From Syncephalis fuscata S228 (taxonomy: Eukaryota > Fungi > Zoopagomycota), in NCBI GenBank assembly GCA_025786725.1, contig JAHLTZ010000016.1, forward strand, positions 477,154-541,153: a stretch of 64,000 bases of DNA, given 5' to 3'. Below, piece after piece: positions 1 to 64,000 of the stretch. The translations under genes were made by a program, and so were the position numbers. Each line of letters begins with the position of its first letter. Positions within the stretch are counted from its first letter, which is position 1. Under the pieces are notes generated by a model that had not been told where the DNA came from, did not search any database, and saw nothing but the letters and a program-made list of their open reading frames with translations.

Positions 1-703
1 AAAATTCACGGTGTTAGCCAAGTTTCATATTACGTAGATTATGCCGTTTTGTTTGAAAATCCACTTTGATGGCCCATTTGTGTCATTTTGGATAATCCAC
101 TGTTAATTTTTTGGCTGAAAACAAAGTAATAATATTTTAATAATACTTAATAAACTTTGTAAATTGTAATAATACACTAATACCAAAAGTAATGAAGTAT
201 AACAAATAATGCTGTCTACTTGAACATTCGTTGCTGTTTAGCATCTAGATTAATAATAATACATAACGCATAAATACTGTATCGACGATAGCTGACAGCA
301 ATACTGCTATTCTATGCGCATTATTTTTTGCTTTCCTATTTTCATAATTTTTGTTTTTTAGCCATGATTGTCTCACAATTACACTTGCGATGTGTATAGT
401 CGGGAATGAAACGGCCAGTCACGTGATGCTAGTACTCATAATAAAATATTAATAGTGACATCGGTGTTAGTACAGCCTCTCCTTATTGCTACTCATTCTT
501 ATTCTTGCTTTCGCCCTTCCTCGACTATCAATCACCCCTGCCGCATATCATCTGACAACCCGCATCAACTCTTCTGTCATTCTTATGCTGCATTCTACCC
601 TTTAATCTTCTTAAATTCCTGTATTACATTGACTTGTCAACTATTTGATGTGAGATAGCATCCAGATTGTTAGCATTTCGAGCTATCCATCAACCAAGCA
701 AAT

Positions 704-2572
704 ATGCCGTTCTCGCGCTTCTATGAATGGCTTTCAAACAGTCCGCGTCGAACGGACGGTGAACAGCAGCAGCAGAATGACAGAGAAAGGAGTCCAGTTG
801 TATCGGCTTATCACTCGCAACACTCGACGCCTGTTGTTGTGACATCCAGCCTTGGCAACTGCCACCATAATTCTTCAGAGTCCCCAACCGTTGCATGTTC
901 GCAGTCAACCTCATCAAGCTTATTAAGAAAGACTTCATTGAATCGACAGTCTCGGCGCAACGATGGTTTGAAAAGCAGTCTAGTCTCGTCGAGAACACAT
1001 TCAGCAAGTCCCTCTACCGCTCGTAACTCGGCTATAAGCCCAGTAATAAATCTTACAAGAATGTTTTCCACCAAAAACATTAATCCTCGCCAATTGCTAC
1101 ACAAACAGAGCAGCGATCAGGCCTCTAGTGCCCCACAAACGGTTGGTGTAAATAACTCGATAAGTTCTCAATCTGCCGGTTTAGGCATTGATGAGATTTA
1201 TATGCATGACAATGACAGTGGTCGTGGCATAGACGTTCTCCCACAGATAGGTAGGTACATGTATAAAATATATTAATTTAGTTTATAAAAAGAGTAATCT
1301 AAATTTTACTAATATTTATTAATATGTACAGATTTTATTGCACGTCTTTCTACTGAAATGAGTCTTCATATACTTGGATTTACGGATGAAGCAACGCTAC
1401 GCTCTGCCGCACAGGTAAATCGCTATTGGTATGAATTAGCGAACGACAACGAGCTATGGCGCAAGCTTTATTATCATAATTCTACCTGGAATACACGAGC
1501 AATTCCACAGCAGCAAAAACAGCCGATTTCATGGGTATATGAAAATGAAACAGTACCTACGACTAGTCATGTTCCTATCAATTCACCAGTTCATTACAAA
1601 AATCTATATCATACTCGAAAAACATTGGATGACCGTTGGAAACGAGGTGATCTTAAAACACAGTTTTTATCAGGTCATTCCGATAGTGTCTATTGCGTAC
1701 ATTTCGACGATGACAGTATTTTTACAGGATCACGCGATCATACCATTCGTCAATGGGATGTACGATCTGGGCAATGTGTCCGCACTATTGAGGCTCATGC
1801 AGCATCAGTGCTGTGCCTACGACGTCACGGCAATCAACTCGTTACAGGAAGTAGCGATTGTACAGCAAGTATATGGAACCTACCTACATTTACCCAAGGC
1901 CATCGCTTGGTTGGCCATACTGCCGGCGTGTTAGATGTATGCATTGATGAAGAGCTGATTGTCACTTGCTCAAAGGATACGACATTGCGGGTATGGGATC
2001 GTATTACTGGCGAGTGTAAACATATTCTTTATGGCCATCGTGGTCCAGTAAATGCAATCCAAATGAAGGACGGTATTATTGTATCGGCAAGCGGCGATGC
2101 CACGATACGTGTATGGGATGCTAAAACGTATAATTGTCTTCGCACAATCACAGGCCATGTACGCGGCTTAGCTTGTGTGCGATTTGATGGCAAACATATA
2201 GTCAGTGGCAGCAATGATCGTACTATTCGTGTATGGGATGTTCATACAGGCGATTGTTTGCAAACACTCGAAGGTCATAAGGACCTTGTGCGAAGCATTT
2301 GGTTCAACGACCAATGGATTGCCAGTGGCAGCTATGATCTAACTGTCAAGATATGGGATCGTAAAACTGGTCGCCAAACACTTGACCTTCTTAATGGTCA
2401 TGAAGGCTGGATTTTTGACGTGCAATTTAATCATTCAAAGGTGGTCAGGTGAGTTACATTTAACGATTAATAGCTGGCTTACTCACATCTATATCATCGC
2501 AGTGTTGGTCAAGATCGTAGAGTTGTTGTTTGGAACTTTGGATATGGCCTCGATCTTACACATGTTTGCTAA
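704..2572 (+). CDS. F-box/WD40 repeat protein (beta-TrCP/FWD1/Cdc4-like SCF substrate receptor); exons 704-1250, 1332-2448, 2503-2572
   Basis: Splicing GT-AG introns 1251-1331 and 2449-2502 gives an F-box (DFIARLSTEMSLHILGFTDEATLRSAAQVNRYW) followed by 7 WD40 repeats (GHSDSVYC..SRDHTIRQWD etc.). The N-terminus is Ser-rich. Confidence 0.93.
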
Positions 2573-3069
2573 TGACACAGTATTAATATTATTGCTGCTA
2601 TTCTACTGCTACTATTACTATTACTATTACCATCAAGACTCGAATTCGTCAAGGATATCAGCTATTTAAACATCTTTATTTTCAAATGTTTTACTGTTAA
2701 ACTATTATTTGCTGCTTTGTTTTTGTTTTTGATTGCCTTCGATAATCATTTGCCACTTCGTTTTACACAAATGTTACCTTTTAGCCAGGCTGAAAAGCCA
2801 TTATTGTTATTGTCATCTTTAATAATAAACTACTGACTGTTTGATAAATATCCATATCAACCGATACAATCGAACCAATTAGTGTCATGGGAAATTGGAC
2901 CGGCTTTTGAATCCGTTGAACCAACCAACCAATGTTTTTAAACATCTTGGTCAGAATTGACTGGTGAAAAACACTTAGGTCCCACCCATTTGAATAAAAT
3001 ATAGTCGATGTTGTATTACAATTACCATTGTACAATGGTGCTCTGTAACATCCCCACCGATCCACGTTC

Positions 3070-4724
3070 ATGACCTTTCAGCTATTATACCGTTTGCTCT
3101 TACGCAGCTTTCTACTGCTAGTTTTACTGGAAACATGGGCAGGACAGCTAGACGTGCATGCACATGCAACTAGAAATGATGCATCCCATTTAGTAGTTTT
3201 AAAAGGAAAACCAGAAGCACAAACGCTACGTGCTATTTCTAATCATACAAGTCTACCACCGGGTGAGATTAGTATGCAAACAGTGGCCAAATTGCCACAA
3301 GTCATATCAGTGGGCAATCTTCATGTAGTATTGTCGCAACTGTCGGATGACGTTACTTCTGCAGTATCGAATATTGCCGGTGTAAAATATGTCAATCCCA
3401 ATCATCAAGTGCGTGCATTTGGCACAATCGAGCATAACTATGCTAGTAGAAATGCTCATGATAAACATGAACGACGTGCAATAGCGCCAATACCATCAGA
3501 TGAGCCTGATGCTAATAATGGCACTGGTGTAATAATTTATGTGTTGGATACGTAAGCTGATTTATTGTACTGACAAACACATTATATAATAACACATTTT
3601 ATTGTATTTTATATGCTTAAATATCAAGCGGTATTGATATCTATCACACCGATCTAGGCAATCGCGCAACATGGGGCTTTAATGCAATGGACGACGGCGT
3701 AGATAGGGACGAGAGTGGACATGGAACGTTTGTTGCCGGGCTACTTGGTGGCAATCATGTAGGCTACGCAAAAGGCGCGCACCTTACTGCAGTTAAGGCA
3801 AGGCAGAACAGAACAGAATAAACTTTAGTATCTAAATAAATCATAAAGGTTTTGGACAAGTCAGGAGAAGGATCGGTAGAGTCGGTTCTACGTGGCCTAG
3901 AGTATGTCCATAATAATGTTATGGAAGAACCAAATAGGCTAGCAGTGGTCAAGTAAGTTCAAAGCCAAGTGACAATAATATACTGCGTAAACTAATTCAA
4001 TCATAAAACGATGTAGTTTATCTTTAGGTACACCACAAGATGCGCTGCTTAACGAAGCCGTTGCCGAAATGACTCGGGCCGGAATTGTTGTTGTTGTACG
4101 TAACTCATAGCTTAATAATAATTTAAAGAATAATAATAATGATGATGACGGTGGTGGTGGTAGTGGTAATAATGCAATGTTTATTAATTGTTATATTATC
4201 AACGATAGGTCGCCGCAGGCAATGGTGATGACCATGGACATGCCGTCGATGCTTGCGATTACTCACCAGGCAATGCGCCAGAATCCATTACTGTTGGCGC
4301 CACAGATATTGTCGCACAAATCGCGCCCTTTTCTAATTACGGCACTTGTGTAGATCTTTTGGCACCTGGCAATCATGTGCATAGTATTGCAAATACATCA
4401 AATACTACACTAGTGTCGCGCTCTGGCACAAGTTTTGCAGCGCCTGTTGTTGCAGGTGCCGCGGCTTGTGCAATGGCAAGCTTTGGAACGGTCACAAGCA
4501 CTGAAGATATTCGACAGCATTTATTAGATATTGCTGTTAAAGATATTGTAAAAGGCAATCTTCATGGCACGCCCAATATATTTTTACAATCACGAGCTCA
4601 ATTTGTACTCGACAGTTCTATGTCGAATGGTTACCGTAACTATTTTATACCAATTTATATGATGCCAATCAACCTGTCTATTGTTTGTTTACTGTTTTCT
4701 ACGCTTTTATTCATTATTTACTAA
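3070..4724 (+). CDS. Secreted subtilisin-like serine protease (S8A, proteinase K-like), copy 1, 5 exons
   Basis: Signal peptide, I9-like prodomain, catalytic motifs IYVLD(T)G, GHGTFVAG, AAGN and SGTSFAAP, and a hydrophobic C-terminal tail. Includes a GC-AG intron at 3798-3848. Confidence 0.9.
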
Positions 4725-5183
4725 ATAAACTTGCATCTATATAATTTATTATTTCAATTTATGTTTAATGATTTGTATAGTAAGCCATACTATGCAGACA
4801 TAGCCTCATGGTTATAAATGTTTTGCTCCAACACTATGTCACTCGTTTTAAATACTAGCCTAATTAATGTTTGAGTTCCGCCTACTTTTCTATTGTTAAA
4901 CATGGCGGATGTAAGTGTGATTAAGACTGAGAAACAAATAAATCTCTGATAAAACTGTCTTTACTCGCTTGCACCTAAGCAAGTAAAAGTTGCTTAAATA
5001 AACCTTACTTATAAGTAGTGTCTATTCTAGTATCCTAGTTCAACTCTCTTGCTTATCAGTCTACCTTATACTTACTTTGTAGCGTATTACCATCACTCAT
5101 TGATAGCACGTCCAAGCACATTGTTATTACATCTGCTCATTCGTTTAGTCATCGTTATAGTTATTCAATTAATTCGTTACACA

Positions 5184-6770
5184 ATGCGTAGTACTATCTT
5201 TTGTGTAGCGCAATTAAGCGCGCTACTGACGGTTATTTCGTTTTTGGAAATACCACAAGTATACACGGATGCAACACATCTCATTATACTCAAGGAACGC
5301 CCGTCACCAAGGGTGCTTAAGTCATTTGTCACACAGCTTGGTAGTGCGGATCACGCTCAAAACCGTACAGAAAACTTGCAATCTGACCCACGCGTTATTA
5401 GTATTGGTGAGCTACATATACTGCCAACCATGCTTAAGAACGAGGAGGTGAAGAATTGGGAAAACAAGCAAGAGGTCAGCTCAGTAGAGACGGATATAAA
5501 GGTCAAGATGGCTCAGTTACGTACAGTGACCCAGTCTGACCCTCCAAGTTGGGTAAGTGTTTTATTAAATCATCTATTCCTGATTAACAATGCATAATAA
5601 AAAGGGACTGGACCGGATCGACCAACGGAATCTGCCACTTGACAATAAATATAGCTATCCCGCAAGTGCAGGAGATGGCGTGACAGCGTATATTATTGAT
5701 ACGTAAGTACCTGATTAGTTGCTATATTCCCCCTACTAATGCACTTTAAAGCGGAATCGATACAACCAATCCTGATTTTGGTGGCCGTGCAAGTTGGGGC
5801 ACTACTACAATTAATGGCGCACCAAACGCCGATGACAATGGACATGGAACATTTGTCAGCGGTATTGTTGGTGGCAAAACGTATGGCGTGGCAAAAAAAG
5901 TTAACCTTGTTGCCGTCAAGGCAAGTAATGATACATTTAAAAACTAATTTATTTACAATTGTACTGTTACAGTCGCTAGACAGTCAAGGAGAAGGCTATC
6001 TTAGCAATATCCTTAGAGGTATGGAGTGGACATTTAACAACTACCAGAGCCAGCCGAATAAGCGTGCTATTGTCAAGTAAGCAAAACGAGCCACACCGCT
6101 CTGCATCGACTTATCACGCTCTTTAGTATGTCGTTAGGCCTTGTTAAAAGCAAAACAATGAACTCTGCAGTGGCTGAACTAACCAAGGCCGGCATGTTGG
6201 TGGTTGTATGTGTTATCCATTTCTATATGCCCACCACTAACCACATGTATATACTCATGTATTATCCACTAGGTTGCTGCCGGCAATGGCGACGAGCGTG
6301 GCAAGGCAATGGATGCATGCAAGTTTTCACCATCATCAGCACCAGAAGCACTGACGGTGGGAGCCACTGATCGTAACGACGGAGTAACACCATGGTCAAA
6401 TTACGGCGAATGTGTCGATATTTTAGGACCAGGCGAGCGTGTACGCAGCTTGGATTATAAAAATCCAAGTGGTTCCACCGAAGACTCGGGTACTAGCTTC
6501 TCCGCCCCTTATGCTACCGGTGTAGGCGCTTTAGCCATTAGTGCCAACAAAAATACAACATTGCCTGAAGATCTAAAGAAGCTGATTATTGGCGTTTCTA
6601 CAAAAAATGTTATCAAGGGGGATTTACACAAAACGCCTAATCGACTTGTGAACAACGCGATCGACAGTATACCTCTGGCATTAATATCCTCCTCTGGTGA
6701 AAATAAGAACCATGCAAGCTGGAGCATAGCTGGCGCTGTTATATTCCTATCCGTGTGGATGTGGATGTAA
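5184..6770 (+). CDS. Secreted subtilisin-like serine protease (S8A), copy 2, 6 exons
   Basis: Signal [15 protein letters not shown], then [28 protein letters not shown] and SGTSFSAP. C-terminal [19 protein letters not shown] tail. GC-AG intron at 5921-5972. Confidence 0.92.
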
Positions 6771-7361
6771 TAATAATGCGTATTATTCAAATATTTTTCG
6801 CAACCTGATGTTTATTGTGTATGAATATGTACATGTGTATAAGTGCGTACATGATTGTGTGGCGTGTGTCAAAAAGGTGCCACGTTTGTTTCCAAAGCAC
6901 GCATCACTTAACAATAAATAAAATAGGCAATAATGGATCCCAGAGTGATTAATTGCGACTCTTGGCACTAGTACAAAAATCACCATTTCCAAAATAAAAT
7001 GCAAATCTCTATCTCTATCGCCGCCATATCTCACCATCGTTTCCTCAACGTCATTTTTTCAGTCCTATAGCGTTTCATCGCTTATTCGCTCTTGCATAAA
7101 ACTAACAGTGCTTCAAGCTCCATACCAACTTATCTGCGTCACTTGTTTGCGCTGCTACTTGCTTGAATGCCTACTTAGCAATAACTATACTGCATTTTCA
7201 TTAGCATATCGAACTCAATAACATACTCAACTTCTTTTCCACTGACCAGTACCAGAGTCTAGCAACCTATCTACTTGACAATAGGAACTGGTTTATCCGT
7301 TGACTTTGCAGTACAGGTAGCATAGCATCATTCTTTGTGAATACCTTTGCACCTGTATAAC

Positions 7362-8786
7362 ATGCGACTATCTGTCCTATTTTGCAGCGCGCTGGTGCTG
7401 CTAGCAAATTTAGGCGCTGTATCGCCGAAGAGGAACAAGTCCCTGCACTGCCTGGCCCATCAGCTGCTGAGATGAAAGAGGCGATACTCGATCAAATTAT
7501 TGTTTTTGCCAAACAGCCTAGCTCAGAAGCATTGAGTGCACTGGGCCAGCTTGCACTACAGTCACTTGAAAAGCTCGCAAATATGTATATGATTAGTGGT
7601 CAATTTGATGATGCCGTAATAAAGCCGCTTCAAGCTGCTGGCATCATCTCATATACAGAGCCCAACCGACTTGTACGTGCCTCAAATCTCACCATGTCAA
7701 CACAGAACTCACCTGCAAACTGGGCTTTGGAACGTATAGACAAGCGGTATTTGCCACTTAGCAATAGTTTTCACTATCCACCAACTGCTGGCAAGAACGT
7801 TACCGTCTATATCCTAGACACAGGCGTCAATACAAATCATTATGATTTGGGTGGTCGTGCGCGATTTGGCGTTGATTTTATTAACAACAATCAAACAAAA
7901 ACAGATGATCATGGGCATGGTACTTTTGTTGCAGGCCTAATTGGCGGTGGCAAGTACGGAGTTGCCAAGTCATGTTCAATGGTTTCTGTAAAGGTACTGG
8001 ACTCAAATGGAGTAGCACCTACAAATATCATTATCCGTGGCATTCAATATGTGATCAGTCAGCACCAAAAGGATCCAAACAACATGAGTATTCTCAAGTA
8101 AGTACCGCTAATAAATAGATTATAGTCCAGCATGCTGGCAATGATTTACTTATTCTAGTTCACTCATACTAATTACAGTCATACTATTTAGTCTATCATT
8201 GGATTCACCCGTATCTCGTACACTAAATAGCGCTATTATACAGGCCACTCGCGCGAACATTACCGTTGTGGTAGCAGCAGGTAATGGTGACGAACAAGGT
8301 AATCCCCAAAATGCTTGTAATTATTCTCCAGCATCTGCTTCAAATAACTCGGCCGTCATAACGGTTGGCGCGACCGATAAGAGTGATAATCAAGCCAGCT
8401 TTTCAAACTACGGTCCATGCGTTTCATTGTTTGCGCCTGGCGTCAATCTTGTGTCGATATCGAACAAAAATCCCACAGGAATACTTACACTAAGTGGCAC
8501 ATCGTTTGCTGCCCCGCTGGTCTCCGGGTTTGCCGCGTTACTTATGGGCGATAGCGACACACCATTATTACCTGCAGATGTTAAAGCGCAGATTATCAAC
8601 TATACTACACCGAATATTATTAGAAAGCTACAAGCAAACACGCCCAATTCTATGTTATTTGGTAACTTGGTTGCCGCCAAAGCAGGCTTGGATTCATCGG
8701 CAGCAAGTCCATCCTTTTTACGACAGCCTTTGTCAGCTACAGGCGCGCTTGTCATTGCGTCGTTTGCCACACTTTTACTTCTTTAG
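7362..8786 (+). CDS. Secreted subtilisin-like serine protease (S8A), copy 3; apparent 1-nt frameshift near 7408-7420; intron 8098-8191
   Basis: The ATG at 7362 encodes a signal peptide (MRLSVLFCSALVLLANLGAV) in a different frame from the body (IAEEEQ...WALERID...YILDTG...HGHGTFVAG...AAGNG...SGTSFAAP). Hydrophobic C-tail. Confidence 0.88.
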
Positions 8787-10267
8787 TTGTTTATTGTGCT
8801 CCATTACCTCTGTCATTCCTCATTGCATATACCTTCCCAATAACAAAATTTGTTTAGCATTGAATTAATACTATTTGGAAATCAAATGACTAATTTTGAT
8901 AACATTTGTCTAACTGAGCTAGATGCTCGTTCTATTGAAGATGGATCAGGTGGTGGGTTTTATTATGATCACATCATCACATTATATTGCTATTTGATGG
9001 CCAAATGACTGTATTGATTATTTATACATTTAAATTAAGCATTTGTTTTATTGAACATAACGATGGGTGGTGAGTGACGTCAGCCATTAAAATACCTATA
9101 TTTTAGATTTATTATTCAATATGCATATATCCACCATTTACTTACATTATTCCCCTTCTATTTTACACTACTATCTACTACTCTATAGTATACTAAATAC
9201 ACTATATTACTTGTATGTTCCAGTACACTTTGCTCATTCCTCTCATCGCAGTGTATATATACCATAGTGTCAACACCACTCATCATGCTCTTTCCATTGT
9301 ATATCTATTTTATTCTATATCATTTATGCTCGTATAGCCTTGCTCTATTCAAAACTGTTTTTTGTTATTACCTTTATTGTTTACAAGCTTTAGCTTGGTT
9401 CTTTCACTCATTCATGCCTATATGCACACTATAACTTTAGCATTGATAATCGCACACTTTCCCCTGCACATTCATTCTGTTATATATTGTCTCACTATAC
9501 ACTAGCTACGCACTACTTAGCTTTACTAGCACCAGTGCGATAATAGTGGCAGTAGTTGTACTCATTGCTATATAGCATAGACTATATGCGCCATATTCCT
9601 TTCTTCTATTATTTTACTCACTACATTCTTTCTTTCTATTTCTTATTTATTACAATCTATATATACCTATAACAGTAAGTACACCCACTATATGCACGCC
9701 ACGCTTGAGTCTGCCTTTTCTTTCTTTCATACCATTATGCTCGTTTGTTCGCTTTGTTGCTATTGTCCCAGTGAATAGTATTTCATCGGCTATAGTATAC
9801 ACACTATATGCACTTTTATTTTTGCTTATGTTTATCGCCAAATACGCAGTATTGCTTTGCCAATTGCATTGCTATTGAATGACAGACTGTGCATATGTAT
9901 ATAATATATGCATATATTCCTTTTACTATTGAATAGTATTTATAGTCTATAGTTGTATATAGATTGCACCACGCTACTCATCTATGCTTTTGTTGCTACT
10001 CATTGGCTTATGACACAAGTGAATTATTGAATTGTGTTAATAGTATATTATGCATAATAGTAGTAACTAAACCAGTATATTACATGCATACACTATTGCT
10101 AGCGTTGTATATATAATTGTATTTATTATTGTGCGTATGCGTTTGATTATGTGTATGGCGCAATAGTAGATGCGTGTGTATGTATTTGTAGAATGGTCAC
10201 TGCAATTGCTGTAAGCTTTTACACAAACTAGAAATTATGAATAGGTGCAAAAAAATGCCTCCACTTC

Positions 10268-10385
10268 AACTACGTTCATTGCGCCTAGAAAGCACCGGAT
10301 CCCGTCCGATCTCCGAAGTTAAGTTAGGCCGCGCTTCTGTAGTACTGCGGTGGGGGACCACGCGGGAATGAGAAGTAATGTAGTT
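10268..10385 (+). rRNA. 5S rRNA gene
   Basis: 118 nt. Helix I pairs AACTACGTT with AATGTAGTT. Conserved 5S signatures GATCCCGTCCGATCTCCGAAGTTAAG and AGTACTGCGGTGGGGGACCACGCGGGAA (box A, box C, loop E). Confidence 0.96.
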
Positions 10386-10393
10386 CCAAGCTA

Positions 10394-10465
10394 TCTCTGT
10401 TAGTATAGTGGCAAGTATACCCGCCTGTCACGCGGGAGACCGGGGTTCAATTCCCCGACAGAGAG
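10394..10465 (+). tRNA. tRNA-Asp (GTC), intronless
   Basis: 72-nt cloverleaf: acceptor TCTCTGT/ACAGAGA plus discriminator G, D-arm TAGTATAGTGG, anticodon arm CCCGC-CTGTCAC-GCGGG, T-arm CGGGGTTCAATTCCCCG. Confidence 0.98.
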
Positions 10466-10468
10466 CTC

Positions 10469-10473
10469 TTTTT
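10469..10473 (+). terminator. RNA polymerase III T-run terminator after tRNA-Asp (second T5 at 10491-10495)
   Basis: TTTTT lies 3 nt after the tRNA 3' end. There is no T-run between the 5S and the tRNA. Confidence 0.8.
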
Positions 10474-12160
10474 GCGCCGTAGCGCTTTACTTTTTGCACC
10501 TTGCGATGGTTATTATTTTGCTTAAGCTGCAGCGGGAAGATCGCGCGCGATTTTACCGAAAACTACAGGTGCGTATGTGCATTTTTGTTCCAGTGTCGGA
10601 CTGTATACACTGAACTATAGTTATTTATATTCATTCCATTTTAACCAAGTCATTAAAGATTTAAAGGTATGTTTAATTGAACTAGGAATACAGTTATTAT
10701 ACTATAATTGGTATTAAATAGATTACCTATTAACATTATTATGCCGTGATATGATAATCATTTACGAATTGATCCATATAAATTATACGGTTGGTTTAAT
10801 GTTTTTTGCTTATATTTTTGTTAAATAAACAGCCAATAAGATTATATAAGCATTGATGCTAAAGATATAGTATTTTATTTGTATATGACTAAATAAATTA
10901 TGTTAAAATCTGAATACATATAACTAACAACAAATAGGTGGTTTTTAATGGAAAAGCGTGTTTATTAAAATAGATAATATTATAAATAAAGCGAATATAC
11001 AAAATATATTGTATAAATAGTAATAAAGCTATAATATAGATTATTGAATAAGAGTAATAATTTGACCTTTATAATCAATACAATTAAAAGTGGATAACAG
11101 CATTTATCAATAATAATTGACTGCTAGACTATACAGTATATACAGTAGAATGAGTTTATAACAAAAAAGCATGAGCAATAGTACGTAAAGTATAAAATAC
11201 ATGGCTCAATAAATACAATAAATAAAGTGTGTTGAAGCATATGGTGCATATAATATATTTAGTATATTGTAGAGTAATATACAGTAACAATTACATGAGT
11301 GGATAGAAGATATATGAGCACAAGTTAATGATGGTGCTGATGATTTGGTTGTTAATAATATTCACCACCAAGTTTCATGTTTGATAGAACGAACATCTAG
11401 TTCAATTGAGTAGATATTATTAAAACAATCACTTGGCACTCAAATCATATGAAATGGACAATAGACTATTAAAGCAACATGTGTTTTAGTTTAAAATGAT
11501 ATACAATAGAACTGGGCATATTATTACTATTTCAACAGCTTAGGAATAGCAAACAGGCTGGAAAAACAATATGCACTTTTAATAAATATGGTATACACTA
11601 TCGTATACCTAAATTGTCGTAATGATATTATATTGCATCAATCTAATGGTAAATAAACTGCAACGGTTGCTTTAATTCAAATCAACAAGCTACAATTGCA
11701 TTAAAGCAAACGTAAAAAAATGTTTATTGATTAATAAAAGTGTGTACTGGTTATGCTAATTGCATATGGTAACCGAATATGCTAAACGCTTGTTTTGCGC
11801 ATATTCAATCAAATGATATAACTGGATGTTTAAAATATTGAGTAATTTTAATAATTATGACCGTAAAGACGATCACGATAACTGTGATGGGAACTAGTCA
11901 TATTTGATCTAATTTTAATTACTTAATATGGTAATTGCATTAATTATATTTTATTGATGTGCTATTTGGTGGCTGTAATAATCTGGTATTTGTTGCGGTG
12001 ACACAGGTAAATACCCCCTCGCGCTCCTCTTCTACCGCCTTTTTTTCTCCTGACTACCCATTTCCTTCGCTCTGATTCACTATTCTATTTTACCACGCTA
12101 CCTATCTACACAAAACGAACCATTTACTAGTCCAGAACACGAATATCTAAACATATCTTA

Positions 12161-13573
12161 ATGTGGTCGATCAGATTTTCACGGCATTACGACCAACCAA
12201 TACTACTACCAATTTGTTTTTTACTGATATTATGTAGCTGCTTGTTCGCCGGTGTTTACGGCCAAGAAGCTGTAAAACAAAGTGCCAAAAGTAAGCTGAT
12301 TGTATTCAAACAACGGCCTGATCCAAGTATACTTGAGCAGCATGGAATACAGTTGCTATCATTAGGAAATATGTATTATGCGGCTGGAGAGTTTGCCGAT
12401 AATGTCATGGAGCAATTAAATCAGCTTGGCATAATAGACTGGTCCGAAGACAACAACTTTATCAAACTAGATGTCGGCCCGCCCGCCGTTCAGCTCAACG
12501 TATCCAGCTGGGGACTTGACCGTATTGACCAGCATAAACTTCCGTTGGACGGTGTCTATAACTACCCGTCTTCTGGCGGCAAAGGCGTATATGTATTCAT
12601 TATGGATACAGGTGTGAATGTAGATCATGTTGATTTTGGTGGTCGGGCAGTGAATGGCGCTATTCTAGGCGGTTCGGCAGGAAAAAGTCCCACCGATGAT
12701 CAGGGACATGGTACATTTGTTGCAGGAGTCATAGGCGGAAGCCATTACGGCGTAGCAAAAAATGCAACGCTTATTTCTGTCAAGATATTGAACAAAAGAG
12801 GCATTGGCACTTCTAGTGATGTTATAGCAGGCCTAGCCTGGATATTAGAACAACACTTGGCTTCAAAAGAAAAAATGTCGATTATAAAGTGTGTTTTATT
12901 AATTAGTAGTAGAATCAAATTGCTAACTTGTAAATTAGTCTATCATTAGGGGCAGATTTTAATCGGTCTATTAATCGAGCTGTTGAACAGATTATTCAAC
13001 GGGGTATTGCTGTTGTGGTAAGTGGCTGCCTAATGATCAATCAATCAATTGACACTTACGTTGTTCTAGGTGGCGGCCGGTAATGGAGATGAAAATCGTG
13101 TTCCACAAGATGCGTGTAATTTCTCGCCATCCTCTTCACCGCAAGTCATTACCGTCGGCGCTACTTCAAAAACCGATACAGTAGCCTCCTTTTCAAATTA
13201 TGGTAAATGTGTTACAATTTTTGCGCCAGGTGTATCCATTACTTCCTTATCGTCTACCGATCCTGCTGGTGTTGTCACTATGAGCGGAACATCGTTTGCA
13301 GCACCCTTTGTTACTGGAGTTGTGGCCTTATTGCTAGGAGAGGCAGGACCTCTTCCACCCGCTGAGATCAAACGTCGTCTGGTACTTGGTTCTACACAGG
13401 GCTCGATAAGCGGATTAAGAAAGGGGGATGGCACACCTAATTTATTACTCTACAACAATATCGACACTTCGCCGTATAAAGGAAAATCCAACGGAGGATC
13501 CAAACTATTCGATTACACTTGTTTGTCGACACTATTTGCATGTTTGTGGCTTGCTACTGCCATAGAACTATAA
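12161..13573 (+). CDS. Secreted subtilisin-like serine protease (S8A), copy 4, 3 exons
   Basis: Signal peptide, SWGLDRIDQ, FIMDTG, QGHGTFVAG, AAGNG and SGTSFAAP. C-terminal GKSNGG...LSTLFACLWLATAIEL tail. Confidence 0.93.
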
Positions 13574-14673
13574 CATATTTATATATGTATAACCAACGTC
13601 AGTAGCGTTTTTTATTTTATACCAATGATCTATAACGGGATTAATCAAAAGCCACTTGCTACAAAGATTTTTATTTTATATGCTTGATTAACCATTATGT
13701 CATTGTTATGCTGAATTTTATCTATCACGTCAACCAATTACTAATAGTTACGTAGTAATTATGATAGAGTGGATATAAATAGTTTGCAAACTCTTTTAAT
13801 GAATATTATTTACATCGATTCACATATTGTGGCTACTATCAAAGTGTTTAATCGATCATTATTATCAATAACACTGTAGTGAAACAGAGTGTAGCTAAAT
13901 GGTTTATTGGTAAAAATCTAACAATACTTTTATTTAGTTTAAACACAAGCTATTTCCGAACTATTAGCAATATTGGTATTTAATTCTATCAATGAATATA
14001 TTGCTTGCATTTAAAGGTAGCAAGTAATGTTTTGGTTATTGATAATTTGTATGGGTGGTCAAACTGGTAGGCAGTAAACTAGTATTGGTAACTTGGCATT
14101 GGCCATTTAATGTATAAATGTCGTATTTGTAAGCAAGTACTGTAAATTATTACTTAATTTTAGCAACAAATTGTAGAATATATGGCTATAAAATATGTAA
14201 TATTATTAAGCCATAGTAACACTGAATAACATTGTATTATTATTACAGCATATAAATTGTTGTATTTACAAATTAGATGACGTTGATCGTATTGCCATGT
14301 CCATGCATTCAATTGTAATTATTTTTAGCTATTTATTAGCAAGAATTCCAAGGACATGACCTCAAATAGCATGGCTGTGTTACCAATATAGCCATAAGTT
14401 GCTTCAATTGTGCGCAGAGTCATCCTTTGCATTTCCAGTTTACGTATGAGTCAGTCAATAACGAAGCGCGTTGATTCGCACACCAGCTCTCTACACTATC
14501 TGTTCTTTCAACTCACACGCACACTTGGTATAGCTTATTGTAGCACTCCGCTTCACACCGCAACCAGTCTTTGCTCTCTTACACACCGCTGATTGTTCAA
14601 ACGAATTCTTTAATTCAGCATTCATACTCCTTATTGTTCATTTGTAGTTTAACATTGATCCTGGGCCGACATC

Positions 14674-16545
14674 ATGTTCCCTGGTGCTCAGTATCATGCC
14701 ACGTATGGCAAACCGTCCAATCAGCCAGCGGGAGGTGGCTACCCACCGCCACCGATGGGATATCCTGGCCAGCCTTCTCCTATGAACAGTGGAGGTGGCT
14801 ATCCACCACCACAGCAGCAAATGCCGGGTTCTGGCGGCTATCCACCGCCACAGTCGATGCCTGGATCTAACACATATCCGCCACCACCGACTCAAATGCC
14901 TGGAGGAGGACCACCACCGCCTTATGCACCACCACACCAAATGCCTGGTGCAAATAACATGTATCCACCACCACCTAATAATGGTGGCTATCCACCAACT
15001 ACTAGTCCACCAGGTGGTATGTATCCACCGCCAGGCGGTAATGGCTATCCGCCACCTAATGGGCCACCAGGTGGTAATGCATATCCACCACCTAATGGAC
15101 CACCAGGCGGTAATGCATATCCGCCGCCTAATGGACCACCAGGTGGTATGTATCCACCACCAGGCGGTAATGCATATCCGCCACCTAATAGTCCACCAGG
15201 AGGTAATGCTTATCCACCGCCACCAGGCGGTAATGGTTATCTGCCACCACCGCCACCTAGTGGAGGATATCCGGGCCAGGTTGGAGGAGGCAATAGGCCA
15301 GGTGCAGGTAATCAAGGCTATGGACCACCACCACCACAGCAGCAATATCAGCAGCCACCGCCACAGCAGTATCAGCAGCAGTATGGCAATGTTCAAGTAT
15401 CCAATTGTACTGGCCGGCGTAGAGCATTGCTCATTGGTATTAACTACGTAGGACAGGATGGAGAGCTGCGAGGTATGTAAATATATGTTATTTAATTGTA
15501 AATTAATCAAATATTCTTTTACGTGGTTTTAGGCTGTATTAATGATGTACGCAATATAAAGCAATTTTTAATAGAACTGCACAATTTCCGTGAATGTGAT
15601 ATGGTTGTGTTGACGGATGATCAACACGACCCTCGCTGTTCTCCTACCCGCGCCAATATGATTGCTGGTATGCGCTGGTTAGTGAATGGCGCACAGCCAA
15701 ACGATTCATACTTTTTCCATTACAGCGGTCATGGTGGACAGGTAGGTGATAAAGAAGTGTGTATTATTAAATGGAATATGTAATAACTATAAATTAACTA
15801 CTTATAGGTGCGTGACACAGATGGAGATGAATCCGATGGATTCGATGAAACTATTTTACCATTGGATTACAAGAGTGCCGGGCAAATAGTAGATGATGTA
15901 AATGAATATTGATCAATAGTCAACTAGTGGCTGATTAGATTACTATAGGAAATTAATGCCATTATGGTACGTCCATTGCCACCAGGCTGTCGATTGACGG
16001 CTATTTTTGATTCTTGCCACTCGGGTACAGCAATGGATTTGCCTTTTCTTTATAATGAAATGGGCCAGCTAGTCAAGTCAAATAACAAGCAAAAGGTGAC
16101 GCAGTCATTGCAACAAGCCTCGCAACAATATATGTCGGGTAATCTTATGGGTGCGGTTGCTGCCCTTACTTCAAGTCTACAGAATATGCAAGGTAGTGGG
16201 CAAGCCGCTAAGATTACACAAGAGACGCGTGCATCGATGGGGGATGTTATTATGTTCTCGGGGTAAGTTTCTCCATCTCAGCCTTTGCTGTTTTACTAAT
16301 ATAGATTCTTAACCGGAAAATACAGTTGTATGGACTCGCAAACGTCGGCCGATACAAGCGTTCAAGGATTTGGTGCTACAGGCGCTATGTCATACGCCTT
16401 TATCACTGCAATGAGGCAGAATCCGCGTCAAACGTATACCATGTTATTGGGCAACTTGCGCGGTATTCTTAATGGTAAATACTCTCAAAAGCCTCAAATG
16501 TCAACTGGTCGTCATATGGATATGAATACGTGGTTTATTATGTAA
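14674..16545 (+). CDS. MCA1: Type I metacaspase with a long Pro/Gly/Tyr/Asn/Gln-rich prodomain; 5 exons
   Basis: SNCTGRRRALLIGINY, LRGCINDV, FHYSGHGGQ (catalytic His), DGFDETI, IFDSCHSG (catalytic Cys), GAMSYAF and QKPQMS. Confidence 0.96.
14734..15380 (+). repeat. Coding minisatellite in the metacaspase prodomain (GGNAYPPPNGPP-like units, 24-36 nt)
   Basis: Repeated TATCCACCGCCA/CCAGGCGGTAAT units with about 15 YPPP-type motifs. Confidence 0.85.
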
Positions 16546-18989
16546 TAAATAAATGCCTTATCGCGCTACGATTATAATAATAAATGATCATTGTTGCTAT
16601 TGCTAGCACTATTATTAATTAAATTTGAGGAATCATAAATTAATTGTATAAATTTAATACAATACAAATGTATTATTATGGATATGTATCGATAGTAAAA
16701 CAATGCCAAAAGCCAAAATGGCGTTTTATAATATTAATAAATATAATTGTCTATTTGTGTATTAATTGGAGCACTAATTATTTTTATTTTAGAATATATC
16801 ATGGCTGTTGCATTTATAATTAATCATAACGAGTAACTATGACGTCAATGAATGTGATAATTAATACTATTCAGCTTTCAAGACTAGCAGTTTGTAATAA
16901 ATAGAACGTGGTATTGCGTCATTTTCCTAATAATTACAATTACAAGACTCGATTCAGAAGCAGTAGTAGATTGATATGGTATATAGAATACACGTGAAGG
17001 AATTTAATATGTTGATAGAGCAAAAACATTAGTACAATGACGGTATAATACTATTATTGCAGGCTTATCCTAGTTCATTATACTACAAGTCAATGTAATT
17101 TACTAATACAATTGGTTTACTAATTATAGCCGTGTTAACGCACTGTTAGTAATGTGGTCTAAGGATTAGCCGTTGAATTACTACGTTTCATATGATCTTT
17201 GATAGTGCATGTGGCAATGTCTCTAGGACAATGCAACACAAACGCGAACACATTCTCCAATCATAATGAACTGCATGCATGTGTCAGGTGACGACGGCAG
17301 CATCTAGGCGGATATAGGATGAACAATACGGGCCAGTGTATGAGGGTGGAGGGAGCGCGTGGCCATACAATGGTGGTCTTGTACGTACATTGCATGGATG
17401 CTCATCACAATGGTTGCGTGCTAGTAATATGCAAATGGAATTAGCATTGTGCTTGACCAGGTCATATTCTTCCGATAAACCGATACAAACGACAGATAAA
17501 CGGAGACTAGGCCAAGAAGAGGTAGGCAAGGCCGCGTATTAGCATGATCTTACTGTGTTAACTGATCATCACTACATCGTGTAGATGTGCACAAGGTGAC
17601 TGCATATTGATTGGCTCCTTTTCACTCTCATGCATCGTTCAGCCATCACACAACGGCTGAGTGTGTTTTGCTTGGCTAAAGTGATGTGTGTGTAGAGAGC
17701 AAGAGAGTGATGTGTATATATTAGGCCAGACACTTTGTTTGGCCCATGCTCGGGCTCCTTCCGCTTCCAGTTTGTTTCTCGTCGCTCGTCTGCTTTACAC
17801 CGTCCCGGCTGTTCTGCTACTATTGCTGTTTGGCATATTCGACGTACATTCATTCTATTTAGTATTAGTCCCGAAGCGATTTGCTTACACTGTGCACTGT
17901 TTTATTTCTGCCGTGCAAGTAAACAACACAGCATTTCCCCACTAGCTGCACCACGTATAGTTAGTGAATTTGCTGACATTTCTTTTTATTGGTGCTGACA
18001 ACTTTGGACTGCGCCAGTTCTATCTCTATCTATCTATCTAAATTTATCATTACACTGTTGTATGTCACTGTAGCTAGCTATTTATTTTATTTTCCGTAAT
18101 ATCTTTTAGTTAGTTATAGGTAAGCTATTATGCGCGGGCTGTAGACTGAGTTCTTTGGCTATAATGCTGCCAAGCCAATTTATTTACTAACAGGCTGTAA
18201 CTTGCTTTTATTTAGTTAATTTGTTATTATTGCCACGAGAAACTACAATTATAATTACTTTACGTTTATAAGAAATACCGTGCAAAGCATTGGTTATTCT
18301 ACACAGCAGTTTATTACTTCTACTACTTTGCGATACTTGCAACATTTAAGCGGAGATTTTCCATAGTCACGCTGTAACAAGTCGTCTCCTTTTTGAGACA
18401 TCCTTGAAACTAAAACGGCCAGTGCAATAGCCTTGAGCACAGTTGCATTTATATATACCTGTCAAGTTGTGTCAAGTATTAGTAAGGTATATTTCAAGCC
18501 TGGTGATACACAAGTTACTTAAATAGCTGTTGCTGTTCCGGGTATTTACTTATTGGCAGGCCTTTACTTAACGTGCACGTTTACCCACGCTGGTGTTCTA
18601 TTGCTTCACGCCCGCAATTTAGTTTAGGCATATTCATTACAAACAGGTTTAGTATCTGCATCAACGGTTGGTGCTTTTACTGCATAAACTACAGCTATTT
18701 GCATCGTTTTTACGCACTAAAGACAACACCACACATATTAACAGCACCAGGACATACTTGTTTCTTTACTGGCCTGTGCGACCATTGTGCTTAACGGTTG
18801 CGTGATCTACTTGGTACAGCCTTGTTATTACGCTGTTGCTTTCATTAATTTCTATATTTCACTCAAATACTCAACGTCAAGTGTCTGATTGTCTATTCAG
18901 TTTGGTTGCTAGCATTCCACTGGTACATTATCAGTACCGTCATTAATAGCAGCATTGTCCGTACCAGCATTATTCGTATCCGCATTAGC

Positions 18990-19619
18990 ATGGACCTCGA
19001 TTGGTGCATTCGTTGTGATAAACACACCAAGGTAATTAATTTGGTGCATATAGGATTTAATGTTGTTTAACAAACTCTATTATAGGGTGGTTTATATTGC
19101 AGTGAATCATGCCAACTTGAAGATTATGCTCAAAACTCGCGAGCAAATCGAGCTGCCGATCCATTGGGCATTCCCCGTCGGGCTACGTCCACTTCTATGG
19201 TTAGCCCGACACAGGGACCTAGTAGCGCCCATAATGAAGGCCAGCAATGGCCGCCAAGTCAATATAATGGCGTCACTATTGTGAATGGTCTAGCTACACC
19301 ATCTTCATCGCCTGAATATTTGATGCCTAAACAGCTACCGTATCAGCCGATGCAGCGTCGAACAGCCAGCCAGCCTCATAGCTTTATGGCATCTAACGCA
19401 CAGACTCGTCCCGCGGCACATTTGCCGACCATTCCGACATGTGCAACGACAGCAGCAGCAATGCTACGACAAAAGATTTTAGGCTATGGCCAAGACAGTG
19501 GTGCACTGGATACGACACAGCCACAGTATCCACGACCTGCACCGGCCCAGCGATCCACCTCGTCCTCCAATATCAGATCTACGAGCACTTTTCTGAATGG
19601 TTACGTTCCTTCTTTATAA
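18990..19619 (+). CDS. Ecl1-family (life-span regulatory factor) zinc-finger protein; exons 18990-19031, 19086-19619
   Basis: The spliced N-terminus MDLDWCIRCDKHTKGGLYCSESCQLED matches the Ecl1 CxxC...LYCSxxC pattern and is followed by a Ser/Pro-rich tail. The ORF track missed exon 1. Confidence 0.8.
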
Positions 19620-20878
19620 CTGGCAACATTTGCGCCCAGGCTGTGTATATTGAGGAGTTTCAGTTGTTATCATTTTCATTTTTCATTTTTTTTCAGAGCA
19701 ATTTTGTTGGATGTACAGTAACTCTAAATGATGAGTTACAAACAATAAATTTCATATTCGATTCCCGTATTGCTTGAACTAGTTGATGATTACTGCTTTG
19801 TACAAATAAGCAGTGTCATTTATTGTTTATATCTAATTAATGTTATATGAATTTGTGGTAGGTATTGCTATTGATATAGTAAGTGTGCTTAGCGTGTTTT
19901 ATTAAATGTAATAACCATAATAAAATGTTCAATATTAATCATATATTTACGCAAATAACTGGGTGGAAAAGTATGTTGGGTATTAATAAATTAAATAGAT
20001 GTATTAATACTAAAATAAATGATCGTTTAATAATTGCTGATTAGTAAAGTAAGACTGTAATCACATTGTCTAATACAATGCTTTACATTAGTTACTAGAT
20101 GTTTTACATATTAGTAGCACATCTATGGAATAAGCCAATAGTGATAGAGTGCTATTAATTTGTTATTATTTTTATGTAGATAAATCAGTGGCTGTATGAG
20201 CTACCGGCCCACTCAACTGCGGAAAGGACCCGCAATTAAGCACGAGCGCTAAGATACTCGATTGCAATTGAATTGTTCTACGCCTGCTGCGACACTCGTC
20301 TCTGTGGATAAGCAGAAGATCGAGCAACTGACATTGGGAAACCAGAAAAAAGCAGGCGGCCGCACATAGTATTCCAGCTAGGCATAGTCGGTAGCCAGAC
20401 GAGGTTGCCACACTGTTATTCCATCAATTGTGGGACATTATTTAACCATTTATTTTGTTCCCAATACACACACACGTCTCGGCTTGTCATTCCTTCATTC
20501 TCGCCACATCTATCGTTGACTTGTAAGCGCACACACACGCATACCTACTTTCACTATCGTCTTCTTTCCACTCTTGCCTGTTTACCTGTCGTGGTTTGCG
20601 TGTTGAACACAGGAAACGATTGGTGCATTCTTTGATTGTTTCCTTGTCGTTTTCATATAACTCACCGTTTGTTATAGTAATACATTTATACAATAACTTA
20701 TATCACAAAGTAAGTAACTAGTAGTTGGTAGAAGAATAAAGTAAAAAGGGAATATGGACTAGTTTTAATGAGTATTAGCTGATTTATGCTATTAAATATT
20801 GGTTAACTGTAATCGCGATTAAAGAAAAAGAATATTATAAACTAATATGTAACAGCAGTTTTTCTTAACGGTAGAATC

Positions 20879-21741
20879 ATGTCTACACGTGCAGTAACTA
20901 ACACAGCCACAGCAGTATTACCTGCGGGGAATACGGGAGCACATAGTGGCACATCGACAACAAATCAAAGCCAAGGAATACGTTCCTCAGCTTGGACTAT
21001 TGGCTTGCCAGTCCAGGTGAAGACCACGGCTGGCGATACGATACAAGGACGTATTTTTGCATACGATGTTATTTGTGGCAGTTTAATTATTGATATCCTT
21101 GACACGCTAGAGATATGCTTAATACGGAAAACTAGTTTGCCAGTTTATCATTGATTAATGTCCTTAACTCTATAATGTTATTGGTTGTTTACAACAGACT
21201 CGCTCGACTGATCAGCTTGATACCAAGCCATCTTATACCATTCTTCGTGTAGGATTCATTCAGAGTGTAACGTCGTTAAAGCAACAAGGAGGCACAGACA
21301 CTTCGGGACTTCCTCCGTTGGCTCCGCTACCCATTGATCGACTACGGGCACGAGAGGCTAAAGCAATTAGAGATGCTCATCAAACGGAAGCGAGACGAGG
21401 CGTTGGTGTTAATAAGGAGGCCCAAGACATTTTTGATGCACTTAGTAAAACGTTAGTAATTATAAACAGATATGCATATTTGTTTATTTAGTGAATTAAG
21501 CTAATCATTACAATTATATAGTCTGCCATGTCGCTGGCATCAACAAACAATTGTTGTTATGGATGAGGTACTTATCGATGCGCCATACACAGTTGATAAC
21601 TGCAAGGCCAATGCATCATCGTCAGCATCGCTGAACCGAGTTAAAAAAGTGGTAAGTAATAGGATAGAAAGGCATAAAATATACATTCATAATCACCTGT
21701 ACATTTAGTTGGAAGGAGAAAGAAAACGATTGGGATTATAA
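20879..21741 (+). CDS. LSM12: LSM12-like protein (Lsm domain plus anticodon-binding AD domain); 4 exons, first coding intron AT-AC
   Basis: IGLPVQVKTTAGDTIQGRIFAYD, GVGVNKEAQDIFDALSKTLPCRW, IVVMDEVLIDAPY..DNC and SLNRVKKVLEGERKRL. Confidence 0.9.
21093..21192 (+). other. U12-type (minor spliceosome) AT-AC intron in LSM12
   Basis: 5' site ATATCCTT, branch site TCCTTAAC at 21161-21168, 3' end TTTAC. Removing it restores the frame (IIE|QTRST). Confidence 0.88.
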
Positions 21742-22456
21742 TTATAAAAGCCGCTATACGGCATGTTTATGTATTAGATTATTATTATTATGTATTGTAG
21801 CTATTGAAGTATCATGATCAAGTGTAAATTGTTGGCAATTGTATTAATATTTTCAGTGTTGGTTGTGTGTATAAGTTTAATAATAAATGAAATAAATGTG
21901 TGTGTGTGTGTATGTGCTGAGTAGTTTGAATGTATTATAATGTTTTAATTAATTAACTTTTATTTACATACTACTCTTTTTTTGTTATCATTATAATAAT
22001 GATAGTAGTATTGTTAGTATCAAGTGCTAGAATTGCTAACGGTGCTAATACGTTTTGTCTTGACTCAAATGATAGCATTGCAAATAACATAAAGGCTATC
22101 TGCACTTGATAAGTATAAATGAATCATTGCCGACGTATGTTGGGTCAGTACGCTGCAAAGCTATTATACTATGGTAGTAAGGGCCAAGTGTAAGTTAATT
22201 TAGTTGTATTGCCATCACAATGTGTTCCTGTGACACTTGTACGTACCTTTTACATGTATTCGCCATTGCTAGCCAGACATCCCACCACAGCACATCACTC
22301 TTGGCTAAAATGATACGTGAAATTATGTACAAGCGTGTCACTTGGCTATGAATATGCTGATGGTCCCTCTTTTCTAGCTTGCAAACAAGTCAACGGCAAA
22401 ATGAGGAACAACAACCCTCTTTCTATTTTTGGCAATAGTGCCTTCATTCTCCGATC

Positions 22457-22900
22457 CTAGTCGACGATCATGGGTGCGCATACATCAATACACCATGTTT
22501 ACAAACTACGTTTATTCTACAAAAAAACTATATCATTGTGCTTTGCATCAAGTGAAATGCAAGAATCTGTTTTTAAAATTGTTCTAGCTTACCGGTAGCG
22601 TAAGCTGGTATTGCGCGCGCGTATGCGCATACAAGTCTAAAAGTTGACTAGATTATTAGTGCGCAAACGCGCAAACTGCGTTTGTACAATAAATACCAAA
22701 TCAATTACTTTAAAACTTTGGCGTCATACTTTAGTTACTACTGCGCACCTATGGTCAAAATTTGATAGAAATTGGTTGACTTTTTCTGACACGCTGTTTG
22801 CGCGTGTACATGAATGCATATAGGTGCGCGCATAGTTTGTAGCTAGTCTAGACATACAAACAATCGATCAATTCCGTTCAAATTTAATTTTACGCAATAA
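22457..22900 (-). mobile_element. Degenerate non-autonomous Helitron-like copy (minus strand)
   Basis: Its reverse complement resembles 23400-23591 (GCTGGTAT.GCGCGCGC; GGTGCGC..TACAAAAAAA) and ends in a decayed GC hairpin plus CTAG at 22457-22460. The 5' boundary is approximate. Confidence 0.45.
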
Positions 22901-23199
22901 AATACATTCCGCGCCTATATCAAGCATAATACGTGTAATTAAATCATATATCGAATACAGCGATTTGTATGGAGCGCGGAATGCTGTGTGACCATTGGCG
23001 CACAGACCATTTACATGCTGAATCGGTACTAATTTAGAAGGCAGCAGTGAACCTTAATCATTTGTGTGATGAGTGGTGAAATTTGTAATAGCTTTTGTGT
23101 CAAATGAAATTATTTTTTGTAAAAATACATTAACATTACGGATATTACACCGGATACTATTTACTGTGCTACTTTTACTGCTATTAATAAAAATCGTCG

Positions 23200-23591
23200 T
23201 ATCTCGATTTTATATATAATATTATATAAAGTTGAGCTAGTTAGTTGATAGAGCATACGCGCGCGGTCGTGACAACAATTTTTAAACCAATGTTTTTACT
23301 TGTATTAATGTTTGTATATAGTGCGCTAGAGTGTATTGACAGCAAATATAAGCTGTTTGACGTGATTGGCTTTACAATACAGCACTATGCATTTGACATG
23401 CTATAGCGCGCGTGTACAAATGCGCGCGCCATACCAGCGGCGACGATGCATAGGAATGGGTGATTTGAAATGGCTAAAATTCCACTTATCATCGTCTCAT
23501 ACCTACGGCAACTCAATTCATTTATTTTTTTGTAAAAATATAACGATTTTGAAAATTGTGCGTTGTACGCGCGCGCACCGCCACACACTAG
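23200..23591 (+). mobile_element. Non-autonomous Helitron-like element
   Basis: The 3' end is a GC-rich hairpin GTGCG..CGCAC (23558-23578), 9 nt, then CTAG followed by T. A TATATA-rich stretch near 23200-23230 is the probable 5' region. No coding capacity. Confidence 0.55.
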
Positions 23592-25217
23592 TATCAAATG
23601 ACGTCACGTTATATAGGCGGATTCTAAATTAAGAACAAATGGTGTTAAAATTTGCCAGTCTTATATTTTGTCTCACATTTTTTTCCTACCCAGAATGATA
23701 CATGCAAATACCACATACCGCGTCATCATTGCTTATCAAAGGGATTGGTTGCGCCGGTTTTACCGGAAATATAGGCGACTGGGATCGAGGAATGAATAGT
23801 AGAAGAATGTATGGAAGAATGGCTGTAATGTTTTTTAATTTTTTTGTATTGAGACGCGCAAATGTTTTTCCTACTCCGTTAAACCAACCAACACCTGTAG
23901 TCATTCTATTATTCGTAGATGGGCAATACAAGGCGTTACAGATAGAAAAAAAATGCGACATGGTGCTGTCGTACATATAGGCGGGTGGCACCGCACCTGT
24001 TGCTGATACTTTGTGTCTTTCTTTTTCCATTGCCTAAGTTAATTTATAAGGTGATTTCCAAGGACTTGTGAGCGAGTACTGGCGTGTATGAATAACAAAT
24101 TACATCAAACTATCATTATAACCAAGTAAGTAGTTTGCATTAAAGTAAAGCTTTATTTTTATTGTGCTTGTTCCGCTGCTGCATTACTCTATTACCCTCA
24201 GATTTATGCATGCGAAATGGCAAATAGTCATTTTCTCGTTGTATAACCAACCACTGTGCATAACGTGGTTTATGCGTGTGTGCACCTATGTGCAGTGCCC
24301 ATCGATTCAAACGATATACTTCTCACCATTGTAAATAGTGTTCTATGAACCTATTAAAAGAATTAGTTTTTTGTTTTTTTAATGTTATGTATATAATATA
24401 AAAATTATAATACAAAGCTATTTTATGCACTTGCCATGATGCTTCCATATCCGTTTATGTTTTGCTTCGATTTCATTTGGCCTGTGCCAAATAGTTGTCA
24501 ACTGGTTTTTTGAGTAAACTGAGGCTTATTGAATCATTCGCTGTCACTTGTCTACATCCATTGGTTATTGCCTTCGCATATCGAGTGGCATAGCATTATT
24601 CCCGTATTCCTCCATTAAGACATTTGTGCATGGCAATGATGGTACTGCCGCGGCTATTACCATCGAGCCATTGACGAGCCATTATCATGTGTAAACAAGC
24701 AATGGGCAATTAAGGGTAATGGGGTCGTGGTGGAAACACCCTTTTTGCTGCTTCTATTCTTTCTCTCATCGTACACATTCCATATCTGTCTATGGACAAG
24801 TCTCCGACCCTATTCGGATATCGGCTCATGTCACCTCATTGCCATTCTTATCCTAGGTAGAACTCTAGTTAATTTAGGGAAGATCTTTTTGAATAAAAAG
24901 GAACGTTTATCGTCGCAGTTCTCCACTTGGATGACATATCGATGCACACTCGCTTTCACATTCTATTGAATAGTTATTACGTATTCGTTATTTGCATATC
25001 ATTCTTGCAACATTTTATTGATTGCACTTTTACTTTATTGCCAGTGCCTTGATTCTTACCTTTGCTTCCAATCTGTTGCTTTTTGGATAGTTGTTGCTGC
25101 TTTTTGTTATTTAATTTATTAGCACCAAGTAGTACTTGTAGCAATAGTCGTTATTGTAGTGGTACCAATTACTTTTTCTTATTTTATTTGTCATAGGGCT
25201 CTACTTGCACAGATACT

Positions 25218-27683
25218 ATGACAGCAACAACATCTAGCACGCTGCATAGCGATGACAATTATGGTCATGGCAATGGCATAAACACATTGCCAAGCCACCA
25301 GCCACTACCATTATCTCCCCGTTTGTTTGGCGATCAAGGAGAGGACGCGTTTTCATCCGGCGAATGCTCGCCGTTAACTTCTTGGCTCGACCTGAATCCA
25401 ATGGACACTTCAGCCAATATCGATACAAGTACACATTTTGTTTCAACAGAAACGTCCGATAGGTCTTTTACACCATCTGAGGAGCCAGTGCTACTGCCGG
25501 ATTGGGCTGTTGCTACCATTTCGTCCGTATTACAAGACGAGAAATTACAGTCACTCGATGAGAAGAATGAAGTAACTGTTGATACACACCCGTCTCCGTT
25601 AAATGTCCTCTCATCAGAAATACTTGATATTGGTGATGATGACTACAATCGAAATAATAGCAAATCTACTGCTTATGATATTGCTACGACCGCTTCACTG
25701 GCAATGAGGCATAAATTATCGCCATCACCACTTCAAGTATCGACATGTCAAGGCCTCGATCATTCTACAACAGAGCAAAAAATTCACACTTCTCATTTCG
25801 ATCAACCTACTTTTACGAGGACGGTATCAACGGAGTGTAATACGCCGTGCAACGCCACAGCCACCATCATCACTACAACTACTGCCACCGATGGTATTGC
25901 CTCTGTATTACAGAAAAGAAGTTTACCAGCAAGTGAGGCATTTTTGAAACATTGTCCAACCGCATCGCCACCAGGTAGGTGTAATATTTATTTTTGGCCT
26001 TGGTCATGCCTTAACTGGGCTGACTTAGGCGTTACCTTTATTCAGAATTAATTTATGAGATTTTTGTGTACAGCCATATTTAGTGATGCCTTGTTTATTC
26101 CCAATACCACGGATGATATTGACGAGGCTTCTTCTGCCACCGATTTGGGCCTTGCCTCCTTGCTTCAAGTCGATTCGCAAAAGAGTATTAATACAGACGC
26201 AAGAAGCAATACATCAAGACTAAACGTACAAAATCATAACGATAACAAGACAACGTTAACACCGCATACGCCACCACTATTTGATATACCCATGGATCCC
26301 CGTGCTATTTCGTCCAAATCTACAGCCAATGATGCTATAGTTGCTACCACACAAGCACTATTTGCTGCATTGCCCATAGATGATCCTGGTGCTGCTATGA
26401 CGGCAGCCAATGCTATGGCACTGATGGCTGGGTTGCCTTTATTGTTTTCCCCACAGCAAATACGAAAAGCATCGCCTTCGTTTCCCATGTCGCCTACAAT
26501 GGGCACTGGGCTACATACGCCAACGGGAAGTACTTCTCCACCGGCCTCTTCGGCCTCGGTCATGCCACCGATACCAGTTATGTCCCAAGCTGGTCATGGT
26601 AGTCCAAACTATTACCATAGAAGTGCACCCATGGGTATTCCTAATTCGATGATTCATCCAATGAATATGTCTATACCGAATGCTGCCTACTCGCCTATGC
26701 CGTTTGCTACTACTGCTGCGCCATTCCTAGGACAAATACCAGCATCAGCACCAGCGCTGTCATTGTCCTCGCAGTCTAAATCGTTACCCGTTTACGCCAA
26801 GTCAGTACCAAGTATCCATCGTCCATTACCTACACGCCTGCAGTTAAATAATACGAATTCATCGTATGCTGGTAATTCTCCTTTGCTTACGCCAACTGAG
26901 GATAGTTTTACAAATTTACCTGATCAGTCTAATCATGGCTGTGTTAATACACGTAAGCGATTGCGCGATGATACCGACGAACAGCAGTCTCGTCCATCGC
27001 CTGCATCTCGTGCCATTATACCAACAATATCGATGACTACACCGGCCTTATCATCAAATACACTACCACTTATTGCACCGGCCACTTCAGAACATCCAAC
27101 GACCAGCAATCAAAGCCTTGATGACCAACGACCTCGCCGGCAACGTCCACGCTTCCCCGGGGATATGTATACACCATCGTGGGTCCGTTATGCCGGCCAG
27201 TCTAAGGAAGGTTGTTGTGAGGACTGTAAACCAAATAAATGGCTGCAATTGAAGAATAGTGCTTATTGGTATCATAAGCAATTCTACCATGGCATTTCCT
27301 CTGTATCGGGACGACCATTCATTGCTCCATTAGAGACACGTGTACGCGATCGCGATATGATTGAAGGCTTGTGCCATCAATGCCGAGCCTGGGTGCCTGT
27401 TGCTAGTCATCGACGACGTAACTGTGTTCTATGGTATCGACATGCCCACAAATGCCATGTCTACCAACGACCACGTATTGTTACCGCCAATGCTATCACT
27501 TCTGATGTGGAGGACCAGCCACAACAGCAGCCACAGCCACAGCAACCGCTGGCACCGGCACCAGCACCATCACAACAGTTGCTAAATCATTATCCTATGT
27601 CTTCATTAGTATTATCATCATCGGTGGATATGCCCACGGTGATTGCTACTAATCCAGCTGCTTCTTCACTTCAGCTGTATTAG
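25218..27683 (+). CDS. Transcription regulator with a Rua1 C-terminal/DUF4451 (Meu26-like) Cys/His domain; intron 25975-26073
   Basis: DMYTPSWVR...KEGCCEDCKPNKWLQLKNSAYWYHKQFYHGISSVSG...EGLCHQC...WYRHAHKCH, preceded by a long disordered S/P/T-rich region. Confidence 0.85.
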
Positions 27684-28543
27684 GCACAGAACTTTAATTT
27701 GTGTTTTGTTTCTATTTCCTTTTCTTTTGTTTGTTTTCTTTAAGCATTGATGATTGTCTTGTTATCCTTTTTTAATTTTCAATTATATTAAATCCTGTAC
27801 TTTGTCGCACAATAGACATTTGTTGCATTTAAAACAAGTTGATCAAATGTTTATAGGAAATTTTTAGTTATATTTGCTACAAGTATATCGCTGGAAGCCT
27901 TTTAACAAGTAAAATACGTTTAGCATTGTTGTTGATATCGCTAAAATGAACTAAATTACGCAAATAAACAGTTTTAAATTAAAATTCATTGTATTTATTG
28001 TAATTAACTTTTTTCTCATCAAGGTTTTTTAACTTTGCAACTTTTATTCTTCAATAATGTTATAAATACATAATGCTGTTACCCAGATAATAATAAAGAT
28101 GCATTTTATAATACAATTCATTCTAGCTTATTATCAAAATTTATACAATTAAAATTTTTGTTATAAATCTGTTAAGTTAAGCTATTGTTAAAAATTAAAG
28201 TCATTTGATATTAATACTATTTTTTATTAAACTAATATTAAAACATTTGGATAAGCTACTTTTATTCTTTTCCCTTCTTTAGTTGCTTGGTCAACATTAC
28301 ATCATTTTATTGTTGTTGTTGTAACACTGTCATTCTTTTTATTGAATCAAAAGCAGGCTAAGCTTTGTAATAAGAAATAATAGCATTCGTTGAGTTACTA
28401 CAATTGTTAGTGTATATTAAATACTAGAATATGTACTTAATACTTTTACTTGTACATCTTTTGTTTTACAATTGAGAATGTAGCAACAACATTTGTAATG
28501 TATTTAGTAACATATTTAATGGCATCATTGCCATAATTATATG

Positions 28544-28791
28544 AACAATTATTAAAATGTTCAAGATTGCATTAAACTGTTTTTACCAGGCCAGTTTTCT
28601 ACTTTTTGGCAGTTAACACAAACTGACATTTGTTGCTGAAACAGTCTTCATGAGAACAAATTAGCTGTAATCTTGTTAAATATCTTTTTTCTCTTAAAAT
28701 TGCAATTGCTAATAAGCTTAAATTCTTTAACGGCGGCCCTCAGTTCTTCAATACTGTTAAATCTAGTTTCTTTAAGTAGTTTAGTAAACAT
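28544..28791 (-). pseudogene. Decayed MuDR/FAR1-type (MULE transposase) DNA-binding domain remnant
   Basis: Minus-strand translation with one frameshift and stops: RFNSIEELRAAVKEF..NCNFKRKK/TRLQLICSHEDCFSNKCQFVLTAKK*KTGLVKTV*CNLEHFNNC. Confidence 0.5.
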
Positions 28792-28929
28792 TTGGTAAAA
28801 TTTTCAAAACGGTATATTTTGGTAAATTTCCCTAATAAAAATTCTATTTGATTTTTATATTACTTACAATAAATATAATAAATAAAAGTAATAAATAAAT
28901 GTCAATCCATATTATTGTTGCTGTAAAAT

Positions 28930-29005
28930 ATTCAAATCACTATAATTTGATGACTAATGTCATTCACCATCCACCATCATGTTCAATAGATTAAATGGTA
29001 TTAAA
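28930..29005 (-). repeat. Dispersed copy of the repeat in the left arm of the 5S-flanking inverted repeat (similar to ~9030-9100)
   Basis: Reverse complement TATTGAACATGATGGTGGATGGTGAATGACATTAGTCATCAAA versus 9049+ TATTGAACATAACGATGGGTGGTGAGTGACGTCAGCCATTAAA. Confidence 0.65.
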
Positions 29006-29392
29006 ATAATCGGTGGCAGGCAAATGCTGCAAATGCGCGGTTAGGTCCTACGGACCGTTGTCTTACTCAAGCTAATAAATTTGAAACCAAAATGTTATTA
29101 AAATAGTCATTTTAACCATAAATCATGCTAAATGGCTAATAATGTTTAATTAAACTTTATAATAGTGTTAAATGGCACACAATATTTTATACAATGATGC
29201 ATTTTATTTAATTTAATTAACAAGTACTAAAAATTAAAAGTTAAAAATGAAATGGTACATAGTATGTGTATATTAGTGGAATAACACTAACACAATCAAA
29301 TAGAACAATTAACTAAATAATTATTGATATCATTGCTAAAATAGCTAACATGGCTGTAATTGTAGTGAATGTAACTCATTGTAATATGCTAG

Positions 29393-29497
29393 TATTCAAT
29401 CAATCTTTCTACACATAACCAACAACAACAATGACCAACCTCAAATGTTTCAAAAAAAAATCAAATAGTACGTTATGTTATGTTATTTAAATCAATC
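29393..29497 (+). repeat. Dispersed ~105-bp repeat, copy 1 (copy 2 at 59965-60068)
   Basis: TATTCAATCAATCTTTCTACACAT..CCAACAACAACAA..CCTCA.ATGTT.CAAA..ATCAAATAGTAC..TTATTTAAATCAAT is shared by both copies. Confidence 0.85.
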
Positions 29498-29705
29498 TAA
29501 TCAAATCATTACGATCGATTGCGTAAAAAGATTTATTGCGTTAAAGTAAGGGGCACAAAGTAGGTGTCAATTTCGTTTTGTTTACCTTTGACACTCTTGG
29601 CATTACTGGTCTTTTTTCTTGGCTTTACTTATCTTATTTCTCGGTCGTTCCTCCACTCTTTTGTTATATTGTATTGTGTAGTTTTGTTTTTTCTTTACCG
29701 GTGGG

Positions 29706-30741
29706 ATGGCACGTCCTAGACTTGATCGCTTTGGTTTGGCAATCTTGCTATGTACACTCAATATTCTGGTTTACATTGTGGTTATTATTGCTGCTATACT
29801 TAATCTGCTATCTGCAGATTTTGCTACCATCATCATCAATGTCTATATTATGTATGTAGCTACTAACAATTGCTGAATAACCATAACAAGCTAATATTCT
29901 GATAGAATACTCTCGCTTTGTTTGATTGTAAATGAATTTCAAACACCTGTTTTGGTTCAAGAATATTTTAAGTTTACTTGTACCTTTCTTGGTCGTGGAC
30001 TTGTGTTTTTCTTGTAGGTTAAATTGTTATAATAATAATAATGATAATAATAATAGTAACAACGATGATAACATTAATGAATATTGATAATTTGGTATAA
30101 ATAGTCTAGGTTGTGTAGTTATTCGAAGAGAGCGATTTAATGTAGTTGCTGGTATTGTGGCAGCGGCTGTTGGTGTGTTTTATTTGATTCTGTCATTCAC
30201 ACCAGGTACACCCAGTTTGCTTGGTCTTTTTGTTGTATTCCGAGAGAGGCGTGATTACTGGAATGAGCGGGAGGCAAAAAAGCTTTCTCAACAAGCTGCT
30301 CGTAGTCAAATTATAGTAACGAATCATTTGAACAGTAAGTTGTATAAATATATAAATATATAAATATATAATAGTGTTTATTGAATACAATAATTAATGT
30401 GTGTATTGATATTAGATCAATCGAATCAAACATTAGCCACGAAAACAATATCACCATATGCTTCTGGCCATCCTAGTCAGGTTAGTTTCAATACAAGTGA
30501 ACAACAGCAACAGCGACCATCCGAACCGGATCAGCATATGCCTGAAGCTCGCCGTTCTCGTGTCAGTATTCAATTATCGCAGATTAGTTTACCTGAAGGA
30601 GCCACTAAACAGGTTGAATTACCTCCACCGCCTCCAACTAATTATCCTTATCCTTATGCAACGTCCAATGGTAGTCGGCCTTCTTTTAATAATAGCCAGA
30701 CATCAGTTCCTCAGCCACCGGCTGCCATTCATAGCGAATGA
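29706..30741 (+). CDS. COPI-associated (Tvp15-like) Golgi membrane protein, 4 exons
   Basis: Hydrophobic exons (MARPRLDRFGLAILLCTLNIL...; LIVNEF...EYFKFTCTFLGRGLVFF) and a P/Q/S-rich C-tail. Confidence 0.7.
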
Positions 30742-31011
30742 TAATATGGCGTGCTAAAAATGCTTAGAGTATGACACAGTTGTATTATAATGTTATCAAT
30801 ATTATATTATACGTTATATTGTTTTTGTTGAATTTTGTTTTATTGCACCAATCTAACTTGTAGTTGAGGAGAAACAGCTGTGTAAGCATCTGCACTGCTT
30901 GTAACATCATCCTATCGAGTGCAATAATTGCCATGTTTAGTAAAAACATTATAGACATTAGAAATTAAAATTAATTTTTTTCTTTTTTTTCTTTCTTCCT
31001 TTGTTGTAATA

Positions 31012-31903
31012 ATGCCTAAGAAATCAGTACCTAAAAAGTCACAAACGAAATCTACGGCCGACGAGGCGGTGATTGCCAAGAAGCGTAGGCATAGTAGAGA
31101 TTGCTAAAGATTGTTGCTTATAATGTGGGATTATATAGAAAAAAGTAATGGCAAAACGGCTATTGACGATATATTTGCTGGTCGTGTTACTGCACCTACA
31201 CCTACCACAAATACAGATACAGTAGTGGAAAAGGTCAAAACATCGAAAGCAATTAAGAAACAAAGGATTTCAGCTCAAACTAGTGATAGCCATAATACAG
31301 ATACTAATAATAGTGTGAATAGTGCAACAGACAAAACAACAAACAAAAAGCAACGTAAAAGTAAAAAGACAAAATTGGTACAATCAGCACAAGAGACGAC
31401 AATCAGCACAACAGCAACAACAATAAATTCAGCAAAATCAACAAAATCTACCGCACAAGAAACTGTTGTCGTATTTGATGAGCCTACTGGAGAGAAATCA
31501 CGTCAAGAAGAAAAGCTTAGAAAGCGGAAACGTGTCAATGCTGGTACGGGAATTACAACGACCACGACAGCCACAAGTACCATGGATGATGCATTTGCTG
31601 ACACGCGTGGCAGCCAATCCTGTATGTAGCGCTATAAGTGGAATGCGTTGCCATGAATCTAATTTATATGCAACTAGCTCGCTACACCGAAGATGGCCTG
31701 CCTATCTATGATGCTAAATTACTGCGTATTGGTGAGGGCGGAGGTAAGTAATTAATCAGCAGGCCTTAGTGTCTCTATAATATTGTTCTCATTGTATGTT
31801 ACAGATACCGATCAATGTCCGTTTGATTGCGAATGCTGTTGTAAGTAGCTGGTTAATCGTATGACTATGGGCAATATACTAACCAATGAATTGCGCAGTT
31901 TAA
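31012..31903 (+). CDS. DUF1764-family protein
   Basis: Lys/Thr-rich N-terminus with IDDIFA, and a spliced C-terminus DDAFADTRG...TEDGLPIYDAKLLRIGEGGDTDQCPFDCECCF. Confidence 0.85.
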
Positions 31904-32414
31904 GTCTTATTGGTAATTAACTACCGGCTAATCCTAATTATTGCTTGGTATGTCATCGATGAAAGGCTTGTCGGCTACCTGCTGATGATACTAACGAGAG
32001 TGTGCACCAATGATGTCGGTGAGGTCAGCCGACCATGGAGTTCCTTTAAGTAATAAAGCTGTCGACCAACTTATCTACTCTCACACACTCACACGCAGAT
32101 CCATAGTTTGCCTTTTCTTCTTTCTCTCACTCACCTACTCTATCACTCACTCTCAGTCTATCACTTTCTCTACTTATCTGTCTTTTGGTATCTGTGTATC
32201 TGCATGCGTGCATATATATGTTTACAAGTGTTTTGGCTAGCGTGCTAACATTAACCACTATTTCTACTCATACCACTACTATCATACTGCGTTTATAGTT
32301 TATTTCGCCGAAAGTCTATCTTTTTAAACTTTATTCGCCGTCTCATCCTATTTAGTGACTGGTTATTAAGCTTATTGCTACCAATACACAAAGATATTGC
32401 TCATCTTGGTCATT

Positions 32415-33008
32415 ATGGGGCTTATTCGTAAACAGTTTCTTAATGGCAACCGTGTATACAGCTGCAAACAGTGCACCACGCACTTGGCTCCTAAAGACGA
32501 TGTTATGTCTACGGTAATTGTCGTACTTTCCTTTTTCTATTTATAAATAATAGCAGCGACGATAGCGACGCATTCCTCATATGTTCAGCCGCACTAACAT
32601 ATGAGCGCTGTAGGCATTTCAAGGCCAGAAGGGTCGTGCCTATCTTTTCCGAGCTGTGTAAGTTAGCTGAATAGAAGGCTGTTTCATAAACGTATCGACG
32701 GTTTCTAATGACGACACCGTCTTCGTTTTTTTCCACTTTTTCAGTGTTAATGTAGTTGAAGGGCCTATTCAGGACCGGGAAATGACGACTGGCCGACACA
32801 TTGTACGCGATATCGAGTGTATTGAATGCCATCAAGTAATTGGCTGGCGATACGTAAGTGACTTGTATAATTGTTGGGTTTTCTTTGGCCCAATGAATAA
32901 CGTCATAATCGTTTGTTCCGTGTATAGGTTAAGGCCTATGAAGAGTCTCAGCGATACAAAGAAGGACGCTTTATACTGGAGAAGGAGCTGTTAGTGCTGC
33001 TAACGTAG
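32415..33008 (+). CDS. Yippee-like zinc-binding protein (MOH1/YPEL family), 4 exons
   Basis: YSCKQCTTHLA, AFQGQKGRAYLF, MTTGRHIVRDIECIECHQVIGWRY and AYEESQRYKEGRFILE. Confidence 0.93.
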
Positions 33009-33441
33009 TCTTCGATACTACTCCTGTGTAATTAATATTTTGCGTATTGGCCGCTAAGAGTCCTTGTTACTGCAGTTACTGCAGCTATTTTTACCGTTGC
33101 TGTATATTATTAGTGTTGACGTGTTGACGTGTGCGTATTTGCAAAGAAGAGATGAATAAACGCTGCTATAGTATACTATTAGCTTTAGTATATTTTTATG
33201 TTTGTTTTAAAACAAGAAAAAAAAAGTAAATATTAAGAATGTTGTGTAAATTATCATAATTACTAATACCATAATGATAACAATAGTAATTAACTTTTTT
33301 AAATATTAATATAAAGATTATAATTAAATTCTAAGTTGTTGTTTAAATATTCAAATCATGTTGGCCATTTTAAAAATTATTGTGACTGGTAAATGTAAAC
33401 TTTTATTTTAGTTGAAGCAAAGTGTTATGATTGCACGGGGG

Positions 33442-33487
33442 GAGGAAGAGAGGAAGAGGAAGAGGAAGAGGAAGAGGAAGAGGAAGA
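33442..33487 (+). repeat. (GAGGAA)n purine microsatellite
   Basis: About 7 units in intergenic DNA. Confidence 0.9.
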
Positions 33488-34114
33488 AAAGGTGATTACT
33501 TGTTAAATTCAATAAATTTTAATATTATATTTGACTAGTGTAATAATATCAAATATTTTGTGGTAATCATTGCATTGTAAATATACACATCGTACTGCTA
33601 TTTTTTTGTATTTGTGTACAAAATGTATTGTGATCTGATCAAAAGGGCGTAATGCTGTTCAGCGATTTAATTTACACTGACAATTCCGATTTGTAAAAAA
33701 CCAGCCACTATAGTAAATATAATAAAGCCAGTGATTCATTAAACATTAGGCAATATTTTTATAGTATTCAGTATCGTGTAGATTCGATTGTGTCATAGAC
33801 AGTGAGAGTGATATAACGTGGCTATAAGTTATATTGATTACAAATAAAAGGAAGCATTCAGATAGTTGTTAACTCAATGCCACAAAATATCGCCAGTTTA
33901 AATTGTTAATTAGCTGAAATTGAAATAATTGTTTTAAATTCAGACATTTGGTTGCCAAACTTAGAACTTCGATTGGACAAACGTATCCCCAACACATATA
34001 AGAATAGACCAGTATTACTCTTTACTTTCTGTTAAACACTTGCTGCTATCTATTCCATATCAAACACAATCTATTGTTTATTCTACTTGCTTGTTTCAAC
34101 AAATCAATAGCACC

Positions 34115-34333
34115 ATGAAGCTTTCTATTGCCATCGCCTGCACCATCGTTATGGCTTTTGTAATCAATACAGCAATGGTGGATGCTAAGCCAGCTTTAAT
34201 ACGTCGTGCTGGTGGGCAAATTAATACTAAACTCTGCTGTCCTTGCTGTCCTAGTCCTGCTAGTGCATCCGTCGCTTGCGTTATTTGTCCTGCCCAGAAT
34301 TGTCTTGCTGTGCTTTGCAAAAGCCTAAACTAA
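34115..34333 (+). CDS. Small secreted cysteine-rich protein (72 aa)
   Basis: Kozak-like CACCATGAAG, signal peptide MKLSIAIACTIVMAFVINTAMVDA, pro-segment KPALIRR and 8 Cys in the mature part. TATA-like site near 33997. Confidence 0.8.
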   Translation: MKLSIAIACTIVMAFVINTAMVDAKPALIRRAGGQINTKLCCPCCPSPASASVACVICPAQNCLAVLCKSLN

Positions 34334-35325
34334 TCGGCTTTCTCAAGACATTAGCATTGGTAGTAAAGCTGGACTGCTAGTTTAATATATTTCAGGTATA
34401 TATTCGGCAAAAAGCAAAAATATTTAGCACTTGCCGTTTAGTTCATTTATACATCAAGTTCCTACCAATGCTTCGGTTTATTTGACTTTCAATCAATAGA
34501 ATTATTGTATTGCTGATAAGTTTGAATTTAATTGAATATAATCAACTATGCGAACTTGTAATAAATATATGATTTCATTTCAAAAATGTGCATGAAAATA
34601 GAACAATAATTCATAAGTGGCTTAAGTAATTCAGCGTACTAGAGCCTAAAGAGACTTGGATAGTAAATGACAAAACAACGCAGCTCGGAAAAAAAGGATA
34701 TTCGGCATTAAAGTCAACGAGTATATAACTTTTCAAGTTTGTCCATTACGTAGAACAAGAAGATTGGCTCATATTTAAGATACAGTTAGATCAAATATCC
34801 ATGCTCAACCAACATGGCTATAAATCTATATACATATAAAAGTGTAGATAACAGTAACTGGAATTTAGAACTACATGTTGTTGCTGCAATATGGGAAATG
34901 ATGCTTTACAAAATATAATAAAGCTTGGTCAACAAACTTGACTTTCAAAAAAACAAATGTTCTGCTGTCATTACAAAAAATAATACATTTACACTTCAAA
35001 CTGTAATCGACAGAATGAAGCTACAGCTGTGTAATCCAACATTTATTACAGTTTGAAATTTTATACTTCAGACTGAGTAGCAGCTTACAGGTGGTAAACG
35101 TGGTTGTGATATTTGGCGTGGATTTGCCAAGGTAGATTAGGCATTGAAGCAGGTGTGAGTGCTGATAAGAAGTGAGTTGAAGGCACAAAGTTATCTGAAA
35201 AATGCATAGTTTGACCCATCCAATATTACTAATGTTAAACAATTAGCTACAACCATTACTATTTTATGATTACTAATGCTAGTTTGCTAATTTAAAGGCC
35301 TAAGGATTTTCTTGAACAAAATCGG

Positions 35326-35538
35326 GTCCCATTTATGGCGAATGAAGCCATAGATGCAATATTTAACGCGCCATCAGGTTAATATACTGCATCTGTATAT
35401 CTACGGCTATTTCGGGCTTTACGCGACAAAGCAGTGGAACTGAATGGCAGCGCAGAAAATGAAGCATCCGTTTCTTTCCATTGGTCGGCACGCAAAGTGG
35501 AGATTGCTTTTTGGGCCGCAGCAGTTTCAAATGTCTAA
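35326..35538 (+). pseudogene. Pseudogene fragment of an uncharacterised conserved eukaryotic protein (PFMxDEA...WxxxxVExALW type)
   Basis: VPFMANEAIDAIFNAPSG*YTASVYLRLFRALRDKAVELN...HWSARKVEIAFWAAAV with an in-frame TAA at 35380-35382. The upstream part is unrecognisable. Confidence 0.5.
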
Positions 35539-36091
35539 ATTCTTACGTATAATATAGTTGAATTAAGCCCCAATCAGAAGTATATCTATTTTAGCATTTG
35601 CAAATATTAGGCAGCTGCATTGCTAAATATGTAATTGCGTGAATAGTATGAGAAAACAGAGAGTTTAGACAAATATAATAATTTATTGGCTTTTAAAAGC
35701 ACTAGTATTAAGCTATAATAAACTCCAGTATCTTGATACATTCTATTGCTATTAAAAATGTATAACTTTAATTGAAACTTTACAATACTAGCTTATCATT
35801 ACAATCTAATAAGCTGCTAATACTAAATATCGGAATTTGTATTATAGCATTTCCATAGAATACCAAGTTTAAATCCCGCTTATAAACAAGAATAGAATTT
35901 ACACACTTATTAGCCAGTAGATGGATGTTCATTCGGCTATAAAAACCCGTTGATTTTGCCTACTAACTTAGTGTTATCATCAGCAACATTTTGAATTCCT
36001 TTTTTCGTTTAATCCAAATTCTTAAAGGCATCGCAGGTCGTGGTCATCTTCTGTCATTTTTGTTTGAAACAAAAAATCTTTTTCCGTCACC

Positions 36092-36313
36092 ATGAAAAGT
36101 TTTATTGCTAAAGCCAGTATACCTAGCGTATTAGTAGTGGCGGTCATGCTTAATCTTCCGGTTAGCCATCATGCTCTAGCCAAACCTATTGAAAGGCGCG
36201 CCAACAGTGTAGAAGCAGCTGTTTATCTAAATCCATTTACTGAAGTGCCCATAGTCGAAATTACGGATTACACAATTTTCACGCCACTCTACGATGTATT
36301 AGACCTCAATTAA
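36092..36313 (+). CDS. Small secreted peptide precursor (73 aa)
   Basis: CACCATGAAA start, signal peptide ending ALA, pro-segment KPIERR and an acidic/hydrophobic mature peptide. TATAAAA near 35938. Confidence 0.65.
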   Translation: MKSFIAKASIPSVLVVAVMLNLPVSHHALAKPIERRANSVEAAVYLNPFTEVPIVEITDYTIFTPLYDVLDLN

Positions 36314-37989
36314 ACTTGAATTTATATGTAAATATAATTCAGTTAATTATTTACCAATATTTAAAATGCATGTTTATCGATACTAATAAATGCAGGTCAT
36401 TTAAAGTTTAATCAAGTATATTATAATCGTCTATTTAATAAGCATTATTTTTGATTTAATGTTTTTTATTGCAAGTTATGTTATTTGTAGATTTTAACTC
36501 GGTTTGCTTAAATACATACATACATACATACTACAATTTATGCCAATAGTTATATACTTCAATTATTTGTTTAATTTACATCGTTTCATGCTATAATGAT
36601 AAAACATTAGAAACACTTGTAAAATCTTAATTTATAGCTACATTTCTAGTATCGATAAGAAGCAAACTGAAATGTTATCGAATCGAACGTGCAATCTTCA
36701 CATGAATCAACTTTCCAACAATGGTTATATTATAGCGCAATACCAATAGTATTGTTGAATTATAAAGTTTCTATTTTATTTTAAAATTAACCAGTACCAA
36801 TTCAGACAACGATAATAATATCCTACCTCCAGTCTATCTCTAGTTCAGCCGTAAAGGCAACGGTTAAGAAAGAAAGAAATAAATTGCAATAAAAAACAAA
36901 GACTTATTGCGTAGTAGTATCAGTCACACATAGCAACATTCCAGTGTTAGTTTTTAGTGCTATTTATCAAATAGTCGACAATAGGTATGCTCACAGCTAT
37001 TTGTAAAATATTGCTGTTATTTGCAAAATACATATTTATAAATGCTAAAAAGCAATGGTATTTACAAGTAGTATTAATTTAAAGCATGTAGCATAATAAT
37101 ACGAAGGCCATTCTTGCTTTGTACATATACTACCGGCTACGCACCAGGAAAGAAATTTTTATGAATGACGTGCACAGCCAAATATCAACACTTAAACCAA
37201 AGCTTGTTTATAAGCAGTAAAGTATGTAGTCATTGGTAACAAGAATCAGTTAGTTATACCAGTTCAAATATGCCACAATCCACAAAAACAAGTGCTTTAT
37301 AAATGGCGCTGATCATAGTGTTAGGAAATACTGGTGTTTAAGAAGTACCGATTAGTAAGATTGTCTAGGTAATGAAAATGAAAAAGCAGTCGGTAAAGAG
37401 ACAACAGTTTATATAGCCAACACAAAAGGTAAAGATAATTCATAGCAGAACAGACCATTTAAGAGAGTTTTGACAGTACATTGGAATGTACAAGTATATA
37501 CAATAGAAAATGCTCTCAAGTGGGAAGAAAGAGAAAGGAAATGTGATGACGTAAATTGTCAAATGTGGAGCTTGTCAGTCAATATTTATAAAAATGCAAG
37601 TTTAATTTATTAACAAGCGGAGTGTGAAATAATAAAAGTCAATCTACCAACAAGTCGGTATATCATATAACAATAAGTGAAGCAATAAACGCATTAAGAA
37701 TAAAAGTTGTTTGACATAAAAAATAACTCACCATCATAGAGCGTGTTTAACAATAAATAGTGAATGCATAAAAAACAAGTCATTTGAAACAAAAAGTCAC
37801 TATTATAAAACATGTTTATAAGCAAAGTGTCGCGTATGATTCAAGAATAGTTATTTTGATATCCAAAATGCAAATAAGCTTGTAAAAAATAACTTTAATT
37901 CCATATATATATTAACAAAAGAACAGCAATGAGTATACCATAGTTTAATATTGATAATGTTACGCAGCCACATATGTAGTGCGACAATA

Positions 37990-38036
37990 TTCTAGAGTGT
38001 TCCAGCGTTTTCTTTTTGGTTTTAGTATTTATAAAA
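37990..38036 (+). promoter_or_regulatory. Heat-shock element-like motif and TATA box upstream of HSP104
   Basis: TTC-ta-GAG-tg-TTC at 37990-38002 (imperfect nTTCnnGAAnnTTCn) and TATAAAA at 38030, about 130-170 nt before the ATG. Confidence 0.55.
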
Positions 38037-38161
38037 CAGTTTCGTTTTAAACTTGGTCACTCAGCTTTTATGCAAGCCATTTATTTCTCTTCAAAATTGA
38101 AATTTTAGGATAACTTTTTCATTCACTCTATTGTATTTTCTTCAAGTGTATTATCGCAAAA

Positions 38162-41100
38162 ATGGCTTTTAATCCCCAGGAAATGACCGAGAAAACGGTC
38201 AGCATCATCAATGCATCTATTGAGATGGCACAGTCTTATCAGAATGCGCAGCTGGTAAGTAACATCAATAAATATATCAAAAAGTGATTGAAGCTAATTA
38301 CAATGCCTTTTATCTAGGCTCCGGCTCATATCGGCTGTGCTCTAATGGAGGACGAAGAGCATTTAATGCGCAACATTGTGCAAAAAGCAGGTGGCGATCC
38401 ATTGATGGTTGAACGTGGACTAAAACGTCTACTTGTACGTTTGCCTGCACAAGATCCACCACCAGATCAAACATCTATGTCGTCGGCAGCGCTGAAATTG
38501 CTGAAAAATGCAAAGGATAAGCAGAAGGCGCAAAAGGATGCACACTTGGCTGTCGATCATTTGATTCTTGCGCTTATGGATGATCATGATATTGCTAACG
38601 CGCTGACTGAAGGTGGTGTATCCAAGAAATCTCTTGAACAAGCCGTAGCTCAGGTGCGTGGCAATCGCCGTGTCGAAAGCCGTACTGCAGAGGAAGGCTA
38701 CGACGCACTGAACAAGTATGCAATCGATATGATTGCATTGGCAGAAAGCGGTAAAATTGATCCGGTCATTGGCCGAGATGATGAGATTAGACGCGTCATT
38801 CGTGTTTTATCTCGTCGCACCAAAAACAATCCTGTACTTATCGGAGAACCAGGTGTTGGTAGGTTGTTTATAGGTTGTGTTATTTTCCGCTAATACAACA
38901 CTACATAGGTAAAACGGCTATTGTTGAAGGATTGGCGCAGCGTATTGTGCGTAAAGATGTGCCAATGAATCTGCAGGCTAAGCTTTATTCGCTAGACATG
39001 GGTGCTCTAATTGGTAAGGAATTATGTGTAAACAATAGTACTAAGTATTCTAATACTACTATAAATCCTAGCTGGTGCAAAGTATCGAGGTGAATTTGAA
39101 GAGCGCCTTAAATCAGTACTGAAAGAAGTAAAGGAAAGTGAGACAGGTGTTATTTTATTCATCGATGAAATTCACTTGGTATTGGGTGCCGGCAAGACAG
39201 AAGGAGCTATGGATGCGGCTAACTTGTTGAAGCCTATGTTGGCACGAGGCGAATTACGTTGTATTGTAAGGCACTGATATATATAAAATTAATTATGGAT
39301 GTTAACGTTTATATGCAGGGTGCTACAACACTCGATGAGTATAAAAAGTATATGGAAAAAGACGCTGCTTTTGAACGTCGATTCCAACAAGTTCAAGTTG
39401 GTGAGCCATCAGTTACTGATACTATCAGTATTCTTCGTGGCCTTAAAGAAAAGTACGAAAACCACCACGGCGTCAAGATTGCAGATGCTGCATTAGTGGC
39501 TGCAGCCAAGTTATCAAAGCGTTATATAACAAGCCGGTTTCTACCGGATAAAGCCATCGATTTGATGGATGAAGCATGTGCAAACACCCGCGTACAGCTA
39601 GATTCACAACCGGAAATCATCGATCAATTAGAGCGGCGTCAGCTACAACTGGAAGTCGAAGCAACCGCTATGGCCAAGGAAAAAGATAGCGCAAGCCAAC
39701 ATCGACTGAAAAAGGTCAACGAAGAAATAAGCAAAATTCAAGACAAGTTGCAGCCGTTGAAGCTACAATACAGTATGCAAAAAGGTCATATCGATGAAAT
39801 TCGCACGCTTAAACAAAAGTTGGACGATATGCGCAACCGAGCTGATGAAGCAGAACGACGACGTGATTTGGCCAAGGCTGCTGATATTCGCTACTATGCA
39901 ATTCCAGATATCGAAAAACAATTGGCAAAGCTTGCACATGAGGAGGAAGAGCGTAAGAAACACGAGAGCGAACGACAAGCAAACATGGGCGAAGATGATG
40001 ATACAGATAGTGCACCAATGCTGACAGACGTTGTGGGCGAGGAACAAATTACAGAGGTTGTTGCTCGATGGACTGGCATTCCAGTACAGCGTCTTAATCG
40101 TACGCAGGCTGACCGTTTGCTTAAGCTGGAGGAAACGCTACGAAAACGTGTTGTAGGTCAGGAGGAAGCAGTCAATGCTGTTGCCGATGCTGTGTTGCGT
40201 AGTAGGGCTGGACTTGCACGGGAACAGCAGCCAACTGGTAGCTTTTTATTCCTTGGACCAACTGGTGTCGGTAAAACCGAATTGGCCAAAGCGTTGGCCG
40301 CTGAGTTATTTGATAGCGAGCAATACATGGTTCGTATTGATATGTCCGAGTATATGGAAAGGTAAGATAAATTTATTTATAGCTAGATTTAGATTGCAAA
40401 ATACTAAAAAATCTATCTATGTTCAGTCATTCAGTGTCACGTTTAATTGGTGCACCGCCCGGCTACGTTGGCTATGACGGAGGTGGCCAACTGACCGAAG
40501 TTATTCGGCGTCGACCTTACACGGTTGTGCTGTTCGACGAAGTTGAAAAGGCCCATCAACAAGTGCTGAATATTCTACTTGAGGTACTCGATGATGCTCG
40601 ACTCACCGATGGACGAGGTCGTGTTGTCGATTTTAGCAACACAGTAATTATTCTTACGAGTAATATTGGCCAGGAACATATATTAGCTGGTACACAGAAA
40701 GACGGCCACATTAACGCGGCCACACGTGAACTAGTGCTTAGCGATATGAAACGATTCTTCCGACCTGAGTTTCTAAATCGACTCGATGATATTGTTATGT
40801 TTTCAGCATTGACTCCAGAGAATCTGCGCGATGTTGTGCGTATTCAAATTGACCGAGTGGCCGCACGTCTTGCCCAGCGTCACATCGCACTAAGGATCAA
40901 GGATAAGGCGCTTGATGTGATTGTTGAAACATCCTATGACCCGTCGTTTGGAGCACGGCCTCTACGACGCTATCTGGAAAAGTACATTGTAACGCAAGTC
41001 AGCCGTATGTTAGTTGGCGGCGACTTATCCGAGAGATCTTTGGTTATTGTTGATGCCGACGAAAAGCACAAATTGGTATTTAAGGTCGAGCCATTACCCG

Positions 41101-41177
41101 ATAACATGGTATTAGAGGATGAAGCCAGTACTGGCGCACTTACTACCGATGCCATGCCCATTGATCCCGTTGAGTAA
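38162..41177 (+). CDS. HSP104: Hsp104/ClpB AAA+ disaggregase, 6 exons
   Basis: [62 protein letters not shown], the coiled-coil M-domain, [21 protein letters not shown] and FGARPLRR. Confidence 0.97.
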
Positions 41178-41798
41178 GGCAAGCGTAAACAATAAATATT
41201 AGTACTAGGACTAACATCAGGTTATCATATACTTTATTTTACCACTAATATAGTTTTGAGAACGGTGACGACGTTGCGCCAAAGCGACGACGTATTAATA
41301 AATGACAATATTTTTAATAAGCAATATGGTTTATTTTAAATGCCAAGCTTTATTACCAAATCATTTAGAGTTACTCTGCAAATATACGCAATAATCATGC
41401 AATAGGTTATAATGTTTAAATATATCATTAAAATTATAAAACATATTAATAATATGGATACTTTCAATTGTATAGTTGCGCAAAATGTGTAAAAGAAGAA
41501 ATTACCAAATAGTTACAATATTGCTATTGCCACTTTAGTCAAAGCATTATTGATAAACCTACTAATTACGCTATAACCACATTTGGTAATACTAATTAAG
41601 TGAAATTCAGCTTACTAACTAAATAAATTGATTAAAATATAGAATCTATTTTATAAATATCGAATAGATTTAGTTACAAAGATAAACAACAACAAAATGA
41701 TGCTATACTTAATGTTTATTACCAATTGTTGAAATCAATATGCACAGTTATATTTTTATTTATAAAAAATTCAAAAACCATTGGCAAGTACATTACTA

Positions 41799-43284
41799 TT
41801 ATTGAGAATTAATAGTAACGTATCTGTTAAATGGAACTTGATCAGATTTATTATGCTTAAATGCAAACATAGCATTAATATCTTGAAAGCTTTTTTGTTT
41901 TGTTTCAAGTAATATTAATTGGCACCATAGAGCACCTAGTAAACATATGATGCCATAAAAAACAAATGCTATCCATCCAAGTGATGTAAGCATCATTGGC
42001 GTAATCTGAGTAAAGATAAAACTGCACGCAAAGCTAAACATGGTACTTGCGGCCATTGCTTTACCGCGGACGTGTTGAGGAAATATCTCTGCCATATAAA
42101 TTCGCGATACCGGTTCCCAGCTATATGAAAATGCCGCAACAAATAGTGTCACCATAGCCAGCACCCAGTAGCCTCTGCTTCGAGATGGCTCGCTTGTTTC
42201 CCCTGTTTTTACTAAAGTACTAATAGCTATCATGGCGGCACCCATAAGAAAGCCACCAGTTGTAAAAATTGTCTTACGGCCAATTCGATCAACCAAGAAA
42301 ATGCCGACAAAGCAACCTAATAAATTGGCAAAACCTTTACCAATACTTAATCCTAATTGCTCAGAAACATTGGTGATACCAGAATCATGAAGTATGACTG
42401 GTAAAAAAAATGCTATGGCGTTGATGCCGCATAGCTTTTGCAGACCATTGATGGCGAAACTAATTAGTAATCGTCGCCACATGCCATTTTTTACAACAAA
42501 GAGCCACGATGTCTTATTCGATTCACGTTCCTCGTCCATTGATTTTAACATTTCAATAATTTCCTCATCTATTTTCGGATCATCTATCTGTATTCCATGC
42601 AATTTGGCTAAATTATAACGAGCCAGTTTGTCGTTTTGTTTGTAAAGCAGCCAGCGTGGAGATGCTGGTGACCAAATCATACCGATAATAATAAATAAAG
42701 ACGGCATCATTTGAACAGATAACATAAGCCGAAAACTGCCATTTCCATCGATAAAACTGGCACCATAATTGAAAATGTTTGAGATAAATAACCCAAGACA
42801 GAAGTTGATTTGAACCAAATACACAAACATGCCGCGCCATTGTTTTGGTGCTATTTCTGCAATGTAAAGGGGTGCGGCTACACCTGCAATACCCATAGAT
42901 AGGCCAGATATGAATCGACCACTATACAGCATTGAAAGGTTAATGGCTGTTGTTTGTACTAATCCACCAATGATTGCTAGAAATGCAGCAATAATAATAG
43001 CTATACGACGACCAAGTCTGTCTAGCGTGTACATGTGAATATCAAAACACTATAAACTATAGTTAAACCAGCTTACCAGAAATGTATCCGGCAAATATGG
43101 AACTTAAAAATCCGCCTATTATAAGAATGGATGCAATAAAACCTTTAGCTGTATCGCTGCTTGATTTAAAATATGTTTCAGCAATCGGAAGAGCAAAGAA
43201 TCCATTAAGAACACCATAGTCGGCACCCATATACAAGCCACTAAGCGACGCTGATACGGCTGACCATACCAAAAGCCCACGCAT
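41799..43284 (-). CDS. MFS sugar porter; exons 43284-43077, 43021-41799
   Basis: GADYG, SDRLGRR, GRFISG, PLYIAEIAP, SPRWL, DRIGRK, AEIFP..RGKA and ETKQKS motifs across 12 hydrophobic segments. Confidence 0.93.
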
Positions 43285-44249
43285 TGTAATAAAGTAAAAT
43301 TTGAAATAAATAATAGAGTAATAGAAATAGTAAATACAGATAATCAAGATATAAAGGAATAAAGTATGATGCTGTCTTCAGCAACAGAGCACGTATGCAC
43401 ATACACATTCGTTCACGCATGCTATTTATGCATGACTGCGTGTTAGAGTCTTGGCATTTAAAAAAATTATAATAATTATTACGTGTACATGGCGTTTGTT
43501 ATAATTTATTATAATTAACAATAACCTTAAAGTCTCGCCAACATCTATTCGTGTAATTTAGTTATAAAAACCAGAGTCTTGTATTGCATAATGTTTTATA
43601 GTACCAGGTTTGACACGCTATTGTAGCAAAGTTATTCGTCCGCAATGAAATGCTTTAGCAATAATGAATAAAAGATTAGTAATTAATAAGCATTCTTTAC
43701 TCTTTTTGAATCGATTTGACTTTTAATAGTTTATAAATTTTAAATAGTAATTTCAATAGTAAACAAGAATGTAGTGTGTCATTTTTAGCTTTTATAACAA
43801 TAATAGTTACTATTTTAGTGTGCAGAAATACTGATGATTAAATATATAATAAACAACGTGAAAACATTAGGTTTTTAGTATTTAGAATGTTTGAGCTTCG
43901 ATATGATTGTTACTAAACTTTGATTTGTTGTAAATTACGCACTTAGCTTAATAATTTACTAAGCTTATGTTCCATTTATGCTGACAATATAGTTGTACTT
44001 TAAAACTTAATTTTTATTTTATGTGCTATGGCTAATAATCTATGGTAGATGTTTTGACGTTTGATATAGCCATTATAAAGCAGCAGACGGTACAGCTACA
44101 TGTGACATTTCAAAGGAAACACAGTATGAAGGAATAAGGCAAATAAACTGGTTTATTATTGTGTAAATTCTCGCTTGTTCTTTTGTCTTTGTTTTTAATA
44201 GCTATTGTTCTTTTTCTAATTTTCAGCTTTGGAATTCAAAAACATAGCC

Positions 44250-44954
44250 ATGTCATCTTTGGCGACCTATGAGGAAGCAGCAGTGTTTAAACGACGGCTT
44301 AATAAGCGCTATGCTGCTGAACTACCTCATTTGGTATCAGCTATAACCTATCGTGCGCAAATTGAAAATGTCACTATTGCTGATATCACCGCCGACAAAC
44401 TCGTTCTAAACTATCGGCATCCAGCAGGCGGTGGCAGCGACACACTGCTTCACACATGTGAAGTCGCATTATCAACGAAAGCGCTATCCGCTGGCCAAGT
44501 TGATTGTAGCCATCAGGAGCATGTCATTGCCCAATTGATGAACAAAGTGAAGTCGGTATCGGTATGTATAAATGAAGTAGTTTATAAACATTAGCTAATA
44601 GTCATTTTATAGACAACAAAACCGTACGTTGAATACTTTCAAATGCCTTCCAAGTCTGTATTTATTACAATTGTAGCTCTTTGTTTATACGTAATTCTAC
44701 TTAAGAAAACACCGTCGGCTATACGACCAAAATTGTTTAATCTTATGTATAGTATTTTCGGCGATCGTTTTATCACAGCTAGCTACTATTCCATGATATT
44801 TCTCCATACTTCAGAAACACTAGCGACATTGGTCATTTGTCGCCAACGAGGCTATAGCTGGTCGACAACACTACGCTGGATGATGGGCATATTGGCTACA
44901 GGATTTTTTACAATGCGTTTTCTATTCAATCCACGTCCTGCCATTAAACAATAA
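44250..44954 (+). CDS. Membrane protein with a DUF2470-like N-domain and a TMEM254-like C-terminal TM region; 2 exons
   Basis: LNKRYAAELPHLV..VTIADITADKLVLNY, then TM segments with LHTSETL..CRQRG...WMMGILATGFF. The family assignment is by pattern only. Confidence 0.55.
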
Positions 44955-45341
44955 GGATGACTAATATGAACTCTAGCCGAAATATTTGTTTTGCGCAAGT
45001 TGATTGCTTTAATAATAATAATAACAACAATATGACTACAACATTTTGTCGATGGATCAGTGTTTCATGTATCATGCCAACGGCTGTATCAATTCATCAT
45101 GCTAAGGCAAGATACTATCTATGATTCACATGTAGATACTATGATGTCATTGGACTTGGTAGCACATGGTTGATCAAGTTTTTCAGTAGAATTACTCTTT
45201 TATTCTTTACAGTAATTCTCTTGAACTTCGCCTTCATATATCTCAAAAGCATACCTGTACGCAAACGCAGTTGAACGCAATCTTACACTCATATTCCCCG
45301 TGCCATACTATCTACCTGTTCTATTGCCGCAAGATCAAGTT

Positions 45342-46931
<1,590 letters not shown>

Positions 46932-47323
46932 ATAGATTATTTATTGGTATATTGTTGATTAAACCAGGAGTGTATCCTACACTTATCCAACGACGTGTCA
47001 TGTTCTAAATTTAGTTCCATTGTCATTGTTAACTTCAGTCCCGATATTTTCCGGTTGTCCATGATTCATTGATGTATTCACACCCTTGCTACTATCGTTC
47101 ACAGTGAGGTGTGTACGGATGCGATCAAGGTGCCGGGTCATTTATACGTGCAAACAATTTTCGTGATTCAAATTCAGCCTTGCAAACACACACACACACA
47201 AAAAGAAGGCGGCGCGTGTATTAAAGCTGGTGGCCTGCGATAGCCTGTCGCCCACGTCTTTTTCTTTACTTTTTTCTACGCTTACTTGACTTTTTGTAGA
47301 AGATCCTATACCACTATTAAAAC

Positions 47324-47824
47324 ATGTCTGCTCCTGGTAGGTCATTTTTGTTTATAGATTACAACCGATAGCTTATCATCTTTTGTTAATACTATAGGTG
47401 ATGCCACTGCTGGTGCTAAGCTTTTCAGCACTCGTTGCGCTCAATGCCACACTGTCGACAAGGTAAGCCTATACATATACATTGGTTGCTAGCACGTCGT
47501 AAATCGATGCCCAGCCATTGTATTATTACTCAGCTAGATTATAACGACTAATCATTGCTTTGCTTTATTTTACTATAGGGTGATGTCAACGGCGTTGGCC
47601 CAAATCTTCACGGTCTTTTCGGCCGTAAGAGCGGTACGGTCGAAGGCTTTGCCTACACCAGTGCCAACAAGGATAAGGGTGTTATTTGGGAAGAGCAGAC
47701 CTTGTTCGACTATCTATTGAACCCAAAGAAATACATCCCAGGTACGAAGATGGCCTTCGCCGGCTTCAAGAAGGCCAAGGACCGCAATGATGTCATTGCC
47801 TACTTGAAGGAGGCCACCGCCTAA
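47324..47824 (+). CDS. CYC1: Cytochrome c; exons 47324-47336, 47398-47462, 47579-47824 (absent from the ORF track)
   Basis: [15 protein letters not shown] (CXXCH), [10 protein letters not shown] and [15 protein letters not shown]. Confidence 0.97.
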
Positions 47825-48273
47825 ATGTGTTTGCGTGGATTCGCGACAATCGCTTGATAAAATCAACTATAGACCAATCGCCAGGCTTTTTCTACACTTG
47901 GTTGTTTGGCCAGTGTGTTTGCAAACATTATTTTTAATAAAATGAACACTCGCTAAGTGTTATTCTTTTTATCTTTTGTAGTTTTCATTTGTAACTATTT
48001 ATCAGTCAATATCAATTATTATGCATTACTAATTGTTTATAATTGAATACTAATTAGACACATAATTACTATCAATGTCTTTTAACTGCTTATTTCAATT
48101 CATCCAATACATACACACATATAACACTAGCTAACATTATTAGCCAGTAGTCTCACGTCGTAAACTAGAAAATACACTATCTCAGCAATACCCAATTTTA
48201 ATAATTTCAGGAATGCATAGAACACGATCGCACACGAGCAAATAGGACGAGTTCTGCTAAATGCAAAGCTACT

Positions 48274-49175
48274 TTACTCCAGTTGTTGGACTGGGAATTC
48301 GAACTTGACATCCTTGCCGGTAAGCTTCTTGTACACGACAGAGAAGGTGTCCAACTTGTATTCAAGAGCGGTGGCGTCTTTCTTGTCAAGGAAGCTATTA
48401 TTAATAAAGCAATGGGTTAGTATTTGTAGCGTGCAGTTGTTCTCTCCTCTTTTAATATCATTTCTTTATAATTTGTACACCATGTCTATTTACTTACACC
48501 TTGATCAATTTGCTGCCATCAACCTTGACGCGAGTACGACGACCAACAATCTCAGTTGGGTAGACGAGATCCTCAAGGATCTTCTCGTGAACAGAGGTAA
48601 GCGTGCGGCTGCGTGGGCGCTTCTGTTGGACGCGAGCAGTGCGTGTTGGCTTGGCAAGAATGCGGCGTTGGGCAACAAAGACAATATGGCGGTCCGAGAA
48701 CTTCTTCTCCAACTCGCGGGTAAGGCGCTGCTGGACCTTGTGGAATTGCTTCAACTGTGGCACAGGAATGAAGACAGCGATGGCCTTCTTACCGTGACCA
48801 AGGTCGATCTAATAATAAAACAGTTTGATTAGTAAAATAATTATATAATACTACTATTGCCATAGTAGACACACACACACACGTCCGTATCAACATAATC
48901 ATTATAATATATTTATATCCGCAATAAATAAAATTATGACTATAATCTGATCTATTGTCATATTATGCTGCTATTGACGTAATATTTGTACCCTTTATGC
49001 CATTATTATTATAAATACTTACTTCCTTGGCAGAGGCAATGCGCAATGGGCGGAGGTCCTTCTTGATCTCGGCAACGTTGTTTTCCAAGTCGATGAAGGC
49101 TTGGGCAACTTGCAATTCGACTTCGGTGGCTGGAGCAGCACCTTCAGGCTTGAGAATCTTGTTAACAGCGGACAT
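48274..49175 (-). CDS. RPS7: 40S ribosomal protein eS7; 3 coding exons plus a 5'UTR intron at 49197-49737
   Basis: [45 protein letters not shown] and [23 protein letters not shown]. Confidence 0.97.
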
Positions 49176-50357
49176 GTTGTCACTAGCTAGTCGCGTCTGT
49201 TAATATTGTAATAAATAAATGTATCAATAATTTGTCTCTTTGCAGTTCAGTGCATTCATGCTGGATTCATTGCTTAATAGCCATAATCGTTTAATGGCAC
49301 ACGCGTAACAGCAACAGCAGCAGTTTTATATACAGTCTACAATAAAGGAATACCCAAAGCTGCTTATATTACTACGCGATTCACATTCAAGCAGTAGCAT
49401 TGCTATTATAGCATGATTCCATGCATGTCCCGCATCAACTCTATTATCTCGTAGTAGTAGCCAATATACCAATATAATAAATATCCATCCATCCATCCAT
49501 CCATCTATAAGCATAACACGTATCTAGAGGCTTATTGCTAGTAATATCTAGTAATAGTAGAGTGGATAAAGACATTCGTCTTGTTGGCCGCTGTATTCAT
49601 TCATTCATCCATTCATTTAATATCTATTCATCCATTCATCCATCCATCTATTATAGACCTAGACTACGACTGTATATACTGCTACAATGCACGCGTGCTG
49701 CATCGATGTTTATAAATTGCTCCTGGCTGCTACTTACGTTCGTACACCGTGTGGATGTTAAATCGTCCACCACTTTCGGCTTTTGGAAGAGGAGGGAGCC
49801 ACTAGGCGGAGCGCTTGCTGATGAGGCAGTTTTGGTGACATTCGACCACCAAACAGCCATTCTCCACCACTCACCTCTTCACTCACTCGCACACAACACA
49901 CAACACACACCACTATATTACATACTTTTCAAACAGTATTTGATTTCTGTATAATAATATAGCTACTGCGTTGTTTAATAAATATGCTGAACTGTTTGTA
50001 TGGTAATAAAAATATTGGCTATATTTATTAGTAATATATTGAAATGGTCTATCGTTAATTAAGTATTAACATGATATATAATAGTATGAATAACTAAGTG
50101 ATCTATTCAGTTGGTATTGCGGCCATTATTCGTAATAGCCAGCGTATTTTATAGCTATATTATTGTACAGATAGGCTTTAAACATACTAATAAAGATAAT
50201 TATAGATCATTTACACTGTTTAATAAAATAGCACTGTCACATCAACAATAGACACGTCTCCATATCAACGCACTGTTCGTATCCTGGTTTTGCCAATATT
50301 TGTACTTCTTATTTACTGCTAACGTTTTCAATTCCAAAGTTTCGTACCATCATCACC

Positions 50358-51010
50358 ATGACTGAATTACCCGACTACTATAATGTGCTGGACGTGCCAC
50401 GAACAGCCACTGCAGAGGATATTCGGCGTGCGTACCAACGGAAGGCACTTGAATGCCATCCAGACCGTAACAATCAGTCCCGGGCTTCGACGGTCCAATT
50501 CCAGCAACTGGCCGATGCCTACTATGTACTCGGTGACGAAAGCGTCGTCGAGCATATGATATCGCCACGCGCACACATCGGCCGTATACACAGCACAGGC
50601 ATGCTGACGCCGAGAATGTCTTCGATGATGCTTTTGAGGAACTACTTCGACCAGAAGTGGCTGACCCCGGCTGGTTTTGGTGGCTAGTTGGCGGTATTGG
50701 TGGATTTTTAATTGGGTTCATTATTGCCAATATATTCGGAGCACTTATGGTAAACTGATTATCAATTACTTTGTTTAGTATCTCTAGCGATAATGACACT
50801 AATGCATCTGTTAATAGGGCGCTTATTTCGGTAGTAAGCTAGGTCGTATTCGTGACAATAAAGGTAGGTTGGTTGATATGTAGGCCGGCGTACACACTGT
50901 TTATTTTACCGATACGAGCAGGTGTTCCTGTGGCCCAAGTATTTAATCGCATGACGCATGATCAAAAATTTCGTATTTTGCAAAGACTTGCTGCTCGTTT
51001 GATATCGTAA
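50358..51010 (+). CDS. DnaJ-domain protein with a C-terminal glycine-zipper/TM region, paralog A; apparent 1-nt frameshift near 50540
   Basis: DYYNVLDV..HPD..FQQLADAYYVLGD, then +1 frame RRRAYD..FEELLRPEV..WWLVGGIGGFLIGFIIANIFGA..KLGRIRDNKG. Confidence 0.88.
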
Positions 51011-51291
51011 CAAGTAGCTAAAGAAGACATTGATAGCAAGTTCCGTTGTGCTATGTGTGTAAATATAACATCAAGCAGCAGCCAGACAAACAGCTTATGT
51101 CGTCAAATGTGCTAAGCACAATAAAGTACAAGTTTCTCTGCAAAGTGTTACGGTTTTATGAAATTAGAATAAGTTTTAACAAAAAGTAACGATTAATTAA
51201 TAATGCAAATTTGGTAAATTATAAAACACTTATTATCAAATCATAATATATTTGTTAAATTGTATAGCTTAATTTTTGTTCATTGTAACAT

Positions 51292-52235
51292 TTAATTGTT
51301 TAGATGTCTTGTACTTGAAGTTTTATGCACGTTAAATTTACTATCTTTAATTGACTGTCCTGATGACATGGTACGTTTTCGTGTTGAGCCACAGTGGTAG
51401 ACTAGAATATTTGATGTAATAATCCTATTGCTAATATTAATATAGTTTTGGTGAATTAGACTCAATTACTTATTAATCCACAAGAAAACATATCTGAATA
51501 TAATTTGCCTACGTCAAACAATATAAATATTGCACAAACCATATTGCACAGCACTACAAAGCACATAGTTGAATGCCTTTATGTGCCAGTTCTTTTCATG
51601 CGTTAGATCCAAATGTCCAATAATAGCTATACAATATATAGCTGAATATTGGCGAAAATAAAGCGTTGACAGGTGTGATACCACCAAACCAGTACAAAGG
51701 TACCGAGTAAACGTAGTAAGCAGCACAGCCTCCTTTTGCACTGGTGGTAGTATAGATTGATGATATAGCCAAAGGCATAAATACCAATTGCGGCAATATA
51801 AGTAAAATACCCACAATTAGAACCCAACGCTTTTGTAAAAAAAACAATGTGTGCTTTTTGAAGCACAATTGTGTTGTTGCTTACGCTTGAACACGCAGGT
51901 GTTGCAACCATATACCAAGCAAATTGTCTGAAGTTGATCTGATTAAACAAGTATAAATATACAACTAATCTCCAAGCAGTGCCAAGTAAAGTGGAAACTA
52001 GGCAGCACTATTTAGAAAGTAGGCGTGGCTGCCTCTTGACCATTTGAATGGGTGTTACAAGTCTTTGTGTAAATACAACTGAGAAAATAGTATTAAAGGA
52101 TATTTGTAAATAGATTCCAACTATCCGATCTCTAGTAGCGCGTATATCATCTGGTATTTCTGTTGCAAATTCGTAAATGCACAGTTCGCCAGATGGATGT
52201 AGTGGAATGTTCCAAAACGTTGTAGGGTTTTTCAT
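51292..52235 (-). pseudogene. 7TM/GPCR-like membrane protein pseudogene (family I recall as expanded in Syncephalis-like fungi)
   Basis: FWNIPLHPSGEL start, LQKA, WFG and ILVYHC-type motifs. Stops at Trp positions (TAG 52010-52008, TGA 51598-51596), frameshifts, and a donor apparently mutated GTAAGT to ATAAGT near 51473. Confidence 0.7.
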
Positions 52236-53906
52236 CCAGTTCAGGTTGTTATGGCTAAAGTTTTAAATGTTGATCATGACTGCAGCATATATGATATATG
52301 TGCAAATATTTTATAAAAATAAAAGTAGACTAATTGGAAAAGATAGGGCCAACATTCTGATATCAAGTGTACATTGTAAAAGGACAGTGCAACGCTGAAT
52401 GAGTAAAAGTATGGTTGTACATCATACTTAATAAACCCGTATGCCTGCATGTAGTACGCGCATGCAAGTAAAAGGCGTTGGTGGACGTCATGTTTTCTGC
52501 TGAATGTTAGAACCAAACTTTTTACAATCATTGGCTTGGACCGCTACAACGGTTCTACACATGTTGGTTGGTTACACACGGACCAGCAAGATTCTTTTTG
52601 CGCAAATGAAAATACAATAGCTTTTTCAACTACTATGTTGCTATCAGTAGACTAAGACTTTCGTAATAACATAAATGATGAGTTGAGTAAAATGCTCAAG
52701 GTAATTGGGCTGCTTTTAAAAATTTATAATTTACAAGTATAAATAGATGGACACAATAAAAGGCAAAAATGCCTACTACAGTACATCAACGCCTTGAAAT
52801 TTCAAACAAACGCATGGAAAGTAGCATAAAACAATGTAAATGCACGAGACAGGGCGTGCCAAGTATCAAATTTACAGATGACGCAAATATAAGATAATGC
52901 CATAAAGTTTGTCTGCATGCCATGCTGTCACGGTCCAAGTTGAAGAATAGTTTGCAACTATTCATTGTCGTTAATTTTTCGATACCAGTATGAATAGTTA
53001 TAAAAACCAACTAATAAAATATACAGTGATTTTGTATTAAATAGTGTTTTTAAAGCATAATAACGTTTTACAGATAGCTTCAATTCCTCGATGTACATTA
53101 TGTTTTGGTCAATTTATTTATTCGCAACATTCATGTTATGTATTAGAAGAAACCAATTAAAAACAATTTTTTACATTAACATTCCATGGCCTTTAGTTGC
53201 TTTAATACGTGTGTTTGTACCATTGCTATAGACATATGTTTACGCTACTATAAGACACATAGTCAGTAGCAATGTACAATATTATTATTTCCAAACAATA
53301 TGCTATGACATTCTAAAAATTATTCGTGGCTTATTACAATTTACAACTTTAACTATTTCTAATTTGTAATAAGCCATTAACAAAATACCAAAATATTATA
53401 AACTAACGTTTTGCTATTAATAATATATTTGCACCCACATTTAAACTGTCATAATCCAAAGTTGGCTATAAACGCTATACTTATCCACAGTCGTTAAGTG
53501 ACTAATTTCAGCCTGTGTTTTTATTTTGCACAGCAACAAACCAGAATATTCTGCATAACAATTTAGTATAGTTGCAAATAAAGCATTATCTAAATACTTA
53601 ATTATGGTTGCTGTATGTCATTTAGATTTTTATTAAAATAAGCAGTTTACTTGCATCTATAATAGCTTATAGCTATTTTAAATAATAATCTTGAATAGAT
53701 TCATGAAGTCGTGTAGTACAAATAAACCAATATTTAGTTTGATAAGCCAATATTTTTAAGTCTAGTTACTGACTTGTAACATCTAATTTTATTTAAATTG
53801 CGGGAGCTATTGTGCTTTGACTCTTACATTTTTATTCACTCATTTTACCCCTTAGCACCTTTAGACACAGTTCAACATTCATCCATTACTATAGCATGTG
53901 TAATAC

Positions 53907-54250
53907 TGTGGTAGTTGTTCGTCTCCACGATTTATTGGGAGGCTCATCCTGAAAAGGATTTAAGTGTACGCTTAAAGTGAGAACTAAGATAGTAATTAAC
54001 ACGACACCTCAACTCTGAGATGTATACGATCACACGAATAGACTCGACAAGTACTCGGACTTGCTTTAAAATAAACGACTAAATATAACTTAAACGTGAA
54101 CTGCTCCTTGTTCTTTTTTTTATTTAATTATACGCGCACTATTCATCTTATTTATATTAAAAGCGCGCCATGCTTAGAGTGGCAAAGCCGAGCTATGTGT
54201 TCATCAGCTAAAATTAGTAAAATTGGCACCAGCACATTTCCTTTACCACA
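53907..54250 (-). repeat. 3' LTR (344 bp)
   Basis: Direct repeat of 59276-59616 with 7-bp terminal inverted repeats. Confidence 0.97.
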
Positions 54251-54276
54251 ACCGCGGGACCCTGTTGGAAGTTACT

Positions 54277-57200
54277 TCATTGACTTCCAGATGTAGCCGT
54301 CATAATCGGCGCATAATATCGCTTTATGCGATTACCGGAAATTGTGCTTCGCATCCGCGTACCATCAAGCTCAGTCAACTCATATACTCCCTTGTTGGGT
54401 CTACCAACCACTATATATGGTCCCATCCATCTTGGAGTAAGTTTAGCATCCGTCTTACGTATGGGTCTATTATCTCGAAGTAATACCATCTCTCCTATCT
54501 TAACAGGTCCCTTCCTAACATTCTGCTTCTTGTCGTAATACATCTTATTATTCATCCTAGACTTATCTAACTTCACTCCTGCTTCCTCCCTATCCCATGC
54601 GGTTGATAATAATTGTCTAGCCCGCATACTTAATAATTCCTCAGTCGTCATTTCTTTCTTCCACTGTAAGGTAAGCCAAGTTTCTTCATCTATGTCAAAC
54701 GGCAACACACAATCTTGTCCGTATACCAGCTGATATGGGCTCCGCTGAGTTGTACGCTTAGTGGTAATTCTGTCGGCCCACAACACAGCGTGCAAATACT
54801 TAGGCCAGTTTGCGTAATCTTCTCCTACTATTTTTACCAGTCCACCCATTAGTTCCTGATGTCCTCGTTCAATCATTCCATTTGCTTGGGGGTGATAGGC
54901 TGTTGTGAAGTTAATGCGAATTCCGTCCTTAACAGCTACATGACGTATCAACAGTCCATAAAGTTCACCTCGATCTGCTACTACCTCACTAGGTATACCG
55001 AACCGACATATAACATCTTCATATAAAAATTTGTATGCTTCTACCGCGTTATTTTTACACAGCGCTCTGGCTTCTACCCATCCACTGAAGTCGTCCCTGG
55101 CCACTGCTAAATATATTTCACCCGTCGTGGCTTCTGGAAGTCTAACTAAATCGAATCCAATGCGTTTGAACAATGTAGACCCAATAAACGGTTTTAGCTC
55201 TTCTACTTGTCCTTTCCTTTGCGTACGCTGACATATGTCACATCTTTTCACCACTTCTTTGCAAGTGTTGTACATCCCGTACCAATAAAATCGATCACTG
55301 CACAACCTATATGTTGCTTCTACTCCTCTATGGGCAAATGGATGTCCATCGTGCACCATCGTTGTCACACGCAATTGTTCTTCTTCTTCATCTATGACTC
55401 GCTTAGGCATTCCTGTCTTCGCTCGCCGAAATAATAATCCATCGCTAATAAAAAACTTCTTCAACTGAGTTCTAATCCTCTTCTTGTTGCTATCATTACA
55501 GTCGTTGTGCATGCAACCATGCTCGAGAAAATACAATAAATAATAATAGGGCGACCTAGCTGTCATTTTATCAGTATTAACTTGTTTGACACTAGTCACT
55601 CCAAATAATTCATCACCGCTGACGTCCTCGATGTGATAGTTCCATAACACCTTGTCATCTTCATCATCTTCATCTGTCAACATTTCTTGTCCCATGTCAA
55701 CACGACTAAGCGCATCAGCTACTACGTTCTTATCACCCGGAATATGACGTATTTCATAATCAAATAACGAAAGGTAAGCTACCCATCGACTTGCTGCATC
55801 ATTAGGTAAATCAGGCTTTCTCAGCATACCGATGACAGGTCTAGCGTCTGTCTCAATGATAAATTTCACACCATGCACATATTTCCTCATTTTCTTCACC
55901 ATCTGATATAAACCGAATAATTCTCGTTTGACTTGTGCATATTGTCTCTGCGCACTGTTAAATAAACAACTGTCATACCGCACAGCATACTTCACTCCTT
56001 CTTCATCGCATTGTCCCAACACAGCGCCAGCACCAACAGGACTAGCATCTACTGTTAAGATAAGTGGTCGATTGTCGTCACCATACACCGGCGGTCGTAT
56101 GACTGGTCTTTCACTAATACTTCGTTTTAGCGCATCGAATGCTCGTTGTTGTTCACCTTTCCAGTGAAATACTACTTTCTTCTTCTGTAGATAATACAAT
56201 GGCTCGGCGATCGTAGAGAAGTGAGGAATAAGCACTCGGTAGAATGCACAACAGGCCACAAATGCTCGTACTTGCTTCTTATCGACTGGTGTTGGCCATT
56301 GCGTAATCTTAACCGTCTTATCCGGAGTTACAGTTCTTCCTAGTTGGGTACACTGGTAACCTAACACTTCCACCTCATCCATACCAAATCTGCATTTCTT
56401 TCCACTGACTGTTATTCCCGCCTTACTCAAAGCCTTTAACACTTTTACTACGTCAGCTACATGATCAAACACAAACGCTCTCACTCCTGGCAATACAATA
56501 CTTTCATTCTTCTCCACCGATCCTTTAACTATCCCGTCGTCCACGAATATGCCTACTGTATGCGGCATATACTCACTCAGTATCTTATTTACGATCCGCT
56601 GAAACACTCCGACACTATTACACCAACCCATCGGTAACCGTGTCATCCTCACCAGTCCAATCGGCGTCATCAATGAGAATATATCACGATCACGATTGTC
56701 GACAGGGATTTGATCGTAACCGGAATATAGATCAAACGTAGATATAATAGATCTACCTGACACGTCTTCAGTAAGTTCTTCTGACAGCGGCGGTGCATTG
56801 GCATTCTTGATACTAACAGAATTGGCTTGTTGTAGGTCTTGTATGAATCGTAACTTAGATCCATCTTTCTTAGCAATCACAAACCAGCGATTACTATAAG
56901 CACCAGTACTTGGCTCAATAATTCCGCTATTCATCTTTTCCCGCAATAACTCTACTACTCTACTGAATGTTGCTCTTGGTATCGGGATCGAAGCTTGCGT
57001 CCATGGCACATGCGGTACAGTTGGTATTCTTACAGGTGGTTCTATTTCCGCCTTAAGCTTACCCATCTCTTCGTCGTTGAATGCAAAAACTTCGTCTACA
57101 GAGCGTAATTGCTCAATGAAGTACGCGGTCTCTTCTTCTGTTAATTGACCGTTTCCAATAATCATGTCCGCTATACGCTCGCCAGTCAATCTTGACTTGC

Positions 57201-58251
57201 TGCTCTCAGCTCGTTCTTCGTCTTCAGCTTCTTCTCCGTTTGGTACTGCCACGGCGATTGGTAACTTCTTCTTTCCGACCGGCTTGTATTTAGCGGCATA
57301 AACGGACGCAGTATTACCTGTTGTTACTGATTCACGCATGGTAATCGTACCTAACACTATTTCGTCCTCACTCTCTTCTTCTCGTAGCACCGTAACACTG
57401 TTCACATTCTTACGTTGGTCTTGCTGGCCTCTACCACTGGCTGATACCATTGTAGGAGCCGCAGGGAACTTAGCCGCGCTTCGGCCATCAGTTATGTGTA
57501 CCCACGCTCTTCCGTCTTCTCGTTTGACCTCCCATAACGCTTCTTCTAACCAAGGCATTCCAACCAACGCATCGAACGGTGCTCCATCTACAACTATTAG
57601 ATGTGCGTTTATCGTTACTCCTCCAATGGTCACTGGTACGTTGATACACATGCCTCTAGACTTAGACGCTGTACCAGAAGCATTACCCATCGACCATGCT
57701 CGCGCCGCATCCAATGGTAGACTACCAATCTGGTCATATAACTTGCCAGATATTACACTTATTTCAGCACCAGGATCGATTTGGATTTCTACCGGCTCTC
57801 CTGCCACTCGTCCCGTCACTTTAGCTGTTGGCCTAGCTACTATAGTGCCGTCTATCGTTGACAATCCGTCTACATACACCACGGCTTGTTGTACCATTGT
57901 ATCGATAGGCACCTTCTTACGACTGACCAACTCAGCCATCTTCTTTCTGGCAACAGACGATGTTGACAGGTAATCTTGTAGCGGCATCGTCACCTGCGCG
58001 CTACGTAGCAGCTTATCGACAGTGCCATCCACATCGGCTCCTTCCTCGATGACAGATCGGTATTGATGCGTGGCTGGTGGCCGCGCCTGCCTTTCCGTCA
58101 TACTACCAGCTTCACGGGTTTCTACTGGCACCGCTTCCGACGCTTGACGAGTGCCTACACGTGCCGTTTCATATTGACCTCGGCTATATGTTCTACATCC
58201 TCTACTACGATTTCTGGCTCTATAGTCGTTAACTGAACATCGCTTTCCCAA
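54277..58251 (-). CDS. Gypsy pol polyprotein (aspartic protease, RT, RNase H, integrase with GPY/F motif); true 5' start uncertain
   Basis: IDPGAEISVI (PR), DLYSGYDQ/RLPMGW/FVDD (RT), VDAS..ELFG..ETD (RH), HDGHPFAH..CDIC plus the DDE core and WMGPY (IN). Confidence 0.95.
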   Translation of the reverse strand: MGKRCSVNDYRARNRSRGCRTYSRGQYETARVGTRQASEAVPVETREAGSMTERQARPPATHQYRSVIEEGADVDGTVDKLLRSAQVTMPLQDYLSTSSVARKKMAELVSRKKVPIDTMVQQAVVYVDGLSTIDGTIVARPTAKVTGRVAGEPVEIQIDPGAEISVISGKLYDQIGSLPLDAARAWSMGNASGTASKSRGMCINVPVTIGGVTINAHLIVVDGAPFDALVGMPWLEEALWEVKREDGRAWVHITDGRSAAKFPAAPTMVSASGRGQQDQRKNVNSVTVLREEESEDEIVLGTITMRESVTTGNTASVYAAKYKPVGKKKLPIAVAVPNGEEAEDEERAESSKSRLTGERIADMIIGNGQLTEEETAYFIEQLRSVDEVFAFNDEEMGKLKAEIEPPVRIPTVPHVPWTQASIPIPRATFSRVVELLREKMNSGIIEPSTGAYSNRWFVIAKKDGSKLRFIQDLQQANSVSIKNANAPPLSEELTEDVSGRSIISTFDLYSGYDQIPVDNRDRDIFSLMTPIGLVRMTRLPMGWCNSVGVFQRIVNKILSEYMPHTVGIFVDDGIVKGSVEKNESIVLPGVRAFVFDHVADVVKVLKALSKAGITVSGKKCRFGMDEVEVLGYQCTQLGRTVTPDKTVKITQWPTPVDKKQVRAFVACCAFYRVLIPHFSTIAEPLYYLQKKKVVFHWKGEQQRAFDALKRSISERPVIRPPVYGDDNRPLILTVDASPVGAGAVLGQCDEEGVKYAVRYDSCLFNSAQRQYAQVKRELFGLYQMVKKMRKYVHGVKFIIETDARPVIGMLRKPDLPNDAASRWVAYLSLFDYEIRHIPGDKNVVADALSRVDMGQEMLTDEDDEDDKVLWNYHIEDVSGDELFGVTSVKQVNTDKMTARSPYYYLLYFLEHGCMHNDCNDSNKKRIRTQLKKFFISDGLLFRRAKTGMPKRVIDEEEEQLRVTTMVHDGHPFAHRGVEATYRLCSDRFYWYGMYNTCKEVVKRCDICQRTQRKGQVEELKPFIGSTLFKRIGFDLVRLPEATTGEIYLAVARDDFSGWVEARALCKNNAVEAYKFLYEDVICRFGIPSEVVADRGELYGLLIRHVAVKDGIRINFTTAYHPQANGMIERGHQELMGGLVKIVGEDYANWPKYLHAVLWADRITTKRTTQRSPYQLVYGQDCVLPFDIDEETWLTLQWKKEMTTEELLSMRARQLLSTAWDREEAGVKLDKSRMNNKMYYDKKQNVRKGPVKIGEMVLLRDNRPIRKTDAKLTPRWMGPYIVVGRPNKGVYELTELDGTRMRSTISGNRIKRYYAPIMTATSGSQ

Positions 58252-59316
58252 GTAAGGTCGTACTTGATCGGTTGCTCGGCAGTATCATTCGTACGTTAGC
58301 CGTATCGACCAGTAATTTGCGCATGCCGCCTCGACCAGCATTCAACGGAACAAGCGAACCATTAGGGTATGTGACTTTACCAGCGTCCAATGTACCAATT
58401 TGTTTCGTAAATCAGCAGTCAATAGTCCGCATTGACTTTTAACATGATCTGGCGAATCGCAATATAAGCACAGCAAATTCCTTCTGTCTCGCCCGTCCAT
58501 TCGTCCTCTGTTGTCTTGCTGTTTTTCGACTAGCAACACCAGTTGTCGGAACTGTTCTGATAATCGTCTACCTTTCGTTCTATGGTGATATGATCTTGAT
58601 TCTTCTTTCCAGATTCATCTGCTTTCTTGTTAATCCTCTCTTTGACTTTCTTCTCCTTCTTGATGATGGCGGCTTCTTCATCTGATTCGTTCTCATCCCT
58701 GTCAAGGTCACTGTCTCATCCGAATCTGTTATACCAAGGGCGATGTGCAACGCCTTGTCGTCTTCACAACGTTCACCAGCGCGTCGCATAGTTGTTGATA
58801 TGTATAGTTGTCTCGCGGCATCTTGGTAAGCACATTCTTAATGAGTCTTATCTATAATCTTGCACAATCTTCGGATTTTTTCACGCTCTGGCATGTCAAT
58901 TACACATTTGCACAATAGATTATATTGATTTAGGAATGATACGGGCTGCGCATAATTGAAACCGCTTTTAAGCAGCGCGGATACTCGCTCTTCCGGTGAC
59001 TTCTTAGTGGGCTTCCTACCATACGCCATCAACAGTTCTTTCTTCAACGCTTGCCAATCTCCACTCATTCCTTCTGGACTGACGTTACGATGTGCGCAAC
59101 ATCTCCTCTGGTGTAGTTGAGTAAACACCGGATGGTTTCTTCATCTGACCACTCCATATATCTCGCATATTTATCATATTGCGATAGGAATTCCTCGATA
59201 CATCCTCCATTATAACGCTTGGGCGGCTTCACGGGGTAGGCGTGCACTCTAGAGCCCCCCGCATTGGGCTCCAGTTGTGGTAGTTGTTCGTCTCCACGAT
59301 TTATTGGGAGGCTCAT
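58252..59316 (-). CDS. Gypsy gag, broken by several frameshifts in this sequence
   Basis: Fragments KRYNGGCIEEFLSQYDKY..., GDWQALKKELLMAY and the zinc knuckle CLYCDSPDHVKSQC. Confidence 0.75.
59257..59273 (-). other. Primer-binding site, probably for tRNA-Lys
   Basis: TGGAGCCCAATGCGGGG lies 2 nt inside the 5' LTR. Its complement CCCCGCATTGGGCT-CCA resembles eukaryotic tRNA-Lys(CUU) 3' ends. Confidence 0.65.
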
Positions 59317-59616
59317 CCTGAAAAGGATTTAAGTGTACGCTTAAAGTGAGAACTAAGATAGTAATTAACACGACACCTCAACTCTGAGATGTATACGATC
59401 ACACGAATAGACTCGACAAGTACTCGGACTTGCTTTAAAATAAACGACTAAATATAACTTAAACGTGAACTGCTCCTGTTCTTTTTTATTTAATTATACG
59501 CGCACTATTCATCTTATTTATATTAAAAGCGCGCCATGCTTAGAGTGGCAAAGCCGAGCTATGTGTTCATCAGCTAAAATTAGTAAAATTGGCACCAGCA
59601 CATTTCCTTTACCACA
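59276..59616 (-). repeat. 5' LTR (341 bp)
   Basis: Differs from the 3' LTR only by 3 nt of T-run indels. Confidence 0.97.
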
Positions 59617-59964
59617 ATACTACATCCAACATTAATTAATTCATGTATAATTATCAATACAATAATGTAATTAATTAGTTATCTTTATTATTGCGTTGAT
59701 ACATATACATTGTCATTATGATATTAATTGTTTAAAATGTCATTTATTTAGTCAGATTGACTATAGGGAAAGTGGCTGTTTAATAAACGATTTTTATAAT
59801 AATTATAGCAATCTTGATCTTACAGCACAAATATGCCCAAAATACAATAGTAGAATATCAGAAAATAGAAGAGACCATTTAGATGCAACAATCCATGTTG
59901 TACATAGATGCAATAGCAACAAATGCGAAATGACATGAAATCACAATCATATGGCTTTTATTAA

Positions 59965-60068
59965 TATTCAATCAATCTTTCTACACATGGCCAACAACAA
60001 CAACAACGATCAGCCTCAGATGTTCCAAATAGATCAAATAGTACATCATATTATTTATTTAAATCAAT
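59965..60068 (+). repeat. Dispersed ~105-bp repeat, copy 2 (copy 1 at 29393-29497)
   Basis: Shares the sequence described for copy 1. Confidence 0.85.
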
Positions 60069-60367
60069 TTATTAACAGCATTTTAATAAAAAGTAATATA
60101 ATTATGTTGTGCATAACCGCACGACTTCAATTGGAACGAATTTTATTTTGTGACTCAAAATGTGGAAGCAGTAAAATTCAATCTAACTGCGCAAGTACCA
60201 AATTAATCAATAGATTTTTTATAAACATTTTGATGACTCGTGATTTTGTGTCAGTTGATGTGAAGATTCTTGGCGTCAGCTCGGCAACTACATATTTGTC
60301 TGCAACACACCTCTTTCGAAACAGCTTTTTTACACCAACTATCTATACATTCTGCATTTTGTTTACA

Positions 60368-60806
60368 ATGATGATACTTAATTCAGTATATGGAGCCATG
60401 GGTGGTGCGGCCGGCGCAACCATAGGCTATATAACAGGTTCGGAAAAAGGCGCTGTTTTGGTAGGTGCACATTTATGTTACATGCATTGCTTTGGCTAAC
60501 CAACACTTTAACAATATTATTACCATTTCTATTACTAGGGCGCTGCCATGGGAACAGCTTTGGGCGTCACCCGTGCAGCAACAGGTAGGTCGATAGCTAT
60601 GATAATACCCAACTACTGGCGCTAATTGTATCTGTTACATTCCAGTGGCATTGCCCGTTGCATCCATGCCTAGTATACTCGTGGCCACCACAGTAATCAA
60701 CATGGCTATTATCGCGGCCAAGCATCATCAAGAAAAGAAAGCAGCCAAGGCAGAAGAGCAAGCAAATGAGGATGCAACTGTCGATGAAGCACCCAAGAAT
60801 TTATAG
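60368..60806 (+). CDS. J-domain-less paralog of the neighbouring DnaJ genes (glycine-zipper small membrane protein), 3 exons
   Basis: GAMGGAAGATIGYITGSEKGAVL|GAAMGTALGVTRAAT|V. It has the same intron positions and 46-nt middle exon as paralogs A and B. Confidence 0.7.
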
Positions 60807-61148
60807 CTAGCTTAGTGTGCCACCTATTATTATGTTAATATCGCTATTGTTATAATTTACTATGTGCGATTGCGCACATATGCTTTGAATTAAAATTTAT
60901 TCGCAAAACTACCTATGTTTACAACCAGGTGTTGGTGTACTTACACAGCCTGTGTTCATGTGATAATGATACTGATGGAACATTGCTACTGTGTGTGTGT
61001 GTGAATTGCCACTTTACTCAGGCGTCATAACCTTGCCAATCCACTCCTTTATTATAACACACCATTGAACATTAAAAATAATAGCAATAGTACAACGCCA
61101 AGACTTTTACTATCTCTTTCGTATTGTTGCTCAGATACAGATTCTATT

Positions 61149-61840
61149 ATGGCCTCTACTACCAGCAGTAGCTTTTCCTACGTATTCCCAAACTACTACG
61201 CTATTTTGAACGTGGACGAGGAGGCCACGCAAAATGAAATTCAAACTGCTTATCAACAACAAGCAATTCTATATCACCCGGATAACCGCAACTCAATAGC
61301 ATCCAGCGAGGATGAGCGCCAACAACGGTTTCAACAACTAGCTGATGCTTACTATATATTACGGAACGAAGAACGTCGATGTGCGTATGATAAAGCTCGA
61401 AAACGTGGCGAACATTCGAGCCGCTGGCAAAATGCCCATACTGATCCAGAAGAGGCGTTTGCTAATGCTTATGACGAGCTGATGCGTCCAGCGGTTGAAC
61501 GGCCAGGCTTTATTTGGCGTGTTTTGGGCGGTGGCTCCGGTGCAGCTCTTGGATTTATTATTGCCAATACTCCTGGCGCACTTGTTGTAAGTAAATAACA
61601 CAAAGACAATGGCTAATCTAACTAGATGTTATTAATTAGGGAGTAGCACTTGGCTCGCAACTCGGCAGAGTCCGTGACATGAAAAGTATGTAACCTGAGC
61701 AGCATGCTGCTACACAGTCTGTCAAATAGCTAACACGTTGATTTATAGAAAAGTCGGTTTATTCTGTATTTAAAGAGCTGGATGACCATCATCGCCAAGC
61801 TATTATCGACAGTGTACTAAACAAACTCCAGCTCATTTGA
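61149..61840 (+). CDS. DnaJ-domain protein with a C-terminal glycine-zipper/TM region, paralog B; 3 exons
   Basis: NYYAILNV..YHPD..FQQLADAYYILRN..YD, then WRVLGGGSGAALGFIIANTPGA..QLGRVRD. Confidence 0.9.
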
Positions 61841-62185
61841 AGAAAAAAGGATGGCTTCCTTAACATGAACCAGCATGATGGGTGTGCTTTACATTTGTTA
61901 AATATACAGTATTAGTTTACAGAGTAGCCATAAATTATATACATGCTTTGTTAACGCTATGTTGTTGCTTATTATATAACCAAACGAGTAAAAATGTTAG
62001 TGAATTTGCTAAACAAATAACTTAGTTTATATTACTTGTAAATCTACAATAAACTTACTAGCTATTATAAGCTAAAAGGAAGACGTCACACAGCTGCGTT
62101 CTTTCTTTCTCTTTCCTTTAACTCAGTTACACTTTCAACTGCACCAGCACTATAATTACTAACAGCAATAGCAAACACAATTGCC

Positions 62186-64000
62186 ATGGATCTTGTTAAA
62201 GTGGTTCCAAACTTACATTGACAAGATGATGGAGCAGACATCTGGCATGAAGATATTCTTACTAGACGCGGAAACAGTAGGAGCATACTACATAGATAAG
62301 AAATGACGTTGACATAGTAGCGATGTTCTTGTTAGACACCTATTGTTTCGGTTGTTACGACTCAGTCGACTCTGTTGGAAAAGGAGGCTTACTTGGTCGA
62401 TAAGATCGATAACCGACAACGAGACAAAATGAAGCATCTAAAGTGTATCTTTTTGTACGGCCTACACCTGACTCTATTCAGGCACTAGTGGATGAATTAC
62501 GTGATCCGCGCTATGGCGATTACTACCTGTGTATGTAATATGCCAATAGTATTTGTCAAAGCAATTAATCAGTATGTGCAACTAGTCTTCACTAATGTAA
62601 TTAAGAAATCAATGATTGAAAGATTGGCCGAAGTAGACCAGCATGAAGTGGTGCGGGAGGTACAGGTAAATTGGTTATAAGGCGTGTTAATTAGATTGGC
62701 TATTGACACACACTAAAGGAGTACTTTGCCGACTATGTGGCCATCAACCCGGATCTATTTTCACTTAATATGGTATCGCCTCGGTGTCCCATTTATGGTG
62801 AATCGGTTCATGACTGGGATAGCCGTGCATTGCAGCGTACTACAGAAGGCTTGATGAGTGTATTTCTATCACTTAAACAGCGGCCACTTATTCGATATGA
62901 ACGTATGAGCAACATGGCAAAGAAGCTAGGAGAAGAGCTAAACGTAAGCATCGACACATCTACCTTATAGTTTTTATTTGTATTGACGAGTATTTAGTAT
63001 GCTATCCACCAAGAACACCAGCTATTTGATCTATCACCGGTAGATACACCGCCACTACTATTGATTCTAGATCGACGCAACGATCCAGTCACGCCATTAT
63101 TGCTGCAATGGACCTACCAAGCAATGGTTCATGAAGTGCTTGGTATTAATAATGGACGAGTAGATATGTCGAATGTGCCGGATATTGCACCCGACTTGAA
63201 GGTAAGCTTGCGTATTTAGTATAATAACAATGGTTTTGACAGTTGTTTATTAACAATAATAGGAAATTGTACTGTCGGTAGAATCAGATCCATTCTTCCG
63301 TAAATCGATGTTTATGAACTGGGGAGATTTAGGCGCAAAGATTAAAGAATACGCAGATGAATATCAACGACAGCACAAATCTAATATGAAGATTGAATCG
63401 GTGCAGGATATGAAACGGTTTGTAGAGGAATATCCGGAGTTTAGAAAGCTATCAGGCAACGTGAGCAAGCATGTTACACTTGTAGGCGAGTTATATAGAC
63501 TTCAAACGCACTATAAATTGCTTGAAGTGAGCGAGTTGGAACAAAATCTAGCGTGTAATGAATCACATGCTTCGGATCTACGGGTAGGATTGCAAGATGA
63601 TAATAAAATATAATAAACTAATAACAACATTTTAGGCGCTGGAAGGTATGATTACTGACCCAAAGATTAGAGATGAGAACAAAATACGTTTGACGATTCT
63701 TTACGCTTTGCGCTACGAGAAATCCAACAACAACGCCACTCGACATTTGGTGGAGATGTTGATACAACAAGGCGTGAGTGAACGAAAAGTTGTTGTAAGT
63801 ATAAGATGACATATAGTGCTATAAGTATTAATCATGGATAAATAGCTATTGGAATCTATTCTAGCATTTACTGGAGCGGATCAGCGACAAGGAGATTTGT
63901 TTCAAAATCAGGATATATTTGCTCGTAGTCGTAATGTATTTAAAGGTTTAAAGGTATGGAACAATAATTAAATAACTACCAATTAGCTTAATCAATTAAA
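62186..64000 (+). CDS. VPS45: Sec1/Munc18-family vacuolar sorting protein Vps45; 3'-truncated by the window edge; two apparent 1-nt indels
   Basis: [74 protein letters not shown] and [14 protein letters not shown]. Confidence 0.95.

What the first reader, a model, noticed from the sequence alone, without database searches (positions are those of the whole stretch)
10268..10473. 5S rRNA fused head-to-tail to tRNA-Asp: probable dicistronic Pol III unit in 5S-then-tRNA order
Seen in sequence: a structurally intact 5S gene ends at 10385, then an 8-nt spacer (CCAAGCTA) with no T-run, then an intact tRNA-Asp, then the only terminator. The gene is solitary and not in an rDNA array. Established: Pol III needs a T-run to terminate, and dicistronic tRNA-5S genes are known in Yarrowia lipolytica with the tRNA upstream. 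Inference: a single ~200-nt precursor in the opposite order, in which RNase P cleavage at the tRNA 5' end would release the 5S 3' end. The tRNA's internal A/B boxes might also help recruit TFIIIC. This would be a distinct way of dispersing and maturing 5S rRNA.
Basis: partly seen in the sequence, partly recalled or inferred. Interest (0 to 1): 0.85.

Follow-up and report, generated by a model that had tools for sequence, protein, structure and literature searches.

The report
5S rRNA gene fused to tRNA
In the mycoparasitic fungus Syncephalis fuscata, an intact 5S ribosomal RNA gene runs without a stop signal into a tRNA gene; the same layout recurs elsewhere in this genome and in a sister species, so the two RNAs are very probably made as one transcript and then cut apart.

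Summary
Rfam finds a full-length 5S gene (10268-10386, 106 bits), a 7-nt spacer, and tRNA-Asp(GTC) (10394-10465). No run of four or more Ts occurs before TTTTT at 10469-10473.

The window is the last 64 kb of Syncephalis fuscata contig JAHLTZ010000016.1. The juxtaposition is not chance:
- The neighbouring region of S. plumigaleata carries the same 5S, 7-nt spacer, tRNA-Asp and T5. The spacer keeps its length but not its sequence, and the 5S shows compensatory helix changes.
- Two more S. fuscata loci carry the identical 5S, a 6-nt spacer and tRNA-Gly(GCC).
- All four 5S genes seen in about 178 kb of Syncephalis DNA are fused this way, although three of the four units were found by looking for them.

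The best reading is a 5S-led dicistronic Pol III gene. Transcription would start at a TFIIIA-type 5S promoter, RNase P would cut at the tRNA 5' end, and an exonuclease would trim the 6-8 nt 5S trailer.

I could obtain no transcript evidence. It is unknown whether every 5S copy in the genome is fused.

This is the reverse of the known Yarrowia-type tRNA-5S genes. It mirrors engineered 5S-tRNA-sgRNA cassettes. I rate it a new variant of a known kind, of moderate to high interest.

The parts
9496..10267 (+). Upstream flank shared with the other two S. fuscata 5S-tRNA units. It is part of the duplicated module and has no known function.
   Evidence: BLASTN shows 66-70% identity to the regions directly upstream of the 5S in L126 and L127. 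In the roughly 140 kb of S. fuscata DNA examined, it occurs only beside 5S units.
10232..10238 (+). A/T-rich TATA-like element (AAATTAT) at -36 to -30 from the 5S start. It is a candidate TFIIIB site.
   Evidence: This is read from the sequence. An A/T-rich element lies between about -39 and -26 in all four units (alignment A2). Its function is inferred.
10256..10267 (+). Motif TGCCTCCACTTC immediately upstream of the 5S. It is nearly identical in the two S. fuscata 5S-tRNA-Gly units.
   Evidence: Alignment A2. It is not conserved in S. plumigaleata. Its function is unknown.
10268..10386 (+). 5S rRNA gene, full length. Helix I pairs 10268-10276 with 10377-10385.
   Evidence: RF00001 at 106.3 bits. 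The fold is the canonical three-way junction. It is identical to the 5S of L126 and L127 except for the last base.
10387..10393 (+). Spacer CAAGCTA with no T-run. It would be the 3' trailer of the 5S and the 5' leader of the tRNA.
   Evidence: Spacer length is kept at 6-7 nt in all four units but the sequence is not.
10394..10465 (+). tRNA-Asp(GTC) gene. The A box TAGTATAGTGG is at 10401-10411 and the B box GTTCAATTC is at 10445-10453.
   Evidence: RF00005 at 62.2 bits and ARAGORN. It is 100% identical in S. plumigaleata. The boxes match the consensus TRGYnnAnnnG and GWTCRAnnC quoted in PMC2566860.
10469..10473 (+). First Pol III terminator (TTTTT), 3 nt after the tRNA.
   Evidence: It is conserved as T5 in S. 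plumigaleata and as T4 in the Gly units.
10491..10495 (+). Second, back-up T-run (TTTTT), within a direct repeat of CTTTTTGC(G/A)CC.
   Evidence: repeat D9. A second T-run also follows the first in the other three units.

Best explanation
This is a natural dicistronic RNA polymerase III gene in the order 5S rRNA then tRNA. It belongs to a small dispersed family in Syncephalis, with tRNA-Asp(GTC) or tRNA-Gly(GCC) as the partner. The proposed mechanism has five steps. (1) TFIIIA binds the internal control region of the 5S gene and, through TFIIIC, places TFIIIB on the A/T-rich element about 30 bp upstream. Pol III then starts at the first base of the 5S (inferred). (2) The 5S is not followed by a T-run, so Pol III reads through the 6-7 nt spacer and the tRNA and stops at the T4-T5 run just after the tRNA. 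This follows from the established T-run rule together with the sequence. (3) The roughly 200-nt precursor folds as two independent modules, as predicted by folding. (4) RNase P cuts at the tRNA 5' end and releases a 5S carrying a 6-8 nt 3' trailer. A Rex1-type 3'-5' exonuclease trims the trailer back to helix I, as happens for ordinary yeast 5S precursors (inferred). (5) The tRNA 3' trailer is removed and CCA is added as usual. The tRNA's own A and B boxes may also support some independent initiation, but the DNA where TFIIIB would then sit is the GC-rich 3' part of the 5S.
For: Anatomy: searches show an intact 5S, an intact tRNA, a 7-nt spacer and no T4 before position 10469.

Conservation: S. 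plumigaleata has the same unit in the same gene neighbourhood. The tRNA is 100% identical, the spacer length is kept while 5 of its 7 positions differ, and T5 follows the tRNA.

Recurrence: two further S. fuscata units on other contigs have an identical 5S, a 6-nt spacer, tRNA-Gly(GCC) and T4 GC T4. Every 5S seen (4 of 4) is fused, and every tRNA seen (4 of 4) sits behind a 5S, in about 178 kb.

Functional 5S: the 5S is identical across paralogous loci whose flanks are only 66-84% identical. Between the two species there are 16 differences, including 3 fully compensatory pairs.

Folding: the 201-nt read-through RNA folds as a 5S Y-shape plus a cloverleaf.

Baseline: in a metagenome sample, eukaryote-type 5S genes almost always have T4 within 20 nt of their 3' end.

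Precedent: in Yarrowia tRNA-5S genes and in S. pombe tandem tRNA genes, the leader gene's promoter drives the pair (PMC2566860). Engineered 5S gene-tRNA-sgRNA cassettes work in fungi with RNase P and RNase Z processing (PMC8542335).
Against: There is no RNA evidence of any kind: no junction-spanning reads, no mapped 5S 3' ends and no ChIP data. The sample is small and biased, because three of the four units were found by looking for a 5S or for this locus. Solitary 5S genes with their own terminators, or rDNA-linked 5S genes, may exist elsewhere in the genome. Non-canonical Pol III termination is documented in human (PMC3141230) and cannot be excluded at the TTT present at the 5S end in three of the four units. 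The presence and state of TFIIIA in Syncephalis was not checked. The z-score of the precursor fold is unremarkable (-1.2).
Confidence: 0.75

Rival explanations
1. There are two overlapping but independent Pol III genes. The tRNA would be transcribed mainly from its own A and B boxes, starting inside the 3' end of the 5S. The 5S would end by non-canonical termination or pausing near its 3' end. The tight spacing would then be a by-product of compaction or of shared chromatin, not a processing strategy.
For: The tRNA has consensus A and B boxes. Three of the four units have TTT at the 5S end. Non-canonical terminators exist in human (PMC3141230).
Against: The window copy has only TT at the 5S end. 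TFIIIB would have to sit on the GC-rich 5S 3' half, which Acker et al. argue disfavours binding. In S. pombe tandem tRNA genes the downstream gene depends on the leader's promoter. Spacer length is held at 6-7 nt across species and partners while its sequence drifts. That pattern fits a processing constraint better than it fits accident.
Confidence: 0.15
2. This is a chance or neutral juxtaposition, or the 5S is an inactive pseudogene. The real 5S genes would lie elsewhere, for example in the rDNA repeat or in a tandem array. The fused copies would be relics carried along by segmental duplication.
For: The copies sit in a duplicated module with about 0.75-1.3 kb of shared flank in repeat-rich intergenic DNA. 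The genome-wide 5S complement is unknown.
Against: The 5S is full length at 106 bits. It is identical in three loci whose flanks have diverged by 16-34%. It is conserved with compensatory changes in a second species. The arrangement is retained at the corresponding locus in that species. A pseudogene would have drifted along with its flanks.
Confidence: 0.05
3. This is a 5S-derived SINE or another retroposed composite element, that is, a 5S head plus a tRNA-related body spread by retroposition.
For: Truncated 5S plus tRNA-like composites, which look like SINEs, were common among the metagenome hits.
Against: Here both genes are full length and canonical, there is no tail after the tRNA, and no target-site duplication was found. 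The homology between copies extends about 0.75-1.3 kb upstream of the 5S start, outside any Pol III transcript.
Confidence: 0.02

Closest known systems
[quoted passage not shown]
   Same: In both cases a dispersed 5S gene is fused head to tail to a tRNA gene a few nucleotides away. There is no T-run between them and a terminator follows the second gene. The arrangement recurs with several tRNA partners, and tRNA-Gly(GCC) is a partner in both lineages.
   Different: The order is reversed. In the yeasts the tRNA leads, so its A and B boxes drive transcription and TFIIIA becomes dispensable. RNase Z cleavage at the tRNA 3' end then defines the 5S 5' end. In Syncephalis the 5S leads, so a TFIIIA-type promoter is expected to be required, and RNase P cleavage would define the 5S 3' side. 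The lineage is also different: Zoopagomycota here, Saccharomycotina there.
Engineered 5S rRNA-tRNA-sgRNA expression cassettes used for CRISPR in fungi (for example Humicola insolens, PMC8542335; Rhodotorula toruloides, papers listed)
   Same: The order and logic are the same. A 5S gene without its terminator acts as the Pol III promoter, a tRNA follows directly, and RNase P and RNase Z cut it out.
   Different: The cassettes are artificial and carry a guide RNA after the tRNA. Their 5S moiety is a disposable promoter. In Syncephalis it appears to be the cell's working 5S rRNA gene.
Tandem tRNA-tRNA genes (S. pombe Ser-Met and hemiascomycete pairs) and plant tRNA-Gly(GCC)-snoRNA genes, as reviewed in PMC2566860
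   Same: These are also Pol III dicistrons in which the leader gene's promoter drives both RNAs and tRNA-processing nucleases separate them.
   Different: In all of them the leader is a tRNA with a type 2 promoter. Here the leader is a 5S gene with a type 1 promoter.
Dense polycistronic Pol III clusters in uncultured marine eukaryotes (metagenome contig Ga0310345_10026741 = L084)
   Same: L084 has a 5S (173-291), an 8-nt spacer without T4, tRNA-Gly(TCC) (300-371) and then T8.
   Different: In L084 the pair is one element of a 4.8-kb block holding about 30 tRNAs, at least five 5S genes, an SRP RNA and a U2, with many tRNAs only 1-8 nt apart. That organism appears to use polycistronic Pol III units as its general style. 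The organism is unidentified.

Membership tests
5S rRNA gene (Rfam RF00001) | A full-length match to the covariance model above the gathering score, with a three-helix-junction fold. | tested here: met
   The match scores 106.3 bits against a threshold of 38 and covers model positions 1-120. The consensus fold is kept.
5S rRNA gene (Rfam RF00001) | Evidence of functional constraint, meaning it is not a pseudogene. | tested here: met
   The gene is identical in three paralogous loci whose flanks are 66-84% identical. Three pairs differ in a fully compensatory way from S. plumigaleata.
5S rRNA gene (Rfam RF00001) | The gene's own T-run terminator directly after the 3' end, as is usual for eukaryotic 5S genes. 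| tested here: not met
   There is no T4 between 10268 and 10468. In the metagenome sample nearly all eukaryote-type 5S genes have T4 within 20 nt.
tRNA-Asp(GTC) gene | A cloverleaf, a GTC anticodon and consensus A and B boxes. | tested here: met
   RF00005 scores 62.2 bits. ARAGORN calls Asp GTC. The boxes were read from the sequence. The gene is 100% conserved in S. plumigaleata.
Dicistronic Pol III gene | Two Pol III genes on the same strand, a few nucleotides apart, with no terminator between them and a terminator after the second. | tested here: met
   for the window unit. for the other three units.
Dicistronic Pol III gene | The arrangement is recurrent or conserved and so is not a single accident. 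| tested here: met
   There are three units in S. fuscata and one in S. plumigaleata. The genome-wide proportion was not determined.
Dicistronic Pol III gene | A single primary transcript spanning both genes. | not testable with these tools
   No RNA data for Syncephalis could be reached. This needs RT-PCR, northern blots or total-RNA sequencing.
Yarrowia-type tRNA-5S fusion (PMC2566860) | The tRNA is the leader, so 5S expression is independent of TFIIIA. | tested here: not met
   The order is 5S then tRNA in all four units. TFIIIA dependence was not tested.
5S-derived SINE | A 5S-related head (often truncated) joined to a non-5S body and tail, with copy homology confined to the transcribed element. 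| tested here: not met
   The 5S and the tRNA are both full length, and nothing follows the tRNA except T-runs. Homology between copies lies upstream of the 5S.

The most novel reading that the evidence does not exclude
In Syncephalis, and perhaps more widely in Zoopagales, all or most nuclear 5S rRNA genes are leader genes of 5S-tRNA dicistrons. If so, 5S 3'-end formation routinely depends on RNase P instead of on Pol III termination. A set of abundant tRNAs (Asp-GTC, Gly-GCC and possibly others) would be produced from a TFIIIA-dependent type 1 promoter, tying the supply of those tRNAs to 5S and ribosome production. This would be the mirror image of the Yarrowia solution and a second, independent origin of 5S/tRNA gene fusion in fungi.
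Probability: 0.35. Interest if true: 0.72.

Novelty: new variant of a known kind. Interest (0 to 1): 0.62.

Why it matters
Eukaryotic Pol III genes are normally single units. The few known natural dicistrons all have a tRNA as leader.

A conserved, recurrent 5S-led unit would be the first natural case in which a type 1, TFIIIA-dependent promoter drives a tRNA. It would also be the first in which RNase P defines the 3' side of 5S rRNA.

The unit offers a natural test bed for three questions:
- How TFIIIA/TFIIIC complexes on the 5S interact with TFIIIC on the adjacent tRNA.
- How 5S 3' ends are made without a terminator.
- Whether fusing 5S and tRNA genes arose more than once in fungi.

On the practical side, it supplies a native template for Pol III guide-RNA cassettes in early-diverging fungi. 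It also flags two mis-annotated "hypothetical proteins" in the S. fuscata genome.

Tried and rejected
- **Target-site duplications or terminal repeats around the unit.** I found only short A/T-rich chance repeats and the duplicated terminator motif. Retroposition was rejected.
- **Generic metagenome scan for a eukaryotic 5S followed by a B box.** It was capped at 120 loci. It gave no Syncephalis relative, one good analogue (L084), two weaker ones (L106, L019), many ordinary 5S genes with terminators, and SINE-like composites.
- **Exact look-up of a window protein to find the genome.** Nothing was on record. The organism was identified through a subtilase exon instead.
- **Random sampling of further Syncephalis DNA (L123, L124, L125; 52 kb).** It held no 5S and no tRNA that Rfam accepts. 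ARAGORN's single intron-containing tRNA-Val call in L123 was not confirmed.
- **Antisense spurious-ORF searches.** The 35-aa ORF was too short for the tool. The 40-aa stop-free stretch found one mis-annotated protein, and its cluster mate gave the third unit. The representative-library search added only antisense ORFs of tandem 5S arrays from other organisms. ORFs annotated in the shared upstream flank are singletons.
- **Scan of bacterial and archaeal genome contigs for the Syncephalis-type 5S motif.** It returned five eukaryotic contaminant contigs in MAGs. None had a tRNA within 10 nt of the 5S.
- **Literature searches for a natural 5S-then-tRNA gene.** None was found in the open-access library searched.
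- **Spliced gene models.** Protein queries from spliced genes were single exons given by reference.

Full report
**1. What is in the window**

Rfam finds exactly two RNA genes in the 64 kb. [quoted passage not shown] The other is a tRNA at 10394-10465 on the + strand, scoring 62.2 bits. ARAGORN calls the tRNA as tRNA-Asp with anticodon GTC. A permissive Rfam scan adds nothing credible.

The sequence shows the following:
- 5S helix I pairs 10268-10276 with 10377-10385.
- A 7-nt spacer, CAAGCTA, follows.
- The tRNA begins at T10394 and ends with discriminator G10465.
- The first run of four or more Ts after the 5S start is TTTTT at 10469-10473. A second TTTTT lies at 10491-10495, inside a short direct repeat.

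The tRNA carries consensus A and B boxes at 10401-10411 and 10445-10453.

**2. Whose genome it is**

A sugar-transporter exon pointed to Syncephalis. A subtilase exon beside the unit then hit a Syncephalis fuscata protein at 98% identity. Fetching that gene's contig shows that locus L122 equals window 2407-23573 at 100% identity. The window is therefore the last 64 kb of contig JAHLTZ010000016.1 of assembly GCA_025786725.1. S. fuscata belongs to Zoopagomycota, order Zoopagales, and is a mycoparasite.

The unit sits in a 3.4-kb A/T-rich intergenic region. It lies between tandem subtilase paralogues and upstream of a metacaspase gene.

**3. It is conserved in a second species**

The corresponding region of S. 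plumigaleata (GCA_025201365.1, locus L121) has the same neighbours: subtilases, a metacaspase, and Ecl1-domain and AD-domain genes. It contains one 5S (4950-4832, minus strand; 100.5 bits), a 7-nt spacer and tRNA-Asp(GTC) (4824-4753), followed by T5 and then T6.
- The tRNA is 100% identical to the window's tRNA.
- The spacer keeps its length but differs at 5 of 7 positions (ACTGCAA against CAAGCTA).
- The unit is inverted relative to the flanking genes, and a peptidase S9 gene lies beside it, so there has been a local rearrangement.
- The two 5S sequences differ at 16 of 119 positions. These include three fully compensatory base-pair changes, at pairs 20-58, 68-107 and 69-106.

That pattern is what a functional RNA gene shows. 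The fusion therefore predates the split of the two species, whose neighbouring subtilase orthologue (P0123) is about 74% identical to the window's over the aligned part.

**4. It recurs in the same genome with another tRNA**

No DNA-level search of fungal genomes was available. I therefore translated the stop-free antisense frame across the junction and searched it as a protein. It hit a 65-aa "hypothetical protein" of S. fuscata, KAI9597102.1. Its 90% cluster contains a second one, KAI9598553.1. Both are spurious ORFs lying antisense to further units:

| Locus | Contig | 5S | tRNA-Gly(GCC) |
|---|---|---|---|
| L126 | JAHLTZ010000008.1 | 10254-10136 | 10129-10059 |
| L127 | JAHLTZ010000003.1 | 10296-10178 | 10171-10101 |

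Each has a 6-nt spacer (CAGTAT) without T4, followed by TTTT GC TTTT.

The three S. fuscata 5S genes are identical except for the last base. Their flanks are only 66-84% identical.

In all the Syncephalis DNA I could examine, about 140 kb of S. fuscata and 38 kb of S. plumigaleata, every 5S gene (4 of 4) is followed by a tRNA and every Rfam-supported tRNA (4 of 4) is preceded by a 5S.

This count is biased. The window was chosen for the unit, L121 was fetched as its counterpart in the sister species, and L126 and L127 were found through their 5S. The peptide match lay in the 5S part, not the tRNA part, although annotation of the ORF required the downstream DNA to be free of stop codons. The 52 kb sampled without reference to a 5S (35 kb of it from S. 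fuscata) held neither gene type.

**5. How the copies spread**

Homology between the three S. fuscata loci does not stop at the 5S start. It continues for about 0.75-1.3 kb upstream, is patchy at 50-90%, and ends at or just after the tRNA. The proximal 770 nt (window 9496-10267) was seen only next to 5S units. Further upstream, window 8883-9490 is a more widely scattered repeat.

The copies therefore arose by duplication of DNA segments, not by retroposition of a Pol III transcript. Afterwards the 5S was held identical, by selection or by gene conversion, while the flanks drifted. How the tRNA partner came to differ (Asp or Gly) is unresolved. The two tRNAs are identical at all but four positions from 27 to 65, yet their acceptor and D arms are unrelated.

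**6. Most likely mechanism**

What is shown:
- The 5S has no terminator of its own.
- The only T-runs follow the tRNA.
- All four units have an A/T-rich, TATA-like element between about -39 and -26 from the 5S start.
- The DNA 30 bp upstream of the tRNA is the GC-rich 3' half of the 5S.
- The 201-nt read-through RNA is predicted to fold as an independent 5S Y-shape plus a cloverleaf.

What is established elsewhere:
- Pol III terminates at T-runs.
- In S. pombe tandem tRNA genes and in Yarrowia tRNA-5S genes, the leader's promoter drives both RNAs (PMC2566860).
- Engineered 5S gene-tRNA-sgRNA cassettes are transcribed and processed by RNase P and RNase Z in filamentous fungi (PMC8542335).
- Yeast 5S with a short 3' extension is tolerated and is normally trimmed by Rex1 (cited).

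What I infer: Pol III starts at the 5S through a type 1 promoter (TFIIIA-dependent), reads through to the T-run after the tRNA, and RNase P separates the two RNAs. An exonuclease then removes the 6-8 nt 5S trailer. Unlike in Yarrowia, this order does not free the 5S from TFIIIA. If anything, it makes the tRNA depend on the 5S promoter.

This is possible but untested. The A box lies 134 bp downstream of the 5S start, which is far for TFIIIB placement.

I put about 0.75 on the dicistronic reading. About 0.15 goes to two largely independent overlapping genes. The pseudogene or chance reading and the SINE reading get very little.

**7. Comparison with what is known**

Natural fusions reported so far are tRNA-then-5S, in Yarrowia (48 of 108 copies), Trichomonascus (all copies) and Blastobotrys. 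Six full-text searches found no natural 5S-then-tRNA gene in any eukaryote. The library covers open-access papers only.

The capped metagenome sample shows that the layout is not unique to Syncephalis. Contig L084, from an unidentified marine eukaryote, has a 5S, an 8-nt spacer, tRNA-Gly(TCC) and T8, inside a very dense polycistronic Pol III cluster. L106 and L019 are weaker candidates. Among eukaryote-type 5S genes in that sample, a T4 within 20 nt of the 3' end is otherwise the rule.

**8. Verdict**

The feature is real, and it is conserved and recurrent. It is best classed as a new variant (5S as leader) of a known kind (dicistronic Pol III genes). What is missing is RNA evidence and a genome-wide census. 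Both are simple to obtain outside this tool set.

Noticed in passing
L126:10001-10198 and L127:10001-10240 (S. fuscata contigs JAHLTZ010000008.1 and JAHLTZ010000003.1): The annotated 'hypothetical proteins' KAI9597102.1 (65 aa) and KAI9598553.1 (79 aa) are ORFs lying antisense to a 5S-tRNA-Gly unit. They are almost certainly mis-annotations. Whether transcript evidence led to these gene models is unknown.
   Followed up: partly
L084:1-4843 (metagenome contig Ga0310345_10026741): This is an extremely dense Pol III/snRNA gene block from an unidentified marine eukaryote. It holds at least five 5S genes, about 30 tRNAs (many only 1-8 nt apart, for example three tRNAs at 451-677 with one terminator), an SRP RNA (1117-1382) and a U2 (4634-4826). 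L117, L128 and L131 look similar.
   Followed up: partly
Metagenome loci L007/L028, L090, L094, L107, L116, L017/L070 and others: These carry partial 5S matches (roughly model positions 34-96) joined directly to tRNA-like sequence that ARAGORN and Rfam do not accept as tRNA. They look like 5S-derived SINE-type repeats from various uncultured eukaryotes.
   Followed up: no
window 5049-13573 and 14674-16545; L121: There is a tandem array of subtilase (peptidase S8) paralogues followed by a metacaspase. The array is shared with S. plumigaleata, which has an extra peptidase S9 gene and the 5S-tRNA unit in inverted orientation. Secreted proteases are plausible mycoparasitism genes.
   Followed up: partly
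window 14638-15510: The proline/glycine/tyrosine-rich N-terminal low-complexity region of the metacaspase produces long overlapping ORFs in three frames on both strands. Only the + strand ATG frame (14674-15480) continues into the caspase domain exons.
   Followed up: no
window 54277-58251 (-) and 59616-60064: This is a Ty3/gypsy-type retrotransposon pol ORF of 1324 aa with protease, RT, RNase H and integrase domains. An adjacent repeat of about 450 nt (possibly the LTR) is also present in L124, L126 and L127 at 78-86% identity. The element is not next to any Pol III gene.
   Followed up: partly
window 8883-9490 and about 28943-29534; L126 15457-17408; L127 3353-3924 and 11206-11714: An A/T-rich dispersed repeat family occurs in several copies and orientations in S. 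fuscata intergenic DNA. One copy lies just upstream of the 5S-associated flank.
   Followed up: no
window 10394-10465 compared with L126 10129-10059: S. fuscata tRNA-Asp(GTC) and tRNA-Gly(GCC) are identical at all but four positions between nucleotides 27 and 65 (anticodon arm, variable loop and T arm). Their acceptor and D arms are unrelated.
   Followed up: no
L128-L132 (contigs filed under bacterial MAGs in GTDB): All five contigs are eukaryotic contamination. L129 and L132 carry eukaryotic LSU and SSU rRNA with a 5S in the intergenic spacer. L128 and L131 carry 5S plus tRNA trains, and L131 also has U2 and U6.
   Followed up: partly
L013, L029, L035, L050, L063, L076, L080, L098, L102, L105: These hold a group of lower-scoring 5S-like genes (about 40-69 bits with my HMM), often as two copies about 190 nt apart and without T-runs. 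They are probably not eukaryotic nuclear 5S genes. They matched the scan pattern by chance of motif.
   Followed up: no
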